A DNA stretch of 63,867 nt, counting the filler, from Collodictyon triciliatum (lineage: Eukaryota): NCBI GenBank assembly GCA_043381765.1. It is 20 parts of 20 records of this genome, joined end to end, with 100 filler letters (N's around TTAATTAATTAA, not from the genome) between each part and the next. Parts side by side here need not be neighbours in the genome. Positions count along the whole stretch, not along the records: positions 41,608 to 44,703 come from JBHJMP010007803.1; 19 more parts are not named here. One strand, written 5' to 3'. Within the stretch, counting starts at the first letter, position 1; each line of letters starts with the position of its first letter. Shown one piece after another: positions 1 to 63,867 of this stretch. The notes below the pieces were generated by a model that saw nothing but the letters and a program-made list of their open reading frames with translations, had not been told where the DNA came from and made no database searches. The position numbers and the translations under genes were made by a program.

Positions 1-34
<34 letters not shown>

Positions 35-147
35 CGTTTTTTGTGAGGCCTGCTTCTGTGAACTTTTCTCTATTACTCAATCGGTGCACAGGTTTTGGCA
101 TCGGCTCCACTCGCCCCACCCGAACCATGAAACAACCTCCAACATAG

Positions 148-1352
148 ATGCTTTCCGGTGCCAGTCGACGCAACCTCCACGTCTCGTTTCTCCTGTCGGT
201 TGTTGTGGTTGTCCTTTACATACTCTACGGCCCCCACGACGGTGTTGTTCCCAAGAACAATCAATGTGCGAAGCCTCAGAACAACCCCAACCTTTTCGTC
301 GTTTTTTTCTCTTTTTCTTTTTTATTCTTAAGAAAACTGAATGACATTATTATTATGCCATCAACGAACGTTTTCCTTTTGGTTCTGGTGTTTCTCTTTA
401 CTTGCGTTTGCTTTCTATGCATTGCTTTGCTTTCAAGAAGACGTAGGGATAGAGAACGGACGAAAGAAAAAAATAGCTGCAGTTTTGTTCGTGTAATTAA
501 AAAAAAAGTATATAAATGTCATAAGCAAATACACACGATGACCCTGAGGATTATGCAACCCCGCCTAATCAATGCGCGTCTCAAAAACGAAAGCAAAGCA
601 TATTGACCGACCGAACTGTCCTGATAGCTGCTGGACCCCGCAGAGCAGGTTAAGCCTCCTGAACCTGAATATTTTTTGCTATCGCTAAATGCGATGTACT
701 CACCTCTCAAACAGATTCAAAATGATTATCTGTTTTCTCGCCTCATATGAATGAGTATTGGTACATGTTAGAAGACTGCATTAATGTAGAAAAAGAGACA
801 TTCCGACTTTATAATATTTGTTATTGGAATAACACAACTTTTCATGATTTGTAAAATGTATTCTTCTACCCCTAAAAATCAGCCAGTACATGGGAATACT
901 CTGCCCTGATTAATATCGCTCGTGAATTCAATGTTACGTATCGTGCAATATGTTTATTTGACCTACCGCATAATCCACTGGGCAACTTTCCTGGTCGTGA
1001 ACTTATCCAAGGGAAGAAGAGTGTCATTCTCAAGAGTCATATTTATGATATCCGCTTGGATTTGATGGTATGATATTCATAGATACATTTTAAAAAATAC
1101 GTAGTCATAACAAAATGTTTCACCCATTCCTGATTATTTTTTTATTCTTTTTATTAGGCCACTCACATATTCTCTTCATATCGCGATATAAGAGATGAGT
1201 ATTACTCTATCATCAGAAAAAACATGTCAGGCTGTGCAAACTCAACAGATGGGTAAGTATACTTTTATATCTGCGTTCTCTCACCTGTTTTGTTTTGTTT
1301 TGTTTTGTTTTGTTTTGTTTTGTTTTGTTTTGTTTTGTTTTGTTTTGTTTTG

Positions 1353-1385
<33 letters not shown>

Positions 1386-2503
1386 CATGAAGAATATGAA
1401 TAAATAAATCCATTTTTTGTATCCCAAACAGCCTTTTTAAAAAAATTAAATAAATTATATGCCAGAGCAATTGAATCAAACAAAAATTCTTTTAACACAG
1501 GTATTACAGAAAATGTCGGGAAATTCTGCATGACTCATTTTTGAATCAGGTATTAAACCGACAATGTCCCAGTAATCCAACTTATTTTATCAAAAAAATT
1601 CAAGTGTACATGAAATATTCCACAGAATTATGAAACACAATTATTGTTTCTCTTTGGGGTTTAATAGCAACTTTGGAACGAGAAAGCTGATTTTCTGTTT
1701 CGCTACGAAACCTTTGTTCAAAACCCGAGGCAGGTTGTATGGGAGATGGGACAAACTCTTGGGCTCAATATAAACAATCGACAAGTTACAAAGATTTTGT
1801 CATCAATAGAATCGTAAGGAATACAGCCGTATTGAACCAGCTTGTTTAAGTGTGCTCTTGTCGAATGTTTTTTGTTTTGCTTGCTTGTTTGGTTTGTTTC
1901 CTTGTTTGTTTCCTTGTTTGTTTCCTTTCTTGTTTCCTTGCTTGTTTCCTTGCTTGTTTCCTTGCTTGTTTCCTTGCTTGTTTCCTTGCTTGTTTCCTTG
2001 TTTGTTTCCTTGTTTGTTTCCTTGTTTGTTTCCTTGTTTGTTTCCTTGTTTGTTTCCTTGTTTGTTTCCTTGTGTGTTTCCTTGTGTGTTTCCTTGTTTG
2101 TTTTGCTTGCTTGTTTGTTTCCTTGTTTGCTTGTTTGCTTGTTTGCTTACTCTCTCAGCCAATTATATAATTAAGTGTAAATTATTGCGATAAATTTTTA
2201 TGGAATGTCTTGTTCATGTATTTTATTTATTAAGTATTACAACGCAGAGATTTGAACGTCGATAGAACCGAAGTGTTGCGAAACCGCCTGGACCCATACT
2301 ACTTTGTAATCAATAACCACCGTTCTAAGGATGGTTATTCGACTAATTATCTCAGTCGTCTTACACCTGGACAGATTGATTGTTTGAATTACCATTATCA
2401 TTCATGGCTTACTGAACATGGATACAACATCGGCTCTGTCCCACAAAGGGAGCCTCCTGGGTGTGATTTGCCCAAAAATGCACTGCTGAAGTCTTTGCAA
2501 TGA
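148..2503 (+). CDS. Multi-exon type II membrane (Golgi-type) sulfotransferase
   Basis: N-terminal TM anchor (FLLSVVVVVLYILY). Spliced exons give a 5'PSB-like AGPRRA/STWEY (~620-900), VILKSH, a 3'PB-like IFSSYRDIRD (~1160-1200), LWNEKADFLFRYE (~1670-1710) and a C-terminal LTPGQIDC...WLTEHGY. GT-AG introns; exon boundaries approximate. Confidence 0.72.
1870..2148. repeat. Intronic 12-bp minisatellite (TTTCCTTGYTTG)n
   Basis: Directly visible tandem array; source of the spurious KQGN/LFPC ORFs. Confidence 0.9.
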
Positions 2504-3103
2504 AGTCTGTGTCAATATCACTCAAGTATACCTCGTTCGTGCGCTTCTAGTAGCATTTTGCCATTTTCCAAAATAAATTATTAAAACCGTGTGAAAGTGT
2601 GTATGTTTTTGTCCTTTTCTTTGATATTGCCAACAGAAAAAAGTTTTATCAACATTTACGGAGTGCCCTTGATTCTCTATGCCTACAATCCTGCATCGAT
2701 TATACCCACAGAAAGATGTGTTTTAGCACAGGAACATTCACAATCGAACAAACTTATATTCCACATAAGATATCAACTCCAATTTTAGGCTTTATTTGAT
2801 TTGCTAAATAAGGCAATCAATTTGATTGATCGAATCTGGAGAATATCTCTATGATTGAAGAAATATTCGCATGCAAAAATTAACGAGCGAAAAAACTTGA
2901 CTTGCATAACCATCACGAAGATGCCCAACGGCACATACTATTATTCCACCTTTCAACCCACGTTCTCTTCTGTCCTCCTTTCTTTTTCTCTCTTTTTTCT
3001 CTTTTATCTCTCTTTTATCTCTCTCTTTTATCTCTCTCTTTTATCTCTCTCTTTTATCTCTCTCTTTTATCTCTCTCTTTTATCTCTCTCTTTTATCTCT
3101 CTC

Positions 3104-3203
3104 NNNNNNNNNNNNNNNNNNNNNNNNNNNNNNNNNNNNNNNNNNNNTTAATTAATTAANNNNNNNNNNNNNNNNNNNNNNNNNNNNNNNNNNNNNNNNN
3201 NNN
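3104..3203. other. Artificial contig spacer (N-run + TTAATTAATTAA + N-run); first of 19 such spacers
   Basis: The same linker with stops in all six frames recurs every ~3.2 kb (e.g. 3148, 6350, 9552, 12753, 15964 ... 60721). Confidence 0.97.
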
Positions 3204-3246
<43 letters not shown>

Positions 3247-4574
3247 TTTTTTGTTTTTTGTTTTTTGTTTTTTGTTTTTTGTTTTTATTTCCACGACGGA
3301 AATAACCAGGCTGTACATCCCTGACGAAGATTCTGGCTGAAAGGATCAGACTCATTTCACCCTCTTAACTATTGTTGGAATTTATATATGATATTTTTAA
3401 TCAACAATTTTTGACAGTATAATGGTTTTACAAGATGAAAAATATATAATTTTTACATTATGCATTATACCCTTAAAAATTGATATTTAGTTGGGCTTTA
3501 TGACTCGAGAAAAGTTCCAATATAAGATTACCGTTAACCGTTGCTTGTGCTCTCTTTAGAATAGTAACGGATTCCCAGAAAATCCTTTCCGACCAAAGAA
3601 ACGGAAAGTGGAACTCAAGCTTCAGCACCTTATTAAGCGATTGCTTCCGATAATTTCCACAACAGGAATATACTAATTTGGCTCTGGAAAGTACGAATGA
3701 AGATGAATATCCTATTATGTCCATTAAGTAACGGAATTATTGACCAAAAAAAGCTCAACTCTATCAAAAAATATTTTCAATATTTCTTTAATCGGCACAA
3801 AGGACGGAAAAATCAATAGAAACCTAATTTAAAAAAATTCTGGAATATCAACAAGGCATAAACACTTTCGCAAACACAACAAAAATATCAAATGATTATC
3901 AAATAAATTTGCTTCAATCAAAAGCAACAAAAGCAAAAGCAAAAGCAAAAACACACGCGCGCTGCAAATTAATATGCAAGTCTTTTTATTCTTTGAGAAA
4001 CACAAAAAGCCATTCATTTATCGGCTCGTGCAATGGGATACGTGCGCGGTGTATATTAGGAAACATCTGACAGAGCAAGCGGCCAAGCATGAAAGCAAAG
4101 CCGAACCAAACAACTGGGCTCGTATAAATGGGCGCCGTGTCTGTGGACAGCCCAGCCGACTAGTCGCCGGTGGAGAAATATCCTTCACGCGGGTCTGCGA
4201 TCGCTTCGTGGCGCAACGCTGCACTCGTGCAGTCACGCGCAAGCGGCTATATTAGAGGAGCCCATAGCGACTAGTCGTCTTCAGCACAGAGACTTCTACC
4301 CTCCCTGCGCACCCTCAATGGACTCTCTCTCTCTCTCTCTCCCTGCAAGGACCAACCCCCATCGCTGCGTGGCTACATCAACCGTGCCTACAACTCACCC
4401 GGCGACTCTTCCCTCCGTCCCCACAGATAAAAGACTTGTCGCCAGCCGGGTCTCCAACGACTAATCGCTGCCCTTGCGTCTCGCCAGTCTTAGAAGCCCA
4501 CCGAGCACCGGTTTTCGCCTTTCGCCGAGAAGAAGCCGACCACGCCGAGGACTTTTCGCCAGCCGAGTCGAAGA

Positions 4575-4931
4575 ATGCAGGCGGCCAAGGACGGCACAAA
4601 GGCCGGAGCAAAAGGCCACGTTGCCATCACAGTCTCGTCGAAAGTCTCGCCAAGCCCGATGGACTTTGTGATCACGCCCGAAGAGATCCTGCAGGTCGTC
4701 AACTTTGATAAGCGGGACGACAAGGATCAGCTGCGGCTCTTGGAGGAGGCTGGCGGACTAGACGGAATGGCTGCTAAGCTGGCCACCAATCTCAAGACCG
4801 GCCTTTCGGCAGACGATGACCACACGAATCGGTCAAACAGGTTTGTTGCTTGCAGACCGAGTGCGGCCGACTTTAATGGGTCTTATTGTTTTTATGTTTT
4901 CTTGTTTCTTACAATATTCTACATTATTTTT

Positions 4932-4996
<65 letters not shown>

Positions 4997-6145
4997 TACG
5001 ACTTGCAGTATTTATTGCAAAATGTCTCTTTTTTTTCTCTTTTTTTTTTTAACCGTAACTACTACGCACTGGTTTGGGGTGTCTTGCTTGAAACCCAATA
5101 CGTGTGCATGTAGCAGAGACACTTTTATTTTGATTGCGAGATCTGCCTGTTTTCTTTGTTCGAAAAAACAACAACAGAAATATAATGAACAACCAGCTAG
5201 TGTAGAGGGGAAGCCAAACACTCTAGTTTTCTTTTGTTCTTTCATTTATCTTTATCATCTTTATAAGTGAAGGAATCCCATGAAACTCCTGCGCAAATAC
5301 ATCAATTCATTCTCTTCTTTCTTTTTCTCTCTTCCCTTGAGGCACCGATCTCAAGCTGATTTACTCAACACACTACCTTATTCCTTCCGCTCTCTGTTCG
5401 AGCTCTGACATGAATCTTAATCGGCCGAGTAGGTTCGGAGTGAATCTCGTACCGCCACCAGAGTCGAAGAGTATATTCGAACTTATCGTAGAGGCCTTCA
5501 AAGACCGCATCTTGCAGATCCTCGTCCTTGGTGCAGCAGTCACACTTGGAATCGGCATTGCACAGGGAACCGGGTGGATCGACGGGCTTGCCATTCTTGT
5601 TGCTGTATTGATTGTCGTGACAGTTGTCGCCGGAAATGACTACTCCAAGGAGCGGAAGTTCAAGGCTCTTTTGCTGCTACAGAGCGACAAGAAAGTCAAG
5701 GTCATTCGGGCCGGTGTGAAAGACCAGGTTCTTATCTTAAATGTCCAAGCCATTCCCTTTTTTTTTTTTTCCTTTCCACCTGTTCTGCCTACCTCAAACA
5801 TGGAACTGACCTGAGATCTATAATTTCTAACACCCGCGTTTGATAAACACTCAGAGATCAAGCTGGGACCTGCTTGCTGGAGATCTGATCGAGCTGCAAC
5901 AAGGAGATGAAGTTCCTGCTGATGGACTCTTTATTGAGGGAATTCGTAAGTCATTTAATTTATGAACTTTAGCATGTGGCATAATACACGAATATACATG
6001 TCTGTCAACACTTTTTTTTTATTACTCTGACTGAATCATTCTCATGCAAAACACAGACGTTACGATTGACGAGTCACCACTTACTGGAGAATCACTCCCC
6101 GTCAAAAAGTCTGCCGATTCGCCATTTATGTTCTCTGGTTGCCAG
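4575..6145 (+). CDS. P-type IIB Ca2+-transporting ATPase (PMCA/PAT1-like), 5' part, truncated by contig end
   Basis: Exons encode GGLDGMAAKLATNLKTGL, FGVNLVPPPESKSIFELIVEAFKD, GWIDGLAILVAVLIVVTVVAGNDYSKERKF, GDLIELQQGDEVPADG and the A-domain motif IDESPLTGES. Confidence 0.93.
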
Positions 6146-6405
6146 GTCCTTCCCTTTTATGTTTTTGTTTTGTTTTCATGTTTGTCCCAACGCAGATGAA
6201 ATCCAGGGAATCGAAAAGCAGACAGCATGAAATGCATAATTCCATCCACACAAACAATAAGTTAGATATCACCAAAAAAAAAAAAACAAAAAAAACAAAA
6301 AAAAANNNNNNNNNNNNNNNNNNNNNNNNNNNNNNNNNNNNNNNNNNNNTTAATTAATTAANNNNNNNNNNNNNNNNNNNNNNNNNNNNNNNNNNNNNNN
6401 NNNNN

Positions 6406-9369
6406 GGCCTTATCCTCATTAAAGCAATCGCTGGATATTTTCATGTCTGCCCTGGGTGAAAATCATCCGAATGTTGTGGCCTGCTATGAAATGATTGGAG
6501 ACATCAGCCATGATTTGAAGGAGTATCTCCATTTATTAATTATTACTACATATTTAATTGAAAAGAATAATTTATTTACTCATATTATCCTAGCTTTAAG
6601 GGTGCTCTGGAGGCGTATATAAAGACGCAGGATATTCGCGTGAGAACATTGGGCGAAAAGCATGCTGATTATGCAACTGCCCTGGAGAATGTTGGCAGAA
6701 CAAATTTTGAGCTTCAAAGGTTTTTTTTGTCTTTATATTAAAAGAAATTAAATATTTTATTAAAACCAATGAAAAAATACTTAAATAATAACTAATGCAA
6801 TACATCTAGTTCTGCTCAATGTGTTGATTGCTTCCAGAAGGCAGATGCTATCAGAAAGGAGACTAAGACAATGATGTTAATGAAAGACACCCATCAGATT
6901 GACAACATTATCCGCCTCATGAAGGATAAGAAAGAGCATGAAGCCGTCATTCATCTTTACAAAACGCTGATTCATCTATTCAGCAAGCTTTACTCCATGG
7001 ATTATCTTGGAATATGGAACAGTTGCCAAGAAATCGACAAGATTTACAAGGAACCGAAGCAGCACAAGGAAGCAATGGCATTCTGGACTGAGATGAGAGA
7101 CAAATTCGCAGACAAAGTCGGATGGATTCACCCCAGAACATTAAATTCATGCGAATACTTGTCCGTCCATTCAAAGGAGATTGGAATCAACAAAGAGCCT
7201 GTGGAGTTTACAAGAGTCAAGGAATTCATCAGTGAAACTCTTGATGATGCAAAACTGGATGAGGAATGGAATCGTGAGCAAATCATTGCATCGTTATTCA
7301 GAATTGTCTACATGTCAAAGATTGATGAGAGCAAATCAAAGGCTGCATCTGATGCAATCACACTTTTGAATTTCATGAACGTTTCGTTCTGCGGGATGGA
7401 TTTATCAAACATCAAAATTCCAAATGCAAATCTCAGTAACTCAATCGTTGAAGGTGCAAACTTCACTGGTGCCAACTTGGATGATGTTGACTTCACGAAT
7501 TTGATGCTTGGTGATTGTGTTTTTGATAATGCAAATATGAATAATGTGAAATTCGGATTTCTGAATGATAAATTGGAAGGTCATACAGGTGGTGTCAATA
7601 GTGTTTGCAGTATTCAAGGACCGAATGGTGAATGCTGGTTAGCTTCTGGAAGTGGTAATCCTTTTGGAGGTTGGGATAATACGATACGTGTTTGGGATGT
7701 AGCCACAGGAAACCAAATCAAAAAATTATATGGACATACAGATGCTGTCATGAGTGTTTGCAGTATTCAAGGACCGAATGGTGAAAAGTGGCTGGCTTCT
7801 GGAAGTACTGATAAAACAATACGTATTTGGGATGTAGCCACAGGAAATCAAATCAATACATTAAAAGGACATACAAATGATATCAACAGTGTTTGCAGTA
7901 TTCAAGGACCGAATGGTGAAAATTGGCTGGCTTCTGGAAGTCAAGATAGCGCAATACGTATTTGGGATGTAGCCACAGGAAACCAAATCAAAACATTAGA
8001 AGGTCATAAAAGCGATGTCAGGAGTGTTTGCAGTATTCAAGGACCGAATGGTGAAAATTGGTTGGCTTCTGGAAGTTATGACAAAACAATACGCATTTGG
8101 GATGTAGCCACAGGAAACCAAATCAAAACATTGGAAGGTCATACAAGTTGGGTCAGGAGTGTTTGCAGTATTAAAGGACCGAATGGTGAAAACTGGCTGG
8201 CTTCTGGAAGTCTTGATACTACAATACGTATTTGGGATATAGCCACAGGAAACCAAATCAAAACATTATATGGTCATACAAGCAATGTCAATTGTGTTTG
8301 CAGTATTCAAGGACTGAATGGTGAAAATTGGTTGGCTTCTGGAAGTGGTGATAGAACATTACGTATTTGGGATGTAGCCTCAGGAAACCAAATCAAAACA
8401 TTAGAAGGACATACAGAACCTGTCACTAGCGTTTGCAGTATTCAAGGACCGAATGGTGAAAATTGGTTGGCTTCTGCAAGTGGTAGTGACTATCAAAGTC
8501 AAGATAAGACAATACGTATTTGGGATGTAGCCACAGGAAACCAAACACACAGTCTGCAAAAACTAGAAGTGACCTACACCCAGGGAAAATACCTTGTCAA
8601 CAAAGAAAAGCCTGACGAAGTCATCGTAGTATTCAGCAGAACAAGCGATGCGATGAACATGATTGACACCAACAGAATCCAAGATGCAAGAACAGTCCAG
8701 ATTATCGGCCCAAGAAAGCTGCAAGGTGGAAACATCCAAATCAGAAATGTCGCAGGATTGAGTCGATTCAACAAATCCCTTCTACTTTCAATCGGTGCTG
8801 CTTCCTTCGATGCGGACTTTGCTGCCTATTCTGAGCGGGGTAAGTTGACCAACTTCCAGGCTCAAATGATGGCTGAGTGTTATGACAATGGATGGGGTGT
8901 TGAGAAAGATGCTGAAAAGGCTTATTTTTGGAGATTTGTCGCCCCTTTGAAGTCAGCTGAAAACTTTGGTGGATTGAAGCAACTCGCACAACAAGGCTCA
9001 AAGGATGCATTCAATGTTTTGAAAGAAATGGCTGAAATGAAGTATAAATATGGCGGATACATATATACACAGGCTGTTTCTATTGTTGCTGAATGCTATG
9101 AGAATGGATGGGGTGTTGAGAAAGACATCGAGAAAGCAGCTGAGTGGTTTGGAAAAGCTGAAAACTTTGAAAAACTGAAGCAACTAGCACAACAAGGCTC
9201 AAAGGATGCATTCAATGTTTTGAAAGAAATGGCTGAAATGAAGGATGGATATGGAAGATACAAATATCCACAAGCTGTTTCTATTGTTGCTGAGTGCTAT
9301 GAGAATGGATGGGGTGTTGAGAAAGACATCGAGAAAGCAGCTGGGTGGAGACAGAAAGCCACAGCTTAA
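6406..9369 (+). CDS. TPR + pentapeptide repeat + 7x WD40 + SEL1-like repeat protein (NLR-like C-terminal sensor architecture), 5' truncated
   Basis: Upstream exons (LGENHPNVVACY; LGEKHADYATAL) are kinesin-light-chain-type TPRs spliced into the 6871-9369 ORF. The ORF has AITLL..F.GMDLSNIKIPNANLS pentapeptide repeats, seven GH...LASGS.D.TIRIWD repeats and three AECY.NGWGVEKD SEL1 motifs. Confidence 0.88.
7570..8550 (+). repeat. Seven highly similar WD40 coding repeats (135-nt core unit)
   Basis: GH codons at 7579, 7732, 7867, 8002, 8137, 8272 and 8407; units are near-identical at DNA level. Confidence 0.95.
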
Positions 9370-9776
9370 CAAGGTAAGTAGTGTAATAAATGCATGTTAA
9401 TATATGTTCGTTAACTATATTCATTTTAGATGGAGAGATTCTCTGGGTTTTTTTCAAGCAGACCTCCGCTTTTTTCCCACAAGGACGCTCCATGAAAACA
9501 GAATAAANNNNNNNNNNNNNNNNNNNNNNNNNNNNNNNNNNNNNNNNNNNNTTAATTAATTAANNNNNNNNNNNNNNNNNNNNNNNNNNNNNNNNNNNNN
9601 NNNNNNNTTTATGTTTTATGTTTTATGTTTTATGTTTTATGTTTTATGTTTTATGTTTTATGTTTTATGTTTTATGTTTTATGTTTTATGTTTTATGTTT
9701 TTGTTTTTGTTTTTGTTTTTGTTTTTGTTTTTGTTTTTGTTTTTTTCATTAATCATAATTTACTGTAATTCACCAG

Positions 9777-11863
9777 TGAGCCCCTCCGATGGGAGACCAG
9801 ACGCACAAAGATTATTCAAGAAATAGCTCACTACCTACCAGATATTCTTTGCATGCAGGTTATCATTTTTCATATTAATTTACACAAAGTATTCTTATCA
9901 GCATCACATTATCACGCATCATGAGGTGCTGTTAAATATTCTAATTCGGATATTCTGGTCTATTGATGTGTGGCAGGAATGTGACGAGTATGATTCATGG
10001 TGGGCTCCAAGTTTAAAAGCTCTAGGATATGAGTCTGTCTTTGCCCAACGCGGTGGTCCAAAAGCAGATGGAAGTGCAATTTTTTACCAAGCAGATAAGT
10101 ATGTTGATATTTGTCAGCCACATCAACAATCAATATCTGACAAATTTTTCTTGAAATTTTGAATCAAAACATGTATAAAATCCCCGCCTGGAGATAGCTA
10201 GTGGCTGTAAAAATAACAACAATATATTTTCTATAGATTCCGGTTGGAATCTCATGTCAAGATAGACTTTGATTCCATAGCGCAAGGTTTTCGTCTTAAA
10301 AAAAATGTGTTCTATCGAAAATATGAATTATGAGAAGGTATTTTATATTTGTATTCTTAACTATGTGTTGCAGAACATCCTCTGGAGATGAGAAATGATT
10401 TTATTCGTCATAATGCTGCGGTTGTCGGGAAGTTCGCCCGAATTATAGACTCTAAAACATTTCTAGTTGCCAGCGCTCATATTTATTGGGGTGAGTGAAA
10501 CAGTGAACTTGCACAAATCTTCAACATTTGCGATTTACCTGTAAAATTCTGCAGATCCAAAAATGAAGCATGTCAAAGTTGGGCAAGCCAAGCTTTTAAA
10601 GTCTACTGTCCGATCTTTGATGTCTGTATGTTGTTTTATGTACTTTTGTTATTGTTATTGTTATTGTTATTGTTATTGTTATTGTTATTGTTATTGTTAT
10701 TGTTATTGTTATTGTTATTGTTATTGTTATTGTTATTGTTATTGTTATTGTTATTGTTNNNNNNNNNNNNNNNNNNNNNNNNNNNNNNNNNNNNNNNNNN
10801 NNNNNNNNNNNNNNNNNNNNNNNNNNNNNNNNNNNNNNNNNNNNNNNNNNNNNNNNNNNNNNNNNNNNNNNNNNNNNNNNNNNNNNNNNNNNNNNNNNNN
10901 NNNNNNNNNNNNNNNNNNNNNNNNNNNNNNNNNNNNNNNNNNNNNNNNNNNNNNNNNNNNNNNNNNNNNNNNNNNNNNNNNNNNNNNNNNNNNNNNNNNN
11001 NNNNNNNNNNNNNNNNNGTTATTGTTTTTGTTATTGTTTTTGTTATTGTTTTTGTTATTGTTTTTGTTATTGTTTTTGTTATTGTTTTTGTTATTGTTTT
11101 TGTTATTGTTTTTGTTCTGTTATTGTTATTGTTATTGTTATTGTTATTGTTATTGTTATTGTTATGTTATGTTATGTTATGTTATGTTCTATTTTCTTAA
11201 GTTTTTATCGCATGTGAAGCATATCACGTAATACCTCTGTACAATATATAGTATTTTGCACTTTGTGAAATCTATCATATAAGATGAAACGCGATGCATT
11301 AATTGGTAACTTTTGTATGACTACTCTTACGAAGCCCTCAGACAGCGGTGTGATTGTGTGCGGAGATTTTAATTCAACTCCCGACAGTGATGTTGTGAGA
11401 ACGATGCGAGCAAAAGCACATGAAGGCGATTTCGAAACCCTCAGCGCATATTCTCTTTACAGAGATGAGGGAGAGCCAGAATTTACTTGTTGCGACAGTG
11501 CGTCACCATGGAAAGGTACTTGATGCATGTGTTGTCATTCCTTCTTTGCTTGAAATTCATCGCGTCAAATCTTTTATGTTATGATCATGTAATGTGATAC
11601 ATCGCGGTACATATTATTTTATTATTTATTTTTGTGGAAACGTGCTTCAGTGCTCGCAAACTTTTCGGGATGTGTATCACTCTCCATCTAACACAGATTG
11701 TCAATCAGGCACCATCGATTTTCTCTTCCACACAAACCAACTGCAGCCAGTGAGTGTTCTGGAAGTTCCAACTGCGGAGGACGTGCAGCAACTGGGGGAA
11801 TACCCAAACTCTGTTTTCCCCTCCGACCACGTCATTTTAATGTGTGAGTTCCGTGTACTGTGA
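9777..11863 (+). CDS. CCR4/nocturnin/Angel-family EEP (exonuclease-endonuclease-phosphatase) protein, 5' truncated
   Basis: Spliced exons give LRWETRR..IIQEI...PDILCMQEC, DGSAIFY, HIYWGDP, IVCGDFNSTPDS, GTIDFLF and FPSDH; internal N gap. Confidence 0.9.
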
Positions 11864-12808
11864 CCAGTCCGGACCGGGGGCCGCTTGGGCTGCTCAAAAT
11901 AAACCACTGCAGGGATTCTATTCCATGCTATACACCTAGTTTTCTTCTTTCTTTTACTCTTTTTTTCTTTCTGTTATCTGAATTGCGATTTCTATACAAG
12001 TAGAAGAAAAAAGGATTTTGTAGAATCACCACTCTGGGGAAAAAAAAAAAGGCAGATTGCACGTATCGTAAAAACCATATACTGACACGAGTGGGCTATT
12101 TGACTTGTTTCTTGATTATTTCTTTGATGCATTTACTAACTGTACATATCGTGAATAAAAGCATCATTCTTCTCTGTTCCTTTGATGTTTATTAGGTATT
12201 CTTTTCTTTGTGTTGACTCTGCCCTCATGCCGTGAAGATGTCGAAGAAGCTCCAAATGGAAGAGAAAAACGCATACATGGGTGGAGGTGTGTGGTTTAAT
12301 TAGCGTTGGTTGCGGTAGTTAGAGATATATGAGTGTGGGCATTCATTTGGTGCATCTCTGCAATGCAATTCATTGGCAATGCTTTTTTTTTTCTTTTTGG
12401 ATGAGTGGTATTTTGGATGAAGATTTGTGGGTTTAGTTGGGCGATTGAATTTCGAAAGCTGACTTGAGAGAATTCGTTTCATGTGAGGTGATGGTGTTTT
12501 CCCTACAAATATATATATATATAAGATTTCATTATTGTCTACCGAAGCACAAAGCCAAATAATATACAAAGTTTTAGAGTCATACAACGGCACAGAGTAT
12601 TTGCCAGCCAGAGGGATATTGACGACTTACAGTGAAAAGATGAAAGTTTTGATGAAACGTGGTTTAAGCTTCGGTAGCCATCGAGCCTTAGATTTGCTGG
12701 GCAAAAATNNNNNNNNNNNNNNNNNNNNNNNNNNNNNNNNNNNNNNNNNNNNTTAATTAATTAANNNNNNNNNNNNNNNNNNNNNNNNNNNNNNNNNNNN
12801 NNNNNNNN

Positions 12809-15800
12809 AAAGATCCCCTGACCTCTCATTTAACTATGCTCAGATTGAAACTTTAATGCTTTCTAAGCTAGCTATTGAAGAATTGTATATCGAAAAAGTT
12901 AAGAAACAAATAGCTGACGAGGCACGTGCTAAACGAGCAGCCGCACTAGAAGAAAAAAGAAGAGAAGCCGCACTCAAAGAACAACAAAGAAAAAAAGAAA
13001 TACTAGACCGCAAACTTCAAAAGAGAGCTGAACAAAATCAAAATCCAGATGTTACTGAGAGACAGAGATTAGCTAATGAAATCGAATCGCTGAGAGACCA
13101 ATTAAATTCACAAACAGCTGTGTCCTCGGTTAATCCTTCACAAGTACCACTGACTTTTCAAAAACAGCTTGAAATTGTTAATCTTCGCAAACAGTTAGAA
13201 GCAATAAATGCACAAAATGATTCATTAATTCAAGGTGTTGATATAGCTGAGACCAACATAATGACTGCCGGTTTGATACAAGACATAGTGGAACTACAAC
13301 GTGCCGCTGTACGTGTGGCAGCTATCGAACAACTGGCCGAAGACGCAGAAGAAGAACAGATCGATTTGCTACTGAACGATTATCCTGACTTACTAGATAA
13401 ACAACTCGATATATTAGATCAACAGTTTTTATTGTATGACTTTCTGACACCCAAGAAAATTTCACGACAACTTGACGACTCCTTACGTTCTTTGGCTAAC
13501 AGTGTCGCTAGTCGCAATCTCTCTTTCGAAAGCGCACTAGACACATCCATCCAAGTTAACGCAGATGACCCAGACACAACCGGAATTAACGATCAAGGCG
13601 GGTACCTCACAGCCGCACAGTCACCCATCCTTACACCTGTACAATCAGCACCAGCAACTCCTTTTATGTCACCTGCCAGACCCGGACCCCAAGCAAGACT
13701 AGGAGGCAACAATGTAACTACGGATGTTTTTGCGGTACCCGGAGCGCCTATACCCAGACCAAAGACAACATTAAGTCGTTCTGAATCAAGTGCCCAATCT
13801 GACCCGACAGTACAAACAACACAAGAGCAAAACACGTCTTTTGATATTGAGCAAGTCATACAAGAACGAGACGCCCTCAGAATAAAACTTGCTGCTACCG
13901 AAAAAGAATACGAAGAACTAAAGAAAAAGCATGCTATGATTCAGGAACTCGCCAAGCAATTACAAGAACGAGCAAAATCTAATATAGATACTGAGGAACT
14001 CAAAGCAAAGTTGATCGAGTTAGTCGAGGAATCAGAATACAGAGAACAGTACCTACATCAAGGCTACCAACAAAGAATCAGAGAAATTAAACAACAGATG
14101 CAGCAAATGACCCCACGCAAAGCTGTTGCGCAACTCAATTCTATAGCACTTAGTCCGATGACCCCCCCACGTCAGTCGCCTCCCAGGGTATTTAATGAAA
14201 TAGCTACCAGTCCTATGATGTCTATCAGTAAGACAACATTCATAGGATTAGAAAAGAAAGAAAAGAAACGAGTTACATTTAGAGTCGATGAAAGAGCGCC
14301 AAAAGAAATAGGTAAGAAGGTAAAGACAGTCAAACAGCGCATGGATGAGATGGTACAGATGGCCGAAGCAGAAATAGGTCGAGAAAAAGAAATTGCTGAG
14401 CTCAAAGAGCAGATAGAAAATCTTCAGTTATTACTAGAGGCACCCAATGTACCCGACACAGCTCTTGAAGAAGCACAAGCAACAATTGAATTCTTGAATG
14501 GAATCATCGCAACAGAAGACCCTGAAAAAGAAGAGATGGCAGAGTGGATTTATTACGCACGTATCGAGTTTGGTGAACTACAATATAAAATCTTTGATTT
14601 GACACATACATTATTAAGTCAATCTGCGCCCAGACCTCCTGTTGGAATTGGAGATGATCAAATAAATGACGCAATCATGGCTGACGAAGACGAAGACACT
14701 CTACAATTATTTATACAAGGTACACAAGGTGCAGGCGGTCAAGTACAACAAATTACTGCGATACCTAAACCTTTTTATGGAAATCCTACAGTACCAGATC
14801 CTCTGAAACCACCTGAGATTTCCGGCAATGCACCTGGAGAACTACCTGGTGCAGTAGACCTAAACCCCATCGGTCAAGACATAACAGATTTTACTCAAAC
14901 CCTGCGCAGACCCCAGACAACCAGTCCCGCAGATACAACATCAGTCTCATCGCAAGCTCCAGCTCCATCGCTAGCTATGGTTCCGTGGAAGCCAAGAATG
15001 TCAGCCGAAACAAAACAAGAAATTATTGAACGAAGGAGAGTACGTATTCAGGAACCTGCTGATAGGACTAGTACTCGTGTTAATCTTTTTGGTCCAGATA
15101 ATCAACCTGTGCCAATTGCTAACATATCACCCCCCCTTCGCCGCAGGAAGTACAAAAAAGTAACAGAGAACTAATAGCTGCAAGATTACAGGTCAGAAAA
15201 CTTGAAGCTCAATTACAAGCAGCTCAAAGACAAGCAGCTGGACCACAAGCACGATTTATCGACGAGACTAGAGCTGCCGAGCTAGAAACTAAATTACAAC
15301 AAGAGCGTACTCGAAAAGAAGGTTTAGAACAAGAAAATGTCCGTCTGAATCTGGAATTACAAAAAAGCCAGTTTGAAAAACAGGCCGCAGAGCAAACTAT
15401 CAGAGCAAATACAGCTAGAGACAACTTCAAAATAAACAGAGCTAATATGTCTTTACAAACTGAGAGAGCAGAAGTCGCTCGGCTACATGCTGAATTACAC
15501 ACCGCACAACTAGAAGCCCGAACTGCCCAACGAGCGGCTGATATAGCTAATCAACAACTCGCTGCCTTACAACAACAACCAGTCCAACAACCAGTTCAAC
15601 CACAAAATTTAAATCCTGCTCCTAATATGTCACAAAGAGCACAAGTAGGATCTCAACAAGCAATGCCGGCAAACATTGCTCAAGCGGCTGGGCCGTTTAT
15701 AGCTAGAACTATTAATCCAAATGTACCAGTAGGACTTGGGGGAGGAGGAGGTGGCGGTGGCGGAGGCGGTGGTGGAGGCGGAGGACCATTCGGCTCACAG

Positions 15801-15919
15801 TTTGCCGTCTTTGCCCCCAACAGAGCCCAGGTCAGAGACGAGAGAGAATACGGAAATCAGTCGAGGTTTGCGCGTAACGTTACACGATTCTTTGAAACAG
15901 AAGCTGTTATGAAGCTGTT
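12809..15919 (+). CDS. Intronless coiled-coil/low-complexity protein spanning the whole contig with one -1 frame change; possible retroelement Gag-like or viral ORF
   Basis: Frame open from 12811 to the stop at 15174. The -1 frame is open from 15123 to the contig end (ELIAARLQVRKLEAQL...poly-Gly...). No introns and no flanking SSRs. Confidence 0.55.
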
Positions 15920-16159
15920 NNNNNNNNNNNNNNNNNNNNNNNNNNNNNNNNNNNNNNNNNNNNTTAATTAATTAANNNNNNNNNNNNNNNNNNNNNNNNN
16001 NNNNNNNNNNNNNNNNNNNTCTTTTATAAAGAAATGCCATTTACAATTTTTTACCTTCAATCATCAGGTACCCCCCCCCCCCCCACAAATTTTTTTTTTT
16101 TTCCCCCCCCCCCCCCCCCTCGATTTGTTGCAAGTTTAAAAATACGAAAGAGATTTATA

Positions 16160-17712
16160 CCTGCGCTGTCTTCTTTGGTGGTTTTCTTTCCACTTTGGAC
16201 GCAAACACAGAGGAGGACTTGCTTGAAAAGTCTTCATGTTTCTATATGTAATTAATTTTCGATGGGCATCTAGATCGCAAATAGAAGGGTAACAAAAAAA
16301 AAATACCAATTCTTGTGCATATTGGTTAACGTGTGTTTGAGCACCTTGATTGCAGGCGCTTCATATTGACCAGGCCCAGGATTTTGAGACGAGCTGAATG
16401 CTATTCTATTCACTTTCGATTTTGAAAAATCAGCACCTGTTTCCTTCTTATTCACTTTGAAATTTGGATTGTAGTATGCCGGTCCACCCTAGGTTGCAAG
16501 GTCAGGGTTACGATACAAATGCCCAAATCTTCTGGCCATAACAAATACATGGATAGCCTCAGTATGTTAGCGGTGGGTTAATAAGAAAGCCAGTATTCTT
16601 GAGACTGTATGCAATAGATAGAAACATACCGTGGAGTCGATGGCGGGTGGTTTATGGAGAACAAGCTCTCCAGCTGAAATTAGATGATATTTTTAGAACC
16701 AAATAAACGAAAGAACGAAAATAAATTAGATGAACAGAGCGCTAGTTTGTTTGTCATATGTGGTTGATTTTGTATATACTGTATTCAATTACTTGTCGTT
16801 TCATCATATCCATAGCTTTGTTCGACAGTGGGAATCGAAGGAGCTGTGGCCACTCTGACCCAGTTGACCTTGATGGCACATGGGCTCGATTAATTTTTGT
16901 TCAGTTGTAATATATTGAGCCTTAGGCGAATATAATTATAGGTTAAAATACCCGTCTTCCAGGGGATGGGTAGTTTCTTCCATGGTCTTCCTTGACCCAC
17001 TGCGGCCCATGAAAGAATTAAAGGGTGACTTCATGTTGTTACTTTTAATCCAAAAATGATATTCTGAATAAAAGCGGTGTGTTGTGGTTGTATCAGGCCA
17101 ATAAACGACAAAGTTTCCCACTTACCTTTCCGCTGACATCATACGACCCTGGCCCAGGAACTGGTGCTGGTTTATCATTGAACCGGGTTGTCTGCAGGTG
17201 AGAAACTTGAGCAGGGATGCAGTGGGGATTGAATGAAAATATTTGTGTAAAAACATATCAGATAAGAAATCAAAAAGAAAGAAAGAAATAGAGAAAAAGA
17301 AGAGAAAATAGCAATACAAATGGAAAGCAAATGGCATGGATGTGTCGAAAATCGACATATCGCAACCTTGGCAGACATTGCAGTAGCAGCCATTTGGTTC
17401 TGCCGTGGCTTTTCCTTCACTTGGTAAGCACCAGGACCTGTGATATTAGTAGGGTTACGACAACGTTTCATATGATCAAAAATCTATTGTATCATTAGAC
17501 ATGAGTTGCTTCCAACTATCTGTCCACTTCTACATCGATTTTTTGTGCTGATTTTCTGAGATATTTGTACAATAGTGCATGGCCACGCCTTAAGAGAACA
17601 ATTTTGAAAATAGCCTTTCTGAAACATCAAAGAGAACGTACCAGGTGTGTGGAAATCTTCTCCGACAATGGTGGTGGGGTCTCGAGGAGCAGATGTGTGG
17701 AACGGCGCTCGC
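16160..17712 (-). CDS. STPG2: Sperm-tail PG-rich repeat (SHIPPO-repeat) axonemal protein, STPG2-like, partial
   Basis: Exons with PGPGQY, TPGPGAY, PGPGSY, GGPAYYNP and TAPSIPTVEQSYGYDE. Confidence 0.75.
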
Positions 17713-19219
17713 CTGCATCGCAGTTAAGCTGATTAGATTCAATCCAGCCACAAGGTATTTATTTTATTCAACGTTCAGTTTCTTCATTTTCTTTTCNNNN
17801 NNNNNNNNNNNNNNNNNNNNNNNNNNNNNNNNNNNNNNNNNNNNNNNNNNNNNNNNNNNNNNNNNNNNNNNNNNNNNNNNNNNNNNNNNNNNNNNNNNNN
17901 NNNNNNNNNNNNNNNNNNNNNNNNNNNNNNNNNNNNNNNNNNNNNNNNNNNNNNNNNNNNNNNNNNNNNNNNNNNNNNNNNNNNNNNNNNNNNNNNNNNN
18001 NNNNNNNNNNNNNNNNNNNNNNNNNNNNNNNNNNNNNNNNNNNNNNNNNNNNNNNNNNNNNNNNNNNNNNNNNNNNNNNNNNNNNNNNNNNNNNNNNNNN
18101 NNNNNNNNNNNNNNNNNNNNNNNNNNNNNNNNNNNNNNNNNNNNNNNNNNNNNNNNNNNNNNNNNNNNNNNNNNNNNNNNNNNNNNNNNNNNNNNNNNNN
18201 NNTTTTGAAACTCTGTGGTAGTATTACTATGGATTACTCCGTTTAAAAAAAAAATAGGCGTTCAGGATTCCTCACGAGTTTGTTTAGCGAACCAAGTTTC
18301 TTAGCTTCAGGCGTGCATCTGCTTCTGATCTTCGTGCTTCTGATGTGATCGAGTAAGGTTGATGGTGATCGAGGCCGGAAATCCGTTGCTTGTGTATCTA
18401 TTCTGGAAAATAATTTTTGACAGATAGATCTGCTGATATCGGTCTCGATGGCATGCAAATCAGCACATTTAGTATGCAATAATGAGCGAATGATGACAGG
18501 TGAGCTCATGGGACAAGTTTCTTGTAAAATACCGGCTAACACGAAAACGTCAGGTGCTGTGTCTATTCATGATATTTCCACCTTAGGTTATCATGCGTAC
18601 TTTGCCAGAACGCAAGCCGACCTTTGTGCGCACACACCGACGATACATCAGTTTTTCAGGCGCTGCACGATGGCTACGTGTGGGAGAGTAGCCGTATTTT
18701 TGTATTTTAAAAAAGATCGAGTCGATAAACAAGGGTGCCTTACCCTGGGACTCGGGGAACTGGGCAGTCTATGACGTGTCTAATCATTTAGGTTTGCAGC
18801 GTGATGGTTCTCAAAACCTTTGGAAGAAATATCGGATAATTTTTTTTTTACTGAGATGCAACTCTGTCATTAGAGATTCGGAAAAGTAGAAAAGCATAAC
18901 ATAAACAAACAAGACAAAGAAACTTAAGCGTTCTCTCATCTTTCTGTCTTTTTTTTTTTTTTTGAACATAAAAAACATCAAACTTGAAAGGGATATTTTA
19001 AGGTTAGACGACAAATATATGGCGCACTTCATTGAGACATTATTTTATTTATGACCGATGGGCTCTTATCTCCCAGTTGAAGAACTACGTTTTGAAGTCC
19101 ATTTAATAATCTATTAAAGNNNNNNNNNNNNNNNNNNNNNNNNNNNNNNNNNNNNNNNNNNNNTTAATTAATTAANNNNNNNNNNNNNNNNNNNNNNNNN
19201 NNNNNNNNNNNNNNNNNNN

Positions 19220-19300
<81 letters not shown>

Positions 19301-19354
19301 TAATAATAAATGTGCTGCTTCATTTAGTCTAGTCTAAGCTGTTTTGATGCTTTA

Positions 19355-21803
19355 CCGATTCGCTCTCAAGTCCCATAGCTTCACATAATTATCTGTGGCC
19401 GCAGTTAAAAAGAGTTCATAAGACTCCTGTGGATGTGGTACATATTAAGATTTTTCACACATTCTAATACGGAAGATTAAAGGAATAATCAATTAAATTG
19501 CTTTTTTTTTTTTTACAAAAATATTGATAGATAAAAAAGGCAGATTAGAAACAAGGAATCCGTGATGGCCGAATATTAGAAATCATGTGTATTATAAGAT
19601 TGTCGGGACTAGGACGTTCTACGAGTATGCAAAGATATAATGATATGGAAACCTATGTATGGGGTGAGCGTGTTGCGTCAGGTATTTTCCGTGCTATCAA
19701 TTTTATGGCCATATCGAATACGGTAAAACTCTTATCTGATGATGAACAAATAACAATATCTTGACGTAGAAAAAAACAACTGATCAGTTAAAAAATATGA
19801 ATGTAAAAATAATTGTTAATCATGTCATACAATAACATACAAGTGCAGGGAATAATAAATAAGTTTTTTTTTTCAGCGAAAATGACCCAGACGGAAATTT
19901 CCTTACGTGATAAAAAGGAATTTATGCATGCAGAGTCGGTAATACTTTGGGCCTCTGATGATAATTTCACAGCTGATCTGTACTTATTGTTATTCTGGAA
20001 CCTGTTTTTATATTTTTATTACATTTATTTCATCGATTTGAGGAAGTGTTATACATACAAGGATATTAGAGCAAAAACATCCTCTGAAAGGTCTCATTTG
20101 AGATTGCAAGGCTTTCTTTCGCCATTACCGAAGGAGGTCGTCCTTAGGGGTTTCCTCAATCACGTGTTTGTACCCAATCAACTGATTGCCACAACTAAGA
20201 ATACATTTATCCATATAATAGAACTTTGATTACCGAATTAGGCCTGAAAACTCTGGATTATCCTTCATTTGATTTTTTTAAAAAAGTGTAAAAAAATATT
20301 GATAATTAAACAAAATATAAATAGCTAATTTATGACCATAATTGGAGAGTCCGTTTATGTATATGAACATGAGCATTATGTTTTTAAAATAAAAGACAGA
20401 GAATTACAATACCCTTGCATCATCTTTTGTGTTTTTTGGCAACGCATCGAAAAATGACAAATGTGTTAGGATTTCCACTGCTCCAGAGCCGAACCGTTCT
20501 ATCAGCAGAAAAAGTCAACAAATAACATTCTTGAGACCATACAAAACTGGAAGAACCGGGGCGCTGTGTCCTATCCATTATGTTAACAGGTAGATTATGG
20601 GCAAGTGGTATAATGAGTAAATAACTTCGTCCACAATCCAGTGCCACTATATAGTGTTGGATACACAAGCAAAACCTGATGAGCTGAATGTCACTTTATA
20701 AAATACCTCGATAATCTGTTCCTTCCCCTTTAAACTTTGCGAAAAAGAGCTTTATTTCAAGAGTGACTTTATCATACCCACAGCTGGTTATTCTCTCTCA
20801 ATTGCATTGATTGATACAAATCGACAGTATTAAGATTCGCTTTCTCTTCTTTTTCTTTTAAAAACCATCATCACACAGAAGCACCCAAGTGAAAGTGAAA
20901 AAAACAAGAAAGAAGGCAGTGATATTGGAATATATTCACATGAATGAATCAGGCGTAGAACGGCGCCGGATTGTGGCGGAATAACAGATGCCCGAGGTTG
21001 AGGGACATGAGGAGGCTCACGATTTATGGGGTACTTTTTTCCAGTAAGTTCCTATCAAGTCAAGTGAAAGAATGCAATATCAAAACATATCTCAATCTTA
21101 TCTTTCCCAATACATACGCGTTTTTTCAATTTGGAAATCAGCTATTATTCATTGAGCCATATGCTTTCCTTTTAAAACAATTTAAAGAAAAAAAGTAAAA
21201 GATGATTATTATGTATATAAGCCAGGTGTAAGTATGTGATTAACTTTTTTAAAATTTTTTTATGATATTTACTATATATGATTAAGTGCTAGTTATAAAT
21301 GCAAAACCCTGATAAGCCTAATATCTTTAAAGTTGTCTTTGGTTTTGTTGAGTTGACTGAAGCAACTCCGTATCCTGACGACTTTACCCTTGAGTGAAAT
21401 GTGACTGGTTTGTTAACAATCTTTGGAATTTTTCCTTCAAAGTTGAGGAGGCTGAAGCCATACATGCAAAAAGAAGGGAAAAACAGGTTGAGAATGGGTT
21501 ATAACACATGTGACTTCTTTGTGTCAATCGGTCCAATATGTAAAGAAATATTGCACAATACCCTTATGAATTTACCTCCATTTTAATCGTCTTGTAAACG
21601 AAATAGATAATGGGAAATGGGATGAAGAAAAACATAATCATAATAAGGCGAGATTTAATAAATTATACACGAGCTCCTCTCAATGTTACGAAGGGGATTT
21701 TCTTCCGCTTTGGGCTCTGATTTGACAACAAAATCCGTCATAAGGCATGAATTGGCCTGCAGTGGCTTTGAAGGAAACACTGAAATGACTTCGTCATTTT
21801 GCT
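19355..21803 (-). CDS. WDR27: WD repeat-containing protein 27-like, partial, multi-exon
   Basis: Exons VISVFPSKPL, KPVTFHSRVKSSGYG, LLTFSADRTVRLWS, KFYYMDKCIL, QSITDSACINSFLS and SYELFLTAATDNYVKLWDLR match WDR27 conserved blocks in order, as recalled. Confidence 0.8.
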
Positions 21804-22544
21804 AGGTATTACAAAGTGTGTTGATGTTTTTGTTTATATTATAGATACAACTAATTTTTTATTCATACAGATGCATTTTTAATAAACTATTTATGGTAAT
21901 ATATTTGTTTAATCGTAAGAAAGGGTAAATATATAAATATACAATTTGTATAGGATTTGTAGTCAAGACGAAGCTAAATACTTTTGGAAGAATAGGATTG
22001 GCCACGCAGCAAACGCACTTTATTTTAAAAAGAAAAAGACGGGTTGATTTTCTTACCACTTTCGAATACTAGTCATTAATATTAGTAAACGAGAAAAATG
22101 AGATATGATCAACGTTATCATGACAAACCGGCGTGTCAGTGAAGGGACAAACGACGTAATTCGATGCAGTAAACCCGACACTGGGAGATGCTAAAGATGC
22201 CGATGATGGTGCTACTGGTGATTAAGTGGACGCTTCAAGAAAGGCAAGAAACAAAACAAAACAAAACAAAACAAAACAAAACAAAACAAAACAAAACAAA
22301 ACAAAACAAAACAAAACANNNNNNNNNNNNNNNNNNNNNNNNNNNNNNNNNNNNNNNNNNNNTTAATTAATTAANNNNNNNNNNNNNNNNNNNNNNNNNN
22401 NNNNNNNNNNNNNNNNNNGTTTCTGGCTGTGAGTCAGGCAAGCCATCTCCATCTATTGCCTGTCTATTCCTCCTTTTTTTTTGGTTCCAGCTCGGCCTCT
22501 TGTGGAAAACGGTATTCAAATTCTGGAATATATATAAATTATTA

Positions 22545-23435
22545 TTAATGAGCTTTGTTTTGAATCTGGAATCTCTTAAAATTTTGGATTTTCCGCATAT
22601 GTTTTGTAAAATATTTTGCAATACGATGAATGCAAATGGAGGCCTCTGTGATTATAGACGGATTATCTTTGGTGGGCGCTGGTTCTTGTGTTGCCTTCGC
22701 TTTGGAGTATCCTTTCGGATAAGTAACGAAGACTGCCTTGAGGCCTCCTATGTTAACTATATTCATGTCGGTCTGAATGGGTAGTTTAAGTGGGGATTTC
22801 TTTCGGGGTTTGGAGATGCGCTGCTCTTGGGTCTTGCAATGTGTGGGCTTGTCCGGTGTTGGTGATGGAGGGCTCGAATGCGAGGATTCTGAAGAGGAAC
22901 CAAGATTTCCTTCTATGTCATCGTCGCTGTCGCTGTATGCGCGTATCTGCTGTGAGTCTTGCGAACTCTGTTGTTGCCTGGCCTTGGCTTCTTTGAACCC
23001 GTTGCTGCTTGTCTGCTTAGTGTATGTATTCTTTTGCGGGGCTTTTACTTGTCGTTCGTTTTTTGCGGCTGGCGGACGCTCTTTGAGGATGCGCTTTGGA
23101 CACTTTTTGCCTACGACCGTAAACTTTGCAGGGAGCTGGTTCTTGTGACAAAGAAGCTTCACCACGGCCGTGTCTGTGAAGAAGCCTTTGTCCTTTTTGA
23201 TCTCCACGTGGGTCGGTCTGAACAGCTTTAGCTCCTCACGAAGGATTTGCGGCCACACGTCCAGCGGTAGTTGGTAGAGCATCATCGAGGTCTCTGTTGG
23301 TTTACTTCTGCTGAAGCTATTCGTATTATCGACCAAACTTACCTGCCTCAACTCCAGAAGCTTTCGGGCGTTTTCTGCAGTGCGGAAGGCAATCAGGCAA
23401 AGGCCTTCGCTGTCCGGTAAGCTTTCGGTAGCCAT
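22545..23435 (-). CDS. Intronless ORF resembling a non-LTR retrotransposon (L1/Tx1-like) ORF1p RRM region
   Basis: Pattern IAF.T.E.A..LL...V ... MLYQLPLDV...LREEL..F..THVEI......TDTAVVKL....QLPAKFTVVG followed by a low-complexity tail; no zinc knuckle or RT seen. Confidence 0.4.
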   Translation of the reverse strand: MATESLPDSEGLCLIAFRTAENARKLLELRQVSLVDNTNSFSRSKPTETSMMLYQLPLDVWPQILREELKLFRPTHVEIKKDKGFFTDTAVVKLLCHKNQLPAKFTVVGKKCPKRILKERPPAAKNERQVKAPQKNTYTKQTSSNGFKEAKARQQQSSQDSQQIRAYSDSDDDIEGNLGSSSESSHSSPPSPTPDKPTHCKTQEQRISKPRKKSPLKLPIQTDMNIVNIGGLKAVFVTYPKGYSKAKATQEPAPTKDNPSIITEASICIHRIAKYFTKHMRKIQNFKRFQIQNKAH

Positions 23436-23769
23436 GTTTGGGTTGAATAGTTACGAAGCGGTGTAATCAATCTCATACATTTTTTTTCAAATTATTCCAT
23501 GGTCTTTTTATTCTTAATGTCCGAATGTGCAAGATGGGAACAGTCCGACTTCTCTGCATAAGATTTTTAATTTGTCGGGCAGCACCCAGACATACCCCTT
23601 CTCTTCAGCTCGCTAGAAGTAGAATGCAACTGACTACAAGATCTATCAACCAATATTAGTACTTTTGTTGCTGCAGAGGAGGTAATATACAATGGTCAAT
23701 ACGGCGAGGAAAGAACGGAATGGAATTTTGAGTCGATTTCTTGTCATGAATGCGAAGTTAATCGAACCC

Positions 23770-24865
23770 TGTTCTTAGTGATGTCAAGGACCTCAAGATT
23801 TTGTAGTTTGCTTATCGCATCAGGGATTCTTGATATCTTAAGCATTTGAGTGGTTTTTTATGGTCATTATTATTTTATTAAAAAAAAAGAATTTAACAGA
23901 AAAAGCGTTTGTAATACTATGTATAAAAAATATGACAAATAACCAAAATTATATTAGTTCAGATTTTTCCTGTTGCCTTGTTCGTGGAGATGTCAAGATA
24001 AACAATTGATGGTATGAAGCAAACAGCTTCAGGAAAGTTAACAAACTATCCAAATAAAAATTGTTAGTTGATTAATGGCAGAGAAGTGGATGTGTATAAC
24101 ATACTCGATTTTGTCCAAGACTTATGAACGTCAGTTTTCTCATAAGGGATATGCATTCTGGTAGAGCAGCAAGTTTCATCCCATGTAAGCTCAGGGATTC
24201 AAATCGGAGCTGGGGAATGCTTGGAATCCAATCCAGCTCCATGATAGTTTCAATCTATTTCAATTATTTACCAGAAATGAATCCATCAAAGAGTATGATT
24301 AACTTCCTTACCGTCTCACAGAGCCGCAATTCACGGAGGCGTTTAAAGTATGGGGTTTCTTCGTTGTTCCAACAGGGGAGATTTGTGATTCCCCTGGGCG
24401 CCCTTTTGATTGCCTGTGGAGGACTGTAGTCGAAGTAGAGCTTCCGTAAATTTGAAAGTCCTGTGATTGAAATCGGAAGCTCTTCGATCTATGCAGCATA
24501 TTTTAGATATTGTTCTAAATGGACGAAATAACACAGAAAGATTAATTACGAACCGAGTTATCAGATACGTCCAACTCTCTGAGGTTCGTTAAATGCGAAA
24601 CGCTTGATGGAAAGAAAGAAAATTGATTCCCACGAAGATCAAGCTTCGTCAGTGCTGTCAATTGGGACATTTCTGGCGGTAATACAGACAGGTGGTTGTC
24701 GTATAGATACAGCTGCACTAGACGGAGTAACCGAAAGACACCCATCGGCACCATGGTTATTTTGTTACTGGAGAGGTGCAGTGACGTTCGAATTCGGACT
24801 CTTTCGATGCTACGTTCCCCTATATATCTTTGGAGCTCGTCGAGATCCAAAAGGTCGCTGGACAT
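23770..24865 (-). CDS. Leucine-rich repeat protein, multi-exon
   Basis: Repeated LxxLxLxxN motifs: LVQLYLYDNHLSVLP, LTKLDLRGNQF, LRELDVSDN, IPDAISKLQNLEVLDITKN. Confidence 0.85.
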
Positions 24866-26049
24866 GGCGCAGGCGCTGTGGTGGATGCCTGGTGGATAGG
24901 CCTGTGAGATAAGCAACTGTGCATGCAGACTCTCTTGCCTCCTGAGGCGCTCTGAAAATGACTTTGCGTGAGTACTGTAACAATACAATGACGGAGCGGC
25001 ACACTGACATTTTATATGAAAGCCACGACAACTGGGCCAGGAACGCTGAACAGAGCTGGATAAATGTCTCTGGGTAACTCTCCAGGAGCGCGCGTGCCTT
25101 TTGCGCGTGTCAGCGGCTGGGTCAGCTCTTCATTTTGGCAGCTGATTTCCATGTGCTGAACATACATATGTAGATGGTGCAATCCAAGAGAGGCAATCAG
25201 AGTGTGTGCTTTGTCTTGTTGATTGAATGTCTCAAAACTTTACGTTATTGTCAAAAATAACTTACAATTAAAATATTCGATTTATTTACACATAAAAGTA
25301 ATTATGCAATATTTTCCACAAATACACATACTTACAGAATTATCGAATTTTCTTGGGTTCGCAAAATAGATTCAAAATTTCAAAATGCAAACCTGAAACC
25401 ACACCCAAGAAAAACAGATGAAGAAAAAAGAGAAAACAGTAAAGAAAAAAGAAGAAAAAAGAAAAAAGAAAAAAAAAAAAAAAAGAAAAAAAAAAAAAAA
25501 GAAAAAAAAAAAAAAAANNNNNNNNNNNNNNNNNNNNNNNNNNNNNNNNNNNNNNNNNNNNTTAATTAATTAANNNNNNNNNNNNNNNNNNNNNNNNNNN
25601 NNNNNNNNNNNNNNNNNTTTTTTTTTTTTTTGTTTTTTTTTTTTGTTTTAACTTATGCATTTCTTTCATTTGCTAGTTTTATTGAAGAATGAAGAATTGC
25701 AGGTCTAAAGGGCTTCAGTTGAGCAAGAAAGAGAATCATGACATAGGGGATTCATCAAAGCAAAATGATACCATACCTCATCATCAAAAAGATTTAAAGA
25801 TAGGTCCAAGCTCGATATCGGCAGAATAGATTCATTACAAAGTAGATGAATTACATTTCTGCTTGGAGTAATCGTTGTTAATAATACAATTATTATTCAT
25901 TTAGAATTTCGGTTTCCTAGCGAACCCAGAACAATTATAAACCATCTTTTCTTCAAAAAAAAATATATTTGTTTAGAGCATATAGTTATCAGAATGGAAC
26001 TTTGAATAGTACGTTATCGATTTGATGGTAAGTCTGCACTCTCTTAGTA

Positions 26050-42349: not shown

Positions 42350-44250
42350 ATGAAGAAAAGAAAACCTCTTGAGTCTGGGAATATAAAGTCAGTAAACCCA
42401 GACTATCGAAATGTGAAAACGTCTCTAAAGTCGATTGTAAAGAATGCAGATGACTATGACAAAATCAACGATACAGGTTTATTGTGTCATAATTTGGTTA
42501 TCGACACTTATCTGTGTCCAAGATGCTACATATTGTAATCAAAACAACTCCCAACAATCGATGAAATGTTTTTTTTTTGTACGCTTTAAGACTGTCGGAA
42601 TAATTTCACAAGATAGACCCACAAATTTAATAAACAGAAATGAGCAATGACATGATGACTTTCCATCTCAATGATTTTCGATTCCTTTTGTCCCGAAAAG
42701 AACGCTTTCCGTTGGTTGGACTGTCTCATGTATTACCGTACTTGGCGAAGTAAATGCTAACAGCTTATCATAATAACATTAAGGAACATTTTGTAAAGAG
42801 GTTACTGCGCTTTATAAATAAAACAGTTCCTAAAGACGAGAATATTACTGAAACTATTAAAAAGACAGAGTTACGAAAGTTAAAAAAAAAGCCATCTTCA
42901 AGAAACTCGACATCCCGGAACAATACAAAGAATGGGCTAAACCGCATTTGAATCATATCATTCCCGGCAATATTGTAAAAGGTATCGAATATGACGTCAA
43001 AGTCAATACAAATAAGTACATTCCATGTCTGATTTACATGAATCGCATTTTTGAGGACATTGGAACCAAACTGTTTCAACCAATCTCTATAAGAACTATC
43101 AATATGCCATTTCATATTACTCTAGATACTACATGTTTGATATATATATATATATATATATTAGTATTGTCTGGAAAAGCATTTTTACTGAAGAATAAAC
43201 CAGGATGCAAAGAGACCCTATGGGATAAGTTTTTTGAAATGAAGAAGAGGGGTTTTCATCAAAGAGACTACAATTTTAAATACACGATACAAACAGACGG
43301 GTTGGCGTTGTCATTATTGTTTGAAAAGAAAGGTATCTTAAATTCAAAATCAAAATAAATTCAAATAAAATCCAAGAATATGTTTATATAGATGAACTTT
43401 CCGAAGAGCAGTTATCTTTATTAGCGACAAAAAAAATTAGTTTGAGTGGATGCAGGCAAGTTTAATATGGTTTACATGGTGGCGGAGACAGGTAAGAAAT
43501 TACGTTACACGACACACCAAATAAGACATGATAGCAAACCTCTTGAAAATCACAAAATACTCTTGCGCGAGAAAAAAATAAAGTACGATGACTTTAGGGA
43601 TATACATGGCAACAGATTTACAAAGTGCTGTTTCTTTTGGTCTCGGGACTTTTGAAGAGAATCAGCAGTTTGAGACATCAAGAGTATCTTTAATCGATTT
43701 AGAGACAGAACTGAGTAAACAAAATTCATGCACGGTCAATTATGAAAAAATTCGAAAATATGTATGTCCATGAAATCAAGATACCAGATAGAATTATCCA
43801 GATTTTATGAATAATGAACTTTTCGAAAGATGAGACGGAGACACTATGCTAATACAAAAAGAAGTGAAGAATTGTTTATGGACTGAATCGAAAATACATT
43901 TGGCAATTATGTTGTACTGGTGAATGGAGAGTGGAGCAGAAAATCTCTGATGAAACATTTTATGCCAACAATCGGAAGAGGATTACGAAAAATACAATCC
44001 AAACGTTTTGATACAGTTAGTATAGATGAATTTAGAACCTCCAAGATGTGCTGCAACTGCGAAAAAGAACTGGAATATATGAAACCGAAAGGAAATTCAA
44101 AAAAATGTGTATAGATGTCTCGTATGTAAATAATGCAATCGCCCAGAAAGCAAACAAAGTGTATTCTTGATAAGGGACTTTAACAGCGCTAAAAATATAC
44201 TCAACAAAGTTCTTTTTACCCTTCAAAATATGCATACATCTTTCTTTTAA
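42350..44250 (+). pseudogene. Degenerate Fanzor1 (eukaryotic TnpB-derived RNA-guided RuvC nuclease)
   Basis: Collinear fragments across frameshifts and stops: VKTSLKSI, YHNNIKEHF..RLLRFIN, YDVK....Y....IYM, ITLDT, FKYTIQTDGLALSLLF, RuvC-I VDAGK (43446), RYTTHQ, LETELSKQNS, FG...NGEWS...MPTIGRGLRK, RuvC-II SIDEFRTS (~44020), CCNC and CK*C zinc finger, RuvC-III RDFNSAKNI (44173). Intronless. Confidence 0.88.
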
Positions 44251-44400
44251 AAAAAATAGTCTGTTTGGTCTTCCTGGCAACCTTAACCACTACGCAACCT
44301 CTGTGAAAAAAGTGGTGAGACCTCGAATACTAGCGCAGCAAGTTTATCAATCGAAAGATGGCATACTGCTTCTAGTAAATAAGTAATTGTGGCCACTAAT
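44251..44400 (+). ncRNA. Candidate Fanzor omegaRNA scaffold / element 3' end
   Basis: Relatively GC-rich island directly 3' of the ORF with nested stems GGTCT/AGACC, ACCACT/AGTGGT, TACTAG/CTAGTA, GCAG/CTGC and ATC-GAAA-GAT. Confidence 0.4.
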
Positions 44401-44804
44401 AATCAATTAACTAATTTTTTTTAAGAAAGGATATAAATTCCATATTAGTAATGTAGACGACATGATACATTGATGTCGTTTTACCATTTTTGTTCATAGA
44501 CACAAAAACGCATTTGGCCATCAAAATGGCTCTCCTCTGTTGGTGCTGTATGCATTCTTCTGCTTTCTGACATGGAAGAATCATCGCCTAACATCCAACG
44601 CGTGCCAATATACTATTGAGCCAGGAAGAGAACCGATATACACACCACGAACTATTAAAAAAACAAAAACAAAAAACAAAAAACAAAAAACAAAAAACAA
44701 AAANNNNNNNNNNNNNNNNNNNNNNNNNNNNNNNNNNNNNNNNNNNNTTAATTAATTAANNNNNNNNNNNNNNNNNNNNNNNNNNNNNNNNNNNNNNNNN
44801 NNNT

Positions 44805-44840
<36 letters not shown>

Positions 44841-44842
44841 TC

Positions 44843-44921
<79 letters not shown>

Positions 44922-45036
44922 TCATTCATTTTTTGTTCAATTTGTTTTAATTTTGTTTCGTGAGAACAGGCCCTATTTCATTCATGCTGGTATTTCTTTT
45001 TATTTCTTTTTGACTTTTTTTTATAATAAGAGTCCC

Positions 45037-47734
45037 ATGGAACTTTCTGAGGAACACGAAAAAGGCTTGAAAACAGGTATCAGAAGCATTTGCACTCTTC
45101 CGAAAGATTTTTTAACGATGATTCATCGAATCTGACCATGTTCGCGTTGCATCGCGTGACTTGATGTTTTCATGCATTTAGTTCATTTTTATCTTTAGTT
45201 TCCTATGTGACATCTATGCACATGAACGATAGCCCTCCTAGAATATCCTGACTATTTACTGACTGATTATCAGAATGTAACATCAAATTATTTACTTTTA
45301 ATATTAAAAGATGTTCAAGTTATTACTATCAACACCGTGGGAGATTGTCCATCTAGTCGCCTCGGTCACTCTGCAGTGGTTTATAAAGACTCGATGTATG
45401 TGTATGGTGGCTTCGACTCAAACAAACAGTTTGATTCAAGCATTTACGAATATTCTTTCGGTCAGTAAACTAATTGATTTGTATAACAATAGTATTTATC
45501 AAGACTGTAATCGTAATTGTAATTGTAATCATAACTGTAATCATGATACACATTCCTCTTTTACATAGATACTTTGCCCACTTTCACTCTACTAAATGAT
45601 GCATTCATTTGAACCTTTTTTTCTTGTTTGTCGCACACAGCCCAACGCAAATGGAAAATAGTTCAATCTTCTGGTATAGTTCCACCAGGGCGCCAGTTTC
45701 ACTCCTGCAACGTTATTGGAGACTCTATGATAGTTTTCGGCGGTGTTGATTCTCAGCGACAATTGCTGTCGTCTGTGTTGGAGTTCTCTTTTGGTAATTA
45801 TTATCCTTTTCTTTTCTTTCTCAGTTTTATTGAGCGCTTATACTTTCACTCGCGTTCATAGAGTTCAATATCCGCTTATTTATATGATGATCTTTTACAC
45901 GAATCATAGCCATAAAATTTGTCACTGTATATGTCTGATCTACTTTATGAACTGTTAAAAGTCACGAACGAATGGAAAGAAGTTATTACTACTGGTGAGG
46001 CTCCGCCGGCTCGATTTGATCNNNNNNNNNNNNNNNNNNNNNNNNNNNNNNNNNNNNNNNNNNNNNNNNNNNNNNNNNNNNNNNNNNNNNNNNNNNNNNN
46101 NNNNNNNNNNNNNNNNNNNNNNNNNNNNNNNNNNNNNNNNNNNNNNNNNNNNNNNNNNNNNNNNNNNNNNNNNNNNNNNNNNNNNNNNNNNNNNNNNNNN
46201 NNNNNNNNNNNNNNNNNNNNNNNNNNNNNNNNNNNNNNNNNNNNNNNNNNNNNNNNNNNNNNNNNNNNNNNNNNNNNNNNNNNNNNNNNNNNNNNNNNNN
46301 NNNNNNNNNNNNNNNNNNNNNNNNNNNNNNNNNNNNNNNNNNNNNNNNNNNNNNNNNNNNNNNNNNNNNNNNNNNNNNNNNNNNNNNNNNNNNNNNNNNN
46401 NNNNNNNNNNNNNNNNNNNNNNNNNNNNNNNNNNNNNNNNNNNNNNNNNNNNNNNNNNNNNNNNNNNNNNNNNNNNNNNNNNNNNNNNNNNNNNNNNNNN
46501 NNNNNNNNNNNNNNNNNNNNNNNNNNNNNNNNNNNNNNNNNNNNNNNNNNNNNNNNNNNNNNNNNNNNNNNNNNNNNNNNNNNNNNNNNNNNNNNNNNNN
46601 NNNNNNNNNNNNNNNNNNNNNNNNNNNNNNNNNNNNNNNNNATCTGGGCATTCGTAATGAAAACTTTCAAATTGAAGCTACATATTTTGGCCAAATTGTA
46701 AATTTAGCAGAAAATCGTGCAATTGATTACGTTCTCCTTGCATTACGAATATTGTCCTTTTTTATATAAAAAAATAGAGAAGGGAAGGGAAGGATGACAA
46801 ATTCAAATAATAATTTCTCTCTTTTTTCTTTTAATTTTTGCGTTCCCTAATTTCTTCCTTTTTTAAAAAAAAAATATCAGTGCATCATTGGTTGACGATA
46901 CCATATTCATATTCGGTGGATGGACAAAATCTTTGATGATTGGTTCATGTATAAACAGAGTTCTTAAATTAAACCTGGGTAATCTACCAAACCATTTTTT
47001 TAAAACTGTGTGAAGTTCCAAATATTTTCGCCATTGAAAAATTTCGTGATCTTATATATTGCCCTCTGCCTGAATTTCGTATCTTAAGCATATCTTCTTT
47101 ATATCTTATCCTGCTAATACTATAGTCACTCGTGAATGGTCAGAACTCGAGCTGCTACACCCTCCACAATCCAGGCGCTTTCACACCGCGGTTACCTTCC
47201 AGAAACTTATATACATTTTTGGTAAAATTTAGTAGCGTAGTATTATAATTTCAATTTATGCATCTTGCATTTTAAACAATCATTTCTGTTTTGTGAATTG
47301 CATTTTTACAATTTTCTATACACTACAAGGTGGGGATGGTATCGGTCGGCAATATAATGACTTAAATGTATTCCAAACAGGTTATCGATTTCAGACATTT
47401 TCACTATTATATACTTCGCATATGATTGCATAAGTTTTTTTTGTCTGCACATGCCTCATCTTCAACAAATCTGGTTGCCCTGCTACTTGTTCCTTTAGCA
47501 ACACATATATGGAAAAAATGTACTCTTCGCGGCAGGGAATGTGATATTCCTTTGACAAGATCGAAACATTCTTCCGTTGTTTACAACAATAAGATGTAAT
47601 TTTAATATTTCTGAGTATATCTGCGATTGTTTTTACTTGAGTTTCTCATAAAACATTAATTGTCAGGTATGTATTTGGTGGTGAGCACGCAGTATCACAA
47701 AAGTATCTCAATGACATCGCTGAATTTCAATTGC
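45037..47734 (+). CDS. Kelch-repeat protein, multi-exon, 3' truncated
   Basis: PSSRLGHSAVVYKDSMYVYGG, PPGRQFHSCNVIGDSMIVFGG, PPARF, SRRFHTAVTFQKLIYIFGG, RSKHSSVVYNNKMYVFGG. Confidence 0.9.
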
Positions 47735-48104
47735 GTAATTTTCTTTCTAAATTGATGAAATGACAATATGATTTCTTTATTCTTTATCTTATATTATTCA
47801 TTTTGTTCTTTGTTCTTTGTTCTTTGTTCTTTGTTCTTTGTTCTTTGTTCTTTGTTCTTTGTTCTTTGTTCTTTGTTCTTTGCTCTTTGCTCTTTGTTCN
47901 NNNNNNNNNNNNNNNNNNNNNNNNNNNNNNNNNNNNNNNNNNNTTAATTAATTAANNNNNNNNNNNNNNNNNNNNNNNNNNNNNNNNNNNNNNNNNNNNA
48001 AAAAAAAAAAAAAAAAAAGGGGGCAACTAAAAAACAACAAAAAATAAAAAAAAAAAGAAATAAAAAAAATTTAAAAAGTACAAAAAAAAAAAAAAAAGGC
48101 TTAC

Positions 48105-48303
48105 GAAAGATAGATCGGTAGTGAATGCGAGTGATTTCTTCTCTGTCGTTCTCATGAATCTGTCTTTGGTTGGGTTTTGGAGACAGCTTTGGCGTTTGGT
48201 TGCCAGGAAGGCCATAGATCGCGTGCCGAGGTGAGGGAAGCGCTTTTGATCTCGGCGCGCTGGACGGAGGAGGACCGATCGGTGCATTTGATCTGCGACT
48301 CAT
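48105..48303 (-). CDS. Probable first exon of a gene divergent from Ras (unknown product)
   Basis: ATG at 48303, Pro/Ser-rich open frame ending at a GTAAG donor. Confidence 0.4.
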
Positions 48304-49131
48304 GATTCTGCGAGGAGCGAAGCTGCTCCACAAGTCCGACAGGTTGTGAGGAAGAAAAGAGTCAGAAAGTGCTCGGGCTTTATTGTGTGCTGATGTCCTC
48401 CTGTTGCGATGGGCATTGTTATCATCGCCAGAAAGAAATCCATGCGTCTCTTACCAAGCCTCAAGGACCTCTCTTTTCCCTTTTTTTTCTTTTTCTATCT
48501 CCCACACATCCCCACCTACTTTGGAACTACTTGCTTGATGGTTGAATGAAAGATTGTTGAGACGGGCTCAACAGCCAAGACTTTTAGAATAATAAAAAGA
48601 AAAAAATCATCGCCAGTCGTTGCCGTGAGGGGAATGCACAAATAAAACAGCGTTCTATCATACCAAATATGCACACTTGGAATATTATATCTGGAATATA
48701 TTTATATTTTTATAATTACTTTTATAGTATCCTTTTAATGGACTCATAATATGCAAAAAACCATATAAAAACATTTATGTGCATTAGGTAAGAGACTGAA
48801 ACTAATCTGTCTACACTATCAGCAGATGCATCCATCTTTGATGGAACTCTCATGGAAATTTATGCAATTGGACATATGTTTGCACAATCTTCTGTGGTGC
48901 ACCATTTCCTGGAGTGTCCCACAGAGCGTTTCCTGGATCATTTCGCCAGACAATCCCTTCGGCGCTCATATAAGTGTCTCGCCCAGCGAAATCTTTTGCG
49001 GGGTTTGCAGGTGATGGAGAAACACAGCACAAACAAGCGAATCGTTGCACATCCAAGCCGAGCACCGCAGTCGCCAGAGACAAACACACACCGAGCAAAG
49101 ACCCAACAGAGGAAAAAGAAAAGAGACAGTA

Positions 49132-50199
49132 ATGACCGAATACAAGCTTGTAAGTAAATCCTACTTTCGAACCCTTCCAAAATGTGGATTAATAGAATCG
49201 CTGGCATGTTGTTTGGGGTCTTGTGTGCGTTGATGGCATTGACCGTTGGCTTATATCGTTTCTCATCGTTCTGTTTAACAAGGTCGTTGTTGGAGGTGGA
49301 GGTGTCGGAAAATCTGCCCTTACCATCCAGCTCATCCAAAACCACTTCGTTGATGAATATGACCCTACAATCGGTGAGTTTAAGAGAGAATACCTTGCTG
49401 GACATGTAAAATGGAACTGAGTAAAGATATCCGCCGATGTCCTCGGAGCATGTAAAGCCAAACCATGTAATCGATTTTATTACAGAGGACAGCTATCGCA
49501 AGCAAGTCATCATCGACGAGGAAACATGCTTGCTGGACATTTTGGATACTGCTGGGCAAGAAGAGTACAGCGCAATGCGAGACCAGGTATATATATTTTT
49601 ATTTTTTTAGCTCAAACGTCTCCTCTTATTTCTTTCAAACCAATAAACCAACAAAACGAACGCAGGATAACCTCACCTTTCACCATGCCAAGGCCCAAAC
49701 CCTACCCTTACTGACGTTTTTTTTTCGCATTCGTAATCAGTACATGCGGGCAGGAGAGGGATTCCTCTGCGTATACAGCATTACATCTCGCAGCAGCTTT
49801 GACGAAATAAGCTCTTTCAGAGATCAAATCCTCCGTGTAAAAGATGCTGACAAGGTATTCAAGATCGGGACCATCAGATATCTGCTACTCTGGAGACTTT
49901 TCAGCGTAAACCTCTCTAAAACGACATGTGGCTCAAGAGTTGTTTACACACATTAGGTTCCTATGGCGATCCTAGGCAACAAGTGCGACCTGGAGAATGA
50001 GAGGCAAGTCTCCACAGCCGAAGGGCGAGAGCTTGCAAAGAGCATCGGATGTCCGTTCATGGAGACATCCGCGAAGACACGAGTGAATGTAGAGGAAAGT
50101 TTCTTTGAGCTCGTGCGTGAGATTCGCCGACAAATGAACAGCTTGGGCCCTGGCAAGGGCAAGTCGAGAGGAAACCGAAAAAACTGCCTTTTGCTCTAA
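49132..50199 (+). CDS. ras: Ras small GTPase, complete, 5 exons
   Basis: Exons 49132-49149, 49283-49373, 49486-49586, 49741-49854 and 49957-50199 give [22 protein letters not shown]...YDPTIEDSY...DTAGQEEY...NKCD...ETSAK...CLLL (CaaX). Confidence 0.98.
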
Positions 50200-51194
50200 T
50201 TCTCTCCGGCTACAAGGAGGTCGTTCGAAAGGGCGAGGTGTGATTGCTTGATTACTCTTGCCGGAAACCCTTCGGTAACTTCACAATACCTCAGTCTGCC
50301 AAGAATTCCTTGTGTGAAGTAGCCCTTAAAACACCGATAGCTTTTACTCCTAAAAACTTTCTGCTGTTTCATCCCTCCATCTGCAACTTTCCTCTATTCC
50401 TTCTCTATATCTCCTGCTCCTTGCTCCCTTCCATTTTCATTTTCATTCAAACTCGTCAAGCCCACACACACCTTGTCAGCAAAGACTCAGGGCAGAAGGC
50501 GACACGAATGAGGAGACGCCCGGACATGAGCAACCAAGAACACGCAAACACACAACACAGGCCAACTTTTCTCTTCCAGTTCTTTCAACCACCCCAAGTG
50601 CGCGAGCATTTGGGCTTGGGGAAAAAGCAATTCACACAACCACCTTTCGCATTCATGCCTTCCCATTTCCTCCAAACATCTCTTACTCTCTACACATTAC
50701 CCATCTCCTCAAGTCTGTGCGGTTTGCGTGTTCTGCTCTCTGTAAAAATGTCGGGTCGATCTCTTTGTTGGTCGCTGGGATCTGTCTGAGGAAGCTGAAA
50801 TAAACATGTACCCATGTCATGAATCCTGCCGGCCAGTAGACACGGGTGGCGGTGAGTGAGGGCAGCAGCGGCGGCCGAGCTTGTGTTTGCTTGCGGCGTG
50901 TGCTTGTCATTGGAATCCCCGGTCAACTGTTCAAACGAAAACACATGAAAAACACATGAAAAACACATAAAAAACACATAAAAAACACATAAAAAACACA
51001 TAAAAAACACATAAAAAACACATAAAAAACACATAAAAAACACATAAAAAACACATAAAAAACACATAAAAAACACATAAAAAACACATAAAAANNNNNN
51101 NNNNNNNNNNNNNNNNNNNNNNNNNNNNNNNNNNNNNNTTAATTAATTAANNNNNNNNNNNNNNNNNNNNNNNNNNNNNNNNNNNNNNNNNNNN

Positions 51195-51233
<39 letters not shown>

Positions 51234-54200
51234 CAATTTTCTTAGCCCCGGCATTAAATGGAGGATATGTTTCAACAATTATTACAAACTAGACAACTTC
51301 AGCAAAGCTCCGAGACTTGTAGAGGTGAACGCAAGAAAGAATATATGTATTTTACCCGGCTGTGACCTTATATGAGTTGTGACGAAAAATAGGTTTATGT
51401 TTTGGGTCGATCAAACAGAAAGTCAAGCTAAGATGTTTCTGGAATTTATAGTATTTAATATGTATTTCATTCTCAGATTTGTAATCAACTGGAGAATGGA
51501 AAGGAAAACAGAGTCGAGGAAAGCGCCTTTGCCCCTGGGATAAAAATGAGCTATGGACGAGGCAGTGGCAAACCCCAGATTGTGCGGTTGGGGTTTTGTG
51601 TTTTGAGTGGAGAAAAGAAGAAAAAGAACAAAAAAGAACAAAAAAGAACAAAAAAAAAAAAAAAAACTAGAAAGGAGAGAAAGCTTTCTCACACGCAGAC
51701 TATTCTACCCGAGGTGATAAAATCCATCACGGTTCCTGGTTGTGTTCGGGACTGACAGAACAGCGGATAAAGTGGTCGGGTCGATGAAAGTATGCACGTG
51801 GATTACTTCTCAAATGGATTCCGATGGGTCCTTTCAGTTGCCTGCCTTAGACAATTATCGCATTCATTTAACGCAAGTGTTATTTTAGTGAAAAAGATTA
51901 TATAAAAGCACAATAAGTGGCGCGGAGAAGCGAGGTACTGAAAAAAGAAAACAAAGATATAAGGGCTTTGTTTTTATTTTGTTATATTGCGGAGCTGGTA
52001 TATTCTTACTGTTATTCACAAGCATGCCAGAGAGAATCCTTTGGGAGTAGAAGAAGGACTTTCTCTATGGCTTTTATATCTTGTGCAAAATATTTCATTG
52101 GCCATGATGTTTGTGTAGATTCTCTGATTATTATTTTTTTTGCATATATTTTTATTTTCAGTTGTTGGTTGTTCTGAATGCGATATCTAAAGTTCCTCTC
52201 ATCGCCACTGCATGAATACGTGCATATACTTCATGAGACACGCCTGATATGCTTCATATTTCTTCGGTTTATCCGCAAGATTAGCGTCCTAAGAAATAGC
52301 ATATTGGAAATAACGTTGCTATCTCGCGGTATTTTGTCAGCCTGGTCTCTCTTCATGGTATCGTAATTACCAACGTTCTTTTTGTATCCTTTTGTCTTGG
52401 TTTCCAGGCAAACAATATTTATATTGATTATGTGTATGATTTTTTCCCCATATTTAAAATTTTTATTAATATGTTGGATCAAGATATCTTCAGCTTACAC
52501 AACTTTAAAAAAGAGAGAGAATGATAAAATATAAATTCAACTCTTACTGCATTGGTCTGGACTTCACGGTGAGCGTCGCAGTCAGTGTGTATCGTGAAGC
52601 ATTGATTTATGATTAATTTTTGAATAAATAAAAGGAATCATTAATGCAGTACAATCGGGACTGTATTTTGATTATTCATCGTTCGATGATTGCATATACA
52701 AATCCAATAATGCATTAAACAGTGTGTATATTTTAAAACGTCTTGTATAAATATTTTAAAAAGACATGTGTTTTATTTAGCTCATAATGTATTAATCTTG
52801 CTCGATGACCTGAATTTTTACTTTACAATTTATATTTTATAGATTTAAATTAACCTTGCACTGTTAGGATTCTTTATCGTATGCATACTTATGAAAGTAA
52901 TCGTTTATTCATTTCGTAATTGTAAAAAATTGCTGACAGTATGAACAATTTCCTATTCAAATTTATTTATTCCAATTTTTGCCTGTTATCTTTAAATTAT
53001 TTGTGATTAATTTTTGTCATCAATAAATGCATTAATATTTTTTATCGCCATATGTTGCTTATAAACAGTATTCAAGTCTGAATAAGGGTTAGAAATGGCA
53101 ATCGAATTACACAGCTATAATTTTCTCAATATGAAAAGATTAATATATACGTCTAATAAGCGCTCTGAAAACTTGTCATATGAGTTGGCTGTATATTTAA
53201 AATATCATGCGAATACGAATATACACATCGATAGCAATATTTAGTTATTAATCTATCCGTCATCACAAACATCAACAGCTGTATAAATAAATACAGACCC
53301 ATGAACTCATATAAAAATCTTTCAATATTAGCTTATATATTTGGATCAATAAAGGAAAAAAACATGAGCTTACATGAAAGAAAAGTGCCCACAGTTGAGG
53401 GAGATTTCCGTGGCTTCGTTTGATTTAGATAAAACTGTAAGAAAAACCAAATAAAACCACGCGTAAATAAACACAAGTTTTAAAAAGAGCACATTATAGC
53501 GACGAACAACTATGAGTTCTATGAAATAAATATACAAAAAAATTATTTCTCGACCAAATGCTACTATGTGTCACACAACTGCTTCCTTTTCTCAGATTTG
53601 TTGGGTGATTGGTAGGGGTCAGAGCAGATTGCACTCCTCACTTTCCGCTCCTATTTTCATGTGTAATCTAGACCCCCCGAACTTTGAAGTCACTGCCATC
53701 ATGAACTTTACGACCTGCTCGCTCTTATCTCCCCTCAGAGTTATGGTACACATCCTGATGAAATTCTTGTCCCAAAGTCTAGATACGCTATATATATATT
53801 TATGGGCACATGATAGACTTGAACAGCATGTAAATCCAAGACAGAAAGAAATTTTGGTTCTACACATGATGCCATGAAACGCTCAATTATCTTTTCAGCA
53901 CCAATACGACTGCTTGACATTAAATACAAAAACGTATATTCATTCATTTCCCTTCATGATTTTTCCAGAAAAATAATTCATATCATATCATCACTCATTT
54001 GAATCGAATGAAGGAAAAAAACCAGCCTTATTGAAGATGCACTAACCAAGCCTTTGATGTTCACCCAGTTGACAACCTGAAATGGCAATCATTTCTTCTT
54101 GCTTCATAATTTTAAGCGTATGATTATGTATCGTTTGCGCCCTGACTCTTTTTGCTCTCGACAATTGTCAGAAGTAACATATGTATTTCTACACCGAAAC

Positions 54201-54600
54201 ACACTCTCATACAAGTGCAGCTTATAAATATATCGGATATATTGCATTACACACGCAAGACAGACACGTTATCTCGAGCAAGGTGCCANNNNNNNNNNNN
54301 NNNNNNNNNNNNNNNNNNNNNNNNNNNNNNNNTTAATTAATTAANNNNNNNNNNNNNNNNNNNNNNNNNNNNNNNNNNNNNNNNNNNNGAGAGAAAAAAA
54401 AAAGAGAGAAAAAAAAAAGAGAGAAAAAAAAGAGAGAAAAAAAAGAAGAGGAAAAAAAGAAGAGGAAAAAAAGAAGAGGAAAAAAAGAAGAGGAAAAAAA
54501 GAAGAGGAAAAAAAGAAGAGGAAAAAAAAAGAGAGAAAAGCTCCGACAAATGCCAGTTCTGCCAACCTAATAACCGCGACCCTCACCAAAGGCCACACCC

Positions 54601-55410
54601 ATGAACTCTGCCTGTTCCTTCGAAGACTGCATGGCCAAGACTCCACTCTTCCGCTGCGAGGAGTGCGGCGATGTTTTCTGCGGAGCCCACATGGCCACAA
54701 GCACACCAGGCAAAGGCGCCCAACAGATCGGCTCTGGCCTGTGTGACTACTGTGCAAACGACAAGGCCTTTGAGACAGACTTTGAGGGCAGCGGCAGAGT
54801 CGGTGGCGAAGCAGCAGAGGGCGAATACACCGCATACGACGAGTTTGGATACGATGAGTACGACGAGTTTCAGGGGCCGGACGATCAGGAGAACGCGAGA
54901 CAAGAGGCAGCAGCCCTAGACATTGAAAACCAGGACATCGTCTTCTGCATCACAGCAAAGACGATCGAGGAGGACTTTGGGCGTTCCCTCGAGAAGCTGT
55001 TTTACGCAAAGCTCATCGAAGAGCAGTTCCTTTTCATGCTTGATGACACAGTCAACTGGGATAGAGTCCTGAACCCCGCCTCGGAGGGCGAGAGGCAGGT
55101 CGAACTTGTCAAGCTGCAGGCCAGCAAGCCGAAGCGTGGCATCGACGTCATAGACTTTTACCACTCTCGCGGATGGATCGAGCTCCCTTCCGACGAAACC
55201 TGCAAGCTATCTCGCAGTGGATACGAGGTTTGATGCGGCCCCATCTTGCTGCTGGTTGATGCAGTATCGGATGTTCTTGTGTGCTCTATTCACCTCTGCA
55301 AACACCCCTTCTTTTCACCTTCCCGTAGCAACTGGTCAAGTCTCTGGAGTCCGAGCTTGGACGCTTCGAGAGGCCGTACACTCATGAGTACTTTGATGCG
55401 CCAAACTAAT
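54601..55410 (+). CDS. Hypothetical protein with N-terminal Cys/His zinc-binding cluster and acidic linker
   Basis: C-x4-C...CEEC...FCGAH...CDYC; GC-rich open frame; probable intron after 55227. Confidence 0.5.
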
Positions 55411-55687
55411 ATGCCTCTACCATGTAAAAAATGCTGCCGGGACACAGTTGGTTTCCAGACGCGGGCTGCACCTTCATCGTACACGCAAGCTTTACTTTTC
55501 CTCACAGGAACCGAATCAAACACATCCATAAATAAATCCGAAAAGAGAGAAGCAAACATAACTTCGGATGGTCGCGCTGCAAGGCTATCAAAAGAAGAAA
55601 GAGAAAGTAGCCGATGCAGGGAATCGGGATTGCGTCCGTCTGTGATATAGGCAAGCCAACCGCATATTGTTTGTTCCGGGTAGTCAC

Positions 55688-55764
<77 letters not shown>

Positions 55765-56295
55765 AATAAGAAAAAGGTAGGAAAGGTGGGAAGAGACGAA
55801 TCATATACACAGCTCAAAGGATGCAGCAGTAGTGAATCACACACCAAGACACCAGGCGACGTCCAAGCTGTGTGGGAAAGGCGATGTCGATGAGGCGGCG
55901 CTGAAACCCACCCGACTCGCGATGTGTGGCTATATTTTCCAGATGCGGTGCACAATTCCGAGAGAATTCCCGTCCAGTCACATCGCCTGCGTCAAATGGC
56001 ATCGTCTTTCTGTTCACCAGGCGACCCTTCTAATAAGCCGCTTTCGATCATGTAAAATACAGTGCTGAGCAAACCGAAAAACCCCACCGATAAACCCCAA
56101 CAAAAAAAAAAAATAAAAATAAAAATAATAATAATAAGATAATCCTTCCGTGAGAGAAAACCCTCAAGGCGCGCTCTATTGTCTTTATTCCGGCGACCAC
56201 ATGGAGCCACATATTCGCTGGTACAAGGAGCAAGGAAACACAAGCACATTTTCCCTCGTGACTCACAAGCACCGAACAACGCCACAGACAAAAGC

Positions 56296-56587
56296 GCACC
56301 GCACTGCACCGCACCGAGTCCGATGTTTTGCGATCTCTGCGGTGGAGCAGCCATGCAGTACCCGCCCAAGTGCCAGGGCTGCAAAAAGGTGCTCTGCACA
56401 AAATGCACAAACTACGTTGGGCAACAAAGTCTCGAGTTCTGTACACCATGCAAAGGAAAGCTTCCCAAGACGGCGCCTAAGCCGAAGCCCCAAGCTGCGC
56501 AGATATCATCAACATCAACATCAACATCAACATCAAAATCAAAATCAACATCAACATCAACAGCAACAGCAACATCACCAGCAACAC

Positions 56588-56628
<41 letters not shown>

Positions 56629-57134
56629 TCAACATCAACAGCAACATCATCGGCATCATCGTTAAGAACATCAACAGCATCTCCAACAGCATCACCAGCA
56701 AAAATACCATCAAAACTTGCCGAAAGTGCAGGACTTGCAGGAAAGCGCAGCTTCAAAGAATATGTGCCGAGCGGGCCGACCGGCCCAGTGGCCAACGGCG
56801 GAGCAGTTCTCGAGTCGCGGATGGTCGAGCCGTTCTGGGCAGATGGTGCTGACAAGACAAGTGCTTCATCTTCAACAGCAACTGTTGTTGTGGCCCTCAA
56901 CCACGTCCTCACGCTGGCCAGGCTGCGAGAACTCTGCGAGGCTGCCGGGTCGGGCTGCAGCCAGTGGCATTTCGCGTCGCTGATTCAGGCCGATGGTCTA
57001 CATAGCGCCGAGTGGGCACGGGCCTTGAACATCCACACATCCTTTGATTATGTCCGCTGGTTTGTCCAGCAGAAGCTCATGGTCCTGGAAAACGGCCTGC
57101 TCTTCGTCTCTGTGGACGGCCTGAAGGTATGTCC

Positions 57135-57193
<59 letters not shown>

Positions 57194-57335
57194 ACCATGC
57201 CTTTTACAGTGCAATTCAAAGGGCTCGTTTGTACTCAAAACGTGATTCCAAACAGGTTGTCTCAAACTACCTCATGCAGCGGCTCGGGTACTATGCAAAC
57301 TCCCTCATGATTACAAATCCGACAGAAGAGCCGGG
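56296..57335 (+). CDS. Hypothetical protein with CxxC zinc finger, Ser/Thr/Ala linker and globular C-terminus, partial
   Basis: CDLC...CQGC...CTKC...CTPC followed by a (ST/AT)n tract; (CT)n intron at ~57127-57221. Confidence 0.5.
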
Positions 57336-57582
57336 TTTGTTTTGGTTCTCCTGCTCGTGCTCCTACTTGCACCTCTATCCTGCTTATCATGTTTTCCTTC
57401 TTTATCTCCTAAGCAATAAACATATGGACCCCAAAAAAACAAAAAAACAAAAAAACAAAAAAACAAAAAAACAAAAAAACAANNNNNNNNNNNNNNNNNN
57501 NNNNNNNNNNNNNNNNNNNNNNNNNNTTAATTAATTAANNNNNNNNNNNNNNNNNNNNNNNNNNNNNNNNNNNNNNNNNNNN

Positions 57583-57981
57583 GGACTCGGAGTGGAGGCG
57601 AACCCAGTCAAGGCTGCGGCGTGGAAAAGCAAAGCAGACGTGGCTCGTGAGGAAGACTCGCGTGAGACTGATTATGAGTCCGGGGATGATGACGATGATG
57701 ATGATGATGGTGGTGGGGATGTCGGTGTGGAGGACGATGGATATCCTGACTATGACAGCACAGAAAACGACTGCAATTACAATGAGGAAGACTATCGGCA
57801 CCAGCAGAGTCTTTCGCACGAGAGTCATGGAAGAAGCGGTTCTCAGCCGAGCGCGGGCTCTGAGGCAAAACCGGCTTCCGGCAGGAACTCAAGAGTGAGA
57901 CGGGGTGTCGCTGAGAAACAGAAAAAAGTGGGCCCAGTCGTCAGAAACCGGGTCATGGACTCGGACGAAGGAGCGTATTAA
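57583..57981 (+). CDS. Acidic low-complexity C-terminal exon of an unknown gene
   Basis: GC-rich open frame from the contig start to TAA, followed by AT-rich UTR-like sequence. Confidence 0.5.
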   Translation, partial: GLGVEANPVKAAAWKSKADVAREEDSRETDYESGDDDDDDDDGGGDVGVEDDGYPDYDSTENDCNYNEEDYRHQQSLSHESHGRSGSQPSAGSEAKPASGRNSRVRRGVAEKQKKVGPVVRNRVMDSDEGAY

Positions 57982-58354
57982 TATATACAGAGATTTCAGA
58001 ATGTTAAGATAAAATGAATAAAGAAAAGACTGGATTCTGACCCATTGCATCGCGCAGAGATAAAACGAAAATGTGCACTCTATCATGCTGCACAATGGCC
58101 GTCTACATAATAGGATGTAGTGGCTTTATATTATTTTATCATTTTATTGTTTCTTTGTGAGATGGCGCAGAACCATCAAACCCTGTGAAAAATCATTATC
58201 GTATATTTTGAAAAAGAAAAAGAAAAAGAAAAAGAAAAAGAAAAAGAAAAAGAAAAAGAAAAAGAAAAAGAAAAAGAAAAAGAAAAAGAAAGTGGGACTG
58301 TGGATACTCAGTCAGAGATAGAGCGGTGCAGAGTGCCCGTATCAGTTTCATTCA

Positions 58355-59781
58355 TCAGGCGAAGGTGTGGTCGTCATTAAAGTATAGATGGATGGCCGGG
58401 ACGTAGTACTCTTGATCCACAGCAAGATCGGCATACTTTGAGGACTCATCTGGGATGTCGTTTTCATCCAAAGTCTTGTTCATGTCCAGAACGCGTCCCA
58501 ACCGCTTCCATGTATACGACCCGGCGTGTGCGTTATACTCGAGATACCGCTCCAGGATATCCTTGAGGGTTTGCTCTGAACAGACCTGATGCGTGGAATC
58601 AATATCAAATAAATGAATGAATAAATAAAAACAATCAAAGTCTATTGATTAAGACAGAAAAAAGAAGAAAAAAAGGGGACAAGCATACCTCAATTTGATC
58701 CTCCTGGTGGGTCAGTGTATTGACTATTCTGATCTTGCGGGTTTTTTGAGATAACTTGCCGATACAGAACTTCGTTTCCATCCACCAAGGCTTTTCATTA
58801 GCAGACATTTCAGTGGTTGGAGATATCGTTGGTATGTGAAGAAATCGCCCCTACATATATAAATAAAATAAAAAATGATTATTCTCACTCGGAAATATGT
58901 TTAACTTAAGATAACAACAATTATTCAGTAGGTCCAAAAAGATGACGAATGAGAAGAAAAGGATGAAACCTGCGGCGTATAATAAAGCCTAATCTCCGAT
59001 ACAGGGTCAATGAACGTCCTCAACTAAGAAAAGAAAAGAGTCGAAACAATTACAGAATATTGATGCTTTGGTAGGATGACTCAACGCAATGACGAAATCG
59101 GAAATAAATACAAGAAATAAATGAAAAAAATGATATAAGAAAAAGAAAAGAAAAGAAGCCGTCAATGAACTTACGTCTCCGGTTTCTGGGTCAAACCAAT
59201 GGGATNNNNNNNNNNNNNNNNNNNNNNNNNNNNNNNNNNNNNNNNNNNNNNNNNNNNNNNNNNNNNNNNNNNNNNNNNNNNNNNNNNNNNNNNNNNNNNN
59301 NNNNNNNNNNNNNNNNNNNNNNNNNNNNNNNNNNNNNNNNNNNNNNNNNNNNNNNNNNNNNNNNNNNNNNNNNNNNNNNNNNNNNNNNNNNNNNNNNNNN
59401 NNNNNNNNNNNNNNNNNNNNNNNNNNNNNNNNNNNNNNNNNNNNNNNNNNNNNNNNNNNNNNNNNNNNNNNNNNNNNNNNNNNNNNNNNNNNNNNNNNNN
59501 NNNNNNNNNNNNNNNNNNNNNNNNNNNNNNNNNNNNNNNNNNNNNNNNNNNNNNNNNNNNNNNNNNNNNNNNNNNNNNNNNNNNNNNNNNNNNNNNNNNN
59601 NNNNNNNNNNNNNNNNNGAACATAATAAAAGATGAATAAGCGATAATAATGCACAGGTTAACAAACCGATGCGATCCTTTGTGACGGGCGTCAAGTCGTA
59701 GACATTCCCGTGCCACGAGAGCCAACAATCGGAGGCCAAACGATGCTGCCGAACTTCGGACGGTGCGTAATATCTCGCCAT
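58355..59781 (-). CDS. CYB5D1: Cytochrome b5 domain-containing protein 1 (ciliary radial spoke)
   Basis: MARYYAPSEV..H....DCWLS..G.VYDLT, SHWFDP, GRFLHIP, PWW...CIGKLS.KTRKIRIVNTLT, YNAHAGSYTWK, LDMNKTLDEN, PAIHLYFNDD. Confidence 0.93.
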
Positions 59782-60499
59782 TCGTCTGCCCCTCTTTCCT
59801 TATTTTATTTCTTCTTTTTCTATGAGAATTGCTATCCATGAGAGCCTATTCATTTTTCGCTCATACTTCAACATCCCTTCTGCTGCCGATCTCTTGCATC
59901 TCCCGTGATCGCCCTCTGCTGAATTGGCTGATCATTGATCAAAAAGTCTGATTGGGCGGCCGTCCAAACTTTCTATGAAGCCGTTGCTATAAATGTGGAA
60001 TATATTGCTTTCTTTTCATTTGACTCCTTTATTTTATCAGTGCACAGATTTAATTAAAATTATGAAAACCATATTCAATGTAAATTGGGTTATCGGCTTT
60101 ATTTGCAACCTGGCACAGCCAAACAACCACAAGCCAGTATCCAATTCGGTTCTAATCATTCTTACTTTTTTTTTCTCCTTAAATAGGATTTATGATGATG
60201 GTGATTTCGAAGAGAAGATGTCAAAAGAGTATCGCATGAGCATCGCATAAATACGGGTGGCCTCGACACCTTGCGAGGTTGAGAGGAGGGAATATTGCCG
60301 AAATACCTAATCCGCACATATAATTGTTAAATCAAGGCAGTTTGGAAATGGTTTAATGAAGGCTTGAAGGCATGAAAATAAAAATAAAAATAAAAACCTT
60401 TGTGAGCTCGCTTTTGTCATCTACCGAAAAGCTGTATCGATTTTCTATGAACTTCCGAATCCACGAAGTCGCTGACTCTGTGATTAGACCGAAATGATA

Positions 60500-60584
<85 letters not shown>

Positions 60585-60776
60585 AGAAAAAAAAACAAAA
60601 AAAAAACAAAGAACAAGGCCAACATCTACACCATCCAGCACAAAAAAGAAAGGGAGAATAAAAAAAAAAAAAAACANNNNNNNNNNNNNNNNNNNNNNNN
60701 NNNNNNNNNNNNNNNNNNNNTTAATTAATTAANNNNNNNNNNNNNNNNNNNNNNNNNNNNNNNNNNNNNNNNNNNN

Positions 60777-62990
60777 GCCTGCTGTGATTAGCTTGTTGTC
60801 CATGGAAAGCGATGAACCCACGGTGGTAGGTAGACTCGTGACCTTGAAAGTCAGCGTATCTCCTGCGTCCACATCCTGTCCCTTGATAACAATAGACGCT
60901 GCAGTGTTCATTTCGATAATCACAGATGTGGGCACGAGTGCTATGGGTGCATGATTGACATGGATCACATTTATTGTGAAAGTATTTATCAGAGAACCCC
61001 CATTCCTATCGTCCACTATCCGAAAGTTGAATGTTGCAAAAGGTGACCCAAAGCCTATGTAAGGGGGATTATATGCAAACTGAGTTCCATATGTGATTGC
61101 TCTGGGTAACGAATTCTGAGATATCTCTACTCCACTGTCATCGACAAGAATTCCTTGTAATGGAAGCGACAAAATAATGACAGAGAGGGTCGTTATGGGG
61201 TTATCTGGGTCACAGTTAGGATGGTTACTCCATAAAATGTTGGAAATGGTATTTGATGTGCTGCTCTCGTATATAGCCAGACTCACAGGAACTGAGACAG
61301 GTGGCTGATTCACAAAATTGACATTTACAGTTACCTCATAGGTGTTTGATGAAATGAAATCCTTCACCGAAAACTGAAAAGTCATCAGTGCGGTTCCATA
61401 AAGATTCTTTCCCGGTGAAATTATAAGGCGCCAGGAGTTCGGTGCCATTCTAGGAATGGTGTTTCCAGCTACCTTTACCTGTCCACTTGTGGAACTTCCA
61501 TCCAAGGTTGTAAATACAACACCATTTTCGGGAATCGAATTAATAATGAGCGTAACCGAATCTCCTTCAGCATCAGTTGCAAAAATATCGACGTTTCCTC
61601 TCGTGTTCTGGTCTATCGTTATGGTGACTGGAGATGACAACGGCGGTGTGTTTTGACGAGTACCCACCGATATTGAAATTTCAGCGTCTGCTGATTGTAC
61701 CATATTGTTGGTCATTTTGAAACTAAATTTATCCGATATTGGTGAGGAAATGAATTGGTCATTGCTCTGGTAGAAGATTCTGTTAATCGGGTCAATAACT
61801 GCAGTGTTGATTGACGTTATTCTCGTGCCAACAGAACCGTCTGCTTTGTATTGAAACAGTCGACCCCTGGTTGGTGTTGAAGAAATAATGGCAAACAGGT
61901 TCAGATTGTTTTTATCTGAACCTGTTAATTGAATCACAATCAATCTTCCTGCTATTGCTTCAATCGAAGCAGGTATTGAAGCCGGAGCATAAGGCTGGTG
62001 CGACAAGACATCAATACGGATAATGACAGGTATTATTTTACCATCCAATAATTCTTCAGTGATGCTGAAGGTCGAGTATGGTTGTCCATTTGTATCACTT
62101 ATAGGTGTGAAAATCACGTATAGATTCCGATTGGTTACTGTATCGGTGGCCAGGGAAATTGGAGATCCTTTTGACCCGTCTGCATTGACCTGGCTCAATA
62201 TTCCTTTTGATGGAAGTGAATTGAATGATATCTTTCTAGCGATGCCTGCATAGAGCTGGAGTGTGAAAATAACATCCTTATTCGTTGGTGTGGTCACGAG
62301 TAATGTGGTTGGCGAATAGCTACTCTGCGCAGATCCATCCACCGAGACAAAGAAAACAGCATCATTATAATCAATGTCACCGAGGTTATATGATTCTTCA
62401 AATCCTATCAGCACTTTACCTGAATTACCTTCAGTAAACATCGCAACGTGATTCTTTTTGTCCGAGTTTATGCTCCTGATGGTATAGTAAGTCGACGCAT
62501 CCAAGTTAGTGTCCCAAAAACGGTCTGTAAATCCGTTTGCAATCAAAAAGAATCCTATGCTGGTTCCTGCCTTAAATGGACCTATTCGCACAGTCTGTCC
62601 TGGTTTAAGCGAACCTGAATCGGCGGAAAGATCAGGAAAAACCACATTCATGGATATTATGTTGTTTCCAGAGTCATACACAAAATAGCCTAAGGAGTTG
62701 CGGTAACCCGTGCTTTCTGAGACGAATGTGACGTAGAGTGTGCTTGTCTTGTTAAGGTCTATGTTTGCATTATTTTGTGGGCTGATGAGAGCAGGGTTTG
62801 GTTGTCCTTGATGGGGAAGCCACTGGTTAATCGAAGCCACCAGACTAGGAGGCTGTTGGATTATCTTTGACTCCAAGCAAACCGCGACCGTGTAATCTGG
62901 GTTGAGCAGAAGACCAAATGGTTGTGGGTTTGGTAGAGTGCATTTAGTTTCATGCACATTGGCTAACGAGTGCAATGCGGCAAGTACCAT
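60777..62990 (-). CDS. Large surface/adhesion protein: DUF4114-like domain plus cadherin-like/bacterial Ig (Big_9-type) repeats, 3' truncated
   Basis: VTFVSESTGYRNSLGYF...IGFFLIANG...IGFEE....GDIDYNDAVF, then repeats NTPP...ATDAEGD, VNQPP..., VNHAP...GQDVDAGDTLTF. Confidence 0.78.
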
Positions 62991-63717
62991 TGTGAATAAC
63001 TAAAAAAAAAAAAATGTGGTGTTATGAACCATTGAAAATTTAAAAAAAAACATGGAGATGAAGGTAGGATTTTGATGTATAAGGTAAAAGAAGTAAAGCA
63101 ACCATCTAGAGCCGTATTGGAATAAAAAGAAATAAAGCAACTTAGTTGGTAATAATTAACAGATATTTTCATGAGCGCAGATGACTATACATATTTCGTG
63201 TAAAGAAACAGTGTTTTCGTTTTTATTTCTGAATGATTGATGTAAACTTACAAGACTCCAATACCGAGACATTCTACCCCCAGAAACGCCTGCTCTTTTA
63301 GAAAACTTTTACGAAACCTTATTCCGACTTTAAATGCTCTAGAAGGCTGATTGCGTTATGTTTAATCATGGATTTAGATAATTGTAAGGGAGTCAGTAGA
63401 AATAAAGTCTGTTTCGTGATATTTCGGTGTCTAAGGTGAGTGCTTAAAAAATAGTATTGTGAGTGTGATCAAGCCTTTCTTAATCATAAAAAGGAGGATG
63501 TGGGCAGTTGAAACCGTGCAAACACTATGCTTTGTATTAACGTTTGTCTATCTCTATCATCCTGTGATAGAGATAGAGGCCACAATTCAAGTATAACTCA
63601 ACATCGTTTTCCGTCCCAATAGTAAGAAAAAAAGTCATGAAGAAAAATATCATGAAACCACTCCTGTATGGGATATAGCGGTAGGACCAACTCAGCTAAA
63701 CATCGATTTAAGGGAGG

Positions 63718-63867
63718 AAAAAGGAGAAAGGAGAAAGGAGAAAGGAGAAAGGAGAAAGGAGAAAGGAAAAAGGAGAAAGGAGAAAGGAGAAAGGAGAAAG
63801 GAGAAAGGAGAAAGGAGAAAGGAGAAAGGAGAAAGGAGAAAGGAGAAAGGAGAAAGGAGAAAGGAGA
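63718..63867. repeat. (AAAGGAG)n heptamer satellite at window end
   Basis: Directly visible tandem array. Confidence 0.9.

Follow-up and report, generated by a model that had tools for sequence, protein, structure and literature searches.

To our knowledge, no eukaryotic RNA-guided DNA endonucleases other than the Fanzors are known, and these are under development as compact genome editors. Fanzor1 proteins have a long N-terminal (REC/WED) half and a total length of about 600-650 aa, longer than TnpB and Fanzor2; Fanzor2 and the IS607-type TnpB carry an N-terminal HTH_OrfB_IS605 domain, measure about 400-480 aa and are close to prokaryotic TnpB. Bao and Jurka described Fanzor1 genes in 2013, from 26 eukaryotes as well as from 18 large DNA viruses, with a common motif of the form D-X(125,275)-[TS]-[TS]-X-X-[C4 zinc finger]-X(5,50)-RD and a pair formed by a Gly and a downstream Glu, G500 and E536 (PMC3627910). 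In 2023, Fanzors proved to be RNA-guided nucleases, and the active site of SpuFz1, from Spizellomyces punctatus, was reported to consist of D383, E541, D606 and N385 (PMC10432273). According to the catalogue of PMC10530073, which holds 3,655 unique sequences, Fanzors reach up to 122 copies per genome and have introns and nuclear localisation signals; their RuvC-II site is rearranged, the canonical Glu being replaced by an inert Gly or Pro while another conserved Glu is found further downstream. The Fanzor1 of S. punctatus is multi-copy in its host lineage, as is the family described here, with 19 of 42 loci reported as full length (PMC10432273). Partial or decayed copies are therefore normal in Fanzors, and the locus reported below is an ordinary kind of genomic fossil.

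We analysed a stretch of 63,867 nucleotides of Collodictyon triciliatum DNA (assembly GCA_043381765.1), called the window hereafter, to which all coordinates refer. An initial annotation had proposed that a fossil Fanzor1 locus lies at 42350-44250.

Reading frame and lesions of the locus at 42350-44250

The Fanzor1-like gene is carried by the plus strand as a series of short open frames that join collinearly into about 620 codons, between a start ATG at 42350 and a terminal TAA at 44248-44250. The frameshift-aware reconstruction suggested with the initial annotation was run as a purpose-written protein-to-DNA dynamic programming alignment, in which 1- or 2-base shifts were permitted. With P0006, a 634-aa protein of the giant-virus and metagenome group, as a guide, residues 3-588 were aligned to 42353-44199 with 246 of 575 positions identical (43%), and 11 stops and 7 frameshifts were counted. 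The tally of lesions varies with the guide: the closer P0153, an intact protein of 648 aa encoded on a 2,610-nt contig of a public ENA metagenome assembly, was aligned over residues 1-627 to 42350-44247 (381/623 identical, 61%) with 7 stops and 8 frameshifts. The frame of the window ends 21 residues before the end of P0153. Four partial guides concurred with the P0153 reading, namely P0151 (198/323 identical to the window read-through, 61%), P0003 (106/208), P0013 (88/133) and P0002 (69/126). A tblastn search with P0006 returned four collinear pieces, placing residues 1-588 on 42350-44199 with a joint E value of 1e-87. The seven fragments that had been joined into one collinear protein in the initial annotation were all recovered at their positions, and both the tblastn pieces and the frameshift-aware alignments bear out the join. 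No second copy was found within the window, the best match outside 42300-44300 having an E value of 0.067. The locus is truncated on both sides by gaps, at 41508-41607 upstream and 44704-44803 downstream, each made of N runs around a TTAATTAATTAA linker.

With P0153 as a guide, four of the in-frame stops are TAA (42536, 42751, 43812 and 44131) and three are TGA (43443, 43815 and 43884), every one of them being aligned opposite an ordinary P0153 residue, and the frameshifts are at 42587, 42636, 42865, 43335, 43439, 43593, 43765 and 44106. An in-frame TAG is also visible with P0006 as a guide. Since TAA, TAG and TGA are all present in frame, no single change of the genetic code opens it. An (AT)11 microsatellite, noted earlier as a (TA)n expansion at about 43140, was located at 43140-43161 on the plus strand; it lies in the coding frame and adds 4 codons compared to P0153 and P0151. 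Several frameshifts, at least three, fall in runs of A (42865/42883, 43439 and 44106) and might be errors of sequencing; without them the seven stops would still remain. The copy at 42350-44250 can be called full length, since it begins at the start codon and stops close to the natural end, but with these stops and frameshifts it is unable to make the protein. Its description as a fossil holds when it is set against the intact P0153.

A single apparent insert, of about 33 residues (43593-43690, plus strand), follows the window frameshift at 43593 and lies after RuvC-I. It is common to the window and P0153, is in frame in P0153 and P0003, and is missing in the giant-virus relatives. A GT..AG intron of 100 nt at 43583-43682 was considered for this region and dropped, as P0153 and P0003 translate the insert in frame and the contigs from sequencing runs show no joint at the borders of that intron. 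The gene can therefore still be called intronless, as it was at first.

Fanzor1 hallmarks and family assignment

Among 23 full-length homologues, 20 invariant columns were defined, of which the window retains 18 (D, G, E, T-S, two cysteines, R-D and two Asn among them); the two altered ones are a Pro to Ala change at 43452 and an Arg to Ile change at 43521. All features that follow are on the plus strand. The RuvC-I Asp codon (VDAGK, 43449-43451) is aligned with the invariant D372 of P0006, itself aligned with the Asp of DPNK in SpuFz1. At the canonical position of the RuvC-II Glu stands a Gly (NGEWS, 43926-43928, column G496), the rearranged site typical of Fanzors, and 34 codons further comes the predicted catalytic Glu (IDEFRTS, 44028-44030), which is aligned with the invariant E530 of P0006 and the Glu of DEYKTS in SpuFz1. 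Both columns are invariant among the 23 homologues, so that the Gly and downstream Glu arrangement known for Fanzors is found here. The zinc-ribbon cysteines extend over 44049-44127 (CCNC at 44049-44060, CLVC at 44116-44127), in a stretch broken by the frameshift at 44106, and the RuvC-III Arg-Asp (RDFNSAKNI, 44173-44178) is aligned with the invariant R580 and D581 of P0006. Through the P0006-SpuFz1 alignment, the acidic triad thus has its counterparts in the DPNK, DEYKTS and RD motifs of SpuFz1.

The published Fanzor1 motif can also be followed through the codons of the broken frame: the Asp at 43449 is followed about 196 codons on by T-S-K-M-C, from 44037, and the R-D at 44173 comes 15 codons past the last Cys. 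About 366 codons precede RuvC-I, and this long N-terminal half could be aligned to P0151, P0153, P0006, SpuFz1 and PpFz1. The four N-terminal motifs named in the initial annotation (KTSLKSI, NNIKEHF, TDG..S..F and ETELS) are all present, as are VDAGK, IDEFRTS, CCNC...CLVC and RDFNSAKNI, and each is aligned with the same motif of the homologues. The protein would start with a basic stretch, MKKRKP (42350-42367), common to P0153, P0151 and P0006; we infer that it may be a nuclear localisation signal, such signals being known at the N-terminus of Fanzors (PMC10530073).

The 75-aa fragment at 43887-44114, compared to the PDB, matched PpFz1 of Parasitella parasitica (9cf0, E 3.1e-8) and SpuFz1 (8gkh, E 0.015). 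The 165-aa fragment at 42861-43358 matched the same two chains (E 0.043 and 0.075) about 380 residues upstream, so that the matches are collinear; the fragments at 43446-43655 and 44092-44250, too short for this search, gave no Fanzor match in the PDB. At E≤0.01, P0006 matched three PDB sequences only, SpuFz1 (9e-37), PpFz1 (7e-34) and GtFz1 of Guillardia theta (7e-16). P0153, at the threshold of its own search, likewise matched only the three solved Fanzor1 proteins (2e-28 to 4e-23). When the 75-aa fragment was run with phmmer against 1.84 billion representative proteins, 407 matches were obtained at E≤1e-3, 47 of them at E≤1e-10; many were 600-700 aa long, with the matched region at residues about 480-560, and P0006 ranked first among the full-length ones. 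The closer relatives P0151 and P0153 came from further word-index searches. A word-index protein search for longer proteins with this fragment gave 13 candidates, none of which scored. In Pfam, the 8 fragments tested yielded PF07282 (Cas12f1-like/TnpB zinc ribbon) only, at a sub-threshold 15.7 bits for a cut-off of 26.3 (E 0.017), and the HTH_OrfB/OrfB_IS605 domain had no match in the window fragments or in the homologues scanned, P0006 and P0024 among them. The PDB matches uphold the initial assignment to Fanzor1, and so do the family motif, the rearrangement of RuvC-II and the length of the N-terminal half.

The locus resembles the solved Fanzor1 proteins (SpuFz1 8gkh, PpFz1 9cf0 and GtFz1 9cer) in length, in the long N-terminal half with its TDG motif, in the RuvC-I Asp, in the Gly and the downstream Glu of D-E-[FY]-x-T-S, in the C4 zinc ribbon and in RD-x-N-S-A-x-N-I. 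It differs from them in that the copy is dead, in the low level of similarity (36.9 bits for the best fragment, 85-102 bits for P0153) and in the extra insert of about 33 residues that its sub-family has after RuvC-I. Moreover, whereas the Spu-1 element has inverted repeats of 30 nt and a mapped guide RNA, neither is definable at the window locus.

Copies, relatives and flanks of the element

Contigs from four public runs were aligned to 42300-44300. Two of these runs, X1 and X3, are libraries, of RNA or DNA, from two coded organisms of one study. X1 provided 348 contigs and X3 349, filling all 30 depth bins in both cases and 85-99% similar to the window over the entire gene; 11 were found in X2, from a freshwater metagenome, and 4 in X6. 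Identity to the window (classes 99+, 95-99, 90-95 and <90%) was distributed as 40, 77, 143 and 88 contigs in X1, and as 42, 83, 129 and 95 in X3. Among the 40 of 422 differing places listed, all or nearly all run contigs had T>A at 42536, T>C at 43812 and T>G at 44131, each of which removes a stop of the window; the codon at 44131 is Glu in both P0013 and P0153. Among the 12 of 46 indels listed, several offset window frameshifts and are carried by one to six contigs of a run: +A at 42881 for the frameshift near 42865/42883 (two contigs in X1 and one in X3), -1 at 43591/43592 for the frameshift at 43593, -2 at 43766 (3 and 2 contigs) for that at 43765, and -1 at 44099 (4 and 6 contigs) for that at 44106. 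At least three stops and several frameshifts of the window are therefore absent from the run contigs. We conclude that there is a dispersed repeat family, of which the window copy is a decayed member with many lesions that the others do not share, with the qualification that the runs are contigs of coded organisms and no proof for this genome. In the sequencing-run index, every run holding the sequence had a small share (0.05-0.13).

P0153 and P0151, the latter a 331-aa protein of NCBI source that covers the N-terminal half, have the same MKKRK start and the same motifs as the window, but unlike the window they have open frames. The window shares about 61% identity with P0153, the one known intact member of its sub-family, compared to about 40% with the nearest large intact group, that of giant-virus contigs. 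In a FastTree tree of 54 rows, rooted at the midpoint with no labelled outgroup, the window formed a clade with P0003, P0002 and P0013 (support 99), whose sister group (support 95) consists of genes from viral and metagenome contigs, P0006 and L001 included. The window copy, P0153, P0151, P0003, P0013 and P0002 form a distinct and little-sampled Fanzor1 sub-family. It had been suggested that intact relatives might exist elsewhere in this genome. Intact relatives do exist, as P0153 in a metagenome, with P0151 as an open half and many copies in two public runs; none of them is placed in the genome of the window. As for the JGI metagenome contigs, a scan with exact 8-mers of a fragment matched 147 stretches and no relative, and an alignment scan found relatives in 503 of 597 stretches, the best being only 57% identical, so that none belongs to the sub-family of the window.

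The giant-virus relatives are far more numerous. A pattern scan of IMG/VR, built on the alignment of the 23 homologues, matched at least 598 stretches, and among the matches listed relatives were encoded in 564 of the 598. One of them, L001, lies on a 254-kb contig of a giant-virus MAG, is 88% identical to P0006 and is surrounded by genes for ribonucleotide reductase, DUF5755 and a glycosyltransferase. An ORF of at least 550 aa was present in 132 of 160 viral and metagenome loci (L001-L160), with a median of 623 aa. The window read-through, with X at the breaks, shares 39-40% identity with L001-L006 over its full length; for the whole group, P0006 included, the similarity is collinear and full length at 39-43%. 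These genes, unlike the window copy, are intact and lack the 33-residue insert. They also carry a conserved, covarying, RNA-like element on the 3' side, for which no counterpart was found in the window. In the viral loci, conservation extends about 80-90 nt beyond the stop and then drops sharply, and a structured element stands out in the alignment, with an abrupt end after GGTGTAA. Pairing was found in 88.9% of cells, compared to about 45% when the partners were slid, and covariation was 0.281 against 0.129 in shuffled alignments (0 of 500 as high), 24 of 37 pairs changing on both sides. This covarying element, with its sharp right end, is directly usable to define guides in viral systems.

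On the 3' side of the window copy, the consensus of the loose ends that four contigs have at 44253 shows that other copies resemble 44253-44290, so that the element extends past the stop and the plus-strand flank at 44251-44290 presumably belongs to it. Terminal inverted repeats of at least 14 nt bracketing the gene were sought within 41600-44705 and none was found, the locus being truncated by the gaps at 41508 and 44704; nor was a target-site duplication found at this gap-truncated locus. The flanking ORFs gave no match to a transposase or another family, and there was no tRNA or Rfam match. Single-sequence folding of 44150-44420 gave no guide-RNA signal (z of +0.39 on the plus strand and -0.21 on the minus strand). 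An nhmmer profile of the giant-virus 3' element had no match in the 3' flank of the window copy, and the corresponding covariance model, R1, scored at best 3.9 bits downstream on the plus strand (E 3.8); its highest score anywhere, 10.6 bits (E 0.1), was for a site within the gene on the minus strand. Because the source clade is only about 40% identical in protein, this miss is weak evidence. To the eye, 44262-44320 resembled stem 1 of the viral element, but neither folding nor nhmmer nor model R1 supported this. With its ends undefined, the mobile character of the element rests on its copy number and on the known biology of the family.

Origin of the locus and significance

In our view, a multi-copy family of mobile elements carried as cargo a Fanzor1, a eukaryotic, TnpB-derived, RNA-guided RuvC endonuclease, and the locus is one of its copies in a decayed state; we give this reading a probability of about 93%. 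That it might instead be a live gene, whose apparent lesions would be sequencing errors, unrecognised introns or the product of a non-standard genetic code, gains something from the low quality of the assembly, with gaps every few kb, and from the A-run frameshifts. Against it stand the seven in-frame stops of two kinds, each aligned to an ordinary residue of P0153, and the TAG seen through P0006. Compared to P0153, the window copy has no insert that could be an intron, and other ORFs of the window, 756-857 aa long, are open in the standard code. Furthermore, contigs of 151 nt from the freshwater run X2 match the window with no base difference over 42750-42901 (with one gap) and 43015-43129. 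We regard a live gene as very improbable. Still less credit can be given to another RuvC- or TnpB-type gene, be it a Fanzor2, a TnpB of IS607 or IS605, or bacterial contamination: the generic PF07282, below its cut-off, is indeed the sole Pfam signal, but no Fanzor2, TnpB or Cas12 chain appeared among the PDB matches of P0006 or P0153, although the literature names structures of such proteins, the gene has about 366 codons ahead of RuvC-I and about 620 in total, compared to a TnpB mean of about 480 reported in PMC10530073, and the surroundings are intron-bearing eukaryotic DNA.

A remnant of an integrated giant-virus segment, that is an endogenous viral element rather than a copy of a cellular transposon, deserves somewhat more attention, although we judge it unlikely. 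The nearest large intact group does sit on giant-virus MAG contigs, in the case of L001 amid the genes named above, and the sub-family of the window is sister to that viral clade. A tblastx comparison of the whole window with the 160 loci, however, matched in the Fanzor region only, with a few low-score or generic matches elsewhere, and the neighbouring ORFs are of cellular type (Ras, LRR, WD40 and P-type ATPase). IMG/VR yielded no member of the sub-family: a scan with P0153 matched 36 stretches without any relative, and a scan with a 3-row alignment found 14 loci, all at most 39% identical. The roughly 350 contigs in each of X1 and X3 also speak for a dispersed repeat.

If the locus is a decayed copy of such a mobile element, its history may be sketched as follows. 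By what is described for SpuFz1 and other Fanzors, the 3' end of the ancestral element would have been the source of a guide RNA, and guide and protein together would have cut DNA beside a short TAM. Such cutting, to judge from TnpB, probably helped the transposon to persist. The copy would have died after insertion and then drifted neutrally, because its lesions are private to it.

The claim that intact relatives would define a new programmable nuclease was overstated: it would add one member to the more than 3,600 catalogued (PMC10530073), and no guide RNA is definable. A single dead copy adds little to the development of genome editors. The sister relation to the abundant giant-virus Fanzor1 genes bears on the idea, put forward in PMC3627910, of a viral spread among eukaryotes. 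We tentatively propose, as a possibility that we ourselves think more doubtful than probable, that the window copy is the fossil of an undescribed Fanzor1 sub-family, marked by the 33-residue insert after RuvC-I and sister to the giant-virus clade, which a protist lineage acquired through exchange with giant viruses, which was amplified to tens or hundreds of copies, and which is still alive in some genomes. If this were true, intact copies of the P0153 type and the near-identical contigs of organisms A and B would carry their own guide RNA and TAM, unlike those of the viral clade. P0153, as the intact public representative, is directly testable without rebuilding the fossil.

Assembly of the window and matches to it in a freshwater sample

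Almost all assembly gaps of the window are runs of N around the TTAATTAATTAA linker, edged by perfect microsatellites such as (TAA)22, (CACAT)20, (TTTA)20 and (TTCT)30. Such places are found at 41440-41708, 42180-42288 and 44657-44927, and at many others. The contigs evidently broke at simple repeats, which leaves it uncertain how the pieces are ordered and spaced. Two large ORFs without introns were also observed, at 6796-9369 (+ strand) and 60729-62999 (− strand). The product of one of them, 857 aa long, carries at least seven almost identical WD40 repeats and, after these, Sel1 repeats. In the product of the other, 756 aa long, a SibA-like Ig domain accompanies DUF4114 and cadherin-like domains.

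In X2, a public freshwater-metagenome run, 151-nt contigs were found with zero base differences to the window at 42750-42901 and 43015-43129, within the decayed Fanzor1 copy. The source organism itself, or one very closely related to it, seems to have been present in that sample, a single run from which no habitat is deduced.

Fanzor1 homologues and the neighbourhood of a giant-virus copy

The precomputed Pfam family PF26935.1 is attached to all homologues listed in the later set of proteins (P0151-P0272). It was not reported when P0151 (the open N-terminal half of a sub-family member), P0152 and the window fragments were submitted to a Pfam search.

L001 lies on a 254-kb contig of a giant-virus MAG. 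Ahead of its Fanzor1 gene, in the opposite orientation, stands a gene for a DDE_3 transposase that has an HTH_28 domain (3638-4678, − strand, E = 1e-13). Fanzor1 has been reported in association with Tc1/mariner elements, and this arrangement fits that association. A ribonucleotide reductase small chain, a DUF5755 protein, a GT2 glycosyltransferase and an LCAT-like gene are also found around this Fanzor1 gene.

A structured element at the 3′ end

A 3′ element roughly 170 nt long (for instance L016:6735-6904) is common to the giant-virus and metagenome Fanzor1 loci (L001-L160); it overlaps the end of the Fanzor1 gene and stops sharply on the right after GGTGTAA, some 80 nt beyond the stop codon. 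Three covarying helices were found in it, with 88.9% of cells paired; covariation was 0.281 vs 0.129 in shuffles, and none of 500 shuffles reached the observed value. Judged from these sequence features, the 3′ element of the viral and metagenome loci looks like a guide-RNA scaffold combined with the right end of the element.
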